A DNA stretch of 64,000 bases, from contig JAJEDN010000130.1 in assembly GCA_022821495.1 (NCBI GenBank), forward strand, positions 14,924 through 78,923. Direction: 5' to 3'. A program made the position numbers and the translations under genes. Shown piece by piece: positions 1 to 64,000 of the stretch. Within the stretch, counting starts at the first letter, position 1. The number at the start of each line of letters is the position of its first letter. Under the pieces are notes generated by a model. That model did no database searches and was not told the DNA's origin. It worked only from the letters and a program-made list of their open reading frames with translations. This DNA is from Candidatus Poribacteria bacterium (GTDB lineage Bacteria; Poribacteria; WGA-4E; WGA-3G).

Positions 1-1788
1 CGGCAATGCCTTGCGGGAGGTCTTCGCCAATGCCCACAAGAGAGCTGTAGTGTAAATTTGCTTCTCGCCTGCTGACAATTCTTCTTTTAATAGAGGGCGG
101 TTGTGGGCATCATAGAGCGTTACAGCAAAGGTTTCTGGGGTCAGTTCAACGCGTTTAATTCGATCTGGTTTGTGTGAAAATTGATTGAAACCTTCTACGA
201 TGGCATTGCCCAACGTAACAATTTTTGCCTGTGTGAGTTGTGCGGTGTACGAGGAAAGCACAGACTGTACGTTCTCCACCCGCTTTTGGCGTTGGATATG
301 TGCTTCCCCTAGCTGCCGGGTGTAACGTAGTTTATCCAATTTTCGCTCCGCCACTTCAAGTTGATACGATAGAGTCTGAATGGATTGTTGTGTATCTTGG
401 TACTGTTTACGCAGCTGCCCAAGTTTTTGGTTTAACGCTGACAGTTTCTCAACCAAAGGTTTCAAAATATCTTCGGCTGGTGCTTTCTGAAGAGCCTGTT
501 CGACCTCTTGCAGCTCCGCTTGTGTTGCTCTTAGTGCATCGTTCAATTCGCGAAATTCTTGCGGCACCTCATTAAGAGAAGCATCAATCCATTCTAACAG
601 ACGGGCGTATTCTGAAGGAGAGCGGTCGCGGATTTTTTTGAAACCCCGTAACGTTTCGGGACACTCAAGTTGTATTCTCAGGAGTGGTTCAATCTTAGCG
701 CGGACTGTTTCAATCTGTGGTACAGATAAGGATGCACCAGCCCAGAATTCCTCGGATGCCAAAGCCTCAAGTACCCCTGTATTTTGAGCTTTTAAGGCTT
801 GATCTCTTGTTTCCCACTCATCTAACTCTATCTCTTTAACAAGCCTCTCTCCTAATTGCTTGAGTAGCTCAGGGACCAAAGCAAACGGAAACAATGCCCC
901 ACACAAGTCTCGGATATCACTTTCAAATGCCTCAATATCAGCATGGAGTTGTTCCTGTCGCAGTTTTAGACTTTCTCGTTTTTCGGCATAACTACCGCCC
1001 TCGGCTGCGATGCGCGATTCTTGCCGGGCAATTTGGGCTTCTAACTTTGCAATTTGAGTGTGTAGTGATTCTGTGTGCTCCTGCATCTCCGCGAGCGATG
1101 ATGTAAGCGTGGTGATTTCTGTCTCTACCGTATTAATCTCTGCTTGCAAGGGTTCTGGACTGTCGCGTTTGACCAGACGGTTTGCGTAAATACGCAGATC
1201 CGATTGTAAGCGTTCTACTAAATTGAGTCCAAGCAGTGCTTTAATTGATTCAGCGAGATACAAGTCGTGACTGGAATCGTCCGCTAACTTCTGGATATCT
1301 TCACCATCAAAAAAGAAGAATTGTGATACGCTAATCGGGATAAGTTCCTCAACACGATCTTGCCAGTGTTCTGCATCGAATTCAGTATCCAGCCAGTTAT
1401 TTTCGGAGATTGTCAAATTTTCATTGGTGCTGCGGGGATTTGGGGTATCCTGTCGCCACGACCGTTCAACCTTGTACTGCTTTGTTTCCCGACCGTGTGC
1501 ATATTCAAATTCAAGCGACACCGAAGCATGGCTTAATGGCATTACAGAATTGGCATCGCGGTGAATCATTGCCGAGAGGTAATCATTATATTCGTTCTGG
1601 CTAACGCGGGGACCGAGTGCTCGTCTGCCGTAGAGACAGAGGCGAACCGAATCTAACAGCGTCGTTTTACCAGCACCATTCATCCCACCGATAAGGATTA
1701 TAGGGCCTTTACCATTCGCTGTAAGATGAACGCTCTGCTTACCGCGAAACAGACCAACATTATTGAGAGTAAGTTTGTGGAAGATCAT
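1..1788 (-). CDS. dndD: DNA phosphorothioation protein DndD (SMC/ABC-like ATPase), C-terminus beyond left window edge
   Basis: This ORF is absent from the track because it has no in-window stop. I checked all 596 minus-strand codons from ATG 1788 to base 1 and found no stop. N-terminus MIFHKLTLNNVGLF...ILIGGMNGAGKTTLLDSVRLCLYG carries a Walker A motif. The left end reads SAGEKQIYTTALLWALAKTS, an ABC-signature-like segment. The ATG overlaps the dndC stop (ATGA at 1785-1788). Confidence 0.85.
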   Translation of the reverse strand, partial: MIFHKLTLNNVGLFRGKQSVHLTANGKGPIILIGGMNGAGKTTLLDSVRLCLYGRRALGPRVSQNEYNDYLSAMIHRDANSVMPLSHASVSLEFEYAHGRETKQYKVERSWRQDTPNPRSTNENLTISENNWLDTEFDAEHWQDRVEELIPISVSQFFFFDGEDIQKLADDSSHDLYLAESIKALLGLNLVERLQSDLRIYANRLVKRDSPEPLQAEINTVETEITTLTSSLAEMQEHTESLHTQIAKLEAQIARQESRIAAEGGSYAEKRESLKLRQEQLHADIEAFESDIRDLCGALFPFALVPELLKQLGERLVKEIELDEWETRDQALKAQNTGVLEALASEEFWAGASLSVPQIETVRAKIEPLLRIQLECPETLRGFKKIRDRSPSEYARLLEWIDASLNEVPQEFRELNDALRATQAELQEVEQALQKAPAEDILKPLVEKLSALNQKLGQLRKQYQDTQQSIQTLSYQLEVAERKLDKLRYTRQLGEAHIQRQKRVENVQSVLSSYTAQLTQAKIVTLGNAIVEGFNQFSHKPDRIKRVELTPETFAVTLYDAHNRPLLKEELSAGEKQIYTTALLWALAKTSRKALP

Positions 1789-3191
1789 TGTTGGAAATCA
1801 CCATCATCCAAACCGGCACGGACTTCTTCTTCTGAACGCCAGTCCTCGTGGAAGATTTCATCAATTCGGGATTGTATGCCTGCGCGTCGGCTCATGCCAT
1901 CCATTTGCCGTTCTGTATCCAGTAATTTTGCGACAAGGGTAACCGGAATCCCTTTTTCGTTGCAGACCGCTGCCAAGATTTGTTTATCTTTCTCAGTAAA
2001 AGAGGTTGTGTCATCAACAATCCAATCCCGATCCCCGACTATTTCTGCGTAAATTTGGGGGACAGCATCTTGCCAATCTTGGCGTTCGGTTCGCCAGATT
2101 TTACGGATTTCCTCTAACTCATCGTCAGTAATGAGTTTCGTACCCGGGTCAGGTCCATCTTGGCGCACCTGCTGTTGGGTTGTGAGAAGTTTTTCTAACA
2201 GTTCCTTACAAAATTCCAATGTATAGGGCCCATGAACGAGTTTATTATTCAGGATCGTAACTTGTCCGTTTCGGCGCCGATGTTCACGTATCTCCGGTTT
2301 CTTCTCCGGATCCTGAGTTTCAGCAAGAAAATCACGAAATTCAAGCAGCGGTAGCATCCAGTTCTCACCGTTATCAATGAGACCTTCCATCGCTTTGTCT
2401 TTTGTTACGACGGTACAAGTCCAGCACCCAAAACGACTGTTTCCGCAAGATGGCGTTGTCTCGTCAACCACCAGCGGACACTCACCTTGCGCGCTCGTGT
2501 TCCGATAGAGTGTTACCAATTGCCGATTATCGCCTCCCCACGGCGATGGATTGGATAATAGGTACATCCAAACGTCTTCCATTGTAAAATCGACAACAGG
2601 TGTATAAACAAAGGCATTAGGCAGCGTCGTATGTCTTGAGAGGAGCGAATTTTTCATACGGTGCAAACTCAAGACTTGATCACGTGTTGCACTTTCACCT
2701 TTACGTACCCCGAGAACCATAATAACTTCGCCGTGTTCAGAAGCTTTATCTAAAATAAACCGGTTTGCGGGCTGTATCTTCATCCGGTCGGTGCACCATC
2801 GGAAACGACTATAGGGAGCAGGATAACCTTTGCCGATGAGATTAACCCAGAAAGTATCCTCAGTTTTCGGGCGGACGAGAGCTGTCTGAAACGGCATCTC
2901 CTCTTCGTTTGCAGTCGCCTCAATCCGATCCAAGGTGCCAGTAATGTAGCTAACAATCACCGGGGTCTCAACGAGGGTATCCGACGATACCACGTAAATA
3001 GGGTATTTTCGTTGTTCTGGCGGCAGCTCGCCAAGCGCATACCAGACGAGTTGGAGTGCTGTCGTTGAATCTTTTCCACCGCTGTATCCGATAACCCAAG
3101 GGCGCGCATTTCCAAGATAGACTTCTTGAATTTCACGATGGATATCGTCAAGATCGCGCGAGTTGAAAATGCTATAAGGTGCCTCTGGCAT
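1785..3191 (-). CDS. dndC: DNA phosphorothioation sulfurtransferase DndC (PAPS-reductase/ATP-pyrophosphatase fold)
   Basis: 468 aa. SGGKDS PP-loop motif (YSGGKDSTTAL). Cys cluster CGNSRFGCWTC is typical of the DndC Fe-S site. It is translationally coupled to dndD. Confidence 0.9.
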   Translation of the reverse strand: MPEAPYSIFNSRDLDDIHREIQEVYLGNARPWVIGYSGGKDSTTALQLVWYALGELPPEQRKYPIYVVSSDTLVETPVIVSYITGTLDRIEATANEEEMPFQTALVRPKTEDTFWVNLIGKGYPAPYSRFRWCTDRMKIQPANRFILDKASEHGEVIMVLGVRKGESATRDQVLSLHRMKNSLLSRHTTLPNAFVYTPVVDFTMEDVWMYLLSNPSPWGGDNRQLVTLYRNTSAQGECPLVVDETTPSCGNSRFGCWTCTVVTKDKAMEGLIDNGENWMLPLLEFRDFLAETQDPEKKPEIREHRRRNGQVTILNNKLVHGPYTLEFCKELLEKLLTTQQQVRQDGPDPGTKLITDDELEEIRKIWRTERQDWQDAVPQIYAEIVGDRDWIVDDTTSFTEKDKQILAAVCNEKGIPVTLVAKLLDTERQMDGMSRRAGIQSRIDEIFHEDWRSEEEVRAGLDDGDFQQ

Positions 3192-3436
3192 AAATCTTGC
3201 CCTTTCTAAGAAAAATATGTATATGGAAGATACAACGTTTGGAGTTTGGATGCTGGTACATCAGTATATCACAAATCCGATTTATGTCTACACTTATCAA
3301 TAAATTTTAAGTAGGATCAGCGATAATATAGTGTCCGGGTGGCAATGTTACAGATTCTTTTGGCATGTGAGCTTGCTCCTTTCAAACGAAATTTATTTGA
3401 AAAATAGTGTGACTTATTGTCGGGAAATAAGACAAA

Positions 3437-3847
3437 TTACCGGCACAGATTGATTCCCATCATCGAAAAATGCTGGTCAAAAGCAAAAGCCTCGCGGATG
3501 TTACTCTCTCGACACACTACAAAACTTGTGCAATCCGTAAAAGATAACCTTGCAGAGTTACACTGGCGAAAAAGTACTGTTGCTTTCTCAAACAGGTCTT
3601 TATCAATATCTACAACGGTTAGGCCCCCTGCTATTTCAGCGTTTCCAATAAACTCAAGGAACGCAACGGCTACTGAATGGTTTGTATCATATCTGAGGCG
3701 AGTTACGGTTTCATCAATCACGTAATCCGTGGTTAAAAGTTGGGTTTCTCCGTCTCGCAAACTGTTGTAAATTGCCATAGCTTCGCGATGGTGCAGGTCA
3801 TTCCGCTTGTAAATAGCAATCCACGCACCAGTATCAACAAAAATCAT
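3437..3847 (-). CDS. PIN-domain ribonuclease (VapC-like toxin fold)
   Basis: 136 aa. N-terminus MIFVDTGAW. All four conserved PIN acidic residues are present (D5, E46, D105, D124). The start ATG overlaps the stop of the upstream 605-aa gene (ATGA at 3844-3847). Confidence 0.8.
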   Translation of the reverse strand: MIFVDTGAWIAIYKRNDLHHREAMAIYNSLRDGETQLLTTDYVIDETVTRLRYDTNHSVAVAFLEFIGNAEIAGGLTVVDIDKDLFEKATVLFRQCNSARLSFTDCTSFVVCRESNIREAFAFDQHFSMMGINLCR

Positions 3848-5661
3848 TTTTTTGACTGCAATTCATAGATGACTTCATCGTGATTGACAGAAGCATCAGT
3901 TGTGCCGGAATCGACAGACCCAACCATTTCATCAAGGATAGAATAAGCATTTTTAATTTCATTTCTCTTAATGATTTCACGGATTCGTCCACTACTTACA
4001 AGCACAATGAAGTAGTCAAGCGTGTCTGAGGCACTGTTTAGGATATTGGCAAAAACATGCCGTAAACTCTGGTTTTCAATGTCAAAATGCTCCGCTTTTT
4101 TCAAATAGGTTCGTCCTTTCCGATGTGCACTCCCACTTGATCGTAGGTCCTGAAGCTTCCGTAGAAAAGCGATATGAACGTCAGCACCTTCAAGATCGTT
4201 CAAATGTAATGCAGCTCCAAGAAGTGCAATACCGCTTTTATTTTTAAATTCTTCCTGTTTCTCAAAAGGAATCAATTTTCTCAGCGATTTCTCATTTAAG
4301 GAATCAATTAGTATCTTAGTAAGGCTTAACACCATGGCATCAAAATCCCGTTGTTCGTCGGTAGCAGGAATTCTCAAAGATTGTAAGTGGTGTGCATCGG
4401 CAGTGTGCAAGGGCAGCAACCACTGCCAACCGAGTTGCTTCTGACTCGCCTTTTGTAAATCATTATAACGTTGTTTAAATATGTGTTCCGGTCTGTCTGA
4501 ATTTGTGAATTGAGCCCCAAGTTGACGTGCAAAATACGTTTTACTCACACCACCCGTTGGTGGAATGTTATATTGGTTCCAGTGTTTCTGTTCACCGAAC
4601 GGCAAATCACGCCCAAGGTCTCCTAACCAGGCACAGACTATGTCCTCGTGATGATTATCAATATACACACTCCATAAACTACCGCATCGAAGGATAGAGT
4701 CCTCTACCGTATATTTGCTGGGTTCATGGTAATACTTGTCTAAGACTTTTTTACGGAAGTGAACGGGTGTTAGATAACTCGGTGCCTCTTCATCCACACC
4801 GCGAATATTCCCAGGATCCGCTGGTGTTTTGAGTTCATCTGGATTAGACGTGTAGATAATTTCATCTCCGATCTCATTGACATCAATAATAAATGAAGCA
4901 TACTCCTGCCCAGATACCTCAGCGAAGGGCCAGAAACCGCTCTTAGTCTTTGGTAACGGTTCGACGATCCGTTTTCCCACTAATCGACTAAATGCTCTAT
5001 GGTTAGTAATGCCATCAAGGTCCCCATAGCGTTGCATCCAACACATTAGCTTATCTGGTCTTTGCCTATCGTTGTCACTTTCCGTGAATCCAAGTTCTTC
5101 TAATGAATGTGTTGACAATTCGCTAAAAATGAATTGGATAGCAAGATGCATCTCCTTGATTGCCAAGAATTGACGAATTTCTTTGAGCCGAATTTGTATG
5201 CAGTCTGATTTGACAACTGCAACAGTTTCTTCTTCATTCCCATCTTCACTGATTTTGATGTATTGATCCGTTTTTCTATCGTGATAGAGATTGTGGAAAA
5301 GGCGAAATTCTTCGGATATTTCCCTATAGTCGTCGCGCACTCTATGAAAACTTCTGCCAATGATTAGGGGTTCAACCCCGTTGTCAACGCCATAACGGAG
5401 GTATTCGCGTACCTCTCTGCCACCTTTATTAGAGATCATACCACTCGGAATGTCCTGTGAAAATTCCATATCCCACGTTGAAACGGAAAGTGATTTTTTA
5501 ATCTGAGCAGATGGTATCAGTGCACAATAGATATAATGTTTGCTGTATTCTTCTGTAGGTTCTTGATATACAGTGAGCATCTCGTTCAACTTCATATCGC
5601 GTTGCATGTGCTGCAGGGTCTGTGCTTGTGATAGTCGTCTTTTATCTCTATCAATACTCAT
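3844..5661 (-). CDS. Uncharacterised 605-aa protein with a putative C-terminal HEPN-like segment
   Basis: Track ORF is 3844..5727. I prefer ATG 5661 (MSIDRDKRR) because AAGGAG lies 7 nt upstream. I recognise no family for the N-terminal ~480 aa. The C-terminal segment IAFLRKLQDLRSSGSAHRKG fits the HEPN R-x4-6-H pattern. Confidence 0.6.
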   Translation of the reverse strand: MSIDRDKRRLSQAQTLQHMQRDMKLNEMLTVYQEPTEEYSKHYIYCALIPSAQIKKSLSVSTWDMEFSQDIPSGMISNKGGREVREYLRYGVDNGVEPLIIGRSFHRVRDDYREISEEFRLFHNLYHDRKTDQYIKISEDGNEEETVAVVKSDCIQIRLKEIRQFLAIKEMHLAIQFIFSELSTHSLEELGFTESDNDRQRPDKLMCWMQRYGDLDGITNHRAFSRLVGKRIVEPLPKTKSGFWPFAEVSGQEYASFIIDVNEIGDEIIYTSNPDELKTPADPGNIRGVDEEAPSYLTPVHFRKKVLDKYYHEPSKYTVEDSILRCGSLWSVYIDNHHEDIVCAWLGDLGRDLPFGEQKHWNQYNIPPTGGVSKTYFARQLGAQFTNSDRPEHIFKQRYNDLQKASQKQLGWQWLLPLHTADAHHLQSLRIPATDEQRDFDAMVLSLTKILIDSLNEKSLRKLIPFEKQEEFKNKSGIALLGAALHLNDLEGADVHIAFLRKLQDLRSSGSAHRKGRTYLKKAEHFDIENQSLRHVFANILNSASDTLDYFIVLVSSGRIREIIKRNEIKNAYSILDEMVGSVDSGTTDASVNHDEVIYELQSKK

Positions 5662-5861
5662 AATGTTCTCCTTTCTGTCAGCATGTAGAATATGTAACTT
5701 GAAGTATAACACATTTTCCGCTTGCATTACAAACCGATTTCGTCTAAACTTTTATGGCAATTACGGTAGATCGGACAATTAACGATACAGTGTTGATCGG
5801 CGCGCTTCCAAAACGCACCTACCGGTAGGGATCTACAAGTTTGTTATGAGGAGGTACGCGT

Positions 5862-6950
5862 ATGACAATTCGAGTCGGTATTGTGGGTACGGGTGGTATT
5901 TCGCGTGCACACCAGCGGGCTTATACGCAAGTCGGTGGTTTCGAGATCATCGCTGTGTGCGACATCATCAAGCGTAAAGCGAACGAGGCTGCCGATAAGT
6001 GGGGTGTCCCCAGAAAACACGTCTTCACAAGCTACAATAAGATGCTTGAGATGGGCGAAATTGATACAGTCAGCGTTTGCACTTACAACCAAGGGCATCG
6101 CCGTCCGACAGTGGCAGCGTTGAATGCTGGTAAGCACGTCTTTTGTGAAAAACCGATGGCGGCGACACTCCCAGATGCCACCGCTATGGTGCGAGCCGCG
6201 AAAGCGTCAGGCAAAATCTTGCAAATCGGTATCCACAGCACTTTTAATCCGAGACTCCAATTCGCTAAGAAGGTGATCGATTCAGGACTGCTCGGCGACA
6301 TCTATTATGCTGAATCTACAGGAGGGAGTCGCCGCAGGAATCCGGGACGTACATTCATCTACAAAAAGACTGCAGGTGCTGGGGCGATCGTAGATGTCGG
6401 TGTCTACAATATGCACGATTCGTTGTTTGCGATGGGCTACCCGAAACCGGTGCGTGTCTCCGCAATTACCGAGGATTACATCTCTCAGCAAGATCCAAGA
6501 TTTAAGGGGATCATGGACGTTGAAGAGTTCGGTGTCGCATGGGTCCGATTTGACAATGGTGGTGTGATGGTATTCAAAATCTCTTGGGTAGTACATCAGG
6601 ATTCGTTGGGTCCGAGTTTTTGTCTCGGTAAAGAAGCAGGTATTTCTCTGAACGGCCCCGTTGTCTATGCCGATACTTATACAGATGACCTCAAGAAACT
6701 CGTCAAATCCGAAGGACTCACCGCGGAAGCGAACCCACCGGAAGGGATGACGACGATCCAGTTCTCTGGATTCCCAGAGGTCGATGTCTGGCAGGCACAG
6801 ATAACAGCGTTCCGTGAAGCAGTCAAAGCGGATGCTCCGTCGCCGATACTCCCAGAGGGTGTCCTACTCACGAATGTAATTATGGATGGGATGTTCCGTT
6901 CACATGAGACAGGGAAAGAGGTTGCGGTGAAAGTGCCAGAGATTGAATAG
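5862..6950 (+). CDS. Gfo/Idh/MocA family NAD(P)-dependent oxidoreductase (paralog 1)
   Basis: 362 aa. N-terminal Rossmann motif VGIVGTGGISRAH. EKP motif (FCEKPMA). GAGGAGG Shine-Dalgarno upstream. Confidence 0.85.
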   Translation: MTIRVGIVGTGGISRAHQRAYTQVGGFEIIAVCDIIKRKANEAADKWGVPRKHVFTSYNKMLEMGEIDTVSVCTYNQGHRRPTVAALNAGKHVFCEKPMAATLPDATAMVRAAKASGKILQIGIHSTFNPRLQFAKKVIDSGLLGDIYYAESTGGSRRRNPGRTFIYKKTAGAGAIVDVGVYNMHDSLFAMGYPKPVRVSAITEDYISQQDPRFKGIMDVEEFGVAWVRFDNGGVMVFKISWVVHQDSLGPSFCLGKEAGISLNGPVVYADTYTDDLKKLVKSEGLTAEANPPEGMTTIQFSGFPEVDVWQAQITAFREAVKADAPSPILPEGVLLTNVIMDGMFRSHETGKEVAVKVPEIE

Positions 6951-7080
6951 TTGTTGGTTGTCGGAAACCGTTAGCCGTCAGCAATTGACCATTAGCAATC
7001 AGTCGTCAGCGGAGAAGGCGTGTTTTATTGTTTACATATTTTTCTATTTCACCTTAAATTTATTATAAGGAGACAACAAC

Positions 7081-8166
7081 ATGACTGTCCGGGTTGGTAT
7101 TATTGGTACAGGTGGTATTTCACGGGCACACCGGAGCACCTATGAGAAAGTCGGTGGTTTCGAGATCGTCGCTGTCTGCGACATCATCAAAAGCAAGGCG
7201 AACCAAGCCGCTGACGAGTGGGGTGTCCCCAGAAAAAACGCCTTTTCAAGTTACAACAAGATGCTCGAAATGGACGGACTCGATGCAGTGAGTGTCTGCA
7301 CCTACAATCAGGGGCATCGGCGACCTACCGTCGCAGCACTGAACGCTGGGAAACACGTCCTTTGTGAGAAACCGATGGCAGCCACGCTCCCTGACGCGAC
7401 AGCTATGACGCGAGCCGCAAAGGCATCCGGCAAAATCTTACAAATCGGTCTCAATCCGACATTTGATCCGAGGATTCAATTCATAAGAAAGGCGTTTGAC
7501 GCAGGATTGTTCGGCGACATCTACTACTCTGAATCTGCAGGATGCCGACGCCGCGGGAATCCGGGGCATACATTCATCTACAAAAAGACCGCAGGTGCCG
7601 GGGCAACCGTCGATATCGGTGTCTACAACATGCACGCCTCGCTATTTGCGATGGGTTACCCGAAACCCGTGCGTGTCTCCGCAATTACCGAGGATTACAT
7701 CTCTCAGCAAGATCCAAGATTTAAGGGGATCATGGATGTTGAAGAGTTCGGTGCGGCGTGGGTGCGGTTCGAGAATGGGGGTGTGATGGTATTCAAAATC
7801 TCTTGGGCGGTGCATCAGGACTCACTCGGTGGAAACTTCCATCTTGGAACGAAAGCGGGGTTCTCGTTGGGTGGACCGGTGATTTATGCCGACGCGTATG
7901 ACGGTGATCTCAAGAAGTTTGTCGAAGCGGAGGGATTAACAGCCGAACCGAACCCGCCGGAAGGAATGACGACGATCCAGTTCTCTGGATTTCCGCAATC
8001 TGATAACTGGGCATCACAAATGATCGCGTTCCGTGAAGCCGTCAAAGCGGACGCACCATCGCCGATACCACCGGAGGGTGTTCTACTCACGAATGTGATT
8101 ATGGACGGTATCTTCCGATCGCATGCAGCCGGGAAAGAGGTCGCAGTGAGCGTGCCGCAGATTTAA
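7081..8166 (+). CDS. Gfo/Idh/MocA family NAD(P)-dependent oxidoreductase (paralog 2)
   Basis: 361 aa. By eye it is very similar to the preceding gene. Same VGIIGTGGISRAH and CEKPMA motifs. AAGGAG Shine-Dalgarno upstream. Confidence 0.85.
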   Translation: MTVRVGIIGTGGISRAHRSTYEKVGGFEIVAVCDIIKSKANQAADEWGVPRKNAFSSYNKMLEMDGLDAVSVCTYNQGHRRPTVAALNAGKHVLCEKPMAATLPDATAMTRAAKASGKILQIGLNPTFDPRIQFIRKAFDAGLFGDIYYSESAGCRRRGNPGHTFIYKKTAGAGATVDIGVYNMHASLFAMGYPKPVRVSAITEDYISQQDPRFKGIMDVEEFGAAWVRFENGGVMVFKISWAVHQDSLGGNFHLGTKAGFSLGGPVIYADAYDGDLKKFVEAEGLTAEPNPPEGMTTIQFSGFPQSDNWASQMIAFREAVKADAPSPIPPEGVLLTNVIMDGIFRSHAAGKEVAVSVPQI

Positions 8167-8174
8167 GAGTGTAT

Positions 8175-8549
8175 TTATGATTTTTTAACGCTTGGTTTAC
8201 GAGGAGGCATCTCATCAACGGATGCCTCCTCCTTGTCTATAACCGTTACAAGACGATATGCGTACCGTCCTACATCCTGAATCCCTTCTTCACGTTCATG
8301 CAGACTAACCTTCAGCGTCCAGATAAACCCCGGTTCAAAGTCAAAACCTTCTATCCCCTCATAGAAAAATTCCCAGCGTTCGCTTTCCGCATTGAATTCG
8401 AGATAGCACTCCTGCTCAAACGCACCCACACAGGTTGTCTTATAGGGTCCGATGATGAGCGTTTCTACATGTTCGCCGCGACCACATCCAATGATGACGG
8501 ATAAAAAGATTAATGTGATTGGGAGTATGGGTTTTATTGGATATAGCAT
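8175..8549 (-). CDS. Small lipoprotein, possibly DUF4377-like
   Basis: 124 aa. Signal peptide with lipobox IIGC. The family assignment rests on weak pattern memory only. Confidence 0.5.
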   Translation of the reverse strand: MLYPIKPILPITLIFLSVIIGCGRGEHVETLIIGPYKTTCVGAFEQECYLEFNAESERWEFFYEGIEGFDFEPGFIWTLKVSLHEREEGIQDVGRYAYRLVTVIDKEEASVDEMPPRKPSVKKS

Positions 8550-8584
8550 TCCTTTTTTTAGTAAATGTTTAGAACCATTCAGAA

Positions 8585-11257
8585 CTACGCAGACAAGAAA
8601 TTCCGAATCACGTAATCCAGAATCCCGCCGTGTTTGTAGTATTCCACTTCTACCGGCGAATCAATCCTGATTAACAACTCCGTCGTCTGTGTCTCACCGT
8701 TTGCACGGACGATCTTCATTGTCGCCATCTGTCCGGGCTGGAGATCGTCGGCAAATCCCGTGATACTGATAATCTCACTGCCGTCAAGGTTGAGCGTCTG
8801 CACATTCTCGCCTGCCTTGAACTGCAGCGGTAAAACACCCATACCGATCAGATTACTGCGGTGGATACGTTCGTAACTCTCCACGACAACCGCTTTGACA
8901 CCCAAGAGTTTCGGGCCCTTCGCTGCCCAGTCCCGGGAACTTCCCATGCCGTAGTCCTGTCCAGCGAAAAGGACAGTCGGAACACTGTTTGCTTGGTAGT
9001 GGAGTGATGCTTCATAGATCGTCGTCTGCGTCTCCTCTGGGTACTGAACAGTGAATCCACCTTCCACGTCCGGGGTCATGAGGTTGCGAACCCGGCGATT
9101 GGCAAATGTGCCACGACGCATCACACGGTCATTACCGCGTCTGGAGCCGTACGTATTGAAATCCCGCGTGTCAACACCCCGTTCCTGGAGATAGTGACCT
9201 GCCGGACTTTCTGCAGCGATTGCACCCGCTGGCGAGATATGGTCAGTCGTAACTGAATCTCCGAAAATCCCCAGAATTCGCGCATCTATAACATCTGAAA
9301 TCGGAGCGGGTTCACGTGAAAAACCTTCAAAGAAGGGTGGATGTTGGACATAAGTGCTGCGCTCGTTCCACGGATAGAGCACACCCGTCGCACCTGCGAG
9401 ATCTTCCCATTCGGGTGCTTGGTTACCGATCGATGCGTACATCTCTTTGAACGTCCGCCGATCAACCGCTGCACCGATCATCTCCGCAATCTCTTGACGC
9501 GTGGGCCAGATGTCCTTCAGGTAAACCGCTTCACCCGCATCGTTATGTCCAACAGGTTCCGTAGCGAGGTCGATGTCAATCCGACCTGCGATCCCGAAAG
9601 CGACGACAAGTGGCGGCGACATCAGGAAGTTGGATTTTATCTCTGGATGCACACGCGCTTCAAAATTTCGGTTACCACTCAAAACGCTCGCAGTGACGAG
9701 ATTCCGCGCTTCTATCGCCGATTGAATCACGTCATTCAACGGTCCGCTATTACCGATACAAGTTGTGCAACCGTAGCCTACAACGTTATAGCCGAGTGCC
9801 TCAAGATACGGTAATAAACCCGTATTCTGTAGATACTCCGTTACGACACGGGAACCGGGTGCCAAACTCGTCTTGACATGATCCGGGACCCGCAGCCCTT
9901 TTTCAACCGCTTTCTTAGCAAGCAATCCAGCACCGATCATGACGGATGGGTTACTCGTGTTTGTGCAGCTTGTAATCGCTGAGATAACAACGGAACCGTG
10001 GGTTATACCGTCGCTATCGCTTGTATCTTCAGACACGCCGAACCCATCTTCCGCGACAGGACGCGTCAGGAGTTCATTAAAAGTCTGTTTGACATCCGAC
10101 AAAGCGATTCGGTCTTGCGGTCGTTTCGGTCCGGCGACACTCGGCTCAATATCACCGAGATCTATTTCAAGCACATCAGAGTATTCCACTTCTCCGAGTC
10201 GCGGGATACCGAACAGATCCTGCGCTTTCAGATAAGCCTCTACCGTGTCAACGTGTGCTTCGTCGCGTCCGGTAAGACGGAGGTATTGCATCGTTTCCGT
10301 ATCGGGTGGGAAAAATCCGATCGTCGCCCCGTATTCAGGGCACATGTTAGAGATTGTCGCACGATCAGGGAGCGAAAGTGCCTCTACACCGCCACCAAAG
10401 AATTCAACGAATTTACCGACAACTGCAGCCGCTCTGAGACGTTGTGTCACAGTCAAGACCAAATCTGTCGCGGTAACGCCATCTTGCAATTTGCCTTTAA
10501 GGTGAACACCAAGGACCTCTGGCGTTAAGATATAGACAGGCTGTCCTAACATCGCTGCTTCCGCTTCAATACCGCCAACACCCCATCCGACGATACCTAA
10601 ACCGTTAATCATCGTTGTATGTGAATCGGTACCGACGACGGTATCCGGATAGGCGAGTGAATCCTCTGTCATGACGACTTTCGCGAGGTATTCCAGATTC
10701 ACCTGATGCACGATACCGATAGAGGGTGGGATAATATTGAATTTTTCAAATGCCTGCTGTCCCCATTTCAGGAATTCATAACGTTCCTTATTGCGCTCAA
10801 ACTCACGCTGGGTATTGAACAGGAACGCGTTTTCTGAGCCATACGCATCAACTTGAATGGAATGATCAATGACTAAATCAACAGGGACGAGCGGTTCTAT
10901 CATGCTCGCGTCGCCACCGAGCTCAGCGACAGCAGAACGCATCGCCGCAATATCGACGACAAGCGGGACACCTGTGAAATCCTGTGCCACCACGCGTGCG
11001 GGTTTGAATGGAATCTCTGCCGCTTCTGGAGAACGGGCATTCCAGTTTGCCAGGTTCACGATATCGGCTTCTGTGATCTGGTGTCCATCATAATTGCGTA
11101 GTAACGATTCAAGTAGAATGCGGAGGCTGACGGGTAAGGTGGATATTGAACCGATACCCGCTTCCGCTAAGGCAGGCAATGAATAATAGGTACACGCGAC
11201 ACCCTCGCCTTCAAGGGATCGGTGTGTATTGAACAGATTGTGAGCAGGGTCAGACAT
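8585..11257 (-). CDS. acnA: Aconitate hydratase A
   Basis: 890 aa. Fe-S ligand regions are canonical for aconitase/IRP ([29 protein letters not shown]). Confidence 0.93.
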
Positions 11258-11347
11258 CTGCTAACTCCTTTAGTTTCATAAATGTTTTCTTATTATTTTA
11301 CCACAGGTTGAACCTGTATTTCAAACTGATAACCACGCCTCTGACGA

Positions 11348-13678
11348 CTACTGCTTCTCCTGCCTCTTCATGAGTTCGTCAAGTTGCTGGCGTGCATGCG
11401 CAACGATAACGTTTTTGGGGTAATCAGCGATAAGCGTGGTATAAGTGGAAGTAGCATTCGCAAAATCGGCGTTTTCTCGATGAATCTCGGCGATGTACAT
11501 CAACGCTTTCGCTGCCATAGGACTTTCTTGTGCGATAACTGCTTCGTAGGCATTGATTGCGTCATTATCTTTACCCGTTCCACTGTAGATATTACCGATA
11601 AGCATCCACACATCATCGACGATAGTGGCTTCCGGATAGACATCAAGCGTCCCCTGACACTGTTGTAGTGCCGCATCTGTCTGCCCGCTCAATAGGAGTT
11701 GTACAGCGGTGGCATAGTCCGTAAGCGGCACTTTAAAGTAATCTGGATGATTCTGGATGAGGACAATGCGTTCAAGCGCGTCATTTGTCAGTTTGTCAGA
11801 TTTTGAGATCTTGATGACAAGATTGTATGCTTCGATAGCCTGTTCAAAGTCACCCGCAAAGAAATAGGTGTCACCTATCAGTTTTCGGGCAGGGGCGCGG
11901 AAACGATTGGTACGGCTGGCGATCGGTTCAAGGACTTCCCGCGCGAGTGTATAACGTTTCAACAAAACATGGCATTCGCCTAAACCCAATTGGACTTCCG
12001 TTAATTGGGTGACAGTTAAGCGTTGGGTGAGCAACGGTTCTAAAGTCATCTGAGCAAACTTCGGTGCCCGAAGTCCCCGCAATTGCAACTGTCCCAACAA
12101 TAACTTGTCCTTCACCGAAGCATTTCCTGTGCTAAGCTGCTCTTTCAAAAGTGTTACCGCTGCATCCCACTGCTCCATCTTTTGGTAGAGTGCTGCAAGC
12201 TTGGATCGGGTGCTTCTAACGCGACCCCTATCGGTCGAACCTGCTATCAATGCTTTATAGAAATCAGTAGCAGCCTGAAAGTTTTCGTTACGTTCTAATA
12301 TCCGCGCGTATTTTTCAAGCGTTGTGTCGGTGTGTGCTGGATAAGACCGATGGAGATATGTGAACGTTTCCAGGGCTTGCGTTGCCTTCCCCGCATGGAA
12401 AAGGAGCTCACCCAACGTCATAACGATATGCGGATTATGCCCAGATTGGACTCGCTGCTGCTGAAGCACAGTGATAAGTTTCTCCCGAAGGGGTTGGTGT
12501 GCTGCACCCTCATAAATCTCAAGCATCTCACGCCAGATGAATTCTCTTTGATTCCGTCCAAGACCAATACGTTGTAGCGCGTCAATATAAACGTCTGCGG
12601 CTTCTTGAATTTTACCCTGAATTTTATATGCCGATGCTAACTGTGTATAAAGATAACTATCCTGTGGGCTCAACTGAATGGCTTGCTGATACGCAGCGAT
12701 CGCTTCTGGATACATTTTATGAGAGAGATAGATTGAGCCGAGTTGTTGATGGCGATCAGATCGCTTTAAGTTTCCCGCTACAAGCTTCTCCCACTCTGCT
12801 ACTGCTTGTTCGGTTTTACCGGTCTCGGCATAAAGTTCACCTAACTTCTTACGAAGATTGGTATTTTCTGGATGCCGTCTAATCGCTTCTTGATAGAGTT
12901 CGAGTGCCTTCGGATAATCATCTTGTTGTTGGTAAAGTTCGGCTAATTGTTCCAGTAAGTTGATGTCGTCAGGATACTGTTGCATCCGTTCTTGAATCAG
13001 TTTCTCAGCTTCCGCATAACGTTGATTTGTGATGTAAAGCTGAATGAGTCTGTTGGTTGCAGTCGTGCGGTAGGGTGAAGTTTGGAAGTTGTCAAGGAAA
13101 TACTTGTAACTTTCCATCGCTTCTTCAGATCTTCCCTCCGCTTGTTGGTATTGACCGACGAGATAGGCAGCTGTCGCAGCTGCAGAGGTGCCAGGATGTT
13201 GATTGAGAATTTGTTTACACTGCAATATCGCTTCCCGAAATTGATAGCGGTTCCAGTGAAGATTTGCCAAGCGATGTACCGCTTGCGTGGCGTAAGAACC
13301 GCCCGGGTTTTCATCAATAACCTCTCTGAAGATACGCTGTGCCGCGGCATCCTCACCCGTTTTGGCGTAACTCTGACCTAACATAAGGCGAATCGAGTCT
13401 TTTGGACTCTGGCGGAGCGGCGTATACGAACCATCAGGATTGGCAATACCTTTTTCAAGCAACGCTTCGTACGCCTTAATCGCCTCCGCGTACCGACGCT
13501 CATGGTAATGATCATGTGCCGCTTCAACTGAGTCTAACGAGGGATGAACTTCTTGGACAGTAGGGGCACGTTGAACTTGTGCGAAAGTGTATGAATTATC
13601 TGCGATTGTTATTGTGATAAAAAGCAGTGGTATTAGAACGGTAAGAAAAATGGCGTGTCGGTGCATCACGGTCTCCAT
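11348..13678 (-). CDS. Secreted multi-TPR repeat protein
   Basis: 776 aa. N-terminal hydrophobic signal or anchor. TPR-like A-x-x-x-Y/AxxxF periodicity runs throughout. Confidence 0.75.
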   Translation of the reverse strand: METVMHRHAIFLTVLIPLLFITITIADNSYTFAQVQRAPTVQEVHPSLDSVEAAHDHYHERRYAEAIKAYEALLEKGIANPDGSYTPLRQSPKDSIRLMLGQSYAKTGEDAAAQRIFREVIDENPGGSYATQAVHRLANLHWNRYQFREAILQCKQILNQHPGTSAAATAAYLVGQYQQAEGRSEEAMESYKYFLDNFQTSPYRTTATNRLIQLYITNQRYAEAEKLIQERMQQYPDDINLLEQLAELYQQQDDYPKALELYQEAIRRHPENTNLRKKLGELYAETGKTEQAVAEWEKLVAGNLKRSDRHQQLGSIYLSHKMYPEAIAAYQQAIQLSPQDSYLYTQLASAYKIQGKIQEAADVYIDALQRIGLGRNQREFIWREMLEIYEGAAHQPLREKLITVLQQQRVQSGHNPHIVMTLGELLFHAGKATQALETFTYLHRSYPAHTDTTLEKYARILERNENFQAATDFYKALIAGSTDRGRVRSTRSKLAALYQKMEQWDAAVTLLKEQLSTGNASVKDKLLLGQLQLRGLRAPKFAQMTLEPLLTQRLTVTQLTEVQLGLGECHVLLKRYTLAREVLEPIASRTNRFRAPARKLIGDTYFFAGDFEQAIEAYNLVIKISKSDKLTNDALERIVLIQNHPDYFKVPLTDYATAVQLLLSGQTDAALQQCQGTLDVYPEATIVDDVWMLIGNIYSGTGKDNDAINAYEAVIAQESPMAAKALMYIAEIHRENADFANATSTYTTLIADYPKNVIVAHARQQLDELMKRQEKQ

Positions 13679-13732
13679 TTCTATCAGGTGAAGTATCTAT
13701 AATACAGCCCTGCCTCTGTGTTTTGAACCGGT

Positions 13733-16700
13733 TCATCCAGATAGACAAGTGCTAACTAGCTCCTGTAGCGTTTGGGTTTCGAGTTCTGATTTAAGTTTTT
13801 TAACTTTTTCAGGATTTCCGAGTTTTACCTCGACTGCGGTGATAGCATCTTTTACAGCATTTGCATAGAGCGGCGTTGTTGCCCCGATTTCAGTGTAGAT
13901 ATGCTCGACTTTAAGGAAAAGGTGCAAACTCTGTTCTAATTTGCCTTCGGCGCAAGCCAATCTTCCGAATTGGTGGAGCGAATCTGCAATTTCGCTGAGT
14001 TTTCCGATTTTGTTGCGATGCTGGAGGCTTTCTATGTAATATTGCCTCGCTTCGTTATACCTGCCCTGACGAAGTGCTATTTTCCCAAGACTATCAAGGA
14101 GATAGGGGAGGTTTGTGCCAGAGGCAGAAAGTTCACGGGCAAGATGCAGGCTCTCTGTATAGTAGCGTTTTGCATCTTCATCGCTATTTTGCTGAAACGC
14201 AATTAACCCTAAATGGCTCAGCGAATAGGAACATCCCTGTTTATCGCCTAATTCCTGTTGAATCTGGAGGCTTTCGGTGTGGTAACGATGTGCTTCATCA
14301 TACGCGGTTTGGTGATAGGCAATCAGCCCAAGGTGATTGAGTGAGGTAGCGATGCCGCGTTTATCAGCAAGCTCTCGTCGGATTTCTAAGCTTTCGGTAT
14401 GATAATGTTTTGCTTCCTCACGTAACCTTTGACGACTTGCTGTTTTCCCAAGGTTATTGAGAGCATAGGCGATACCGCGTTTGTCGTTGAGTTCGCGTGC
14501 GAGACGTAAACCTTCTATATACTGGATTTTTGCTTCTTCAAAACGGCCCCGGTGGTAGGCAGTGAGTCCTAAATTATTCAGGGCGAAAGCGATCTGCCAC
14601 TTATCGTCTAATATCTTCGCAATCTCTAAGGCTTCCGCGAAATGTGTGTCCGCTTCATCAGGTTTTTCTTGATACCTCGCGATAATACCGAGCCGGTTTA
14701 ATGCTTCGACTACGCCGGGTTGATGCCCCACAGTTCTGAAAGTTTGCAGGGCATCTTTGCACAATTGCCAAGCGGTTTGACACTCCTGTCGTGTATTATA
14801 GAATCTAGCAAGGGCTACCTGAATATTAGCTATTGTAAGTCGTAGCAATTTTTCGTCTGTTTCTAAAGCAGTTCCCGATTTCTGGTTCTGCAGAAGGTAT
14901 TGTAATTCGATCTTCGCCTGTTTCAACCAAGTCAATCCTTCGTTCCATAATCCTCGGATGTAGAAAAACTGGGAAAGTGCAACGGCAAGCTGCCCGAACA
15001 AGAGCCATTCGGTATTCTCTCGTGTAAATCCGAAAGCGGCGCGGAAATTGTCGAGTTCAAGTGCCATTTCTGAAAGCGCATAGACCTGTTCGGGGCCCTG
15101 TAGTTTTTCATTTTGTTGTTGTGCTAACCTGAGATAATACCGAGCATGTGCCTCCCGGAATTCGGCAAGATGCTTTTCCCGCAGATACAATTGCAATGGT
15201 ACCGAGAGATGGTAGCGGGTTCGTGTCAGATGTGTTTCCGTAATAAGTAGAGATTTATCATGTAAACTAAAAATGATATCTATCGTCTCTATTTCTGCAG
15301 TCGGTGTCTTATCTGTTGTAAGGGGGCATACTGAACCCCAAATCATTTCGACGGCTTCCAAGAAAAATCCGCCTGAAAACAAGGCAAGCTGGCAGAGGAA
15401 CCACTGTTCATGTGGTTCCAGAAGTTCATAAGACCAGGCGATCACAGCGTTAAGAGTTTGATGTCTCATCGGTACATCTTGATTCCTCGTTGAGAGGAGT
15501 GTGGAACGTTTGTCGCTCGATGAGTCGTCGAGGGTCATCTTTAGGCGTTCGCGGATGTGTTGTGGTGTCATCCCTTGGACGCGCGCCGCGGCGAGTTCAA
15601 TCGCAAGGGAGAGCCCATCAACCAAGCGACAGATCTCACCAATCACTTCGGCATTGTCCGGTGTTAATTGGAAATTCGGTGCGACTGCCTCTGCGCGTTC
15701 GCGAAACAGTTGGACGCTTTCCGAGTGTTGAAGGACTTCATAGTCAGCATCTACAGATGGAATAGATAACGGGGGTACCCTATATCTCTGCTCGCCTGCG
15801 ATTTTTAACGATTCTCGTGAAGTGACTAAACAGTGCAGCTTCGGACACCGAAGGAGCAAGGTCTTGACATCTGAACTCGCTTCTATCAAGTGTTCAAAGT
15901 TATCCAATATTAATAAGAGGGTTTTCCGTGAAAGATATGTAATAACTTGTTCAATGGTATCCAGTGGAAGCGCAAGAACCGTTGCAATTTCTGTAATAAC
16001 GTGCGCCGGATGCACCAGATCAGCTAACGGAACGAACCATACCCCATCTGGGTAAGCGTTGAGGAGCTCTGTCCCCACCTGTAGGGCGAGACGCGTTTTT
16101 CCGATGCCGCCTGGACCAGTGAGCGTCACGAGCCGTGACTGTCCATCGGCAAGATACTTCACGATACGTCGGATTTCAGCTTCTCTGCCGATAAAGTTGT
16201 TCATTGGAGTTGGCAGGTTATTGGGGAGATTATCGAGCGTTTGCAGGGGCGGAAATTTACTTTCTAGTTCTGGAGTAGTAGAATCATCTATAGGTTTTCC
16301 ATGTTGCCCTTGCATTGTATTGTCTTGTGTCTGTTTCCCAAAGATTTCAGCCCATCTCTTTTCGCCAATAATCTTGAAAATAGAGGGCTGCGGCGCGAGA
16401 AACTGAAAAATCGCTTCTGGTCGTTGAATGTGCTTCAGACGATGCTCACCGAGGGCAATAAAACTTCCAGGCGGGAATTGCGTTTTGACAAGTTCATAAG
16501 TCACAGTAGAGAGCAAGATCTGCCCGCCGTGCCCGGCATCGGTAATTCGTTTAGCAAGGTTCGCAGCCATTCCGTGATATTGGTTATCTAACAGGAGCAT
16601 ATCTCCCGTGTGAATGCCAATGCGAACGCGCAAATGCCCGACTTCTTCATGCCACTGATGCGCGTTGAGTACCAACTGTACTTCAAGGGCGCATGTAACG

Positions 16701-16930
16701 GCATCCTTTGCTGTAGGAAAAACAAAGAAGAAGGCATCGCCTTCGTTGTGGATTTCCGTCCCGCCCCATGCCGTTTTTGCTGCTCGCAAAATCGCGTTAT
16801 GGGCATTGATAACCTCCGCCATGATCGCATTATCGTGTTTTTCCCAAAGCAGCGTTGACCCTTCGATGTCAGTAAACATCAAGGTAAGCGTTCCGACAGG
16901 CAAATGTGGCGGTGAATTACATGCTGACAC
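13733..16930 (-). CDS. STAND-type signalling protein: class III adenylate/guanylate cyclase + NB-ARC/AAA ATPase + TPR array
   Basis: 1065 aa. Cyclase motifs are FTDIEGST and NEGDAFFFVF. Walker A is LTGPGGIGKTRLA. The C-terminal TPR_12-like units repeat (NNLG/NHLG...Y..AL.I). Confidence 0.8.
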   Translation of the reverse strand: MSACNSPPHLPVGTLTLMFTDIEGSTLLWEKHDNAIMAEVINAHNAILRAAKTAWGGTEIHNEGDAFFFVFPTAKDAVTCALEVQLVLNAHQWHEEVGHLRVRIGIHTGDMLLLDNQYHGMAANLAKRITDAGHGGQILLSTVTYELVKTQFPPGSFIALGEHRLKHIQRPEAIFQFLAPQPSIFKIIGEKRWAEIFGKQTQDNTMQGQHGKPIDDSTTPELESKFPPLQTLDNLPNNLPTPMNNFIGREAEIRRIVKYLADGQSRLVTLTGPGGIGKTRLALQVGTELLNAYPDGVWFVPLADLVHPAHVITEIATVLALPLDTIEQVITYLSRKTLLLILDNFEHLIEASSDVKTLLLRCPKLHCLVTSRESLKIAGEQRYRVPPLSIPSVDADYEVLQHSESVQLFRERAEAVAPNFQLTPDNAEVIGEICRLVDGLSLAIELAAARVQGMTPQHIRERLKMTLDDSSSDKRSTLLSTRNQDVPMRHQTLNAVIAWSYELLEPHEQWFLCQLALFSGGFFLEAVEMIWGSVCPLTTDKTPTAEIETIDIIFSLHDKSLLITETHLTRTRYHLSVPLQLYLREKHLAEFREAHARYYLRLAQQQNEKLQGPEQVYALSEMALELDNFRAAFGFTRENTEWLLFGQLAVALSQFFYIRGLWNEGLTWLKQAKIELQYLLQNQKSGTALETDEKLLRLTIANIQVALARFYNTRQECQTAWQLCKDALQTFRTVGHQPGVVEALNRLGIIARYQEKPDEADTHFAEALEIAKILDDKWQIAFALNNLGLTAYHRGRFEEAKIQYIEGLRLARELNDKRGIAYALNNLGKTASRQRLREEAKHYHTESLEIRRELADKRGIATSLNHLGLIAYHQTAYDEAHRYHTESLQIQQELGDKQGCSYSLSHLGLIAFQQNSDEDAKRYYTESLHLARELSASGTNLPYLLDSLGKIALRQGRYNEARQYYIESLQHRNKIGKLSEIADSLHQFGRLACAEGKLEQSLHLFLKVEHIYTEIGATTPLYANAVKDAITAVEVKLGNPEKVKKLKSELETQTLQELVSTCLSG

Positions 16931-16960
16931 AGCATTGTCCCTCTTGATTTGGGTTTGGCA

Positions 16961-18163
16961 TTAAAGCATGGCGAGACTGGTGAGGAATGCCATGCCGTAA
17001 ATCATGCAATTTTCGTCAATATCAAATTGTGGATGATGACACATATTCACGATACCTTTCTCCGCATTTCCGGCACCGACCATCACGAAGCAGGCAGGAA
17101 TTTCTTGCGAATAGCAACCGAAATCCTCACCACCGAGTATCGGCGGCACCGGAAATATAAGATTGTCTTCGCCAACTAAGCCTCGCGCCGCAGATGTCGC
17201 TGCAACAACACAAGGTTCATGGTTATATGTCACCGGACATCCTTCTTGATACTTGAAAGTATACGCAGCGTTGTTGGCGTCCGCGAATCCCGCAAGGAGA
17301 CGCTCAAGTTGCTCTCTGACGCGTGTCTGCACCGATTTTTCGAGCGTCCGGACCGTGCCACCTATGAGCACTTGCGGCGGAATAACATTCAGGGCTGCAC
17401 CTGTAAGACCTTCTTGCAAGTTCGCATCTCCACCATGCAACTGCGTAATACTGACGACCGCTGAATCCAAAGGATTAACATTTCTTGCCACAATCGACTG
17501 CACGGCTGTCACAAACTGCGCACCAATAACAATTGGATCCACAGTCAGATGCGGAAACGCAGCGTGCCCACCCTTACCCGTGAGTGTAATCCGAAACGTA
17601 TCAGACTGGGCAAGCATCGGACCCACACACGTGGCGTATTCGCCGACACCATAGAGCGGAAAGACGTGGATACCATAGATTTCGTCAACATCTTCTAACA
17701 CACCATCAGCCATCATTGCCTCTGCACCACCCGGGAAGACCTCTTCACTCGGCTGAAAGACAAAACGAACATGCGTTTTAAGGCTGCTGCGGAGATGTGA
17801 GAGAATCCGCGCCGTTCCAATAAGCATAGCCGTGTGCGCATCGTGTCCACATAGATGTGCTTTGCCCTCCACCTTCGATTTAAAAGGCACTTCCGTCAAC
17901 TCTTGAATTGGGAGCGCGTCCATGTCCGCACGTAAGGCGATACGTTTTGTCGCACCCGGCACCTCTAAATCCCCAACGACACCCGTTCTACCAACACCTG
18001 TTTTGACTCGGATGTCGAGCGCATGCAACGCATCAGCCGCAATACCTGCCGTCCGGTGCACATCAAACCCGATTTCAGGGTGTTGATGAATATCGCGTCG
18101 GATGGCGACAATATCATTAAAATGGTGGCGACACTCTTGAAAAATTAGATCTTTATTCATCAA
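16961..18163 (-). CDS. M20/M25/M40 family amidohydrolase (N-acyl-amino acid amidohydrolase/hippurate hydrolase-like)
   Basis: 400 aa. Motifs ALRADMDALP, HLCGHDAHTAML and GGEDF are typical of the M20D subfamily. Confidence 0.85.
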   Translation of the reverse strand: MMNKDLIFQECRHHFNDIVAIRRDIHQHPEIGFDVHRTAGIAADALHALDIRVKTGVGRTGVVGDLEVPGATKRIALRADMDALPIQELTEVPFKSKVEGKAHLCGHDAHTAMLIGTARILSHLRSSLKTHVRFVFQPSEEVFPGGAEAMMADGVLEDVDEIYGIHVFPLYGVGEYATCVGPMLAQSDTFRITLTGKGGHAAFPHLTVDPIVIGAQFVTAVQSIVARNVNPLDSAVVSITQLHGGDANLQEGLTGAALNVIPPQVLIGGTVRTLEKSVQTRVREQLERLLAGFADANNAAYTFKYQEGCPVTYNHEPCVVAATSAARGLVGEDNLIFPVPPILGGEDFGCYSQEIPACFVMVGAGNAEKGIVNMCHHPQFDIDENCMIYGMAFLTSLAML

Positions 18164-18183
18164 ACCGGTTTTCCTTAGGTATA

Positions 18184-18236
18184 GGACTTACACATTTCCG
18201 TTTAAAGTCCCCCTGATAAGAGGGATTTAGGGGGTT
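18184..18236. repeat. Dispersed ~53-bp palindromic repeat, family 1 (ACTTAC[AG]CA box + CCCCCTGATAAGGGGG hairpin + ATTTAGGGGG)
   Basis: ggacttacacatttccgtttaaagtccccctgataagagggatttagggggtt. It is intergenic. Near-identical copies lie at 36725 and 56690. Confidence 0.85.
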
Positions 18237-18270
18237 AAAAATGCCGAGCCGAAAGCATATCACTTGCGAG

Positions 18271-19863
18271 CTAAAACGTTAGTGTCCGTCGTAGGATGCT
18301 CCGGTGTCCTTGATCGTTTTCAAGGCGATAGATAACAGTATAAACCCCCGGCATCTTATGAAAAACCGTGCTATCAATTATAGGGGTCAGCTCGATGTGC
18401 GTTGAACCATCATCAGGAACCGTTTTTTCCTGTGTGAACGGACCGTAGCATCTTTCGCCCAAAGGATTAAGCACCTTCCAGGTCAAAGTAAGTTGCTTCG
18501 GACGTGGCGGATTATTAATATAGATGGTGATGTTATCGTCCATTTGTCCGTTTTCAAAACGCAACGTTCCTAATTTGGAGAACAGTTTTACCGTCAATGT
18601 CAACGGCGGCACGTATTCAAAATAACCTCTACCGGGGATTGCACGCCACGTCCCGCCCGTTGCCAAGGCGATCTGTCGGATCGGCAGATAATCAATTCCG
18701 ATCACATCCACACGGACCTTTTCCCTTTGGAGCGTTTCAATAACCTCGTCCAGACTATAGACAGACCTGCCGTTGTAGTCAGCATCATGAAAAGCGCCAT
18801 CGCTCGCCAAGATAATGAATCGTTGCGCATCTTTACGAAACTTCGTCCCTGTTACCGCATCCATGAGCCCGTCTAAACCCGCTTCCGCGATATCACCGCC
18901 ACCATCAACGCCGATCCTGACAAGCCAGTTCTTGAAAGTGCCGAGATCATCAGTCTGTCCGTATGTTTTTGTTTTATCTGTGAATGTCACTAATCCGAAA
19001 GTAACGTCGTGACCTTCTCGTTCCATAGCATCAAATAGGAAATCGACATAAGCGCGGATACCTCGAATGTTGTCCACCATACTCGCAGTTTCATCAAGGA
19101 CAAAAACAATATCGACTTTCTTTGCCGTACTCGCCGCAACGAGTGTCCGGGCAATCTCTTTCATCATGTAGACAAAAGCACCACCGACATTGCCACCACC
19201 AGCGGTGCCACCACCGCCCCAGCTATTCCCCATGCTTGTGGCTTGAAGTGCATCGCCGCGTTCGCTACCGTAGTGGATTTTTGGCGCATCGATTGTTGGT
19301 GAGGAGCCGGAACCGTCTAAGATATTATCCGTCTCTAAAGCAACAGGCTTCATTTCGCCCTGTGGGGCAACGTAATCTGCTTTCGATGTGACAGGCAGTG
19401 TGGCTATCGGTTGGTCAACTGAATTCAGTGTGAGGCGATTTTCGGGGCTGTAGTTCGCTGATTTCGCCGCGATAGCATTTGATTGTGAAAGTCCACTTCC
19501 AGGAGGCTCTGCACGTGTTAAAGGCTCTTCTCTGCGTGTCTCGGATTGTGGAATATCAGCGGAGTCTTGGACTGTCAGTTGCCAGGTTTCGCTTGAACCC
19601 GCCTTCGGTTTCGGAGGCGTTGGCGGTTTCTTTTCTGGGACTATCTTAGGTGTGGGAGGTGCAGGAGATACAGCAGGTTCAACAAAAACAGGAGGTTTTA
19701 CGATCGGAGGCGGCTTGATACGCGTTATCCAACTTGTTATACCGTCATAGAACACGTCTTCGGTGATCGGTTTTGGCACCAACCACCACACCATCAACAA
19801 TAACACAGAGTGAATAAGGAGCGAGTATACAAAATATGGGGATGTCGTTTTTCGGTTTTTCAT
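18271..19863 (-). CDS. Membrane-anchored von Willebrand factor A domain protein with Pro-rich linker
   Basis: 530 aa. TonB-like N-terminal anchor (YSLLIHSVLLLMVWWLV). Pro-rich spacer. vWA MIDAS-like start VDIVFVLDETASM. Confidence 0.7.
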   Translation of the reverse strand: MKNRKTTSPYFVYSLLIHSVLLLMVWWLVPKPITEDVFYDGITSWITRIKPPPIVKPPVFVEPAVSPAPPTPKIVPEKKPPTPPKPKAGSSETWQLTVQDSADIPQSETRREEPLTRAEPPGSGLSQSNAIAAKSANYSPENRLTLNSVDQPIATLPVTSKADYVAPQGEMKPVALETDNILDGSGSSPTIDAPKIHYGSERGDALQATSMGNSWGGGGTAGGGNVGGAFVYMMKEIARTLVAASTAKKVDIVFVLDETASMVDNIRGIRAYVDFLFDAMEREGHDVTFGLVTFTDKTKTYGQTDDLGTFKNWLVRIGVDGGGDIAEAGLDGLMDAVTGTKFRKDAQRFIILASDGAFHDADYNGRSVYSLDEVIETLQREKVRVDVIGIDYLPIRQIALATGGTWRAIPGRGYFEYVPPLTLTVKLFSKLGTLRFENGQMDDNITIYINNPPRPKQLTLTWKVLNPLGERCYGPFTQEKTVPDDGSTHIELTPIIDSTVFHKMPGVYTVIYRLENDQGHRSILRRTLTF

Positions 19864-19902
19864 TCTATCAACCCATAGAGGTGTTCTTCTTCGGCCTAAT
19901 GC

Positions 19903-20247
19903 TTAGGGAAAGGGGGCTAAACATGAATCCAAAACGCTTAGGATCTCGTTGAGTAACCAATCAGGTGCTTTTTCAAGGAATTGTACTTGACGGCTAACAT
20001 AATCAACAGATTTAATCTGTTCTACCATGACGTACCCAGTCAGTGAAGAATCACTAGGTACTTTAATGTGGAACGGAACGTTTCTGAAGGTGTTGGTTAT
20101 AGGACATACCATAGCAAGTTGAGTCTGAGCGTTAAATAAGGAGTTGCTGACTACCAGAGCAGGACGCCTACCTTTTTGTTCATATCCAGATTGTGGATCG
20201 AAGGTGAGGCGCACGAAATCACCTGCTCGTGGAATATATTTAGGCAT
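19903..20247 (-). CDS. mazF: MazF/PemK family type II toxin (endoribonuclease)
   Basis: 114 aa. Motifs GDFVRLTFDPQSGYEQKGRRPALVVS and ICPIT are typical of PemK/MazF. The gene directly abuts the upstream antitoxin gene (TAG then ATG at 20250-20245). Confidence 0.85.
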   Translation of the reverse strand: MPKYIPRAGDFVRLTFDPQSGYEQKGRRPALVVSNSLFNAQTQLAMVCPITNTFRNVPFHIKVPSDSSLTGYVMVEQIKSVDYVSRQVQFLEKAPDWLLNEILSVLDSCLAPFP

Positions 20248-20496
20248 CTACCATTCCTCTTTCCCGACAGGTTTTCCCCAGTCAAGTTCTTCAGCTTGAT
20301 AGTCGTCTGGCATTTGGGAAAGTAGTGCCTTCAAATCAGCACGTTTATATGCTTTGGTTGCCGTTTCAATGATAATTCGGCCGTTCTGGATGGTTACCTG
20401 AACTTCATCGCCCACATTCAGTTGTGCTGCCTTCAGAATATTTTGCGTAAAGCAAATTTCCGCGCTATTTTCCGATTTTTGAATTTTGATTAACAT
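20248..20496 (-). CDS. mazE: AbrB/MazE/SpoVT family antitoxin
   Basis: 82 aa. N-terminal swapped-hairpin-like segment with an acidic C-terminus. It lies immediately 5' of mazF. Confidence 0.75.
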   Translation of the reverse strand: MLIKIQKSENSAEICFTQNILKAAQLNVGDEVQVTIQNGRIIIETATKAYKRADLKALLSQMPDDYQAEELDWGKPVGKEEW

Positions 20497-20515
20497 AATC
20501 CATCTCCTTAAAAAA

Positions 20516-21511
20516 CTACAAATGAAACTCGACTATATCTCCATCATAAACGACATCGTTCCGACTAACAGATTGTCCATCGTGCCATTGAGGTCCCCAT
20601 ATCCGTGCAAACTTGAATTCCTCGAAATCTTTGTGTAGCCCCATAGCAGCATCGAGAACGGTTGATCCAATAGGAAGCACAATCGGGTCATCGCGTTCTA
20701 CTGCCTTACCGGGTGCCTTCGGATACACGCGCAAAATGTCTAACGCCCTATAAAGTGCCTCAAATAGAGTCTCTTTACGATCCCCTGTCTCGGCAGAGAT
20801 CGGGTAGATTTGAAACGTCTCACCATAGAATTCTTTGAGAATCTCCAACCGTTCGTCTGCACCTACTGCATCCGACTGGTTTGCTACGATAAGATGCCCA
20901 TTTTCAGGCGTATCCCTGTCTGCTTCGTTAAGGAGCGCCATCACCGTGTCGAGATCGTCTAATAGGTTGTCACTCGCAAGACTTACCACCGGTAGCGCGA
21001 TATCAGCGTTTCGGGTGAGCGTTAACACAGTGGATGCCGTAAAATCCGGCATGATAGAGGGCGTATCAATGAGTTGAAATTGGATATTCTCATAGTGAAG
21101 CATCCCAACCAATGGTGTTGTTGTTGTATAAGGTGTTGATGAAACCTCCGGCTTAGCGTTCGTGAACTTTACGAGTATCTGCGACTTTCCGGCATTTGGC
21201 GGTCCCAAAAGCACTATCTGTCCGGCACCTTGTTTCGGGATATGTTCGCTATAGCTTCTTTTACCCGACGCTTTGCCGCCCTTTTCGGATGGGCCCCTTT
21301 TAATCGCAGCGATACGACGACGGAGATCCGAAACCACTTTTTCCGAGCCTTTGTGTTTCGGGATGATCCGTAACATCTCCTCTAACAGGCTGAGCCGCTC
21401 TTCATCTGTCTTAGCGGCTTCATGTTGGTGTTTAAGTTTGTAGTAGGTCGGGGGTAGATTTGCTGGCATTTTCTTGTCCACTTCCATCGTCGTGCGTTGA
21501 AGTTGACACAC
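20516..21511 (-). CDS. OBG/DRG-like GTPase with C-terminal TGS domain
   Basis: 331 aa. G1 is GPPNAGKS, G3 is DTPS, G4-like is NQSD. The C-terminal DGDIVEFHL is TGS-like. The true start may be the downstream Met at 21469 (MPANLPPTYY). Confidence 0.7.
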   Translation of the reverse strand: MCQLQRTTMEVDKKMPANLPPTYYKLKHQHEAAKTDEERLSLLEEMLRIIPKHKGSEKVVSDLRRRIAAIKRGPSEKGGKASGKRSYSEHIPKQGAGQIVLLGPPNAGKSQILVKFTNAKPEVSSTPYTTTTPLVGMLHYENIQFQLIDTPSIMPDFTASTVLTLTRNADIALPVVSLASDNLLDDLDTVMALLNEADRDTPENGHLIVANQSDAVGADERLEILKEFYGETFQIYPISAETGDRKETLFEALYRALDILRVYPKAPGKAVERDDPIVLPIGSTVLDAAMGLHKDFEEFKFARIWGPQWHDGQSVSRNDVVYDGDIVEFHL

Positions 21512-21609
21512 AACGGTTTCGGGTAATGAACACTAACCCTGTTTACATTCAGAATGAAATCTGTTAAAATGAATACAACTCTTAAATAGGATACAAAATT
21601 TCTGCGCGC

Positions 21610-23211
21610 ATGTCAAGTCAATTAAGGCGTCTTTCCGCAGCCGCACTAAAAAACTATATTGCTCTTCTCCTGCTTCTCTGTATTTCGTTGCCTGCTGTGG
21701 CGGAAGATAGCAGTAATTTTTCATACCGCGGTGATGAGCTGCTCACGCTGGTCCAATCCGATGCCCTTGAAGCACAAGTGATAGCACTACAAGAGAACAT
21801 CGGTCCAGGAAGATTCCACGCTTACCGTACCCGCAGCGCGCACCACCGTGAAGCAACCGAAAACACCTTGCGCTACATTAAAAGCCAGTTTCGTCGTTCC
21901 CCACGTCTACAGATAAGTGAGCAAGTCTTTGGCGGTATTCGGAACGTCATCGCTGTTTTACCACCGCGATCGGATTCAACCAGCAACCGCGTTTTTATTC
22001 TCTGTGCACATTATGACACACAAGCCGTCCGTGAGCCAAATTGGAACCCCTTAGTATCTATCGCACCCGGAGCAAATGATAACGGCACCGGGGTCGCAGC
22101 GATGCTCGAAATCGCGAACCTTTTAAGCCGTCATGAATACGACCATGAGGTAAGATTTATCGCCTTAGGCGGTGAGGAACTCGGTTTCCTCGGCAGCCGA
22201 CACTATGCTCGGATGCTGAGATCGAACAGGACTACGGCGACTGTTACTGACCGTAAAAATATCGTCGCTGTTTTTAACTTAGACATGTTCGGTTTCAATT
22301 GGAAAAGTGATCTCGTGGAAATCGTTGCCAATAACGATTCCGCTTGGATTAGCCGGGCACTCATCATTGCAAACGGATGGTACAATGTCGGTCTGAAAAT
22401 TCGCCGTACGCAAGACGAATTCATCGATATTTCTTCCCATAAACCGTTCTGGGATAACGGATACGATGCTGTCACTTTAACGGAGAGTTCAACACCCTGG
22501 CGCGATTCCCAAAATTACGATACCAATCCTTTCTATCACACGGCTGCGGATACTGCCGATAAAGTGAACTTCGGGTTGGTCAGAAAAGTGGCACAACTCG
22601 TGCTTGTCACGATAGATAGCCTGCTCACGGACATGTTTAAGCCAACCCGGCAGCCACCCCGAGTGACGTTGGAACTCCCACCGACGACACAGGAGAGCGA
22701 GTTAACAATCAACGGAACATTTCATTCAGATTTCCCTATCGACATCATCGTTCATCCAAGCCGGACAGAGGCGGTACTGCACCGAGAAACACAAACCTAT
22801 ACAGCAAAGGTGCCTTTGAATCCGGGAGAAAACGTTCTCAGAGTGATCGCACGGTATCCGCTCGGCGCAGTCTCAGCCGCCGAATCTGTAATCTTGACGC
22901 AAGCCTTCGCATGGAGAGACGTAGTGGTTTTTCCGAATCCGGCACGTTCAGACGGTTTAACTGAATTCCGAGTTGAAGCAAATGCGGAAATAACCGAGAT
23001 GCACATCCTGATTTATGATACTGATGGGAACCTAATAAAACGGATTGAAGGGGTCACTGATCGGTTAAATCAAAAAATCTGGCGGACTTGGTGGAACCAG
23101 CAAACCTCTTATGGATTGGCGGTCTCTCCAGGGATTTATGTGTGCCATATTTCAGTTGTTTCAAAAGGTGAGACATATACATATCTGGAGAAGTTGGCGA
23201 TTTTGCGGTAA
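21610..23211 (+). CDS. Secreted M28 family aminopeptidase with C-terminal T9SS/FlgD-Ig-like sorting domain
   Basis: 533 aa. Signal peptide. M28 motifs GANDNGTGVAAMLE and GGEELGFLGS. The C-terminus VFPNPARSD...GIYVCHI...KLAILR resembles a Por/T9SS CTD. Confidence 0.75.
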   Translation: MSSQLRRLSAAALKNYIALLLLLCISLPAVAEDSSNFSYRGDELLTLVQSDALEAQVIALQENIGPGRFHAYRTRSAHHREATENTLRYIKSQFRRSPRLQISEQVFGGIRNVIAVLPPRSDSTSNRVFILCAHYDTQAVREPNWNPLVSIAPGANDNGTGVAAMLEIANLLSRHEYDHEVRFIALGGEELGFLGSRHYARMLRSNRTTATVTDRKNIVAVFNLDMFGFNWKSDLVEIVANNDSAWISRALIIANGWYNVGLKIRRTQDEFIDISSHKPFWDNGYDAVTLTESSTPWRDSQNYDTNPFYHTAADTADKVNFGLVRKVAQLVLVTIDSLLTDMFKPTRQPPRVTLELPPTTQESELTINGTFHSDFPIDIIVHPSRTEAVLHRETQTYTAKVPLNPGENVLRVIARYPLGAVSAAESVILTQAFAWRDVVVFPNPARSDGLTEFRVEANAEITEMHILIYDTDGNLIKRIEGVTDRLNQKIWRTWWNQQTSYGLAVSPGIYVCHISVVSKGETYTYLEKLAILR

Positions 23212-23364
23212 GATGGAGGAAAAACATGAAGGAAATATCCGGAACTATAGTATGATCCGAAAAATACTTTGACATCCTTGCAAACATTATGTTAGAATAC
23301 ACTATACAGAAGTAGACTAAAGAAAGCCTAAAAAATGGCTGACTATGCCAAAAGGGGAGATCTG

Positions 23365-24714
23365 ATGAACAGAAATATCTATGTCCGCTTCAGTTTACTA
23401 ATTTTCCTCATCAGTGCAAGCGTGATAATATCTTCATGCGGAAGCGCAATAGATCAACCGACAGATGTTGAACTATTGAGTTCAATCGAAAAAGCGTTTG
23501 TGAACGTCGCGAAACGGAGTAAACCTGCTATTGTTAGCGTGGTTTCGGTTCGTCAAGCAGAAAATGGCAAAATTCACAGACAAGAAGGGTCTGGGTTCAT
23601 TTTTCGGAAAGACGGTTATATCCTTACAAATGAGCATGTCGTACGGAATGCTACAACTATCAAGGTGCAACTGTTCGATGAGAGTGAATTTGACGCAGAA
23701 TTGGATGGCAGAATTGACCGTAATACAGATATTGCCGTCTTAAAAATTGATACCGAAGAGGATCTTCCTGTGCTGCCTCTGGCGAATTCGGATGAGGTAC
23801 AGGTTGGACAATTCGCTATTGCGATCGGGAACCCATTTCAACTCGATTATACGGTAACAGTCGGCACTGTGAGTGGAAAAGGACGTTCATTTCTTCCCGA
23901 CATCGGCCTCGTTCGATATCAGGATTTTATCCAAACGGACGCTTGGATAAATACCGGAAATAGCGGAGGACCCTTACTGAACATACACGGTGAAGTCATA
24001 GGCGTTAACTCCTTAATCCGACGACCCGACAACACACCCGCAACAGATGCTGTTAGAGCAGGCGCAGGGTTCGCGATTTCCAGCAACCTTGTCGGAAAGA
24101 TTGGGACGCAGCTGATCGCAAACGGACGCATCATCCGCGGATTTCTTGGGATTGGAATGAGAGAAGTACCAGAAGGTATTCGGGTTCGGAGTGTACTCAA
24201 AAATATGCCCGCACATCTCGGTGGGCTGCAGCGCGGCGATGTCATCGTCAAATACAATGGAAAACAAGTAAAGAATACTGACGAATTCAAGATGTGGATC
24301 GCCGATTCCCCTGTCGGTAAGAGCACGAAAATTACCGTCCTCCGGAACGGGCATGAACGGATGTTTAATGTTACAATAGCCGAAATGCCCGCACTACAAG
24401 CCGGGAGACCTGTTGAATCCAACTCTCTCGCATGGCGAAAGCTCGGACTAACGGTTCGGAAATTAGAAAAAGGCGATGCCGAAAGATACACCTATCTGAC
24501 GGAGACGGATCGCGGCGTTATTGTTGATAGGGTTGAAGAAAACAGCCCGATTCCACGAGGCACGCTCATTGTTGCTGTGAATGGTCAAAAGATTAACAGC
24601 GTCGAAGAACTTGAAGCGCTCATTCAAAAGCAGCAGCAAGAACTCCAACAACTTATCCTCGATGTCAAAAGCAGTCACGGTGCAGAAAAGATAACGATGC
24701 ACCTAAAACCTTAG
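23365..24714 (+). CDS. HtrA/DegP family serine protease with PDZ domains
   Basis: The track ORF starts at 23335. I prefer ATG 23365 (GGGGAG Shine-Dalgarno upstream). Catalytic motifs are TNEHVV, DIAVLKI and GNSGGPLLN. Two PDZ-like segments follow. Confidence 0.88.
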   Translation: MNRNIYVRFSLLIFLISASVIISSCGSAIDQPTDVELLSSIEKAFVNVAKRSKPAIVSVVSVRQAENGKIHRQEGSGFIFRKDGYILTNEHVVRNATTIKVQLFDESEFDAELDGRIDRNTDIAVLKIDTEEDLPVLPLANSDEVQVGQFAIAIGNPFQLDYTVTVGTVSGKGRSFLPDIGLVRYQDFIQTDAWINTGNSGGPLLNIHGEVIGVNSLIRRPDNTPATDAVRAGAGFAISSNLVGKIGTQLIANGRIIRGFLGIGMREVPEGIRVRSVLKNMPAHLGGLQRGDVIVKYNGKQVKNTDEFKMWIADSPVGKSTKITVLRNGHERMFNVTIAEMPALQAGRPVESNSLAWRKLGLTVRKLEKGDAERYTYLTETDRGVIVDRVEENSPIPRGTLIVAVNGQKINSVEELEALIQKQQQELQQLILDVKSSHGAEKITMHLKP

Positions 24715-24759
24715 GTGGACTTACAAAGTCCTCCCCTTTAAGTTTTACCAAAACAATAT

Positions 24760-26748
24760 ATGACAACATCAACATCCATGACACTCAGAGAAATTTTTGG
24801 TCCGAGCGGACTTATCTCACAAAATCTTGAGGGATACGAAGTCCGCCAAGAACAGCTACAAATGGCACATGAAGTGTTCCGCGCTCTGGTTGATGCCGAA
24901 CACTTGATCGTTGAGGCTGGAACAGGAGTAGGCAAAAGTTTCGCTTATCTAATTCCGGCGATTTCTCTCGCGCTTAGATCCGAACAAACGGTCGTCATTT
25001 CGACAAATACCATCAGTCTACAGGAACAACTTGTCACCAAAGACATTCCATTCCTGCAACGTGTACTCCCCCGCGATTTCAAAGTCGTACTCGCAAAGGG
25101 ACGACGCAATTACCTCTCACGGCGTAGACTGAAAAATTTGCTCAATTATCAACGCGGTTTGTTTGATACATACGAAGAAGTAGAACAGGTCAGCGAGATC
25201 GAAAAATGGGTGGATCTGACAGTAGACGGCAGCAGAGCTGACTTACCATGGCAGCCTGATGCTCAGGTTTGGGATAAGGTCGCATCCGATAGGGATAACT
25301 GCCTCGGTCGCAACTGTGAAACCTACGATACCTGTTTCTATTTCAAAGTCCGAAGGGAGATGCGCAACGCGGACCTCCTCATCGTAAACCATCACCTCCT
25401 TTTTAGCGATCTCGCAATCCGTAAGGAAAGTGGCACAGCCGCCGGGATCTTACCTGATTACGATCACCTCATCATTGACGAAGCACATCATCTCGAAGCA
25501 ACAGCAACTAACCACGCGAGTGTCAACTTCAATAACACCCGCGTTAAATGGTTTCTTGATGCCCTCTACAATGAGCGGAGCGACGATGGCTTAGCCGCAC
25601 CCACACATCTCAATTCCACACAATTGAGAGATCAAACTATCGAAGCACGTAAACAGACGAATAATCTTTTCAGTAGTATTGTTAAAGCCATCGAAAAAAT
25701 TGAGGGCGGAGGGTACGGCAGCACACTAACCGAACGTATCGATACAAGTAATTTTGTCAAAAATGTATTGGATGCACCGCTTCTGGACATTGAGCGAACA
25801 CTGAAAGGTCTCCAAAACGAGGCGGAAACTGAAGATGATGAACAGGAAATTACCGCACTCCACCGGAATTGCCAACGCCTTCGTGACGAATTAGATATGA
25901 TCATTCGGCAAAACGATCCAGATTATGTCTACTGGGCAGAAATATCAACGCGCGGGCGCAACCCTCGGATTCTCCTAAACGCTACCCCCTCGAATGTAAA
26001 CCAGATGCTACAAGAGCATCTGTTCGCAGAAAAAAATAGCGTCGTCATGACAAGTGCTACGCTTTCTACCAACCGAAACTTTGCCTATTTTAAAGCGCGA
26101 ATCGGAATAGACGAGTGTCGTGAAATGCTTGCCCATTCCCCCTTTGATTTTAAAAAGCAGGTCCAGATTCACATCCCGAGGTGGATGCCGGATCCGAACA
26201 GTAGCGATTTTACACCAGCGGTGATTGATAAAATTCAACACTATCTCGAACTAACACACGGCAAAGCCTTCGTCCTTTTTACAAGCTACAGAATGATGAA
26301 CGAAGTCTATGATGTTGTTGCCCCCGGCTTGGAAGATATCGGGATTAGCACCTTCAAACAAGGCGGCAACCTCTCTCGGACGGATATGCTTCAGGCGTTT
26401 CGTGAGGATACAGATTCGGTTTTATTCGGAACTTCCAGTTTCTGGGAAGGTGTTGATGTACGCGGTGAGGCGTTGAGCAATGTTATCATAACTCGACTTC
26501 CGTTTGAGGTGCCAACACATCCGGTGATGGAGGCACGCGTGAAGCAGATTAAGGAAAGCGGCGGAAATGAATTTTTTGAGTTCAGTCTACCAGAGGCAAT
26601 TCTGCGCCTCAAACAGGGCTTCGGACGGCTTATCCGCACGCAGACCGACACCGGGATTGTTGTTATTCTCGATCCGCGGATTAAGACGAAAAATTATGGA
26701 AAGCAGTTCCTCGATTCGTTACCAGACTGCGAAATTGTACAAGAATAA
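24760..26748 (+). CDS. dinG: DinG/Rad3-like ATP-dependent DNA helicase
   Basis: 662 aa. Walker A is EAGTGVGKSFAY. DEAH box is IIDEAHHLE. C-terminal helicase C2 motifs include FWEGVD and GRLIR. Confidence 0.8.
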   Translation: MTTSTSMTLREIFGPSGLISQNLEGYEVRQEQLQMAHEVFRALVDAEHLIVEAGTGVGKSFAYLIPAISLALRSEQTVVISTNTISLQEQLVTKDIPFLQRVLPRDFKVVLAKGRRNYLSRRRLKNLLNYQRGLFDTYEEVEQVSEIEKWVDLTVDGSRADLPWQPDAQVWDKVASDRDNCLGRNCETYDTCFYFKVRREMRNADLLIVNHHLLFSDLAIRKESGTAAGILPDYDHLIIDEAHHLEATATNHASVNFNNTRVKWFLDALYNERSDDGLAAPTHLNSTQLRDQTIEARKQTNNLFSSIVKAIEKIEGGGYGSTLTERIDTSNFVKNVLDAPLLDIERTLKGLQNEAETEDDEQEITALHRNCQRLRDELDMIIRQNDPDYVYWAEISTRGRNPRILLNATPSNVNQMLQEHLFAEKNSVVMTSATLSTNRNFAYFKARIGIDECREMLAHSPFDFKKQVQIHIPRWMPDPNSSDFTPAVIDKIQHYLELTHGKAFVLFTSYRMMNEVYDVVAPGLEDIGISTFKQGGNLSRTDMLQAFREDTDSVLFGTSSFWEGVDVRGEALSNVIITRLPFEVPTHPVMEARVKQIKESGGNEFFEFSLPEAILRLKQGFGRLIRTQTDTGIVVILDPRIKTKNYGKQFLDSLPDCEIVQE

Positions 26749-26751
26749 AAA

Positions 26752-26780
26752 ATGCTCGCTGCGTCTGACACAGCGAGCAT
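26752..26780. terminator. Bidirectional hairpin terminator between convergent genes
   Basis: atgctcgctg-cgtctgaca-cagcgagcat forms a 10-bp perfect stem. The A-run on the + side gives a U-tract for the minus-strand lipoprotein gene. Confidence 0.6.
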
Positions 26781-26853
26781 CTATAAGAAATTTGAACAAC
26801 ACCGCTTCTATCCCATAATCTCTTGTAGAACAGAAGTATTCCTACAAGTCAAC

Positions 26854-27906
26854 CTAATACCGCTTAGGTGAAGGTTGCGCAACGCGAATCCCTCTATCAT
26901 GGGTGAAAGGGAACTCAAAGTCTATGGTTTGATAACGTTGTGCTGCACCCGGCGGTGGGGCTTTTTCGATCGGTAGGATGACCTTTAATTCGAGAGCGTT
27001 CAACTTGGTTTGTACAAACGGTAAGAAACCCTCAGCACTTTCACCCGGCGGGACACCTGTTCGGCGTTTACCGACCTGTTTTTCAACAATTTTCATCCGC
27101 TTTTCGATCAAAATTCGACGGGCAATTTCCAATCCATTTGTGACATAGAGGCCCGTCGCACGCGCCATGTATGTGAAGCGCTCTTTTAAATCATCGTAAT
27201 CCATACCGTTATAGATATTTTCACCCTGATCAACGATACTGCATTCTTTGACATTAAAGATGATATTCTCGCTCCGATTGTTGGTAATCTTCACATAGAA
27301 TACATCTGTTTTGTCACCTTGGTGAAGTGCTTCTGTTTCATAAAAAGGTGAAAATGCGTTCCCGCGATTGTACTTACGGTCTAAGTCTGGACGTCGCCAG
27401 TACGCGATAGAAACTGTAATCCCGTCCACCGTTTTCGTCAAAATCGGTTGTCTTGATTGAACGTCAAACAATTGCGGATAGTCGGACATCATAATAACAT
27501 CAACGACTTTCCTATCTTCACCGGTCCCCAATTCAATCTGGTTCTTAGCTTCCGTCCAATCGTTAAGGAAGTTACTCCATTGGTCATCAGCGTGTGCGTA
27601 TTCACCGAAAGCGAAAATGTAAGTTAACGCTTCCATATTGGCGTCGCGTGCTTTACCAATTCGGAATCCGACAGTCTCCATACCGTGTTTATCCAGCACC
27701 GGCTTTGCAAGCACTTCAGATGGGACAGCCGGCACAATTACCTCTGCGTTCGGATTTGCACTCTGTTCCATCTTCGCTTTCGCTATATTATGCACAGGCT
27801 GAATCGGTGACAAGCCACTGAGCGGCGTACCACACCCCGCAACGCTAATCGCGAGTGCCAATAGTAGGACAAAATTGAGTGTTGTGAATCTATTCAACCA
27901 TTTCAT
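26854..27906 (-). CDS. Lipoprotein of unknown function
   Basis: The track ORF extends to 27960. I prefer ATG 27906 (AGGAGG upstream). Signal peptide with lipobox VAGC. Confidence 0.55.
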   Translation of the reverse strand: MKWLNRFTTLNFVLLLALAISVAGCGTPLSGLSPIQPVHNIAKAKMEQSANPNAEVIVPAVPSEVLAKPVLDKHGMETVGFRIGKARDANMEALTYIFAFGEYAHADDQWSNFLNDWTEAKNQIELGTGEDRKVVDVIMMSDYPQLFDVQSRQPILTKTVDGITVSIAYWRRPDLDRKYNRGNAFSPFYETEALHQGDKTDVFYVKITNNRSENIIFNVKECSIVDQGENIYNGMDYDDLKERFTYMARATGLYVTNGLEIARRILIEKRMKIVEKQVGKRRTGVPPGESAEGFLPFVQTKLNALELKVILPIEKAPPPGAAQRYQTIDFEFPFTHDRGIRVAQPSPKRY

Positions 27907-28090
27907 TGATAATATTGCCTCCTTGGTTACCATTCGACGAATGATAAGTTCATTTCTCACTTTCTATTCCGGGCTACTCAACAGATCAGCATGCTAACAC
28001 GTATAGCTGATTTGAAAACACCGGTTAAAATCCAAATAGGTTCATTTATGGTAAATTAGAAAAATATATTGACATCTACAAATGACCCAA

Positions 28091-28139
28091 TTCCCCCTGA
28101 TAAGGGGGTGTTTTTGATAGGGTGTTTCCCTTAGGGGGG
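28091..28139. repeat. Degenerate family-1 repeat copy
   Basis: ttccccctgataagggggtgtttttgatagggtgtttcccttagggggg. It lies in a 415-bp non-coding region that also contains other short hairpins (gagcgatctcctggtcgcga). Confidence 0.6.
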
Positions 28140-28375
28140 TGTACTCGCAGAAAATGTCTAATTAATTCTAAGGTTTACCATAGTTCTCTTGTAGGAGCGA
28201 TCTCCTGGTCGCGATGCCTAACTCCTGGTCGTGACACCTCGGTTAAAACGAGCAACAGTCGAAAACTAAATACCCTAAAAACCCAAATGGCGCGTCTAAA
28301 ACGAGTTTTGTTGCATATTAAGTTAGCATAACAACAATTTTTAGTCAAGAAATATGTCAGAAGAATTTCTGAAGG

Positions 28376-30541
28376 CTACTTCACAACACTTAACTTTCCA
28401 ATTTCTTGGACAGGTACCCCCGCCTGCTCCGCAGAAATACGGTAAATATAGATGCCCGATGCCACAGGAGCACCGCTAAGATTCGCGCCGCGCCACTCGA
28501 ATTTCCCTTGTGAGAATACATTTTGATGCGTTTCTCTATAAACAAGCGCACCCGTCGGGATAAAAATCTCAAGGTTAACGGTATCCGCAATTTGGGAGGC
28601 GGAGAGTCGATAAGCAAACGTCATTATCTCATCACCTAAGCGCAGCGGGTTCGGATATACGCGTGTCTCCTCAAAAGTAAATGCACCCGCTTCAAGTTGT
28701 TCCACCCGCAACTGGTAGGAATCGACACTACTAAACCCACCATCCGATTCAACAACAAGGTAGAACGTCTCTGTCGTCTTAGGTTGATAAGTAAGTTTCA
28801 ATCCGGCGATCTCTGTAGCATTTTCGCCGGTTGCAAGGATCTCACCGGTCACCGCGTGGAGAGACAATCGGTAACTCGTCTCCGGTGGAAGATCTGCCAA
28901 AGTTACTAAAATAGTTATACCACCGACAGCCTCTAACTTGTACACATCGCGCACATCACTCACGTCGAACAGGAAAGAATCGTATGTTTCACCGTATGTG
29001 ATCGGATATGCTGTCACAATCGTATCATTCGGTTCATACGTATCGCCAAACGACACCAGAATCGGGATGGTGAAACCTTCAGCACCGATATTCGTTATCG
29101 AAATCCCTGTTACCGTGCCGTCGTTTGCATTGCTATTCGGAACGGTGCCAGGCGTAAAAGCGGTGTGTCCATCATCTAAGGAATAGGCAGCACCCTCGGT
29201 GATCGTTACCACATTGATAGATTCAATGCCGTCTTGTTGATAAATACCAAGATGTTCAGGGTCTGTCGGATCCTCAAGCCATATCTGGTGAGAGGCGTCA
29301 TAAGAACCAACTGGATATGGACGCGTTTCATCGATGTGCCAAATCAAGATGCCTGATTCTGGTAAATAGGTATCGAAAGTTGCCCCTGAAGTTTTGTTCC
29401 GATTCTCTATAAGGAAAAATTCCCTCGCTTCTTTGTCAACCGAATTACCGGACGAGTGAATATCAATTTTGAAGAGCTTATTCGTTTTGGGACCGAGTTC
29501 AAAGCTGGGCACATCAATCTGCTGGTTTTCGGTTATCTGAATGGGTTCAATCCAACCGAGGCGGCCATTTTGAGGTCTCGCGTCAAAATCCCACTTCAGA
29601 TAACCCATGATATGACTCGGTTCCAAGCCGTTTCCAATACCAAACTCCGCCGGTCCTTGATACGGACCGAATGCACCCATAAGCCCCCATTTATGGTCGT
29701 GTGGACCCGTGAAGACTCCATAGACATCAGGCGCGCCGAAATCATGAAAAAACTCGTGGAAATAGATGCCTAAATGTGGGTGTTCAAAATCAGGTTCCTC
29801 AGCAACAACCGCAGCAGTATTGACACGCACCCCATCATGAATGGCATTAACACCAGGGATAAGAACAGACTGAATATCATAATCAATAACACCTGTGGAG
29901 GCTTGGTCATTGCCTGAATGGATGAGGAAAACATGGTCAACAATTCCGTCTTTGTCTCTATCGTATTGCGAAAAATCAACAATCGCATCTACACCCTCAC
30001 ATGCTTCCCGAACCAGTTCTCGATAACGTTCTAAGATGCGAACACCTTCGCCGTAATACGTCATCGGCTTCTTGGCGCGTATCCAAGCGTTACCTTTTGG
30101 AAGCACGCCTCCCATCGGTCCTGGCTGGATATCCATTTGCCCATAGGAATTTTCGAGATAATAAGTTTTCATGGAGACACCTTCTGTTGCGAAAAGGTAT
30201 CTATCGAATGCCGCACCCTCCCTACGTCCCGGCATATCAGAGAAATCTATCTTCAAGGCAAGCACATATTCTATACCATCGGATTGTAAAACACCCTGTT
30301 CTCTGGCGAGACAACAATCCTTCAGTGCTTCAAGAAAACCAGCGTTACTCTGTGGTGCTTTCGGCACTAATTCTCCACTCATCGGATCTTCATTAAAAAA
30401 AAGGTAAGGGTTTGGGGGAGCAGCGACACTTAACTCAGATAACAGCAGCAGGCAAATAATGCCAACAATCAATCGGATGGATAGATTAATCAAACTCGCC
30501 TCCACACTTACGGCATAAGATATAGAACTGAATGTCATCGG
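28376..30541 (-). CDS. Secreted M6 (immune inhibitor A-like) metalloprotease with C-terminal T9SS/FlgD-Ig-like sorting domain
   Basis: Zinc motif HEFFHDFG. The C-terminus VYPNPLRLGD...GIYIYRI...KLSVVK is CTD-like. The start is uncertain. ATG 30541 overlaps the upstream gene by 56 nt. A TTG within TTGATTAA at the upstream stop (~30493) is an alternative. Confidence 0.7.
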   Translation of the reverse strand, partial: PMTFSSISYAVSVEASLINLSIRLIVGIICLLLLSELSVAAPPNPYLFFNEDPMSGELVPKAPQSNAGFLEALKDCCLAREQGVLQSDGIEYVLALKIDFSDMPGRREGAAFDRYLFATEGVSMKTYYLENSYGQMDIQPGPMGGVLPKGNAWIRAKKPMTYYGEGVRILERYRELVREACEGVDAIVDFSQYDRDKDGIVDHVFLIHSGNDQASTGVIDYDIQSVLIPGVNAIHDGVRVNTAAVVAEEPDFEHPHLGIYFHEFFHDFGAPDVYGVFTGPHDHKWGLMGAFGPYQGPAEFGIGNGLEPSHIMGYLKWDFDARPQNGRLGWIEPIQITENQQIDVPSFELGPKTNKLFKIDIHSSGNSVDKEAREFFLIENRNKTSGATFDTYLPESGILIWHIDETRPYPVGSYDASHQIWLEDPTDPEHLGIYQQDGIESINVVTITEGAAYSLDDGHTAFTPGTVPNSNANDGTVTGISITNIGAEGFTIPILVSFGDTYEPNDTIVTAYPITYGETYDSFLFDVSDVRDVYKLEAVGGITILVTLADLPPETSYRLSLHAVTGEILATGENATEIAGLKLTYQPKTTETFYLVVESDGGFSSVDSYQLRVEQLEAGAFTFEETRVYPNPLRLGDEIMTFAYRLSASQIADTVNLEIFIPTGALVYRETHQNVFSQGKFEWRGANLSGAPVASGIYIYRISAEQAGVPVQEIGKLSVVK

Positions 30542-31784
30542 ATTGCGCGTGTTGTATGATGAGATCAACTGTCTGTTGTGGCAGATCTGCCGCACATTTA
30601 GGACATTTGTAGAGTGAACCTTCTATTTCAGGGAATTGTGTGAGATCTCCCCATATATCCTGGATCCAATATTTGAATTCCCAAGGTATTTCGGTCTCGA
30701 CTACCTTTGCGATCTCAACGGCATGTCGGATGAGTTTTTGACATTCGCTAATCGAAGCAGGTTCGTAGAGGTGTGGCAAATACCTGAGCGGCAGTGGTTT
30801 CCCTTCTGTCTCAGTTTGCACATTAAAATCGCGGGCGCGGGTGAGCAGAATCTGATCCAAACGTGAACCCTCTTCCCGACCTTTAGACCAGAACCGGTAG
30901 TAACCAGTGCGTTTGATATGAAAAAAAGCAGGGTGTTTGCTCGGTTTGTTACCCATTGGATCGTCTAAAGCAGTATCCCAAAGCCAACGTCCCCATTTAG
31001 AAGTATCATCAGGGTTCGCCCAAATTTTTATCGCACCGGGACCGCCGTCTTTATCCCATGGCTTTGCCTGTACGTCATCCATACCGATCCAATAAGAGTC
31101 TTTGCTATATTCAAAGAAGACACGCGTCCAAAGATACCACTTCCCCGTTTTAGGGATATAAATTTCGTGTATCGCACGCGCACCCGGTAAACTATCAATG
31201 GCTTTGCCACCGGAGGCACCTTCGTGATCAACTATTTTCACGCCGTTATCAAGATGAATCGCCTTATCCGCTTCAATAATAAGCGTGTCCTTGGGCACCC
31301 GAATAACTTCCTCAGGTTCATCTGTATCGTGCAAGTCTGTCGGTTCACTGAGATTGTAACTTTTCGCTATTCTTTGTGAAACTTTCTCAAACTGTTTTTC
31401 CGAGAGGTTCGCATCAAAAAAACAGTCTCGAATACCTTTCTTCCATAGATCCAGCAAGAGAAACATCGCTTTCAAGTTCCCATCTGGGCGTTTGCGCGTA
31501 CCTACTACAATTAACATGCCGGTGTCTTTGGAACGACTGATTAAGCAGCGATGGAGCGGAAAATCTGATTTCCTGCGGATTCTACTTGAAACGACGAGTG
31601 GTGCATAGTACCGGCATCTTTCATCACAACCGGGGATCTTCGCGCGTTTCGCTCTACAACATTCTGGACAGATTAACATGCCACCGAGGGCAGGGCAAAT
31701 GCGTTTCCCATTATTGGAACGGCAGGTGCGACAACGCTGACTTTTGTACCGTTTCGCTGATGTTTGCCGTTTGTAATGTCGCAT
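30486..31784 (-). CDS. Cys-rich (zinc-ribbon-like) protein with central jelly-roll/CBM-like domain, function unknown
   Basis: 432 aa with no signal peptide. N-terminal CxxC clusters (CRTCRSNNGKRICP...CPECC...CDERC). C-terminal CPKC...CRKCGGEFD. The central G.Y.LW.R...W.W...GSRLDQILLT pattern resembles carbohydrate-binding jelly rolls. Confidence 0.55.
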   Translation of the reverse strand: MRHYKRQTSAKRYKSQRCRTCRSNNGKRICPALGGMLICPECCRAKRAKIPGCDERCRYYAPLVVSSRIRRKSDFPLHRCLISRSKDTGMLIVVGTRKRPDGNLKAMFLLLDLWKKGIRDCFFDANLSEKQFEKVSQRIAKSYNLSEPTDLHDTDEPEEVIRVPKDTLIIEADKAIHLDNGVKIVDHEGASGGKAIDSLPGARAIHEIYIPKTGKWYLWTRVFFEYSKDSYWIGMDDVQAKPWDKDGGPGAIKIWANPDDTSKWGRWLWDTALDDPMGNKPSKHPAFFHIKRTGYYRFWSKGREEGSRLDQILLTRARDFNVQTETEGKPLPLRYLPHLYEPASISECQKLIRHAVEIAKVVETEIPWEFKYWIQDIWGDLTQFPEIEGSLYKCPKCAADLPQQTVDLIIQHAQSDDIQFYILCRKCGGEFD

Positions 31785-31867
31785 GTTTTCCCCCAGAAAA
31801 CAGGTGCAATTGAGAGGTACACCTAAAAATTCTATAGCAAAATGACCCTGTTACTACAGGTGGGCAA

Positions 31868-34168
31868 TCAACTCGGACGATTCACAAGATCCGCCAGATA
31901 TTCAGCAATCTTATCTGTAATTTGTTGCGCATCTACATCCGCAAAGTTAAATAACTCTTTAAGCATCGGAGAGATAGCACCGGTATCCAGCAAAGCGTTC
32001 GCGAGTCTACCCATACTGCTTCGGTTGATGCCACCTTGACCATCAGTGTTACCCATATCCAGAATCTTAATGCTATCGATCTTCTCAACCGGTTTCATCA
32101 GCTGCTCGATAATATCATCGGCATCATTGATCAGTTCTAAGATCGCCTCTTGCACAAGGACGCGTTGTTCAGCAACATTCCGTGCTTCATATTCTGCCAT
32201 CTCACCTTGTGCTTTCGCACGGGCTTCAGCGAGCACCGCGTCTGCAAGACGTTCAATCGGCTGTGCCTGCGCTTCAGCACCGATGACTGCAACTTCACGC
32301 TGCCACTCCGCCGACATCACCTCTTCCGTGGCCGTCACATTCACTTCGGCACCCATACGTTCGGCTTCCGCAACCAATTTCTCTTTTTCCGCAAGTGCGG
32401 TCACCTGCTGTTTATTGGCGACTTCAATCTTCCGGTCTTCATCCGTTAACGCAACACCCAATTCCTGTCCGATACGCGACTGTTCTACTGTCAGCATTTT
32501 GGCGATTTCAGCGAGTTCTACCTGCCGCATCTGATCAATCTGCGCAGTTTCGACGACGAGGTTCTTCTCAATCTCGCGCTGCATGACTTGTTGCTCCTGC
32601 GCGAAGGTCTCGGTCTGCACAATCAACTCACGCTCGATATCTCGGAGCATCACACCCTCTTCTTGGGCAATACGCGCCTTCTCGACCGCCAACACCTTTT
32701 CTAACTCACGGACCTCTACCTGCTCTACTTGTGCGATACGTGTCAACTCTACTGTCAGCATTTTGGCGATTTCAGCGAGTTCTACCTGTCGCACCTGATC
32801 AATCTGCGCAGTTTCGACGACGAGGTTCTTCTCAATCTCGCGCTGCATAACCTGCTGTTCTTGCGCGAAGCGTTCGGTCTGAACGAGCAACTCACGCTCG
32901 ATATCCCGGAGCATTACACCCTCTTCTTGGGCGATACGCGCTTTCTCGACCGTCAATACCTTCTCTATCTCACGCACCTCAATCGCCTGCTCCTGCTCAA
33001 TTTTCTGTAACTGGACAGTGAGGTACTGATCAATTTCAGCGAGTTGGACAACTCTTGATTGCTCGATCTGTTGTGTTTCAACAATGAGGTTCTTCTCAAT
33101 CTCACGTTCGGCAACAATTTGTTCCTGTTGGACCCGAGCGACTTCAACATCGCGATTCATCTCAATTTCGCGTTCTTGGACGACCTGTTCTTGTGTGATA
33201 CGTGCACGTTCAACCTCTTGCTTCATCTCGTATTCACGTTCTTGCACACTCTGTTCCATCTCAAATTGGAACTTCAGGGTTTCCGCTTCCCGTTCAGCGG
33301 CATAGATCGCGATGTTTTTCTGCTGGTCGGACTCTGCCCACGCTTGCTCCTGTTCCGCTTCAAGTTTTTCTATTCGAGCCGCAACCTCAATTTGGACAAT
33401 AGCGACTTCTTTGCGTTGTATGATGTCTACCTTTTCACGTTCCTGATCAGCTGTGATTTCCGTGATCTCACGGATACCGACAGCATCAAATCGGTTTTCA
33501 GCGTCAAGCGTCTCAACAGGCGTTTGATCCACTCGGATAATCGAGACGGTCTCAAGTGTTAATCCGTTTTGGGTTTCTAAATCCTCACCGCACGCCTCTT
33601 GGACTTTGTCAGCGAACTCTTGGCGTTTCTGGAGGAGTTCTTGGATCTCACTTTCGGCGGCTACGCTTCGCAAAGCACCTTCGAGTTTCGGTTCAATGAG
33701 TTCACGAACTGTCTCCGGGGTCATTGATTTATCACCGAGTGCTTGTGCCGCACGTAAAACATCATCTTCTTTCGGTTCAACCTTAAGATAGAAAACAACT
33801 TCGACATCACCACGGTTGAAATCATAGGTAATTAATGCCTCTGAACCTTCGCGGATGACCTCAATCCGCATGGTATTTAGTGAGATCTCTTTAATTTCAT
33901 GGATAATTGTGTTAACCCAGAGTCCCCTGGTGATACTAATTTTTTCTTTTGAACCACCTGTCCGCACAAGTGCAACATCGGCTTTCGGTATCCGGTAGCG
34001 TATAACTGCGGCAGCAAAGGCAGCCAAAATAGCGAGCAATACGATTAGAACAAATGATGACCATTTCATTACATCACTCTGCCCAAAACGGTCAAGCTGT
34101 CCAAAGGCGAACCAGCCGACAGCGATTGCCACAATAATTAAGAAGACGATAACAGCTATGAAACGCAT
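31868..34168 (-). CDS. Flotillin/SPFH (band 7) family protein with extended repetitive coiled-coil
   Basis: 766 aa. N-terminal TM helices followed by an SPFH-like segment. Long EA/Q-rich repeats include a near-identical 88-aa tandem duplication. Confidence 0.75.
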   Translation of the reverse strand: MRFIAVIVFLIIVAIAVGWFAFGQLDRFGQSDVMKWSSFVLIVLLAILAAFAAAVIRYRIPKADVALVRTGGSKEKISITRGLWVNTIIHEIKEISLNTMRIEVIREGSEALITYDFNRGDVEVVFYLKVEPKEDDVLRAAQALGDKSMTPETVRELIEPKLEGALRSVAAESEIQELLQKRQEFADKVQEACGEDLETQNGLTLETVSIIRVDQTPVETLDAENRFDAVGIREITEITADQEREKVDIIQRKEVAIVQIEVAARIEKLEAEQEQAWAESDQQKNIAIYAAEREAETLKFQFEMEQSVQEREYEMKQEVERARITQEQVVQEREIEMNRDVEVARVQQEQIVAEREIEKNLIVETQQIEQSRVVQLAEIDQYLTVQLQKIEQEQAIEVREIEKVLTVEKARIAQEEGVMLRDIERELLVQTERFAQEQQVMQREIEKNLVVETAQIDQVRQVELAEIAKMLTVELTRIAQVEQVEVRELEKVLAVEKARIAQEEGVMLRDIERELIVQTETFAQEQQVMQREIEKNLVVETAQIDQMRQVELAEIAKMLTVEQSRIGQELGVALTDEDRKIEVANKQQVTALAEKEKLVAEAERMGAEVNVTATEEVMSAEWQREVAVIGAEAQAQPIERLADAVLAEARAKAQGEMAEYEARNVAEQRVLVQEAILELINDADDIIEQLMKPVEKIDSIKILDMGNTDGQGGINRSSMGRLANALLDTGAISPMLKELFNFADVDAQQITDKIAEYLADLVNRPS
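32487..33014. repeat. Intragenic tandem duplication, 2 x 264 bp (88 codons), inside the flotillin-like gene
   Basis: Unit starts (actgtcagcattttggcgatttcagcgagttctacctg) are at 32487 and 32751. The first ~225 bp of each unit are near-identical by eye. Confidence 0.85.
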
Positions 34169-34217
34169 TCAATTCTCCTATAGGATGATAGCACGAAGGC
34201 ACAAGCGCGCCTAAATT

Positions 34218-35633
34218 TTACCGAAAAATTTCCTTATCGCTGAGGTTCGTCCGGTATCGCCCTTTCAGCGGTTGACGTGGAGATGTCTGCCACGCGAGAT
34301 TTGCTAAGTAGCATAGCGCATTTTCAATCAGAGGTTTCGCTATAGTGGTGCGATGCGCATCACGCGTATCCACGGCAAAAGTGACGTAATACCCTTCACC
34401 CCATTGCAACTGGACGCTGACAGCGTCACGGTTGTCCTCCCGGACTGCCAGTTTGCGGTAACTCCGATCATCTGTCACCCAGTGATCATCAGTCATCAAG
34501 GTATCTACATTAACTTTGTGAGGCCAAGTGAACATGCCGGTTTTCTGTCCATCATCGGTAACTTGGACATTGCAATCATCAGAATTAATCACGCGAATCG
34601 GATGTCGGTTCACGGGCATCCAATCGCCACGCCATTGCGGTTCACTGTTATGCACACCGTCAGGCGGGATAATATGGTTGTCCATTGCCGAAGCCCAAAC
34701 AATCCCGCCTTTGCGGACAAACTCTTGGATCGCTTGTTCAGCATCTTCAACAAAATATTCACCGTCATGTCCCGGACCGTTCCATGTAAACCAGATGATG
34801 TCGTAATCCGAAAGCGTAATGCTTGAAAGCTTAACCGCATTGTTAGGATCACCGCGATTCTCAGGGTTGTCGTTGATATTTACAGTTGTAAATTGGAATT
34901 CTAATCCTTCTACGGTCGTCAGCGATTCTAACACCGCCGGTTCGCCTGTGAGACTATCACTGACAACAATAAGCACGCGAAATATCCCCAACGGCACAAT
35001 TTTTATCGAGGAGATGATGTCCGAAAATGATTGTGAATGTGGAAGTGCCCTGAGGTTCCGAAGCCCCAACTGAAACTCTCGCGAGTTTAAACTCACGTCC
35101 AAGCGGCGACCTTCAAAATTCACATGTTCATAGAAAATGACACGGCACCCGCTAAACGGAAAACTCGGACCCCGCCGGATACGAATCGATGAAATCATAT
35201 CGTTCATGCCAATATCAAATATAGAACTGATATCGCGCATAATTACACTCCGCTGACCGCTATAGTCTACCTCGCGGAATACTTCAATGATAACAGGAAC
35301 AGCACCGTATTCGGGTGGGGTCGGGTGCGCCGATGGACTAAAACTGATAGCCGTGATCGCATCACCGAAATTGTACGGGATGTCATGGATATTTGGATAA
35401 AACCCAGGCGCAAGGACCAACCGGCGCCCCCTATAATTTTCATGCTCGTGAAAAATAGCTTTGTAGTTCGGCGACGCGTTGAATCCCGGTCCCTTGTAGA
35501 TCTTGATTGAAGAGATAATATCTTGGGCACCGATCACACTGGTGTTCGGCACCGATTCAATGAGCGTCAATTTGCGCCCTTGAAAATTCACATGTTCAAA
35601 GACTTCAACGACGAGCCTCGGCATGTTGGTCAT
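34218..35633 (-). CDS. Beta/gamma-crystallin (2 double-Greek-key domains) fused to a ThuA/DUF4159-like class-I glutamine-amidotransferase-like domain
   Basis: 471 aa. There are four repeats of the pattern VFEHVNFQGR...ISSIKI. The C-terminal DYDIIWFTWNGPG...FVRKGGIVWA pattern resembles the ThuA-like fold. Confidence 0.6.
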   Translation of the reverse strand: MTNMPRLVVEVFEHVNFQGRKLTLIESVPNTSVIGAQDIISSIKIYKGPGFNASPNYKAIFHEHENYRGRRLVLAPGFYPNIHDIPYNFGDAITAISFSPSAHPTPPEYGAVPVIIEVFREVDYSGQRSVIMRDISSIFDIGMNDMISSIRIRRGPSFPFSGCRVIFYEHVNFEGRRLDVSLNSREFQLGLRNLRALPHSQSFSDIISSIKIVPLGIFRVLIVVSDSLTGEPAVLESLTTVEGLEFQFTTVNINDNPENRGDPNNAVKLSSITLSDYDIIWFTWNGPGHDGEYFVEDAEQAIQEFVRKGGIVWASAMDNHIIPPDGVHNSEPQWRGDWMPVNRHPIRVINSDDCNVQVTDDGQKTGMFTWPHKVNVDTLMTDDHWVTDDRSYRKLAVREDNRDAVSVQLQWGEGYYVTFAVDTRDAHRTTIAKPLIENALCYLANLAWQTSPRQPLKGRYRTNLSDKEIFR

Positions 35634-35847
35634 AACCTGCTCCTTGTTTTCAGGCGTGACTTACAACGTGATTGCAAGTTAAAGTATAATACCATTAGCA
35701 GAGACGATTTGTCAAGGAAAATATAAAATTTTCTACAGATGGCTTTGCCCGCCTCTTCGTTTTTTCTTGGTTTATTGCAAAAAATATGATACACTACAGA
35801 TAAAATGTGTGAATCTCGCTTTTCAAATCGTACGTGGAGGAACCCTG

Positions 35848-36720
35848 ATGTCTTACAAAAGAGTGCTCCTCGTTATTGTATTCATAGGTATCAGTGGACT
35901 GCTCGTCTATTCCTTGATACAAATTGAGAAGTCTGTTATACAACAGACGGCAGAATCACGCCCTGTAGCCCTCCCTTATAATTGGATCGGAAGTGTTACA
36001 GAAGAACAGATACCAGAACCCTCAGGTATTACCTACCATCCAACGCGGCGGAGCCTGTTCATTGCTGATGATTCAGGCGCCATCTATGAAGTCAATCTAC
36101 AGGGAACGCTTATCCAAGCTAAAGGGTTAAACGAACTCGATATTGAGGGAATTACGATGAATCCGGGGACAGGTTTACTGTATGCCGCTATCGAAGACGA
36201 TGAAACAATCTTAGAACTTGAACCCGAAACGCTCACGGTTAAAAGAGAATTCCGAATCAACAGATATTTTAAAGGTGAACTGCTCCTAAAAAAAGGCGGC
36301 ATGGGAGTTGAGGCTATCGCTTTTGTACCCGATGCCTCGCACCCTGAGGGCGGTACCTTTTGGATCGGTAATCAAACCTTTAGTCTTAAGGCAAATGATG
36401 AACCTTCTGTTGTCTGTGAGGTCGTTCTACCAATTCTCAGTGAAACCGCAAAGCAGTCTGAAGGCACCATCATTAACGCTTATAAGATGAACTTCATCGA
36501 TATTTCCGGGCTCGCTTACGATGCTCAAGACGATCTACTGGTCCTCATCAGTGATACAACTAACCTCTTAGTCGAGATTAAACGGGAAGGCAAAATTTTA
36601 AGTAAATACCTCTTGCCCGGTGATGAGCAAGAGGGTGTAACATTAGATGGGCTCGGTTATATGTACATCGCTCAAGAAAGCGGAGAGATTATTAAATTGG
36701 GAGATCGGCGACTCCGCTAA
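35848..36720 (+). CDS. SdiA-regulated/YjiK-like beta-propeller protein, membrane anchored
   Basis: The track ORF starts at 35767. I prefer ATG 35848 (GGAGG upstream, MSYKRVLLVIVFIG anchor). Motifs are EPSGITYHP, DIEGIT and EGVTLD. Confidence 0.65.
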   Translation: MSYKRVLLVIVFIGISGLLVYSLIQIEKSVIQQTAESRPVALPYNWIGSVTEEQIPEPSGITYHPTRRSLFIADDSGAIYEVNLQGTLIQAKGLNELDIEGITMNPGTGLLYAAIEDDETILELEPETLTVKREFRINRYFKGELLLKKGGMGVEAIAFVPDASHPEGGTFWIGNQTFSLKANDEPSVVCEVVLPILSETAKQSEGTIINAYKMNFIDISGLAYDAQDDLLVLISDTTNLLVEIKREGKILSKYLLPGDEQEGVTLDGLGYMYIAQESGEIIKLGDRRLR

Positions 36721-36724
36721 AAAC

Positions 36725-36778
36725 GGAACTTACGCATCACCTCTTAAAGTCCCCCTGATAAGGGGGATTTAGGGGGTT
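36725..36778. repeat. Family-1 dispersed palindromic repeat
   Basis: ggaacttacgcatcacctcttaaagtccccctgataagggggatttagggggtt. It lies between convergent genes. Confidence 0.85.
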
Positions 36779-36788
36779 TTGCCCTAAC

Positions 36789-37031
36789 TTATCCAGACGC
36801 TCCGCTGTCTTCCGGTTCCACTTCGGTATCTTCAAGGCGTAATACTGTAACCCCAGGCATCAAATCTAATATAAGGTTAAGGGACGCATACTGTTCCGCT
36901 GTGTAACCACGATCTGATCGCCATAATACTTGCACATTGCCTTCATCGTATAATATCCCATTTGCAAGCTGCTTGCCATTGGCATCTTCCAAATAGAAGG
37001 GTCTGCGGCGTTTGGTGTCCATGCTTTCCAT
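36789..37031 (-). CDS. Hypothetical small protein
   Basis: An 80-aa ORF with no recognisable motif. It is convergent with the previous gene. Confidence 0.35.
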   Translation of the reverse strand: MESMDTKRRRPFYLEDANGKQLANGILYDEGNVQVLWRSDRGYTAEQYASLNLILDLMPGVTVLRLEDTEVEPEDSGASG

Positions 37032-37083
37032 AACAAATATTAAGACGAATTTTAACTGCGTCCTGCGAAAACAGTTTTAAGGG

Positions 37084-37923
37084 TTATGAGAGTCTAACAA
37101 AATCAGCCTCTACACGATGCGGAATTATCCCTGCAGCGTTGCCGCGATTGAGCAATTCACGCACCCCCGCTCTACCTTTATCACCATAATCGAGCGTGTA
37201 ATCATTGACATACATCCCAACGAATTTGTCGGCGAGCTCGGTCTCCATATCACGCGCATAGGTCATGGCGTATTCCAAGCCGCGTACCCGATGGTCAAGT
37301 GAATACTGGATGCTCTGCTTGAGCAGGGCGGTTACCTTATCTATAGTTTCGGTACCGAGGTTTCGGCGAATCACATTCGCACCGAGCGGCAAGGGGAGCC
37401 CTGTCTCTTCATACCACCATTCTCCCAAATCGATAACTTTGTGAAGCCCTTCTCGTGCATAAGTCAACTGTCCTTCATGGATAATAAGTCCAGCGTCTAC
37501 CTCATCCTGTTGGACAGCCTCTAATATCTTATCGAAGGGGCGGACCTCCGCCTCAAAGTTAGGTTGGAAAAGGCTCAGTGTGAGATAAGCTGTTGTCATC
37601 TTGCCGGGGATAGCAACGCGCTTGCCTTCGAGGGTGTCCATCGGTGTTTTGGAAACAACAAGCGGACCATAGCGATCACCGATGCTTGCTCCACACGGCA
37701 TGAGGGCATAATCTTTCGCAACATAAGCGTAAGCATGGACTGAGATCGCTGTGACCTCAAGTTCAGCATTCAGCGCGCGTTGGTTTAAGGTCTCAATATC
37801 TTCAATGACATGCACGATCTCATACGGATTCGTTGGAATTAACCCCTTCGCAAGCGCATAGAACATAAAAGCATCATCGGAGTCTGGACTGTGTCCAATC
37901 CGAATTTTTTCTGTTTGTGACAT
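37084..37923 (-). CDS. MqnA/MqnD family protein (futalosine-pathway menaquinone biosynthesis, periplasmic-binding-protein-like fold)
   Basis: 279 aa. The N-terminus IRIGHSPDSDDAFMFYAL and overall size are typical of PF02621-type proteins. I cannot distinguish MqnA from MqnD by eye. Confidence 0.7.
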   Translation of the reverse strand: MSQTEKIRIGHSPDSDDAFMFYALAKGLIPTNPYEIVHVIEDIETLNQRALNAELEVTAISVHAYAYVAKDYALMPCGASIGDRYGPLVVSKTPMDTLEGKRVAIPGKMTTAYLTLSLFQPNFEAEVRPFDKILEAVQQDEVDAGLIIHEGQLTYAREGLHKVIDLGEWWYEETGLPLPLGANVIRRNLGTETIDKVTALLKQSIQYSLDHRVRGLEYAMTYARDMETELADKFVGMYVNDYTLDYGDKGRAGVRELLNRGNAAGIIPHRVEADFVRLS

Positions 37924-38034
37924 AGTATCCTTTCTAAGTATCTGATTGCGGTTTTCTTTTTAGAATGATATAATAAAGTTGTTTAAATCGGTTCCCCATT
38001 AAATTTGCATCTACTTCGGAGTAATTACAACAGA

Positions 38035-38976
38035 ATGGGTTCGCAAGTAAAACCCACATATTTCTACCTAACAGCGATTCCTGATCGACTTACAGAGTTA
38101 GTCGCTGCCGAGTGTATCGCCCTAACAGGATCTGCGCCAAACAAACACGGAGTCGCTATTTCAGAACGGTGCGTTGATGTGCGTCGAGGCGCGTATCTGA
38201 AAAGTTGTAGCGAAGTCCTTTTTGAAACGACCAGTCTTGCTGAGCTTTATGCGAATATTCGAGCCGCAAGTTTATACGCTGACGACTTTCGAGTTTCTGT
38301 CGTGAAAAAACCTCGCAGCCTCAATCTAAATTCAATGGAACTCGCAAGCGACATCGGCAGTATCATTGACGGAAATGCGAACTTAACCCAACCCAAAGTT
38401 ACCTTCCTCACGATTGTCACGGATGAGAAGATCTGGTTCGGACGCCGCCTTTCTGAATCTGATAATATATGGCTTGCCCACGACCAACGTCCGCACGTAA
38501 CGTCAAGTTCCTTACCTTCCAGACTTGCGCGTGTACTCGTTAATTTAGTAGCACATCCCGGAGATACCTTGCTCGACCCTTGCTGTGGGACAGGCACAAT
38601 AGTCATGTCCGCAGCACATAGCGGCATCCGGGCGGTCGGATACGACAACAACCCACGGATGGTCGGCGCAACGACGAAAAATCTTCAACATTTTGGACTC
38701 ACAGCAGATATCGCATTAGACGACGCACGGCAGATTCGCGGGCAGTTTGACGCTATCGCAACGGATCTACCTTACGGTATCAATCTCATCAAAGATAACT
38801 TTCAAGACGCAGAGATTTTAGCCAATTTACGCACATGCGCCCGAAAAGCAGCCTTCATCGACCTCCGGGATCTTAGCAAGCCCCTGAACGATCACGGTTA
38901 TCGGATAGAAACTGTCCTCGCTGTGCCGAAACTGAGTATCGTCAGACGCATTTTCATTGCTTCTATGATAGAATAA
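38035..38976 (+). CDS. SAM-dependent RNA/DNA methyltransferase (UPF0020/Trm11-RlmL-like, THUMP-like N-terminus)
   Basis: Motif I is LDPCCGTGTI. Motif IV is DLPYG. The track start 38005 is a non-ATG codon, so I prefer ATG 38035. Confidence 0.7.
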   Translation: MGSQVKPTYFYLTAIPDRLTELVAAECIALTGSAPNKHGVAISERCVDVRRGAYLKSCSEVLFETTSLAELYANIRAASLYADDFRVSVVKKPRSLNLNSMELASDIGSIIDGNANLTQPKVTFLTIVTDEKIWFGRRLSESDNIWLAHDQRPHVTSSSLPSRLARVLVNLVAHPGDTLLDPCCGTGTIVMSAAHSGIRAVGYDNNPRMVGATTKNLQHFGLTADIALDDARQIRGQFDAIATDLPYGINLIKDNFQDAEILANLRTCARKAAFIDLRDLSKPLNDHGYRIETVLAVPKLSIVRRIFIASMIE

Positions 38977-38984
38977 AGTGCCTC

Positions 38985-39431
38985 CTAATAATCCTCAACA
39001 TTTTCATAGAAGTCCGTTTCTGGTAAGTATTCTTCTTCGTTAAGTTCTTCTTCTTCATGCGCCTCGTATTCGCGCAGATTTAAGAGCGCATCCAGCTCGT
39101 TCGGATTTTCCATATAGAATTTACAAATCCATCCATCACCTTCTGGAAAACGGTTGAGAAGCTCAATGTCATCTTCAAGTGCAGCATTGACCTCATAAAC
39201 TTCACCGCTTATAGGCGCGTAGATGTAGAAATTCCGTCCATCGGATGTCTCAATACGTCCGATAATTTCGCCTTGCTCATATTCATCAAGAATGGGCAGC
39301 TCCACAAAAACAATACTGCCATAAACATCTTGAATCCGTTCCGTGATTCCGATGTTACACTCCCTTGAATCGGAATCGAGAACTTCAATCCACTCGTGTG
39401 TCGTCGTATATTTTATTTCAATGTTTTCCAT
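38985..39431 (-). CDS. Glycine-cleavage H-protein-like protein lacking the lipoyl-lysine, acidic C-terminal tail
   Basis: YTTTHEWIEV and IYAPISGEV align to GcvH. The ESVKA lipoylation site reads ETSDGRN. The preferred start is ATG 39431. Confidence 0.7.
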   Translation of the reverse strand: MENIEIKYTTTHEWIEVLDSDSRECNIGITERIQDVYGSIVFVELPILDEYEQGEIIGRIETSDGRNFYIYAPISGEVYEVNAALEDDIELLNRFPEGDGWICKFYMENPNELDALLNLREYEAHEEEELNEEEYLPETDFYENVEDY

Positions 39432-39454
39432 AACGAATCGTCTCCGATTAACTA

Positions 39455-39748
39455 TCACACTCCAATGCCATAACTTTGGAGTTGTGAATGGAAAGTTTCA
39501 AGCGTACTTTGTCGGACCTGAACTTCGATAATAGGATCCGGGTCATATTTTGTATCCAAGACCTTTCCGCCTAAACGTTTACACAGGGTAACAACAGTCC
39601 CGATGTCTCGGTAATTGATTTTTAGATACAAATTCTCATAAAAAATATGGGTTTCAATCGTAGCGTTTTGATGGACATCACAATTGTAACCTCTTTCGCT
39701 AATAGGTTTGTCCAATTGAAAAGGCGTATGCAGCTGCCCCCTGAGCAA
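39455..39748 (-). CDS. Hypothetical protein (start uncertain)
   Basis: A 97-aa ORF that fills the gap between the OM protein and the GcvH-like gene. Its annotated ATG overlaps the upstream gene by 50 nt, and there is no internal ATG. Confidence 0.3.
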   Translation of the reverse strand: MLRGQLHTPFQLDKPISERGYNCDVHQNATIETHIFYENLYLKINYRDIGTVVTLCKRLGGKVLDTKYDPDPIIEVQVRQSTLETFHSQLQSYGIGV

Positions 39749-40811
39749 TGTGAATACGCTCTCCCATAGCCACGGTAGGTATGAGTTGCGGCGTATATGC
39801 AGCGTTCAGCGTTATATTTCCGAACCTGACACCGATCCCAAGGCACAGACCTTCTGCTTTCCAGAGCCGTTCTTCCGCTTCAAAGACACCATCTTCCAAG
39901 AGAAATACGGACACCTGACGCTTTTCTGTGTGCCTGAGGTATCCAATTCGACCACCAATCCGATCGAGATACCACACTTCAACCCCTACATTTGCCCGGA
40001 CACCATCGCGAAACGGAGGGTGGGCATCTAACCCGATGCGCAACGCTATGTCCGATAACTCACGCTGATACGAGATACCCGCAACAATTGTGCGTTCCAT
40101 CGTATCTGGGATCGAAACTTCTGGAAAGGAGAGTCCATTACTTAAGTTTCTCGCGACAACACCCATCTGGATTGTGTCACCAAACCGCTGGATCAGACCA
40201 ATATTGTAGGCGTAACCGTGTCCTAAGTGTTCTACTTCATTTGCATCTGTCACTTTAGAGCGCAGCCATTTGGTATCGACCCCAATAACGGTCCCTTTCA
40301 ATATATTTAACCCATAACTGAAGCCGATGGCAAGGTTATTTTCAGGAAAACTGTTGAGTGCTTTTCCGTCATGATCAACGCGCCGAAAACGACCCTCTTG
40401 TAGAAAAGCGGCCGCGACTCCAAACGTGCCGAGTCTACCCGCTGGGAATATATAGTTTAAGGTTTCAATACCATAGGCACCTTGTTCGTACTGGCTATAA
40501 TCTTCATAGTTCGCCTTGGCGTTCGGTTTAGAGAGCAGTGCGATGGTACGTGGAAAGCGGGTCGCATGAATAACAAACTGGCTTTCTTCTGCTGCATTAA
40601 TACCCGCAGGATTGCTACCAAGAGCGTTCGCACCGCGAGTTGTTCCGACAAAACTGCCGCCCATTCCATGATGCTCTGCCCCCAGTAATTGCTTCAAAAA
40701 TCTGTCCGCTGAGGCTGTTGTGTTTGCTGACGCAGTAACACTATTTGAAAGCAGAAAATAAACCATGAGACAGAACACGGTGCCTGCAGCACAATTGCCG
40801 ATGTATTTCAC
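39699..40811 (-). CDS. Outer-membrane beta-barrel protein, PorV/PorQ-like (tentative)
   Basis: 370 aa. Signal peptide. The N-terminal GMGGSFVGTTRGANALGSNPAGI motif resembles PorV/LptO-type proteins. Alternating beta-strand pattern, with a C-terminal aromatic residue (..GQTY). Confidence 0.5.
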   Translation of the reverse strand: MKYIGNCAAGTVFCLMVYFLLSNSVTASANTTASADRFLKQLLGAEHHGMGGSFVGTTRGANALGSNPAGINAAEESQFVIHATRFPRTIALLSKPNAKANYEDYSQYEQGAYGIETLNYIFPAGRLGTFGVAAAFLQEGRFRRVDHDGKALNSFPENNLAIGFSYGLNILKGTVIGVDTKWLRSKVTDANEVEHLGHGYAYNIGLIQRFGDTIQMGVVARNLSNGLSFPEVSIPDTMERTIVAGISYQRELSDIALRIGLDAHPPFRDGVRANVGVEVWYLDRIGGRIGYLRHTEKRQVSVFLLEDGVFEAEERLWKAEGLCLGIGVRFGNITLNAAYTPQLIPTVAMGERIHIAQGAAAYAFSIGQTY

Positions 40812-40858
40812 TTGTTACCTCGCGCTAAAGAGACATACGGAACGTCCCTTTTTTAGAA

Positions 40859-40905
40859 TGCAGGCGGGGTTTGAAACCTCGCCCGCAGTGGGCTGCGTAA
40901 ATCCT
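40859..40905. repeat. Dispersed repeat, family 2 (GGGTTTGAAACC-centred palindrome + TGCGTAA[AG]TCC box)
   Basis: tgcaggcggggtttgaaacctcgcccgcagtgggctgcgtaaatcct. It is similar to 60208-60251. Confidence 0.7.
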
Positions 40906-40934
40906 ATAAGATCGGGTGGAGAATGTAGATTGAA

Positions 40935-41327
40935 TCATACAGAGCAGAGTGTCACCTGCGCTACGGCGTAGGTATTTGTATGGGACATTGAGACATATAT
41001 AGCACCGATATTCTGTTCATGTGCATAGCGTTGGACTTCGCCATGTAAAACGATTTCCGGCTTTCCGACGGTGTTCGCCTGAATTTCTACATCTTGCCAG
41101 CGCATACCCGTCGTTAAACCGGTGCCGAGCGCTTTAAGCGTAGCTTCCTTCGCAGCAAAACGGGCAGCAAGCCGCCAATACCGTGACGGGGCGTCCCCGC
41201 AATATGTAAGTTCCTGATGTGTATAAACCCGCTGCTCGAACCGTGTTCCCCAGCGATTGGACGCTTCCTGAATTCGCGCAACTTCAACAATATCAATACC
41301 AATTCCGTGTATCTTTTGTGGGTGCAT
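40935..41327 (-). CDS. acpS: Holo-[acyl-carrier-protein] synthase
   Basis: GIGIDIVEVARI motif and appropriate size. The track ORF extends to 41348 and overlaps folP. I prefer the Met at 41327. Confidence 0.85.
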   Translation of the reverse strand: MHPQKIHGIGIDIVEVARIQEASNRWGTRFEQRVYTHQELTYCGDAPSRYWRLAARFAAKEATLKALGTGLTTGMRWQDVEIQANTVGKPEIVLHGEVQRYAHEQNIGAIYVSMSHTNTYAVAQVTLCSV

Positions 41328-41331
41328 CGGT

Positions 41332-42156
41332 TTATCTATAGAGCGCATCCGTCATTTTTGCCGCACGGACATTCGCTTTGACATCATGAACACGAACAAT
41401 ATCCGCACCGTGCGTAATAGCCCAACACACTGTCGCTGCTGTCCCTTCAACGCGCGCTGTTACAGGAAGTCCCAGAACAGTTCCTATAAACGATTTTCGT
41501 GAAGTGCCGATAAGCAGTGGCTTGTTCAGTGATCGAAATTCTGTGAGACGTTTCAAAAGTTCAATATTGTGTTCCGCTGTCTTGCCAAATCCAATACCGG
41601 GATCAACAATAATACGTTCCGCCGCTACATCCGCCGCTTCCGCAGTTTGGATACTCTCTTGAAGCGACGCGCAAACCTCTCCGACAACGTCATCGTACTG
41701 CGGTGCTTTTTGCATCGTGCGAGGTGTGCCCTTTATATGCATCAGGATGAGTCCTGCTTCCATTTCTGCCACAACCGATGCCATCGCAGGGTCGCCGCGT
41801 AATGCAGTGATGTCATTGATAAGGTGGGCACCCGACGCCAGTGCCTGTCGTGCGACTTCTGATTTATATGTATCAACAGAGATTAAAACGTCAACTGCAC
41901 CAACAATAGCACGAATAACAGGTATGACACGTGCCAACTCTTCATCAATTGATACCGGGGACGCACCTGGACGGGACGACTCACCCCCTATATCAATGAG
42001 CGTTGCACCTTCTGCTACCATTGACTTAGCATGCGCAACCGCTTGCTGGACATCAAGATAGCGCCCCCCATCAGAAAAGGAGTCTGGCGTGACGTTCAAG
42101 ATACCCATCACATGTGTGCGTGCACCTAAAGTAAGGGTTTTGCCACGACAGTTCAT
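41332..42156 (-). CDS. folP: Dihydropteroate synthase
   Basis: Motifs GILNVTPDSFSDGG, DIGGESSRPG and conserved downstream blocks. I prefer the Met at 42156. The track start 42216 would overlap the ftsH 3' end. Confidence 0.9.
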   Translation of the reverse strand: MNCRGKTLTLGARTHVMGILNVTPDSFSDGGRYLDVQQAVAHAKSMVAEGATLIDIGGESSRPGASPVSIDEELARVIPVIRAIVGAVDVLISVDTYKSEVARQALASGAHLINDITALRGDPAMASVVAEMEAGLILMHIKGTPRTMQKAPQYDDVVGEVCASLQESIQTAEAADVAAERIIVDPGIGFGKTAEHNIELLKRLTEFRSLNKPLLIGTSRKSFIGTVLGLPVTARVEGTAATVCWAITHGADIVRVHDVKANVRAAKMTDALYR

Positions 42157-42163
42157 ACTACTA

Positions 42164-44116
42164 TTATACAATTGATTTGGAAGGCAGTTGTGGTCGGGGT
42201 CCGAGGATTTCATCAATCTCTTCGGTAACCAGAGTTTCCCGTTCTAACAAAGCGTCTGCCAGCAACTTTAATCCCTCAAGATTCGTTTCCAAAATATCCC
42301 GTGCCTTTTTGTAGCACTCTGTAACGATATCATGGACGGCTTTATCGATTTCAATAGCAGTTTTCTCGCTATAATCCTGATGGACGCTTAACTCCTTACC
42401 GAGGAAGACCTGTTCGTCCCGTCTACCGTAGGTAAGCGGACCCATGTGGCTCATACCCCACTGTGTTACCATGCGGCGGGCAAGGCTCGTCGCTTGCTCA
42501 AAATCGTTTTGGGCACCAGTCGTCTGTTCTCCAAAGATAATTTCCTCGGCAACTCTGCCACCAAGCGCGAATATGATGTGAGCAAGTAAACGCTTTTTGC
42601 TCATGTTATGACGTTCTTCAAGCGGAAGTTTTGCTGTTACACCGAGTGCTCTACCGCGAGGGACAATCGTACACTTATAGTTCGGATCGCTTTCAGGGAC
42701 AAAGTGTAACATAAGGGCATGTCCGGCTTCATGGTAGGCAGTGATTCGCCGTTCTTCCTCACTAATCACCAGACTTCGGCGCTCCGGTCCCATAAGCACG
42801 CGGTCCTTTGCTTCGTCGAAACACATCATGTCAATCTCTGTTTTGTCGCATCTTGCAGCAAGGAGCGCGGCTTCGTTGGTCATATTTTCGAGGTCCGCAC
42901 CGGAGAAGCCCGGTGTCGCTTTCGCCAAAATTTCTAAATTGACATCTTCAGCAAGTTTATAGGGATGTTTCGTATGGACTTTAAGGATCGCCTCTCTACC
43001 CCGAACATCAGGAAGATCCACGACAATCTGCCGATCAAATCTACCCGGACGGAGCAGTGCTGGATCCAAAACATCCGGACGGTTTGTAGCAGCAATCAGA
43101 ATTACACCGACGACATCTTCAAACCCTTGCATCTCAACGAGGAGCGCATTTAAGGTCTGCTCACGTTCATCGTGTCCGCCACCGATACCCGCACCGCGAT
43201 GTCTGCCGACAGCGTCCAACTCATCAATAAAGATGATACACGGGGCATTCTTCTTGCCGAGTTCAAACAGATCCCGGACACGAGAGGCTCCTACACCGAC
43301 AAACATTTCGACAAAATCGGAACCACTGATACTATAGAAAGGCACATCGGCTTCACCGGCAACTGCTTTTGCCAGCATCGTCTTACCGGTACCCGGCGGT
43401 CCCATCAGTAAAACACCTTTCGGGACTCTACCGCCAAGCCGTTCAAATTTTTTCGGGGTCTTCAGAAATTGGATAACTTCCTCAAGTGCCTCTTTCGCTT
43501 CATCAACGCCCGCGACATCTTCAAAGGTCACTTTTGTTTGTGTCTCAGAGTGCAGGCGGGCACGGCTTTTGCCAAAAGAGAGCGCTCGATTTCCACTCCC
43601 CTGCATCTGACGGGACAGGAAAATCATTAAACCTAAGAAAATAAGAAGCGGGACGATCGTTGTCCCAAAGATAAGCAAACCTTGCGGAAATTTGGAGGGC
43701 GGTTCAACATTATAATCTATACCGAACTCGTCAAGCTTCGCTTGGATGTCGTAATCATCAATCGGGTCACGACTCGCTCTAAATTCACCTTCCCATCTTG
43801 GCGGAAGATGTGCGTCTCGTTCTTCAGGAGCTACATTCGACAGAATTTGTGCCTCGATTTTACCAAGAATATCCTTACGAAATCGTCCTTCAATCCATTC
43901 CTCATCCAACGTTAAATACCCATCAAATACGATTTCTTCTTTGTTCTTTATATATTGATGAAAGTCAGAGGTCGCCAGTTGATAAACGGGATCTCTGCGG
44001 TTAAATAGTTGGTAGATACCGAGCACAACGATACCAGCAATAACTACCCACCATATCACCATGCTTCTTGTACTTTTATTCACAATAGCCTCTCTATTTA
44101 ATATGAGATCAGACAA
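42164..44116 (-). CDS. ftsH: ATP-dependent zinc metalloprotease FtsH
   Basis: 650 aa. Two TM helices. AAA Walker A is [18 protein letters not shown]. The SRH region is present. Zinc motif is HEAGHAL. Confidence 0.95.
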
Positions 44117-44418
44117 AAATACGATTTCTTCAAAACCTGTTTAAAAGTATAACAAATTTTTTCCGAAATTTCAATTGATTTTTCAAAAAAGACACATTCG
44201 CAAGCCTGACTTCCAATAATTGCTAATTTTAATTGGATAAAATAATCTGTTTTAAGGTATACTTTATAATTAACGAAGGAATCACGAGTAAATACGACTA
44301 ACATCTCGAACCACATCGGAATGTTTATGCACACACGCGTCAGCGATCAGGGGCAAAAAATATTAAGGTAACGCCATTGAAATCTTCTCACCAGTAGGAT
44401 TCGGAAAAGGGGGAATTC

Positions 44419-45129
44419 ATGAGCATTAACAAACAAATAATTGTAATCATCGGCTTCTTACTCATCATAACGCCTTATGCTTTAGGGCATGTCATGGGTG
44501 AAAATCTTCAAAATTTTCAATACAACGCAGAACTCGTACCCGTCGCACCTATCGTAGACGGCTACCTTGATGACCCCGTCTGGGAGAAAGCAGTCCCCGG
44601 AAAACTGGAACAAGATTTAGTTACCGGAGAACGGCGCCCCGAATCCCCTGATTTTACAGGGTCCTTCGCGGCTGTCTGGCGGAATGGATTTCTTTATATG
44701 GCGGTTAAACTCATTGATGATCAAATTGAAACGCGCCAAAAGAAACTGCTTCGGCAAGACCATCTTATTATCTACTTAGATCCACACCATTCTGGACGCA
44801 AGGAAGATATGTATCGCTTTGAAATCCCAATCGGGAACCGGACAGGTGTGCTAAAATCTCCGCTCACACGTGTTGAATGGGGAAACGATGGACAAACATG
44901 CGAACTCAGTTTCCGATTAGATAATATCGCAAGTAAAGGAAATGCCGTCGGATTCGCGATTACTTATAACGACGTTGATTATGGGCAACTACAACATAAA
45001 ATCACATGGGCTCCCGAAGGTTACACTGAGGAATACGAGTATATTGCCGACCTCGTTTTCACAGCGAAAATTGAACCCAATAAACAGCAAAAATTAATCC
45101 AGTGGGGGCGCATCAAAAGCCTCTACTAA
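44419..45129 (+). CDS. Secreted CBM9/DOMON-like carbohydrate-binding protein (tentative)
   Basis: 236 aa. Signal peptide. The DGYLDDPVWEKA motif is typical of CBM9-like modules. Confidence 0.5.
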   Translation: MSINKQIIVIIGFLLIITPYALGHVMGENLQNFQYNAELVPVAPIVDGYLDDPVWEKAVPGKLEQDLVTGERRPESPDFTGSFAAVWRNGFLYMAVKLIDDQIETRQKKLLRQDHLIIYLDPHHSGRKEDMYRFEIPIGNRTGVLKSPLTRVEWGNDGQTCELSFRLDNIASKGNAVGFAITYNDVDYGQLQHKITWAPEGYTEEYEYIADLVFTAKIEPNKQQKLIQWGRIKSLY

Positions 45130-45191
45130 CGCATCAACAGAGGGCGCTGCATCTAAACTGCGCCCTATTCTCAAATAGCATTGGAGAAACT

Positions 45192-45371
45192 GTGTATTAT
45201 ATCGGAAAAACTTTGGAACTGATGGGCATAGCCTGTTTAGGTGCAGCACTCTACCTCGGTTGTGTCAATCCCTTCGATTACAGTGAATCCAAAGCGATGG
45301 GTGTTGAGATGGGGTTCCTAACGCTCGGCGTTCTCATCTTCTTTGTCGGCAGACTCATCGAGAAACGTTAA
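45192..45371 (+). CDS. Small two-TM membrane protein (hypothetical)
   Basis: A GTG at 45192 is preceded by GGAGA. Two hydrophobic helices. The track ORF start at 45102 would overlap the previous gene. Confidence 0.35.
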   Translation: MYYIGKTLELMGIACLGAALYLGCVNPFDYSESKAMGVEMGFLTLGVLIFFVGRLIEKR

Positions 45372-45389
45372 TAAATCTGTGACCTGTAC

Positions 45390-46277
45390 CTATGAGATAC
45401 GCGTAATCGCAATCCCTTGCTCACCTGCAACAGAATAGAGCAACCACTTTTCCCCAGCTTCACAATAGATAGCCGGATCGCGAAGTTCATGCACCCGCTC
45501 CCGATCCAACCCACCCGTTGACGGCTTAATCGGCAGATCTACCCCCTCAAAATCGTATTTCGGCGCAATAACTTCTACCGGTTCAGACGGATGCCAATCA
45601 TTCCAATCGTCTGTCAACTGAACAGTGCTTTTTCGGATACGTTCCGGACTATCCCCATAGAGTGAATAATAAACAGTCAAGGTGTCACCCGCTAAAAAGT
45701 TCGCCGTATGACGCGGGAAACCGGTGTTGTTTTTTTCTGACTTGCGGTGAAAAAGTGGCGTGGCTCGTGGAACAAACGCTGTCGTCCATTCTGGCGTTTC
45801 TCCACGACTGAGCCAGCCGTGGTACGTCGCATACGGGTAACCCTTCCACCAGAAAACGCGATAATACGGGCCCATCTGCCGATTCCGTGTATCTGAGGCA
45901 GTGTAGTTTATACCATCCTTAGAGGTCGCCCAACAGGTTGACTGTCCCTGATAACTCCCGTGAAAATACATAAAGAAACGACGGTTCTCCTCATCTATAT
46001 GGACATCCGGGGAAGCGATGTGGTCGCCTTCTCGAAACACAGTATTGTCACGATGCAGTACACCCGGACGATAGACAGTATAAGGTCCTTCAAGGGCATC
46101 AGCATACGCCAAGCGGATATACGCACCACGGTGGTGCGCGAAATAGAGATAATATCTCCCCAACGGATTCTCAACCCATTCGGGGACACGAATGAGCGAA
46201 GGACCGTTGATATTCGAGAAACCGTGTTCCCTATCAAGTTCAGGCATCTCAGGATGAATTAGTAGTGTTCGATCCAT
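45390..46277 (-). CDS. Five-bladed beta-propeller glycoside-hydrolase-like protein (GH43/32/68 superfamily, tentative)
   Basis: I prefer ATG 46277 (MDRTLL, GAGGAAG upstream). GPSLIRVPEW...YYLYFAHH is a pattern common in GH43-like proteins. Confidence 0.5.
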   Translation of the reverse strand: MDRTLLIHPEMPELDREHGFSNINGPSLIRVPEWVENPLGRYYLYFAHHRGAYIRLAYADALEGPYTVYRPGVLHRDNTVFREGDHIASPDVHIDEENRRFFMYFHGSYQGQSTCWATSKDGINYTASDTRNRQMGPYYRVFWWKGYPYATYHGWLSRGETPEWTTAFVPRATPLFHRKSEKNNTGFPRHTANFLAGDTLTVYYSLYGDSPERIRKSTVQLTDDWNDWHPSEPVEVIAPKYDFEGVDLPIKPSTGGLDRERVHELRDPAIYCEAGEKWLLYSVAGEQGIAITRIS

Positions 46278-46296
46278 ATCTTCCTCGCTATTGTGA

Positions 46297-47118
46297 TTAA
46301 TCGTGTGCTTGGAACCGATATACCGCTTGTGCTTCTTCAGACATATTATTCCATATCTCTTCTGGAATCCGAGCACCGAAGATACCCGGGGCATCAGGGG
46401 CATGATGTAGACGTCGGAAATAGACTAAGGCGAGCATGTGTCTAACAGTAGATTCCGTCCGATTCGGCATCGCTCGGTGCCAGCACCGCATATCACGAAC
46501 AACAACAGACCCCGCAGGCATCTCTAACTGAAATGATGGGTAATTTGCCGCACGTTCTTCCTCACAGACATTATACGGTGTATTGCGTACCGCTTCATCA
46601 TCAACAATGAGATGCGAACCGGGCCACACCTCAGTAGCACCGTTTTCCACTGTAAAATCAACAAGCGGAACGTTAACGACAATCGTAGTGACCGGAAGCG
46701 CGAACGGCAGTTCAGGAAAAAGTTGACCTGAATCTCGGTGGATCCATTGTATCTCATTCCCTGGGCGAGTGCTGTTGCATCCATAAGGCAGATACGCAAA
46801 GATTTTTTCACCCATCGCTGCTTTTAGGATCGGCATCGCGAACGGGTTATCAATGATACGTGGATCCATGAACGGCATTTTTAGCATCGGGTTTTCGCCG
46901 TTCTGTCTCTCCTCTTCGTTCTGCTGGACGTTTTCCATAGCGACATTGAGATCTGCTATCCAGTCGCGCGGGAGGACGCTTTCAATGACGACCAATCCTG
47001 CCTCGCGTAGCAGACGCGCACCCGCATCAACGCTTTCGGAGGTCGGTTTGCCTTCAGCACGTTCCTGATCGGAAATCTCAAGCACAGGAATATTGACTGT
47101 TTTTCCTATAGTTTCCAT
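46297..47118 (-). CDS. Phytanoyl-CoA dioxygenase (PhyH) family Fe(II)/2-oxoglutarate oxygenase
   Basis: 273 aa. HxD motif (IHRDS) and GATEVWPGSH. Confidence 0.75.
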   Translation of the reverse strand: METIGKTVNIPVLEISDQERAEGKPTSESVDAGARLLREAGLVVIESVLPRDWIADLNVAMENVQQNEEERQNGENPMLKMPFMDPRIIDNPFAMPILKAAMGEKIFAYLPYGCNSTRPGNEIQWIHRDSGQLFPELPFALPVTTIVVNVPLVDFTVENGATEVWPGSHLIVDDEAVRNTPYNVCEEERAANYPSFQLEMPAGSVVVRDMRCWHRAMPNRTESTVRHMLALVYFRRLHHAPDAPGIFGARIPEEIWNNMSEEAQAVYRFQAHD

Positions 47119-47144
47119 TTACTAATCTACCTTTCTGACTGGTT

Positions 47145-47879
47145 TTAAGGAAGTTTTAGTTCTGATCGTACCGCTTGGCGAACCTTGTTGCATATCTGTA
47201 CCGCATGCTGAGCATTCTCGGCGGTCGCTGCCTTTCCGGGGTAGCGAAAGTCCACTGCATGGTCGGAAACCGTTGAAAAATCAACACGCCACGCGTCCCA
47301 TTCTGAAATAGTTGGGACAATCAAATCCAGCAAACTTTCTAAATCGTGCGTTTTTGAAAAACGGATGTTCACCTCTTGGAGCCATGCTTTTAAGTATTTT
47401 TCTATACACTGTTGGGCATGAAAACAGATGAGATCGAAATTCGGTGATGCCACTTGCCGATGCAATTTGATCGCATCATAATCACCCTCGGCTTTCTGTA
47501 TCCACTCAAGGGTTAACTGATTCATGGAGTCTCGCTTTTTTTCCAAAATTTTCGTGAAGAGATTGTCAGGCCCATAAAGGACCTCTCCTTTTTCCGTGAT
47601 TTCTCGGAGAAACCAATCGTTATATGAGATACGATAGGCAATTTCGTCTGGTGATCGCACAAGCACATCCATTGGGAAACGACGGGGAATCCGCTGCCGA
47701 ATCTCCACGCTGTGGCGGCGCGTCTCGGATTCAGGAATGTCCATAACGACCAGCAAATCAACATCCGAATCTTCGGTTGGCGTACCATACGCATAAGACC
47801 CAAAGAGGATAACCTGCAATGGCGCGAATTCACGCACGATGTCATCACATGTTGCCTGAATGTCCTCACGAGTAATCAT
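47145..47879 (-). CDS. Fused minimal nucleotidyltransferase (MNT) + HEPN domain protein
   Basis: I prefer ATG 47879 (GGAGG upstream). The NTase motif is LFGSYAYGTPTEDSDVDLLVV. The C-terminal HEPN segment is QQCIEKYLKAWL...VDFRYPG. Confidence 0.75.
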   Translation of the reverse strand: MITREDIQATCDDIVREFAPLQVILFGSYAYGTPTEDSDVDLLVVMDIPESETRRHSVEIRQRIPRRFPMDVLVRSPDEIAYRISYNDWFLREITEKGEVLYGPDNLFTKILEKKRDSMNQLTLEWIQKAEGDYDAIKLHRQVASPNFDLICFHAQQCIEKYLKAWLQEVNIRFSKTHDLESLLDLIVPTISEWDAWRVDFSTVSDHAVDFRYPGKAATAENAQHAVQICNKVRQAVRSELKLP

Positions 47880-48074
47880 CTGCTCGCCTCCTATTTTCAA
47901 AAGTATAACACAAAACATGCAGAGAATCAAGATTTATCGCTATAATAAAGGAAGCGATTCCGAATCAGAAAAAATTGTTGTTTTCTCCAGCGAATTCCTA
48001 TAGAATATTATAGGTTTTCAAGCTGCAATCCACCCGAATTAGTTTCAAGACTATGTTTATTCACAAAGGAGTTA

Positions 48075-48863
48075 GTGATGACACCTGAAGTGGCGTTAGA
48101 GAAGCGGGAACAAATGATTGAAGAAGGTTTCTGCGTTGTTGACGATGTGCTAACCGAAGAATTCTTACAAGAACTCCACGACGAATCCGAACGGCTTATC
48201 GCTGGACATGTAGAACCCGACGATGTTGTCTACCAAGGTCAGCATGTTAATGTCCGCGGTGACGATAACCCGCACATCCAAAAATTGTTGGAATGGCAAC
48301 CCGCACGTGAGGCATTAGAACAGATCGGATTCGGAGATTTTGTGTCATCCGGTGGGATTATTATCCTGACAAAGGAATCCGGGGGACCCCCACTCTATTG
48401 GCATCAAGATTGGATGCGCTGGAACGATCCGCTCAGCTGCGCACCGTGGCCACAAACGATTTTCCTTAATTATTATCTCACCGATACAAATCGGGAAAAT
48501 GGCTGTTTAAAGGTTATCCCTGGCACCCATCGCAAGCGAATCGATTTACACGACATATTGGTGCCAGCACATGAACAAGGCGCGCGGTTCATTGATGAGG
48601 ACCATCCGGTCATGTTCAGCGATCATCCCGATCAGGTGGATGTCTGCGCAAAAGCGGGGTCATTGGTAATGGCGGATGCCCGGATCTTACACTCCGCCCA
48701 CAAAAACCTTACCGGTGTTCGACGCACCCTAATTCTCGCATGGCACAGCCGTCCGAATACGGTACCCCACTATTGGGATCGCGAAATTCCTGAGATTATT
48801 GCCAATCGCGACGCGGACGCGAACTATCCGATGTCTCGTATTCCTACGCATCTTTTACAGTGA
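48075..48863 (+). CDS. PhyH family Fe(II)/2-oxoglutarate oxygenase
   Basis: 262 aa. HxD motif (WHQDW) and LKVIPGTH. Confidence 0.75.
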   Translation: MMTPEVALEKREQMIEEGFCVVDDVLTEEFLQELHDESERLIAGHVEPDDVVYQGQHVNVRGDDNPHIQKLLEWQPAREALEQIGFGDFVSSGGIIILTKESGGPPLYWHQDWMRWNDPLSCAPWPQTIFLNYYLTDTNRENGCLKVIPGTHRKRIDLHDILVPAHEQGARFIDEDHPVMFSDHPDQVDVCAKAGSLVMADARILHSAHKNLTGVRRTLILAWHSRPNTVPHYWDREIPEIIANRDADANYPMSRIPTHLLQ

Positions 48864-48884
48864 TAGCGCATACAAGAGGAAAAT

Positions 48885-49643
48885 ATGATTCCAATTGAGC
48901 TCAGCAATAAAGTGGCGGTAATTACCGGTGGTTCAGGCGCGTTAGGTCGTGTTATGGTCAGGACGCTGGCAGAAGCAGGCGCGGATATCGCCATCTGCTA
49001 CTACCGAGACGAAGAAAGTGCACACGGTCTGCAAACTGAAATCACCGCCAAAGGTGTCCGAGCAACCGTTGTGCAGGCAGATGTCACCGATCAAGATTCA
49101 ATCAACGCGATGCGGGATACCGTCGTAAACACACTCGGCGCAGCTGACATCATCGTTAACAACGCTGTCATTCAGTATAGTTGGACCTCCGTTTTAGAAC
49201 AGCCTCCCGAAGACTACGAGAGTCAGTTCCAATCTTGCGTCTTGCACAACGTGTATATGGCGCAAGCCTTTGTTCCCGCAATGATTGAAGCCGAATGGGG
49301 ACGCGTCATCAGCATCAATACGGAATGCTCTATGCAAAACTTCGCGGGACAGAGTGCCTACACATCTGGGAAACGGGGAATGGACGGCGTGCTACGGGTA
49401 CTTGCTAAAGAGGTAGGCGCGCACGGTATTACTGTCAACCAAGTCGCACCCGGGTGGACGGTCAGCGAAAAAAGCGTCGCCAGTGGATCGGACGAACACT
49501 ATTGGAGCAAAGTGCCGATGCAACGTCGCGGAACTGCTCAAGAAATCGCTAACGCAGTCCTTTTTCTCGCTTCGGATTTAGCGAGTTATATCACCGGTGC
49601 TTATATTCCAGTATGCGGCGGGAATGTAATGCCGACTATTTAA
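48885..49643 (+). CDS. Short-chain dehydrogenase/reductase (FabG-like)
   Basis: 252 aa. TGGSGALG cofactor motif. NNAV motif. YxxxK (YTSGK). Confidence 0.88.
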   Translation: MIPIELSNKVAVITGGSGALGRVMVRTLAEAGADIAICYYRDEESAHGLQTEITAKGVRATVVQADVTDQDSINAMRDTVVNTLGAADIIVNNAVIQYSWTSVLEQPPEDYESQFQSCVLHNVYMAQAFVPAMIEAEWGRVISINTECSMQNFAGQSAYTSGKRGMDGVLRVLAKEVGAHGITVNQVAPGWTVSEKSVASGSDEHYWSKVPMQRRGTAQEIANAVLFLASDLASYITGAYIPVCGGNVMPTI

Positions 49644-49656
49644 AACCGAGGGAACT

Positions 49657-50493
49657 ATGGAACGACATAAACTTCATTATCAGATGATGAACCGGTTCGA
49701 TCCGTCCGGAGAGACAGGGGAACACTGGGATGTAGAGGTGCACGCTACACCTGAAGAGTTGCAAACGTTTGCCGAGACCGGTTATCTCGTTCGGGAAAGG
49801 CTCTTTCAAGGTGAAGCACTCCAAAAACTAAGAGATGCGTTGGATCGTTTAGAAGAACGGGAATCGGAAAAACGCGACAGTGCCATTGCTGGCAAAAAAG
49901 GTTGGGGTTTTATTCCGCGGCACCTGATGGACAAAGATGAAGTATTCTTAGGCCTCTTGAAGTTCCAACCGACCCTATCAATTGCCCGAGCAATGATGGG
50001 ACCATTGGTACGTCTACGGGGTTTGAGTGCACGCATCACTTATCCCGGTGATGGGCGCGAACATCAGACACCGTGGCACCAACACATGCGCGTGATTCCA
50101 AACCCAATACCCCCGTGGTTCTCACGTCCACACTGCATGGATTGTCTCATCTACCTTGATGACTTGAACGAAGACACAGGAGCCGTCGCCATTGTCCCGG
50201 GTTCTCACGATTGGTTAGACAAAGCATCTCCGACGATACACGAATCTGTAGAGGGTGAAGTCCATCTACACGTGAAAGCCGGTGGCGGTGTACTCATCCA
50301 CGGCAATCTCTGGCATCGCGGCTTACCGACACTAAACGCCAAACGAAGAATGTTAATTTTAAGTTATACACCCACATGGTTACGAAAATCGCCACACGGC
50401 GGCGCACAACCCGAAGACGGGTTAACCCACGCATTTCTTGAAGAAGCAGACATGGAAGAACGCATGCTACTCGGTGTCGGTGGTTATTCCTAA
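49657..50493 (+). CDS. PhyH family Fe(II)/2-oxoglutarate oxygenase
   Basis: 278 aa. VAIVPGSH and a distal His (LWHRG). The proximal site is WHQHM. Confidence 0.7.
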   Translation: MERHKLHYQMMNRFDPSGETGEHWDVEVHATPEELQTFAETGYLVRERLFQGEALQKLRDALDRLEERESEKRDSAIAGKKGWGFIPRHLMDKDEVFLGLLKFQPTLSIARAMMGPLVRLRGLSARITYPGDGREHQTPWHQHMRVIPNPIPPWFSRPHCMDCLIYLDDLNEDTGAVAIVPGSHDWLDKASPTIHESVEGEVHLHVKAGGGVLIHGNLWHRGLPTLNAKRRMLILSYTPTWLRKSPHGGAQPEDGLTHAFLEEADMEERMLLGVGGYS

Positions 50494-50508
50494 ACCCTTG
50501 TAGAAATC

Positions 50509-51021
50509 ATGGAACCTATTATTAGAAAAGCAATACCAGATGATGCGAAAGCCGTTGCGTCAGTGATTAACTCGGTTATTTTGGAAGGGAAATACACCGC
50601 ATTAACCAACCCATTCACAGAAGAAGAGGAACGCGCCTTCATTGCCGGACTCGGCGATCGGAGTGCCTTGTTCGTCGCTGAAGTCGAGGGTGAGATTGTC
50701 GGTATCCAAGTCATTGAACCCGATGGCTTAGCACAATACACAGATGCGATGCAACATGTAGCAACAATCGGGACCTGGATACACGCAAACTTTCGCGGAC
50801 GGAAGGTTGGACGGTTGCTTGCAGAGACATCTTTCAGGTTTGCCCACGCGAAAGACTTCAAAAAGATTGCTATTCAAGTGATCGCAGATAACACCCGTGC
50901 CCTCCGGTTTTATGGCAATCTCGGTTTTGAAAAAATCGGCACAGCCAAAAAACATGTAAAACTTGAAGGCAGATTCTGTGATGTGTTCTATCTGGAAAAA
51001 TTCCTCACAGATGATGTCTAA
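50509..51021 (+). CDS. GNAT family N-acetyltransferase
   Basis: 170 aa. The acetyl-CoA binding motif is RGRKVGRLL, followed by ALRFYGNLGF. Confidence 0.8.
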   Translation: MEPIIRKAIPDDAKAVASVINSVILEGKYTALTNPFTEEEERAFIAGLGDRSALFVAEVEGEIVGIQVIEPDGLAQYTDAMQHVATIGTWIHANFRGRKVGRLLAETSFRFAHAKDFKKIAIQVIADNTRALRFYGNLGFEKIGTAKKHVKLEGRFCDVFYLEKFLTDDV

Positions 51022-51109
51022 ACCCAGAAATCTTTTTGCTGTTGAACCCGCTGATAAACTCACTACGACGTGGGGCGAGATTAAAAACAGCCCGTAACAC
51101 AAGATAGAC

Positions 51110-51131
51110 GGGTGGTGCCAGTGTACCACCC
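51110..51131. terminator. Hairpin between convergent GNAT and PhyH genes
   Basis: gggtggt-gccagtgt-accaccc is followed by ctcccttttcc. Confidence 0.45.
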
Positions 51132-51152
51132 GCTCCCTTTTCCTCGAAAATT

Positions 51153-51926
51153 TTAAGATTCCGTTGGTGTAACCGCCTCCTGAATGCCGGGCCACTCTTT
51201 CCAGATGTCGGTATAACCGTCATAGCCATTTTCTTCACAATCGACATGTCGCAGCCGGAAAATCGCAGCGTAACGAATATCAGAAGCAGCGTTCGGTGCT
51301 GCGGTGTGAACGATCTGATGGTGTGTCAGGACCACATCCCCCGCTTTACCGACGATCTGCTTCGGTCCCTCAGGTAACTCAGGGCGCGGCATCCCGTTTG
51401 CCAATATTTCGTGTCCTTCCTTTTCAAAATAATCCGCGAAGAACGTATGTGATCTGGGCCATACAGTGAAGTTTCCGCTGTAGGGTTCAAGAACATCCGC
51501 GAGATACACAACAGCGAGTGCAGTAAATCCGCGCCGATACACACCTTTCTCCATACCATTGGTCCCACTGCCTAACCCGTCAAGATGCCCGCGCGGTTCG
51601 TTCGGATCCGTCCCTAACGGACCCGGAAACCGCAATGCTATCTGGGCAGATCCAGGAATCTGGACGTTTCCCTCGCCCATCAACGACTCAGCAATTTGCT
51701 GGACAGGTGTTTTGCCGAAGAGATCCACGAGCTCGGGCGCATTGCGAATCTCGTTGCAATACGATTGTGCCCGAAACTTTTCTAAGTCCCCCTCGTGCAT
51801 GCCGACTGAGCCGATGGAGTGATTAATCGCCTTGCGTGCAGCATCTACCATCAGTCTCGGCACAACACCCGGCACCACGATATAGCCGTTTTCATGAAAA
51901 TCTAACTTCTGTTTACGTGTGAGCAT
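51153..51926 (-). CDS. PhyH family Fe(II)/2-oxoglutarate oxygenase
   Basis: 257 aa. HxD motif (GHLDG) and FTVWPRSH. Confidence 0.75.
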   Translation of the reverse strand: MLTRKQKLDFHENGYIVVPGVVPRLMVDAARKAINHSIGSVGMHEGDLEKFRAQSYCNEIRNAPELVDLFGKTPVQQIAESLMGEGNVQIPGSAQIALRFPGPLGTDPNEPRGHLDGLGSGTNGMEKGVYRRGFTALAVVYLADVLEPYSGNFTVWPRSHTFFADYFEKEGHEILANGMPRPELPEGPKQIVGKAGDVVLTHHQIVHTAAPNAASDIRYAAIFRLRHVDCEENGYDGYTDIWKEWPGIQEAVTPTES

Positions 51927-52183
51927 TCTTTTTTATTACCCCCTATATTTTTCAGTGAAGTCCGCATTCTCTAAACATTCCATCAGGTATGGAACGGGTG
52001 TGATAACCCATCTTAAAAAATTTTTAGATTTAGACTATAATTGGGTGTGAAAAGTTTAACGGAATCCCGACCTGCCAATAAATCGGAAAGTTTTAAAGTC
52101 CATAAAGTGTGCTAAAGTCCGTAAAGGGCAGCAACTTGAGTACATTTCGCAACTTTAGATACACTTGCAAACTTCCTGACGGC

Positions 52184-52912
52184 TTAATGCGTAAGCGTAT
52201 ACACAACCGCATTGATCCCCATTTTCAACGCCATATTGGAATACTTACGCGGGTAAAAACTCTCAGCAGCATGTTCCCAGGCATCTCCAAGGTCCGTATT
52301 GAAATTAATCATCATCATGAGCCGTCCATAGTCATCATAGACACCCCGGCAATACGCTGGATAGCCGTCAAATCGCTCGTAGGTTCGACCATTAAAAAAC
52401 GAACGGAGTCCCGGAATCTGGATCAGTTCGTCGATCTCAAAGAAACTGTGGAAAATGGGATGTGAAATCGGAATATCTTCCGGTTCTCGATCCGGGAAAA
52501 TCTTCTTGAATTCGTTATAAAACCGTTTCCATTCACGTTCTCCGTGAAAATCGTCGATGAAGATAAATCCGCCCCGTAAGAGATATTCCCGCAGATTTTC
52601 TGCCTCACGTGTACTTAACCTCAGGCTACCGACCTCTAACATATAAGCAAAAGGATACTCGAATAACTCCGAGGCACCTACCTCAATAATCTTTTCACGA
52701 GGCGCGACCGAAATATTCGTCTGTTTACTGAGTTGGAAGATAAAGTTTCGATCAGACGCTGGCCAATCTACACGCCAACTACTGAGTCGTGTGAATTGAC
52801 CGCCATATTTTAAACGGACAAAGGTGAACAGATCGCTATCTACCTCTCCATCCAGAGGGACACTCGGAACTGACACTATAACATAGATGACTAATATCGG
52901 GAGAATTCGCAT
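52184..52912 (-). CDS. DUF4159 domain protein
   Basis: 242 aa. Signal peptide or anchor. FVRLKYGG...W..DWPASDRN...YPFAYM...LREYLLRGGFIFIDDF matches my memory of the DUF4159 pattern. Confidence 0.65.
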   Translation of the reverse strand: MRILPILVIYVIVSVPSVPLDGEVDSDLFTFVRLKYGGQFTRLSSWRVDWPASDRNFIFQLSKQTNISVAPREKIIEVGASELFEYPFAYMLEVGSLRLSTREAENLREYLLRGGFIFIDDFHGEREWKRFYNEFKKIFPDREPEDIPISHPIFHSFFEIDELIQIPGLRSFFNGRTYERFDGYPAYCRGVYDDYGRLMMMINFNTDLGDAWEHAAESFYPRKYSNMALKMGINAVVYTLTH

Positions 52913-52972
52913 GTTTTATTTTCAAGAATTTTGGAATCTCGGAATATGCACAAATGAGCGAGTTCACTGGGA

Positions 52973-55471
52973 TTAAAAACTTTGATACCAAGCAATCGTC
53001 ATTTGAGCACCGAGACCAGATTCAAGGGCTTTAGCAATGTTAACCCTAAAAAAAGTATCGTTGCGCTCAGAATGTAAACCCGGAACATTAACGGTGACAG
53101 CAGAATCGTCTTCACCAAACTGCAAGCCAATACCTACACTTGCCTTCGGAGCAAAAGTATATGCACTGTCGGATACATTCCAGACTTGACCCTCATCGAG
53201 GAAAGCGATAAGAAATACTTTTTTGAAACTATTCCAACGCAATAGATTCGACAAACGGTAATGATATTCGATATTGAGTAAGAACCCTCTGTCCCCTGTG
53301 AACGCATAAGGAGAAGATGTATATCCATTTTCATAAGTTATTATATCATCAGATCCATTTTCCTGTCTATACCAAGGATACCCTCTAAGTCCCTCCATTC
53401 CACCAACCACGAATTGGCGTTGAATCGGCAATCCCGAGTTGGAATAACCAAGCAACACACGGGTCCGAATTGCGTTATTCCCAAGAGGGAAGGCATATCG
53501 AAGGTGTAATCGGAATCGCGTGAAATCAAAATCGGATCCAACAGCCGTACTACTATGTTCAGCGAGAAAAGTATTATACCAACCGAGAGATTTTATTCTA
53601 TTAGAAAAATCATATTGGAAGATAAGACCCCGCATCTGACCAGCAGTTATAGACGGGTTTTCTCTAATCTTGTGTTTCGACCGCCAATTGATAATAAACC
53701 AATCGGTACTTTTCTGAAGACTTGAATGGGACTCGGCAACCGCTGCCAATTTGAACGTATGCGTCAGCATGACGGGTGTCCATCGCAACCCCACTTCAGC
53801 ACCTTGTCGCAAATAGTAATTCTGAAGGTCTGGCATCCCCATAATCCGTTCAAAAATTCCTATGCCGCTGTTGTAGCCCGGAAAAAGTTCAGGGGCAACT
53901 ATATCTGTCAAGCGATGGAGTTGACCGGTGAGTTGCAAGTTCCAAGTGTACGGTTTGCCCCAATTCGCTACCCCACCCAGACGGTAATGGATATGTGGAT
54001 TGCCAAAGGTATAACTGACCCTCCCAAATAATCTTGTGAGTTGGTCGCGTTGTGAATTCCTGACACTCCACATCCAGAGCGGTCCCACCTCTTTTCGCTT
54101 CCCGACTTCAAAGCCTGTGCCAATCTCCCACCCGGTCACACGGTTAAAACCGAGATGTAGCGGCGGGCTGAGACCGAGATAGGCATCCGTAGAAAGCTGT
54201 TTTTCATCCACAGAGATCGTGGCGATGTACTTTGCATCCGCCTCATCAATTTTTAAGTGAACTTCTTCAAAATAGGGCATTGCTCTAAATAGCGTCTTGA
54301 GTGCCTTATCAATGTCGGGGGACGCGTTATCAAGCGTCTGCCGAATCCGTGCCTCTGAGACTTTCTGATTACCTCGGATATGGATCTCGTGAATGGGGAC
54401 ATCCTTTGCCCAAAATCGTGTCGCCTCAGGCGGTATCTGAACATCAGAGCTTTGTGGAGAAAAATTGTCGTGTACGGTTATATCTATCTGATTTCCATTA
54501 GGCCCCGAAATCTTCATAGATTTCAGAATTGATATTTTTTGCGTAGGTACTACCTTAATGATTGCAACACGCTTTTCGCCTTCTTCTACAACACGCAGCG
54601 TCAGCGTTCTCGAAGTACTGCGGAGCACACTTCCCAAAGTAGGCATAACCGATATAATGTCACCAGAGCCATTTTCAAGCACCTTCCGGATATTGGCTTT
54701 TTCCGCTGCCAGTGCCGCTTCAATCCTTTCAGCGTCGCTCCCTTTAGGTGTTGTCGGGGGCACCTGAATCCGAAACTCATGGATCGGCTTGCCATCGGAG
54801 CTCCAATTCCAGTGTTTTGTGGGGTCAGATGGCTCTCGAACGGGCGGTTCTATGTCTTCCGATCGCGCTGTAATAGACGGATTAGCATCTGGTTCGGCGG
54901 GTTCCGGTGTGGGCGGGACACGCGGCGGCGTAGGTTCTAAATCACGAGGTTTTAGCGACATCAATTCGGGTATCTCGATACCGAGTTGATTCAGGTTCAT
55001 CAACAATTCACCGAGCTGCTTTCGCAGGATCACACCGACGATATTTATCACGTAAATCTTGCCTTTGCTTTTCACAATAACGAAAACGCCTTTAACGATT
55101 CCATTCTGTTGGAGAATATAGAGATGTCGTCTATTTTTTTCAGGACTTGTTTGGGAGATCCGTCCTAATGCCTGCCAACCCCGTTCTTTGAGTGTCTCGC
55201 TGTAATATTGAATCATTTTCTTAAAATTGCCAGACCGATTTCGATAGTTCTTGAGATAGAGGTTGTCCACACTTTTAAACAGTGAAACAATATCTGAGGT
55301 CGGATCTTCCATAACAAGTGCGATGACATCGCTGTTCAAATCAAATTGAAATTGTGGTGACGATACATCCGGACAATCAAAAGCGACAGTACCATCATCC
55401 GATTGCGAATTGACTGCATAGCATACTAAAAATAGAAAGAGCATTAAGCCATTCGCAGTGATATATCTCAT
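52973..55471 (-). CDS. Omp85/BamA-superfamily outer-membrane protein with novel N-terminal domain and POTRA-like repeats (paralog 1)
   Basis: 832 aa. Signal peptide. The N-terminal ~170-aa domain is possibly DUF4252-like. POTRA-like segments are present (PIHEIHIRGNQKVSEARIRQTL). The C-terminal surface-antigen barrel (QRQFVVGG...GDRGFLLNIEY) ends in ..WYQSF. Confidence 0.7.
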   Translation of the reverse strand: MRYITANGLMLFLFLVCYAVNSQSDDGTVAFDCPDVSSPQFQFDLNSDVIALVMEDPTSDIVSLFKSVDNLYLKNYRNRSGNFKKMIQYYSETLKERGWQALGRISQTSPEKNRRHLYILQQNGIVKGVFVIVKSKGKIYVINIVGVILRKQLGELLMNLNQLGIEIPELMSLKPRDLEPTPPRVPPTPEPAEPDANPSITARSEDIEPPVREPSDPTKHWNWSSDGKPIHEFRIQVPPTTPKGSDAERIEAALAAEKANIRKVLENGSGDIISVMPTLGSVLRSTSRTLTLRVVEEGEKRVAIIKVVPTQKISILKSMKISGPNGNQIDITVHDNFSPQSSDVQIPPEATRFWAKDVPIHEIHIRGNQKVSEARIRQTLDNASPDIDKALKTLFRAMPYFEEVHLKIDEADAKYIATISVDEKQLSTDAYLGLSPPLHLGFNRVTGWEIGTGFEVGKRKEVGPLWMWSVRNSQRDQLTRLFGRVSYTFGNPHIHYRLGGVANWGKPYTWNLQLTGQLHRLTDIVAPELFPGYNSGIGIFERIMGMPDLQNYYLRQGAEVGLRWTPVMLTHTFKLAAVAESHSSLQKSTDWFIINWRSKHKIRENPSITAGQMRGLIFQYDFSNRIKSLGWYNTFLAEHSSTAVGSDFDFTRFRLHLRYAFPLGNNAIRTRVLLGYSNSGLPIQRQFVVGGMEGLRGYPWYRQENGSDDIITYENGYTSSPYAFTGDRGFLLNIEYHYRLSNLLRWNSFKKVFLIAFLDEGQVWNVSDSAYTFAPKASVGIGLQFGEDDSAVTVNVPGLHSERNDTFFRVNIAKALESGLGAQMTIAWYQSF

Positions 55472-55489
55472 GCAAAGTCTCCAAGATTC

Positions 55490-56632
55490 TTAATCTTCTT
55501 TTTTCCCAATGTTTCGCAGCCGTTGCTGTAGTTTTTTTAATGCCTCTGGAACCCGTGGTTTGCCGGGACGATGGATAACAGCAGGCGGTACAATTTGTCG
55601 CTGGCTATTTGGGGGTTGATAAAACCACTGCAGCGCAATAGCGTATCGAGGGCCTTGAAAATAACGGATCTCCACAGGATGCATCCCCGTTGTGAGCAGC
55701 AGGCGTCCGCGTCTACCGATTGTTGGATGAACGCCGTCATTATCCACAACAAGCACGTCATCAATATAGAGTTGTGAGCCATCATCTGAGTGAAGCTCAA
55801 AGGTATATATACCCGGTGTCACTATCTCTAATTCCGCACGGAAGCGGATCGCAAAATTCTCAACAACAGACTGCTTTTGCGGGGCAGGGAAACCTTGCGT
55901 ATAGTTCCGCGTCGGGACATTTAGGTTCGCTGTAACGAAGGTATAGGTAGATACCAAATGATTAAAATTGGGCATCTTGGTGATAGGACTTCTTGGAATG
56001 TAGACCTGTCCGACGAGTCCGTGTCCGGGCAATACCTCTGTCGAAAAGATACCGAGTCCGGGCAACGCCTTTGTCGTAAAGGTGCCTAATCCAGTATCTA
56101 TATGATTCGGCACTTCAAGTCCGGCTTCTGATGCTCCTGTCCCTTGAGCAAATTGGGTGCCAATGCCGCTACCCTGTCGTTCAGGTCCGTTGAACCCAAC
56201 ATCAGCACCGCCGCTCCCTCGACCCGATTGCTCTTTAATAACTACCGGACCCCCGACAACCTTATCCTCACCAAAACTACTATTGGATACTGGACTCAGT
56301 TCATCTGCTTGCGATATATCAGTGTGCGTGACGACATCAGGCACAGCATCATCATGAACAGGTGCTTTAGGGACACTTACACGCGGCGTATATGTCCGTG
56401 AAGCAGGCGAATCGGCTGATGCCTCCGCATACGCTGCTCTGGATACCAGACGCATACGCGGCGATAAAATCCGCCGTTTCACCCGTTTTTCAGGTGAAAC
56501 TTTTAATATCGTAGCAGATATGGGCGCTTTATCTGCATTGTAGTGATTGATAAACAGTGGGGAAACCACTAACACCAACACAATATGCAGACCGAATGAT
56601 AGTAGCAGGGCATGGTTTGTCCGTCTTTGCAT
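55490..56632 (-). CDS. TonB-like N-terminal membrane anchor + C-terminal PA14 domain protein (paralog 1)
   Basis: 380 aa. The anchor is ALLLSFGLHIVLVLVVSP. PA14-like C-terminus: FAIRFRAELEIVTPGIYTFELHSDDGSQLYIDD...HPVEIRYFQG. It sits 18 nt upstream of the Omp85 gene. Confidence 0.7.
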   Translation of the reverse strand: MQRRTNHALLLSFGLHIVLVLVVSPLFINHYNADKAPISATILKVSPEKRVKRRILSPRMRLVSRAAYAEASADSPASRTYTPRVSVPKAPVHDDAVPDVVTHTDISQADELSPVSNSSFGEDKVVGGPVVIKEQSGRGSGGADVGFNGPERQGSGIGTQFAQGTGASEAGLEVPNHIDTGLGTFTTKALPGLGIFSTEVLPGHGLVGQVYIPRSPITKMPNFNHLVSTYTFVTANLNVPTRNYTQGFPAPQKQSVVENFAIRFRAELEIVTPGIYTFELHSDDGSQLYIDDVLVVDNDGVHPTIGRRGRLLLTTGMHPVEIRYFQGPRYAIALQWFYQPPNSQRQIVPPAVIHRPGKPRVPEALKKLQQRLRNIGKKED

Positions 56633-56689
56633 CGCATTATATCCCGTATATTTGAAACACTGCTCTTAGAAGTACCCTTAAACACGATA

Positions 56690-56742
56690 GGGCTTACACA
56701 TTTGCTCTTAAAGTCCCCCTGATAAGGGGGATTTAGGGGGTT
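56690..56742. repeat. Family-1 dispersed palindromic repeat
   Basis: gggcttacacatttgctcttaaagtccccctgataagggggatttagggggtt. It lies between the two PA14/Omp85 modules. Confidence 0.85.
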
Positions 56743-56780
56743 GACCGGAATTACTGCTTTTTACGTAAGTATTATTTTCC

Positions 56781-59075
56781 TTAGAAACTATAAAACCACA
56801 TTGTGTTGAACCGAATGCCTTGATCAGATTCAAAGGCTTTTGAAACGTTAAACCGCAAAATAAGATCTCCGTCCCCGAATTGCAAACCGATACCTGCATT
56901 GATCTTAGGTTCAAAAATATAACTCTCGTCAGACATGTTCCACGCTTGTCCCATATCAAAGAAAAACACCGAAAAAATATTCGGATCAGAGAGGTCTATT
57001 ATATTTGTCTCCCAGATGAACAATTTCCAGCGGAACAGCTGCGGCAAATGGTAAAAATACTCGATATTGAAGAGAAATCCACGATCACCGGCAAAAGCGT
57101 AAAGTGGATAGCCATTGAGTATCCCTGGTCCACCAATGATAAATTGGCGTTGAACGGGTAGTGGCGCGGTTGAAAAACTGCCGACTGCACGTGTCCGGAC
57201 CTGATGCTTACCAAACGGATGCGCATAGCGTAGGTGAAGTTGATACCGTGTAAAATCGAATTCGGATCCGAGCGCAGTGCTGCTATATTCAGCGAGGAAG
57301 GTATTGTGCCAACCGAGAAAATCGTGCCGGGTACTATAATCGTATTTGAACAGCGCCGTCTGCATCCGACCCGGCGTTACCACTGGATTTTCACGCGCCT
57401 TTGATTTTGAACGCCAGTTGAAAAAGTGCCAATCCGTGCTTTTTTGTAGACTCTCTTGGGACTCCGCAAGCAGACTCAGTTTGAACGAATGCCTTTGTCG
57501 AATAGGTCTCCATTGCAACGCAACCTCAATCCCTTCTCTCAAATAGTAATTCCGATGATCCGGCACTCCCAAAACTCGGAGAATCGTCATCCCGGTATCG
57601 TCATAAAACGGAAAAAGATCGGGGGCAATGGCACTTGTTGTACGATGCAATTGTGTCGTTAACCCAAGGTGCCATGCATCAGGTTCACCCCAAGCTGCTT
57701 TGCCGCCAACCCGGTAATAGAATTGCTTATTGCCAAACCCATAACCAACCCGTCCGAAGAATTTTGAGAGATCATCTCCGCGGAATTCACGCGGCGCACT
57801 GAGGTCGTAAGATCTATTGGAAGACTTCTGTTTCCGAAAACCCGAATCAGCACGCGCACCCAACTCCCACCCCGTGACGCGATTGAACCCAGCCCACGGG
57901 GCACTATGAAAATAAAAACGGGACGGCAGTGGTGTTTCGACGATGGTAACGATTGCTGTACGTCGAGCACCCTCCTCCTCAATTTGGAAATGTACTGCCT
58001 CTAAACCCGACATCTCGCCCGGCAGTGCTATGAGTGCTTTTTTGATTTCTTCGGGGCCCTTCTCAAGTGCTTTTCTAACATCGTCCGGATGTGTCTCTTG
58101 ATACCCTTGGATCCGTATCTCGTGGATCGGTGCTCCTGCTTCGGTCCGAAACTGTTTTGCCAACATAGAAGGCTCATTTTTCTGATCCGGTATGTTCCCA
58201 ACGATAATTGTAGCACTGCGTTCCCATGCCCGCACGATAAGTTTCTGCTTGTATTCAGATGTATTTGGTGATGGAAGGTTATTCAGCACCTCCTGAATGT
58301 CAGCGGATCCCTTTTGAAGCGCCTGACTCACTTGGGCAATACTATTTTTCTTCTCCGACCGAATATCAATACGTTCAATCGGGTGACCGTAGTAAGTCCA
58401 ATGCCCGTGAAGACTCTCATTATGGCTTCTGGAAAACGCTAAACCGAACTGTGACGGTGCTTCTTTCTTTGAAAAACCTATCGAAAAAAAATGCGGCAGA
58501 TCATCGACCGTACGAAACAGGGTTGGTAGCCGTATAGGTTCTGGCGGCGTTTCAAATTTCTGAAATATTTGTGCATCAAGCGACTTCAATGCAGGCACCT
58601 CTATCCCAACTTGTCCCAAATTCGCTAAAAGTTGCCTTATCTGGTGTGGTGGAATATTGCCTACGATGTTTAACAGATGCATATCACTGGCACTTTGGAC
58701 AACCGCAAAGACACCCAAAATTGCTTTATTTGATTGCGAACTTTGTGCACTGGGTAACTCCAGAACATAGAGACGTACGCCACTATCTTCATGTAGACAT
58801 CGCCAATTTTCTACTTTCAAAGTTTCATCATAGTACCGAACGAATTTATCAAAAATATCCGCGTCATAATGGTATGTGTGGATATAGAGGTCTGTGACCC
58901 TGTCGAAGGGTGCTGTCGTGTCAGCAAGTGTAATAAGCTCACGAGTGAAATGAAATTGAAATTTGGCACGCGGCGCATCAGGACAATCAAGCGCAATTGT
59001 GCCATCAGGTATTTCAGCGGGCACTATTCCTGATGTAATTAGCAATAGGAATATAATAACAATACTTTTTCTCAT
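56781..59075 (-). CDS. Omp85/BamA-superfamily outer-membrane protein (paralog 2)
   Basis: The track ORF extends to 59090. I prefer MRKSIVIIFLLL at 59075. The architecture matches 52973..55471, with clearly homologous barrel blocks by eye (LQKSTDW, FLAE.SSTA.GS.FDFTR). It ends in ..WFYSF. Confidence 0.7.
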   Translation of the reverse strand: MRKSIVIIFLLLITSGIVPAEIPDGTIALDCPDAPRAKFQFHFTRELITLADTTAPFDRVTDLYIHTYHYDADIFDKFVRYYDETLKVENWRCLHEDSGVRLYVLELPSAQSSQSNKAILGVFAVVQSASDMHLLNIVGNIPPHQIRQLLANLGQVGIEVPALKSLDAQIFQKFETPPEPIRLPTLFRTVDDLPHFFSIGFSKKEAPSQFGLAFSRSHNESLHGHWTYYGHPIERIDIRSEKKNSIAQVSQALQKGSADIQEVLNNLPSPNTSEYKQKLIVRAWERSATIIVGNIPDQKNEPSMLAKQFRTEAGAPIHEIRIQGYQETHPDDVRKALEKGPEEIKKALIALPGEMSGLEAVHFQIEEEGARRTAIVTIVETPLPSRFYFHSAPWAGFNRVTGWELGARADSGFRKQKSSNRSYDLSAPREFRGDDLSKFFGRVGYGFGNKQFYYRVGGKAAWGEPDAWHLGLTTQLHRTTSAIAPDLFPFYDDTGMTILRVLGVPDHRNYYLREGIEVALQWRPIRQRHSFKLSLLAESQESLQKSTDWHFFNWRSKSKARENPVVTPGRMQTALFKYDYSTRHDFLGWHNTFLAEYSSTALGSEFDFTRYQLHLRYAHPFGKHQVRTRAVGSFSTAPLPVQRQFIIGGPGILNGYPLYAFAGDRGFLFNIEYFYHLPQLFRWKLFIWETNIIDLSDPNIFSVFFFDMGQAWNMSDESYIFEPKINAGIGLQFGDGDLILRFNVSKAFESDQGIRFNTMWFYSF

Positions 59076-59129
59076 ATCTTCGCTGGACACCTCTCAAGTT
59101 TTATTGTAGTTTTTTCAATCCATCTCGGA

Positions 59130-60113
59130 TTACGGCTCGTCGGGTCGATAGATAACTTCGGGTGGCACAATTTTTATCGGACTATTTGGTGGCCGATAAA
59201 GCCATTGTAGCGCGATCGCATATCGAGGGCCTTGGAAATAGCGAATCTCAACTGGGTGAATGCCTGTGTCAAGTTTTATACTGAGCTGCCTAACCCTTGC
59301 TTGATGAATCCCGTCGTTATCCACGACGAGTTTTCCGTTAATATAGAGCTGTGAACCGTCGTCTGAGTTAAGCCAAAAAGTGTATAGTCCCGGTGTGTCA
59401 ATCTTCAATTCCGCACGGAAACGAATCGCAAAATTTTCAGTGACAGACTGCATGTCAGGTGTCGGGAAGCCCCGGGTATAGTTTCGGGCAGGAACATTTA
59501 AGTGTGATGCAACAAACGTATAGACCGGCAGCATACCCTCAAAATTGGGCATTCGGTGGATAGGGGTACCCGGGACAAACACCTCTGCAATTAAACCCCG
59601 CTCCGGCATCACTGCTATGTCAAAAAGCCCAAGTCCCGTGTCTGCACCATTAAGGGCTTTTTCTGTGTTTCCGATTTTATGTTGGGCATAGCCATCGAAA
59701 AGCCGTGGGTCTACCTCATTAAGTATTTTGGCTGTCATATCTTCGCCAATACTGATATTGGAAACAGGGCTGAGTTCATCTATTTCCGATATATCGGTGT
59801 CCGTAACGGCATCGGGGATCACATCGGCACGAACCAACGCTTTAGGCACATTGACCTGTGTTTCATAAATCGGTGAAGCGGGCGGAACCTCTGATGCCTC
59901 AGCGTATGCCATGCGTGGTCTTAGACGCGCACGCCGGGTCAAAACCCGCTGCCTGACCTCATTTTCAGGGCGCGCCACCAATATCTCCGCAGAGATGCTC
60001 TCGTCCTCTGCATCAAAATGATTGATGAGAGACACTGAGAAAACAAACATCAAAATAACATGTAGACTGAGTGATAATAGTAAAGCACGATTTGTGTATT
60101 TTTGCCTTTTCAT
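59130..60113 (-). CDS. TonB-like N-terminal membrane anchor + C-terminal PA14 domain protein (paralog 2)
   Basis: 327 aa. The anchor is ALLLSLSLHVILMFVFS. The PA14 region is very similar by eye to 55490..56632 (ENFAIRFRAEL, HPVEIRYFQGPRYAIALQW are identical). Confidence 0.7.
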   Translation of the reverse strand: MKRQKYTNRALLLSLSLHVILMFVFSVSLINHFDAEDESISAEILVARPENEVRQRVLTRRARLRPRMAYAEASEVPPASPIYETQVNVPKALVRADVIPDAVTDTDISEIDELSPVSNISIGEDMTAKILNEVDPRLFDGYAQHKIGNTEKALNGADTGLGLFDIAVMPERGLIAEVFVPGTPIHRMPNFEGMLPVYTFVASHLNVPARNYTRGFPTPDMQSVTENFAIRFRAELKIDTPGLYTFWLNSDDGSQLYINGKLVVDNDGIHQARVRQLSIKLDTGIHPVEIRYFQGPRYAIALQWLYRPPNSPIKIVPPEVIYRPDEP

Positions 60114-60142
60114 CTTTCACATCCTATAAACGATAGTGAACA

Positions 60143-60251
60143 GAACTTACGCATTTTTCCATGATAACGAACGTCCAACGCACTGCAGGGTTTTTGCTTG
60201 GGTATTTCTGCAGGGTTTGAAACCCCGCCTGCAATGGGGGGCGTAAGTCCT
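60143..60251. repeat. Composite MITE-like element: ACTTACGC ... family-2 palindrome ... GCGTAAGT inverted termini
   Basis: The 8-bp inverted boxes acttacgc (60146-60153) and gcgtaagt (60241-60248) flank ctgcagggtttgaaaccccgcctgcaatgg. The box is the same one found at the 5' end of family-1 repeats. Confidence 0.55.
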
Positions 60252-60595
60252 GAGTGAATATAAACAGATATGGACATCTGTCGGTAGGTTCGTTTTGGTC
60301 GCGCGTTGATCAACGATAGATCGCTAATCGAGCAACTTACCATAGTTATGTGGGGAATTGTCGTATTATTAGTTAGACAACAATTTTTCAAAGACCGTTC
60401 AAAAAAGAAAATTGTCCCCAACATTCTTTCAAAGCGCGCCTTCCTGTGCGTCTACTATTAGTTAGAAGGCAGAAACCCCAGCAAAAATACCCCGATTTCC
60501 GACCTCCAATAAATTATAACGGATTTAGGTGAATCGTGTTGACATTAAACGCGCGGGATATAGCAGGAAGATTCATAATATAGGCAGGTGTTAGG

Positions 60596-60626
60596 TATTG
60601 GCGAGGTTTCAAACCCCGCCAATACT
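60596..60626. repeat. Family-2-type perfect hairpin (possible terminator/REP) just 3' of the sigma-fusion gene
   Basis: gtattggcgaggtttcaaaccccgccaatac has a 9-bp perfect outer stem. It sits 32 nt downstream of the stop at 60658 on the minus strand. No clear U-tract follows. Confidence 0.55.
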
Positions 60627-60657
60627 GGTTCGTCCAGTAATTGAACAATTTATCCCT

Positions 60658-63600
60658 CTACTCATCAAGCGTAAAACGCAGCACGCCGCTATTGGCAGTC
60701 CCGACATAAAGCACGTTGCCATCAACAGCAAACGAAAGCACAGCATCCGGAATTTCAGGTGTCACCTGTTCCCACGTATTTGAACCTTCTTTTAACGCAT
60801 ACACGTGGTGTCCAGTTGTGCCATATATTGTCGTTCTCTCTACCGCAAACCTCTGCATGACAAGTGTTTCACCTTCAGCATCAGTTACTGGGTGCCAATC
60901 GGTGCCATCGCTTGAATAGGCAACACCGTTGTCGGTCGCTACATAAACCGTTGAGCCTGCAAAGGCGATTGCCTTGAACGCCGTAACAGCAAACGGAAGC
61001 TCTGCAGTGACATCGTTCCAAGTCTCTCCCGCATCAAACGATTGTGAGAGATGTCCATCCCGTTTCCCGACATAGACCGTGCTACCTGACACAGCAATCT
61101 TGAAACCTATAGAATCACGGACATTCATAGACGTAGAAGCCTCGGCAGAATAATCAAAAGGAAAAGCAAGTTCAGTTTCATCTGTTAACCCAGTGTCGTA
61201 CCATTCCGTCATGCCGGGTTCCCATCTGAAAAGCTTCTGCCCATACTCGACGTAGTACGTCTCGCCACTGACAGCAAAACTACCATAAAACGACATCATA
61301 TCAGCTGTAGGTTGTTCCTGAAGTGCCTTATTGAGTGCTTCATTTGTTAGCTGCTCAAAATCAACGTGCTCCTTGAGTTTCTCAGTTATCTGGTCAGAAC
61401 CGATCCCCTTGAGCATCTCTACCTGTTCAGGATCAAGATCCTCAAGATTTGGCTTATCCTTATCTGGAAACGCTTCCTGCAAGATTTCCTGCACGACCTT
61501 GGTCATTATTTCTTCAGGCACGTCTATCGACATCTGTCCCGTGTTACCTGAATTGCCTCCCTCAAAACCAGGCATGCCAGAGGTAAACTTCAAACTGTTG
61601 TCTTCAGTGGATAGACGAAGCAGCGGTGAACGTGAATTCATAGCATTCCCTTTCTTCACATACACGCTATCGTCAAACGCTGCGATCAAGACTCCTTGGT
61701 CCATATATCTAAGCGGCGTCCACGATTCGCCACCGTCCGTTGAAGTGACAAATCCATTCGCTGGATCATTTGCATAGAGTCTACCTTTAACAGCAATTAG
61801 AGTTGTAACAGGTGTGTTAACGAACCCGGTGTTAAACGGATGCCAAGATTCACCGCCATCGGTTGTGCGCAGAATTTTGGATGCTCCGCCTTTGTAGAAA
61901 ATGTTTGTATCGGCGATCAGTAGCGGCGCAGCGACGCCAGAACCTGACGCACCCTTTAAGGGAGTCCATGTCTCTCCTGTATTTGTGGAATAGAAAAACT
62001 CGCCATTTGCATCCGTCACCATAACCCCTGCGCCTGTCGCGAATATCTTGACGGTCGGAAGGTCATCTGTCCCCGGTGGAGGCATATTGGAAAATTGACG
62101 ACCCTTCCGCTGTCTACCCGTCTCACGTTCCTGCCTTTCCCATGGATCTATAGGATACCAAGACGCACCCTGATCTGTTGAGCGATAAAGTGACCACCAA
62201 TCATCGTCTGTTTTTCTGGAGCTGAATAGCGCGCCGAATCCCCTTTTAAACTCTCCGCCTGCTGCAACATAGAGGCGATGTTCGGAAGCAGCCAAAGCGT
62301 GGATCACCGGTTTTTCACCGTGTTTATCCCTCGGACCCACTGACAACAATTCCCAAGATTGAGCGTTAAGCCGATAGAGTCCGCTATTGGTCCCAGCAAA
62401 CACACTGTTTTCAACGGCAACGAGGGCATGGATCTTCTTCAGCCGCATACCATCTCTCAGTGCTACCCATGCGGGTCTACCATCTTTCGAGTAGTAAACG
62501 CCATTCGTAAGCGCGAGGTAAAATCCTGCGTCGGTCACTACAAAGCCTCTGGAAATGCCTTCTGGATGCGTACCCAACGCATGCCACGTCTCCCCGTTAT
62601 CTTCGGATGCCAATACTTCTGTATCGGTGGCGAGATAGAGCCTATCACCGTGTTCTGCCATCTGTACCGCGCCCCCTATCCAATCTTGGAGGCTCAGTGA
62701 ACCGATGCTTCCGGCGTTGACGCGTCGCCATGTCCCTCCATCATCACCGAGTTTGTAAAGGTTCGTTGATGTCCCCGCGTAAACCTCACCAGAATGCGTC
62801 GTGAAGAAACTCGTAGCCATACCCCCTTCCGGACCTTTTGTTTGCGTCCACTGCTGTTGCGGGGTTGAAACTTTCACTTCATCAACCGCCGCCGCAGCGA
62901 AGCGTTGAGCATCAGGTCGCTGACCTGCCCCCGGACTTTTACCCGGCGTAGCAGAACTGCCTACCTGATTCCGCACGGCGGGTTTCGCTGGAGAATCATA
63001 AACAAAAACTGCATCAATAATCTCAACTGTCGGTTCCGAGGTGGCGTTTAGACTATACGGCTTCTGGAAACGGGAAAGGTATTGGGTGCCAACCCCCATC
63101 AGTAGAAAAATCAAAACAGCAGATGCCGCGGAGAGTGCCCACGGCAATACAGGTTTATTCGGAGCAGGCGCAGCCGGAACGAGACGCGAGACCTCGCGCA
63201 TGATGGTCTCTGTTAAGTTCGCAGGCAGTTGAAAACTGCCAAGGTTTTGTTGAATCATGTCTTCCTCCTTCTTTAAACGATTGCGGGCGCGGCTGAGACG
63301 ACTCTTGATAGTGTTCGGAGACACCCCCAAAAACTCACTGATAGCGTTGATTGTCATCTCACCGAGATAAAAAAGTGTTATCACCGTCCGTTCACTTTCC
63401 GGTAACTTTTGAAGCAGCTTCTTGACGACTTCGCGGCGTGTCTCATCGGCTTCTGTCGCCTGTTTATCTGCTACATATCGAGAATATGACACGTGATCCA
63501 CCTCACTTGCATCAATATTATCCATAGATTCCATCGGCATAGCGTTCTTCTGCCGCCAGTCATAACACAAACGTGCCGCAATCACATAGAGCCAGCCACC

Positions 63601-63816
63601 AAACGAATTGTAGCTTTTCAAGTCTCCAAGATTCTGGTACGCCTTAAGAAATGTATCTTGTGTAATCTCTTGTGCGATGTGAAAATCACCGATTTTCCGC
63701 CACGCCAGCGCGTGAATCCCTTTCTGATATTTGTTGACCAAAACCGCGAACGCGTCCTGGTCGCCTTGTAATATTCTTTGAATGAGTTCAACGTCGTTCT
63801 GGGTCATCTTAAGCAT
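60658..63816 (-). CDS. ECF (sigma-70 family) sigma factor fused via a TM helix to a large BNR/Asp-box beta-propeller ectodomain
   Basis: 1052 aa. Sigma region 2 is DAFAVLVNKYQKGIHALAWRKIGDFHIAQEITQDTFLKAY. Region 4 HTH is LPESERTVITLFYLGEMTINAISEFLGVSPNTIKSRLSRARNRL. A hydrophobic helix is PWALSAASAVLIFLLMGVG. At least 8 S/T-x-D-x-G-x-(S/T)-W motifs follow (TDGGESW, DNGETW, NTGETW ...). Confidence 0.8.
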   Translation of the reverse strand: MLKMTQNDVELIQRILQGDQDAFAVLVNKYQKGIHALAWRKIGDFHIAQEITQDTFLKAYQNLGDLKSYNSFGGWLYVIAARLCYDWRQKNAMPMESMDNIDASEVDHVSYSRYVADKQATEADETRREVVKKLLQKLPESERTVITLFYLGEMTINAISEFLGVSPNTIKSRLSRARNRLKKEEDMIQQNLGSFQLPANLTETIMREVSRLVPAAPAPNKPVLPWALSAASAVLIFLLMGVGTQYLSRFQKPYSLNATSEPTVEIIDAVFVYDSPAKPAVRNQVGSSATPGKSPGAGQRPDAQRFAAAAVDEVKVSTPQQQWTQTKGPEGGMATSFFTTHSGEVYAGTSTNLYKLGDDGGTWRRVNAGSIGSLSLQDWIGGAVQMAEHGDRLYLATDTEVLASEDNGETWHALGTHPEGISRGFVVTDAGFYLALTNGVYYSKDGRPAWVALRDGMRLKKIHALVAVENSVFAGTNSGLYRLNAQSWELLSVGPRDKHGEKPVIHALAASEHRLYVAAGGEFKRGFGALFSSRKTDDDWWSLYRSTDQGASWYPIDPWERQERETGRQRKGRQFSNMPPPGTDDLPTVKIFATGAGVMVTDANGEFFYSTNTGETWTPLKGASGSGVAAPLLIADTNIFYKGGASKILRTTDGGESWHPFNTGFVNTPVTTLIAVKGRLYANDPANGFVTSTDGGESWTPLRYMDQGVLIAAFDDSVYVKKGNAMNSRSPLLRLSTEDNSLKFTSGMPGFEGGNSGNTGQMSIDVPEEIMTKVVQEILQEAFPDKDKPNLEDLDPEQVEMLKGIGSDQITEKLKEHVDFEQLTNEALNKALQEQPTADMMSFYGSFAVSGETYYVEYGQKLFRWEPGMTEWYDTGLTDETELAFPFDYSAEASTSMNVRDSIGFKIAVSGSTVYVGKRDGHLSQSFDAGETWNDVTAELPFAVTAFKAIAFAGSTVYVATDNGVAYSSDGTDWHPVTDAEGETLVMQRFAVERTTIYGTTGHHVYALKEGSNTWEQVTPEIPDAVLSFAVDGNVLYVGTANSGVLRFTLDE

Positions 63817-63914
63817 CCCTCCGAAATTGAGCTACCTTTTAACTTTAAGTGACTGATTTGAAGTATCGAAAAGTTGCATTATTTAACGATGCGGTTAGAA
63901 AAAGCGTTTATGAC

Positions 63915-63944
63915 AATAAAAAAGGCGCGCTCGGAAAGCGCGCC
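63915..63944 (-). terminator. Rho-independent terminator for a minus-strand gene lying beyond the right edge
   Basis: ggcgcgct-cggaa-agcgcgcc forms an 8-bp GC stem. The adjacent aataaaaaa on the + strand gives a U-tract on the minus strand. This implies the sigma-fusion gene has its own promoter in 63817-63914. Confidence 0.6.
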
Positions 63945-64000
63945 TACGATAATTTAATTACGTTGACAACGACCACTATGCATCATAGCAAATTTTTAAT

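Follow-up and report, generated by a model that had tools for sequence, protein, structure and literature searches.

The 64,000-nucleotide stretch of Candidatus Poribacteria DNA analyzed here (the window) contains, all on the minus strand, genes for a 605-aa protein, a PIN-domain nuclease, DndC, and DndD (Table 1). The first two had been described in a first-pass annotation as same-strand genes that overlap by ATGA and lie 245 bp upstream of dndC-dndD on the same strand; the overlap is present in the sequence, and the 245-bp gap between the PIN gene and dndC follows from the positions of the open reading frames. In relatives, dndE and then ParB-like genes are found beyond dndD.

Table 1. Features of the locus, with coordinates given as positions of the window
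Feature	Position	Strand	Evidence
605-aa protein gene; defense-type core plus antitoxin tail	3844..5661	-	ORF and RBS, homologs, AlphaFold model
Residues 1-345: N-terminal region, mostly beta strands	4627..5661	-	Secondary structure of model
Residues 346-558: all-alpha C-terminal domain, HEPN-like candidate	3988..4626	-	Helices in models; nonsignificant Foldseek matches
R507-S-S-G-S-A-H513 codons, R-x5-H motif	4123..4143	-	Conservation in family; helix-end/loop position
Residues 559-605: VapB-type tail, helix 559-581, then disordered TDASVNHDEVIYELQSKK segment	3847..3987	-	Absent from ~550-aa relatives; homology to small antitoxins
PIN-domain (VapC-like) nuclease gene, 136 aa	3437..3847	-	PF01850, E 1e-11; acidic tetrad D5/E46/D105/D124
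ATGA stop/start overlap of 605-aa and PIN genes	3844..3847	-	Read in sequence
Shine-Dalgarno AAGGAG of 605-aa gene, 6-nt spacer to ATG at 5661	5668..5673	-	Read in sequence
Promoter-like site upstream of pair, TTGTAA-18-TATACT with TG	5703..5732	-	Consensus scan only; not functional evidence
Promoter-like site in PIN-dndC gap, TAGACA-16-TATACT with TG	3263..3290	-	Consensus scan only
19-codon remnant of ~107-aa ORF that follows PIN in some Poribacteria relatives	3307..3366	-	MPKESVTLPPGHYIIADPT match
dndC, neighbor outside module	3191..1785	-	TIGR03183, E 1e-169; PADLOC
dndD, neighbor outside module	1788..1, cut by window edge	-	Translation

An alternative start at position 5727 would allow the large open reading frame to be read as 627 aa, but judged by its relatives 605 aa is the correct length, because every homolog begins MSIDxDKKRLSQ. 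The 4-bp overlap is kept in 38 of 40 orthologous pairs of large gene and PIN gene, so the arrangement goes beyond chance, and the ATGA configuration itself is of a kind indicating translational coupling of the two genes. The 3.2- to 5.8-kb segment had looked AT rich by eye, and calculation bears this out: the pair has a GC content of 0.418 (mean of the window, 0.471), a level that only 1.1% of equal-sized windows are low enough to reach, and its GC3 is 0.38 to 0.41 compared with 0.52 to 0.58 in the flanking housekeeping genes. The scan for promoters and terminators that identified the two promoter-like sites performed at background (8 sites versus 6.6 expected), and each site is therefore a weak hint at most; because one of them falls in the gap between the PIN gene and dndC, dndCD may form a separate transcription unit. 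The same gap contains MPKESVTLPPGHYIIADPT, which shares 83% identity with the initial 18 residues of open reading frames in three relatives (L009, L014, and L016), the rest having been deleted in the window. A search of window positions 1 to 8000 against Rfam gave no match.

The 605-aa protein belongs to a family with more than 2,300 homologs (counted as cluster representatives), which has no name apart from the "ApeA N-terminal domain" label that UniRef gives to some of them. The majority run to about 550 aa and lack a PIN partner, and one clade of about 600 aa carries approximately 45 extra residues at the C terminus, a tail that the homologs from Shewanella insulae and Methylocaldum, for example, do not have. 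The earlier impression that the protein fits no nameable family holds up, as searches of Pfam, NCBIfam, and PADLOC returned no match beyond a subthreshold AF2331-like one, and searches of PDB sequences with both the single protein and a 136-sequence profile returned nothing below an E value of 0.25. A plasmid search yielded only 13 distant matches annotated "hypothetical protein", and no description of the family, or of the fusion of its core with a tail, was found in the literature searched. The AlphaFold model is confident (pLDDT of 94.2, pTM of 0.87), and when the full model was compared with PDB and BFVD by Foldseek, no match fell below an E value of 0.09; the N-terminal region likewise had no fold match in either collection. 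This is a large family with a confidently predicted but unmatched fold, whose gene neighborhoods suggest a role in defense.

The C-terminal domain had been proposed to be a HEPN RNase on the strength of an R-x4-6-H signature, and this idea stands as far as the motif is concerned. The sequence LRSSGSAHRKG is present in the 605-aa protein, and conservation of the arginine and histidine among homologs, a check that the first-pass annotation had called for, is evident: H513 never varies among 136 family members with identities down to 31%, R507 is retained in at least 90% of them, and neither residue varies in 24 close homologs. In HEPN proteins the motif is found where core helix 3 ends and the loop leading to helix 4 begins, within an all-alpha bundle (PMC3710099). 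In the AlphaFold model, R507 is placed at the end of the helix spanning residues 493 to 510 and H513 lies in the next loop, so that R507-x5-H513 is predicted to sit where the HEPN active site would be. The fold itself found less backing, as Pfam HEPN models matched none of 49 C-terminal domains at E values up to 1. A Foldseek search with the model of this domain, also proposed earlier, returned HEPN proteins as the matches of best probability (1wwp, with a probability of 0.77, a TM score of 0.54, and an E value of 0.9, and HepT 6m6u), but these are nonsignificant, with E values of about 1 and at least 0.5 for every HEPN match. The evidence from the models for a HEPN fold of the C-terminal domain is no more than suggestive.

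The extra residues of the tailed clade are related to antitoxins. PIN relatives from metagenomes (34 to 63% identity) are preceded by short open reading frames of 73 to 110 aa, the N termini of which are RHH_3 (E value of 1e-8), AF2212-like (E value of 1e-11), or AbrB-like. The C termini of these small antitoxins align with residues ~560 to 605 of the large protein, share with it the motif ...TDASVNHDxxIY, and have an HDxxxY signature that is invariant in 18 sequences. Because the small antitoxins of related PIN proteins end in the same tail motif, the 605-aa protein can be read as a stand-alone defense-type core fused to a predicted VapB toxin-binding peptide. Residues 582 to 605 were modeled as disordered (pLDDT of 45 to 58, compared with >90 in the rest of the protein), as would be expected for a segment predicted to fold on binding. 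Among 80 genomic loci with a homolog, an adjacent downstream PIN gene was present at 40 of 42 tailed loci and at none of 35 tailless loci (Fisher p of about 2e-18, which is not corrected for phylogeny). The earlier suggestion of a toxin-antitoxin-like module in which a giant protein acts as sensor or antitoxin is thus backed both by the homology of the tail to small antitoxins and by the way in which it tracks PIN across these genomes. Pairs of a tailed protein and PIN occur in Poribacteria, Latescibacterota, Caldilineaceae, Gemmatimonadota, and Nitrospinota. Since monophyly of the tailed clade is probable, the association may represent a single fusion followed by retention instead of many separate events.

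The PIN protein matches Pfam PF01850, and the acidic residues D5, E46, D105, and D124, previously described as an intact tetrad, are indeed invariant in 32 orthologs. Its position is that of a VapC toxin, with the large protein, as had been pointed out, occupying the place of the VapB antitoxin directly upstream. In five tailed relatives (L010, L012, L016, L027, and L071) the PIN gene has been deleted, frameshifted, or interrupted by a stop codon and the large open reading frame is intact; among tailed loci with enough sequence, no case was seen of an intact PIN gene next to a disrupted large gene. Decay that removes PIN and spares the large gene fits the logic of toxin-antitoxin systems. With PIN lost from about 10% of tailed relatives and the large protein kept, PIN may be dispensable for the function of the core.

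The neighborhoods of the tailed loci include same-strand defense-type genes in 21 of 44 cases. A type ISP-like/IIG methyltransferase adjoins 10 of the 44 loci, an AAA_15 PD-T4-4_A-like ATPase together with a 163-aa protein adjoins 9, Uma2/PDC-S03 adjoins 6, and dndC adjoins 4. For the tailless relatives, the commonest neighbor families were MmeI-type and type I restriction-modification, each accounting for 3 of 102 neighbor proteins. About half of the tailed loci have no recognizable defense neighbor, including the syntenic site in Poribacteria, where the pair lies between GFO/IDH/MocA genes and housekeeping genes.

The explanation that we consider probable, with appreciable room for doubt, is that the two genes form a module derived from VapBC, with a large core bearing a VapB-type tail in place of the small DNA-binding antitoxin, and its role is probably abortive-infection defense. 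The replacement would be a protein of about 560 aa from a widespread, normally stand-alone family found near restriction-modification genes and in defense islands. Its core would combine the beta-rich N-terminal region with the all-alpha domain bearing the conserved HEPN-type R-x5-H, and the VapB-type toxin-binding peptide of approximately 45 residues would have been fused to the end of that core. One mRNA would carry both genes, with translation of PIN coupled to that of the large protein, and the tail helix and the disordered segment behind it are predicted to wrap around PIN and to keep it inactive. Should the large protein be triggered or degraded, or its synthesis cease, as might happen during phage infection, PIN would be freed and could cleave RNA, possibly alongside a HEPN-like RNase activity of the core, bringing about growth arrest and abortive infection. 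In this model the architecture, the derivation of the tail, its occurrence together with PIN, the conserved catalytic residues, and the defense-type surroundings are observed; binding and neutralization of PIN, the trigger, RNase activity of both proteins, and a role against phages are predicted. A more elaborate form of this model, which we put forward only tentatively, is that the core of about 550 aa is an as yet unstudied stand-alone HEPN-type immune sensor-effector and that the tailed clade captured VapC by means of a borrowed VapB peptide, creating a two-nuclease abortive-infection system in which sensing leads to the release of PIN.

It is also conceivable, though we think it unlikely, that the VapB tail and PIN form an addiction module and nothing else, a selfish agent of post-segregational killing welded to a defense gene and hindering the loss of that gene or of the island around it, with PIN having no part in the response to infection. 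The tailless relatives evidently work alone, the large gene remains intact at the approximately one-tenth of tailed loci from which PIN is gone, the tail is derived from ordinary type II antitoxins, and the pair occupies a variable, low-GC spot, all of which favors this reading. However, the pair and its overlap have been kept across at least five phyla and the catalytic residues of PIN are invariant, whereas a selfish add-on might turn over faster. This possibility and the VapBC-derived defense module are not mutually exclusive and are hardly separable on these data.

We regard as improbable a third arrangement, in which the tail brings in PIN to serve as the second nuclease of a standing complex that is activated jointly, with no inhibition of PIN by the tail. 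Both proteins have kept nuclease-type catalytic residues, and coupled translation suggests a fixed stoichiometry. The established role of antitoxin tails in VapBC systems is toxin inhibition, however, and the tail of the 605-aa protein has its homologs at the ends of canonical small antitoxins; the asymmetric decay, with PIN but not the large gene being lost, also speaks against this arrangement.

The location of the pair raises the question of whether it could serve DndCDE as a partner in phosphorothioate-dependent restriction, or as an effector, in place of DndFGH, PbeABCD, or SspE, and a phosphorothioate-sensing pair of this sort had been among the first proposals for it. In the window, and likewise in four Poribacteria relatives, the pair has dndCD as a same-strand neighbor, and no homologs of DndFGH, Pbe, or Ssp were seen beside it in the window or in the dnd-linked relatives. 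The distribution of dndC is nevertheless difficult to reconcile with such a partnership: in the survey of genomes for dnd co-occurrence that the first-pass annotation had recommended, dndC adjoins only 4 of 44 tailed loci (L012, L014, L015, and L016, all Poribacteria) and none of 35 tailless loci, and those without it include the closest relative (L008, 91% identity), for which 7.5 kb of downstream sequence is present. Elsewhere the pair adjoins unrelated systems. PIN is defective in two of the four dnd-linked relatives, being frameshifted in L012 and deleted in L016, and the promoter-like site and the decayed extra open reading frame intervene between PIN and dndC. In a PADLOC search at E values up to 1, neither the 605-aa protein nor the PIN protein matched a known phosphorothioate-dependent restriction component (DndFGH, PbeABCD, or SspE/SspFGH). 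The pair was rejected as a dedicated dnd partner on the basis of this distribution, a link to phosphorothioation is not supported, and the partnership appears very improbable; a tempting but wrong connection is thereby removed. Least credible of all is that the pair belongs to everyday housekeeping or RNA processing and has no role in conflict, which would suit the many Poribacteria that carry the pair at a syntenic site between GFO/IDH/MocA oxidoreductase genes and other metabolic genes but not the patchy occurrence across phyla with near-identical tails, the low GC content, the embedding in restriction-modification and defense operons, the repeated decay of PIN, or the antitoxin homology of the tail.

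The VapBC-derived module, if correctly read, points to a simple evolutionary route by which a toxin-antitoxin pair can be wired into an immune sensor: the toxin-binding peptide of a small antitoxin, about 45 residues long, is joined to the end of a complete defense protein. How toxins are released during phage attack is, to our knowledge, an open question for most toxin-antitoxin systems, and if the large protein senses infection, the pair offers a testable model of that release. If the two-nuclease version is true, it would represent a defense protein turned, in nature, into a "smart antitoxin". The analysis also flags the large-protein family itself, to which little more than the UniRef label on some members has so far been attached.

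Among known systems, the pair is most readily compared with VapBC, with which it shares a PIN toxin with an acidic tetrad, a partner gene located directly upstream with a 4-bp overlap, and C-terminal residues of that partner (approximately 45) that are homologous to the small-antitoxin tails of related PIN proteins. It differs in that the partner is 605 aa long, compared with 70 to 110 aa for the usual antitoxin, and in that the DNA-binding and dimerization domain is replaced by a two-domain protein of about 560 aa that also occurs independently. No DNA-binding family was detected in the 605-aa protein with Pfam or NCBIfam, and with the DNA-binding domain replaced, transcriptional autoregulation by the antitoxin has probably been lost.

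A second comparison is with ApeA, which was reportedly introduced as a defense system by Gao et al. in 2020. The resemblance lies in a length of about 550 to 600 aa, in a large N-terminal region followed by an all-alpha C-terminal domain with a conserved R...H, in the placement of some members inside restriction-modification operons, and in an occurrence in bacteria more than in archaea. ApeA is a single-protein HEPN anticodon nuclease defense system (bioRxiv 10.64898/2026.01.26.701840), and the "ApeA-NTD1 + HEPN" family was described with an ApeA-NTD1 of about 300 aa that consists mostly of beta strands (Anantharaman et al. 2013; PMC3710099), a description that fits the model of the 605-aa protein. 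Three of the tailless relatives bear the UniRef name "ApeA N-terminal domain-containing protein". Alignment by hhalign of the family and of its C-terminal domain with an ApeA alignment gave probabilities of only 0.1 to 0.2%, and the PADLOC ApeA model, which matched Ec2ApeA as a positive control (2e-12), matched neither the window protein nor seven family members tested; homology to characterized ApeA was rejected on these two results. The Pfam copy searched gave no ApeA-family match in the three UniRef-labeled relatives, nor even in Ec2ApeA, which makes that negative uninformative. The ApeA proteins that have been studied are predominantly helical with the motif RxRNxxxH and have neither a PIN partner nor an antitoxin tail. 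On sequence comparison, the 605-aa protein is not a canonical ApeA.

The HEPN toxins of toxin-antitoxin and Abi systems (HepT/MntA, AbiD/F, RnlA/LsoA, and PrrC) resemble the C-terminal domain in having Rx4-6H at a helix end and loop start within a helical domain and in their association with restriction-modification operons, and it was 1wwp and HepT 6m6u that gave the best Foldseek probabilities. In contrast to these toxins, the HEPN-like protein here occupies the position of the antitoxin, and neither its sequence nor its fold gave a significant match to them.

A broader parallel exists with modular or multidomain antitoxins. These reportedly include the hyperpromiscuous Panacea (PanA) antitoxins (PMC10440598), in which a toxin-neutralizing element has been recombined with unrelated domains, as well as HicA and RelE/ParE toxins as toxin-antitoxin parts inside complex defense contexts (PMC10865869 and PMC11980606). 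The tailed proteins share with these systems both the recombination of a neutralizing element with unrelated domains and the use of toxin-antitoxin parts in defense, and they differ in that the portable element is predicted to be a short C-terminal PIN-binding peptide carried on a complete, stand-alone defense-type protein.

The two minus-strand genes 5' of dndC-dndD (listed in the table below) conform in every detail to the first-pass annotation, which had described their ATGA overlap, an intact acidic tetrad in the PIN protein, the 245-bp gap to dndC, and AT richness. The second protein was assigned a PIN domain by Pfam (PF01850, E = 1e-11), and residues D5, E46, D105, and D124 were invariant among 32 orthologs. 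An alternative in-frame ATG at 5727 would extend the large protein to 627 aa; every homolog, however, has MSIDxDKKRLSQ as its N terminus, and the protein is therefore read as 605 aa. The pair had a GC content of 0.418 (1.1st percentile among equal-sized windows; window mean, 0.471) and a GC3 of 0.38 to 0.41, compared with 0.52 to 0.58 for the neighbouring oxidoreductase and aconitase genes.

Features of the gene pair and its surroundings (window positions) and of the predicted large-protein model (residues)
Feature	Position	Strand	Description
Large ORF	5661..3844	-	605 aa; ATG at 5661, preceded by AAGGAG at 5673-5668
PIN ORF	3847..3437	-	shares ATGA with the end of the large ORF
ORF stump	3307-3366	-	19 codons, MPKESVTLPPGHYIIADPT*; remnant of a ~100-113-aa ORF
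dndC	3191..1785	-	TIGR03183, E = 1e-169; 245 bp after the PIN gene
dndD	start 1788	-	cut by the window edge
Oxidoreductase	5862-6950	+	GFO/IDH/MocA type, 362 aa; divergent from the pair
Oxidoreductase	7081-8166	+	GFO/IDH/MocA type, 361 aa; tandem paralog of the 5862-6950 gene
Model, N-terminal part	residues 1-345		mostly beta strands
Model, central part	residues 346-558		all alpha
Model, tail helix	residues 559-581		additional helix
Model, end	residues 582-605		disordered

The 605-aa protein had no match in Pfam, NCBIfam, PADLOC, or PDB sequences, but it has many relatives: a 90%-clustered collection holds more than 2,400 matching proteins, and it is also matched by 2,328 representatives at 50% identity (E up to 1e-3), and where family members carry a source name it is "hypothetical." An AlphaFold model built on an alignment of 136 diverse members was of high confidence (pLDDT 94.2, pTM 0.87), and Foldseek found no significant match to it in PDB or BFVD, so that the family has a predicted fold without a solved relative. 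The R-x4-6-H signature that had led to the earlier HEPN suggestion is conserved as R507-x5-H513, which is invariant in close homologs; across 136 sequences, H513 was invariant, R507 was at least 90% conserved, and K515 and G516 were nearly invariant. In the model, R507 lies at the end of helix 493-510 and H513 in the next loop, the same helix-end/loop position as the HEPN Rx4-6H motif described by Anantharaman et al. (PMC3710099). When residues 372-605 were modelled on their own (pLDDT 90.7), the highest Foldseek probabilities went to the HEPN proteins 1wwp (probability 0.77, TM 0.54 on the target, rmsd 5.6 Å) and HepT (6m6u), although with nonsignificant E values of about 1, and Pfam HEPN models matched none of 49 C-terminal domains of the family. 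The HEPN suggestion is plausible, short of proof, and the core of the large protein is probably HEPN-like.

The typical family representative is about 540 to 560 aa long, and the profile match ends at about position 550. A scan with one genome per species yielded 80 loci that were divided by match end into a tailed group, matching to residue ~604 (Poribacteria, Latescibacterota, Caldilineaceae, and Nitrospinota, with Gemmatimonadota from a separate search), and a tailless group ending at ~560 (Proteobacteria, cyanobacteria, Planctomycetota, Desulfobacterota, Chloroflexota, Methanosaeta, and others). Of the 42 tailed loci with sufficient sequence, 40 had a PIN ortholog directly 3' of the large gene, against none of the 35 tailless loci; the cutoff scored L015, a tailed locus, as tailless since its alignment ended at residue 599. 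Since the tailed clade is probably monophyletic, the Fisher p value of ~2e-18 for this association implies too many independent events. The 4-bp gene overlap was preserved in 38 of the 40 pairs. The fused large protein and the PIN are inherited together across phyla; the PIN has intact catalytic residues, and the gene arrangement predicts that its translation is coupled to that of the large gene. One Poribacteria MAG (CAXXUA01) contains both a tailed copy with PIN (L021, 66% identity) and a tailless copy without PIN (L053, 55% identity), so that the two forms coexist as paralogs. By the taxonomy of L008-L087 and L001-L003, the tailed form was seen only in MAGs, from Poribacteria, Latescibacterota, Caldilineaceae, Nitrospinota, and Gemmatimonadota. 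Marine sponge microbiomes typically contain these phyla; if so, the distribution suggests that the fused module has spread horizontally within the sponge habitat.

The origin of the tail was sought by searching metagenomes with the PIN alignment and inspecting, at each hit, the ORF terminating at the start of the PIN. A full-size large protein preceded the PIN in only two loci (L097 and L099), and nearly all other PINs were preceded by an ORF of 73 to 110 aa whose N terminus corresponds to a classic antitoxin module, namely RHH_3 (E = 1e-8) or AF2212-like (E = 1e-11), with weaker matches to AbrB-like and DUF2281. The tail motif of the large protein also occurs at the C termini of these small ORFs (...EEGYAILDELVGFCESNRTDASINHDTIIYELRSKK in L094 and ...KNAYSILDEMVGSVDSGTTDASVNHDEVIYELQSKK in the window), and the H, D, and Y of HDxxxY were invariant in an 18-sequence alignment of tails. 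By this homology, the 605-aa protein ends in a VapB-type C-terminal peptide of ~45 residues. A stand-alone defence-type protein has been fused to a VapB tail, and the N-terminal DNA-binding module of a VapB-type antitoxin has been exchanged for an entire 560-aa protein. In VapBC systems, the C-terminal part of the antitoxin binds and inhibits the toxin, and by analogy the tail of the 605-aa protein probably binds the PIN. Tail homology and tail-PIN co-occurrence support the "giant antitoxin" option raised at first pass: the pair is read as a module of VapBC type whose antitoxin is unprecedentedly large and derived from a defence protein, and no description of such a fusion was found in the literature searched.

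Five loci have a defective PIN, and the large ORF is intact in all of them: only the first 13 PIN codons remain in L016 and only the last 20 in L071, the PIN is lost in L010 and interrupted by an in-frame stop in L027, and L012 carries a T5-to-T6 frameshift immediately 3' of the PIN start codon. The reverse, an intact PIN beside a broken large gene, was not seen among tailed loci with enough sequence; decay of the PIN beside an intact large gene is the direction that toxin-antitoxin logic permits. We propose that the tail would sequester the PIN and that the PIN would be set free when the large protein is triggered, turned over, or lost; the freed PIN, perhaps with the HEPN-like site of the core, would then cleave RNA and arrest the infected cell. 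The main rival is that the toxin-antitoxin part merely stabilises the defence gene by addiction; the available data fit this reading as well as PIN release, and both may hold.

The surroundings of the VapBC-type pair vary. The same GFO/IDH/MocA-type genes flank it in about 19 Poribacteria relatives, placing it at a conserved chromosomal site with variable presence of dnd. Elsewhere, the pair has as same-strand neighbours a ~1,030-1,080-aa Type ISP-like/IIG methyltransferase (Type_ISP_C, E = 1e-100; 10 loci), a PD-T4-4_A-like AAA_15 ATPase with a 163-aa protein (9 loci), and Uma2/PDC-S03 (6 loci), and of the 44 tailed loci, 21 had at least one defence-type same-strand neighbour. The Pfam families that recurred most often among 102 proteins encoded next to tailless relatives were MmeI-type and type I R-M components (3 proteins each). 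This pattern is that of a self-contained module inserted into a variety of defence settings. The methyltransferases, which lie directly 5' of the large gene in L030, L034, L063, L065, L072, L075, and others, align with a 1,646-aa Type IIG model only across its coupler, MTase, and TRD and with a ~1,024-aa class over their whole length; a nuclease-less role in modification or sensing, in cooperation with the pair, is possible. In Gemmatimonadota (L001-L003, 12201-12407), a 67-68-aa ORF with a weak RelB-like match overlaps the PIN end and could be a second antitoxin-like gene.

The proposed phosphorothioate link, with the pair as a dedicated dnd partner, is not supported: only four relatives (L012, L014, L015, and L016; all Poribacteria, 71 to 82% identity) have dndC-dndD(-dndE) after the pair, and two of these have a defective PIN (L012 and L016). 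The closest relative (L008, 91% identity) has no dnd in 7.5 kb downstream, and P0083 lacks dnd at the same syntenic GFO/IDH/MocA site. The PIN-dndC gap holds a promoter-like site and the ORF stump; the full ORF, which has no Pfam match, follows the PIN in L009, L012, L014, and L016, both with and without dnd. Residues 402-447 of the window DndC match Pfam Sp-DndD (PF20306, E = 6e-10) and, weakly, PADLOC PbeB, so that a small Dnd-associated protein appears to be fused to DndC. In L014 (14755-17797) and L015 (14755-17319), convergent ParB_N/HTH_ParB genes and a 578-aa protein with a weak DndB-like match follow dndCDE.

A comparison with ApeA was prompted by UniRef, in which three tailless relatives bear the name "ApeA N-terminal domain-containing protein." Membership in that family was not demonstrable: hhalign of the large-protein family against an alignment of collected full-length ApeA homologs gave a probability of 0.1 to 0.2%, and the PADLOC ApeA model matched Ec2ApeA but neither the window protein nor the 7 family members tried. 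The UniRef label can be neither reproduced nor dismissed, because with the Pfam copy used neither Ec2ApeA itself nor proteins named in UniRef after HEPN_Apea or ApeA_NTD1 match these two families, and its negatives are untrustworthy there. The experimentally studied ApeA is predominantly helical and forms doughnut-shaped oligomers that cut tRNA anticodon loops (bioRxiv 10.64898/2026.01.26.701840). The 2013 HEPN survey (PMC3710099) described ApeA-NTD1 as ~300 aa of mainly beta strands joined to a HEPN domain, and the ApeA family as residing within R-M operons and commoner in bacteria than in archaea; this description fits the family of the large protein, which resembles ApeA in architecture and genomic context.
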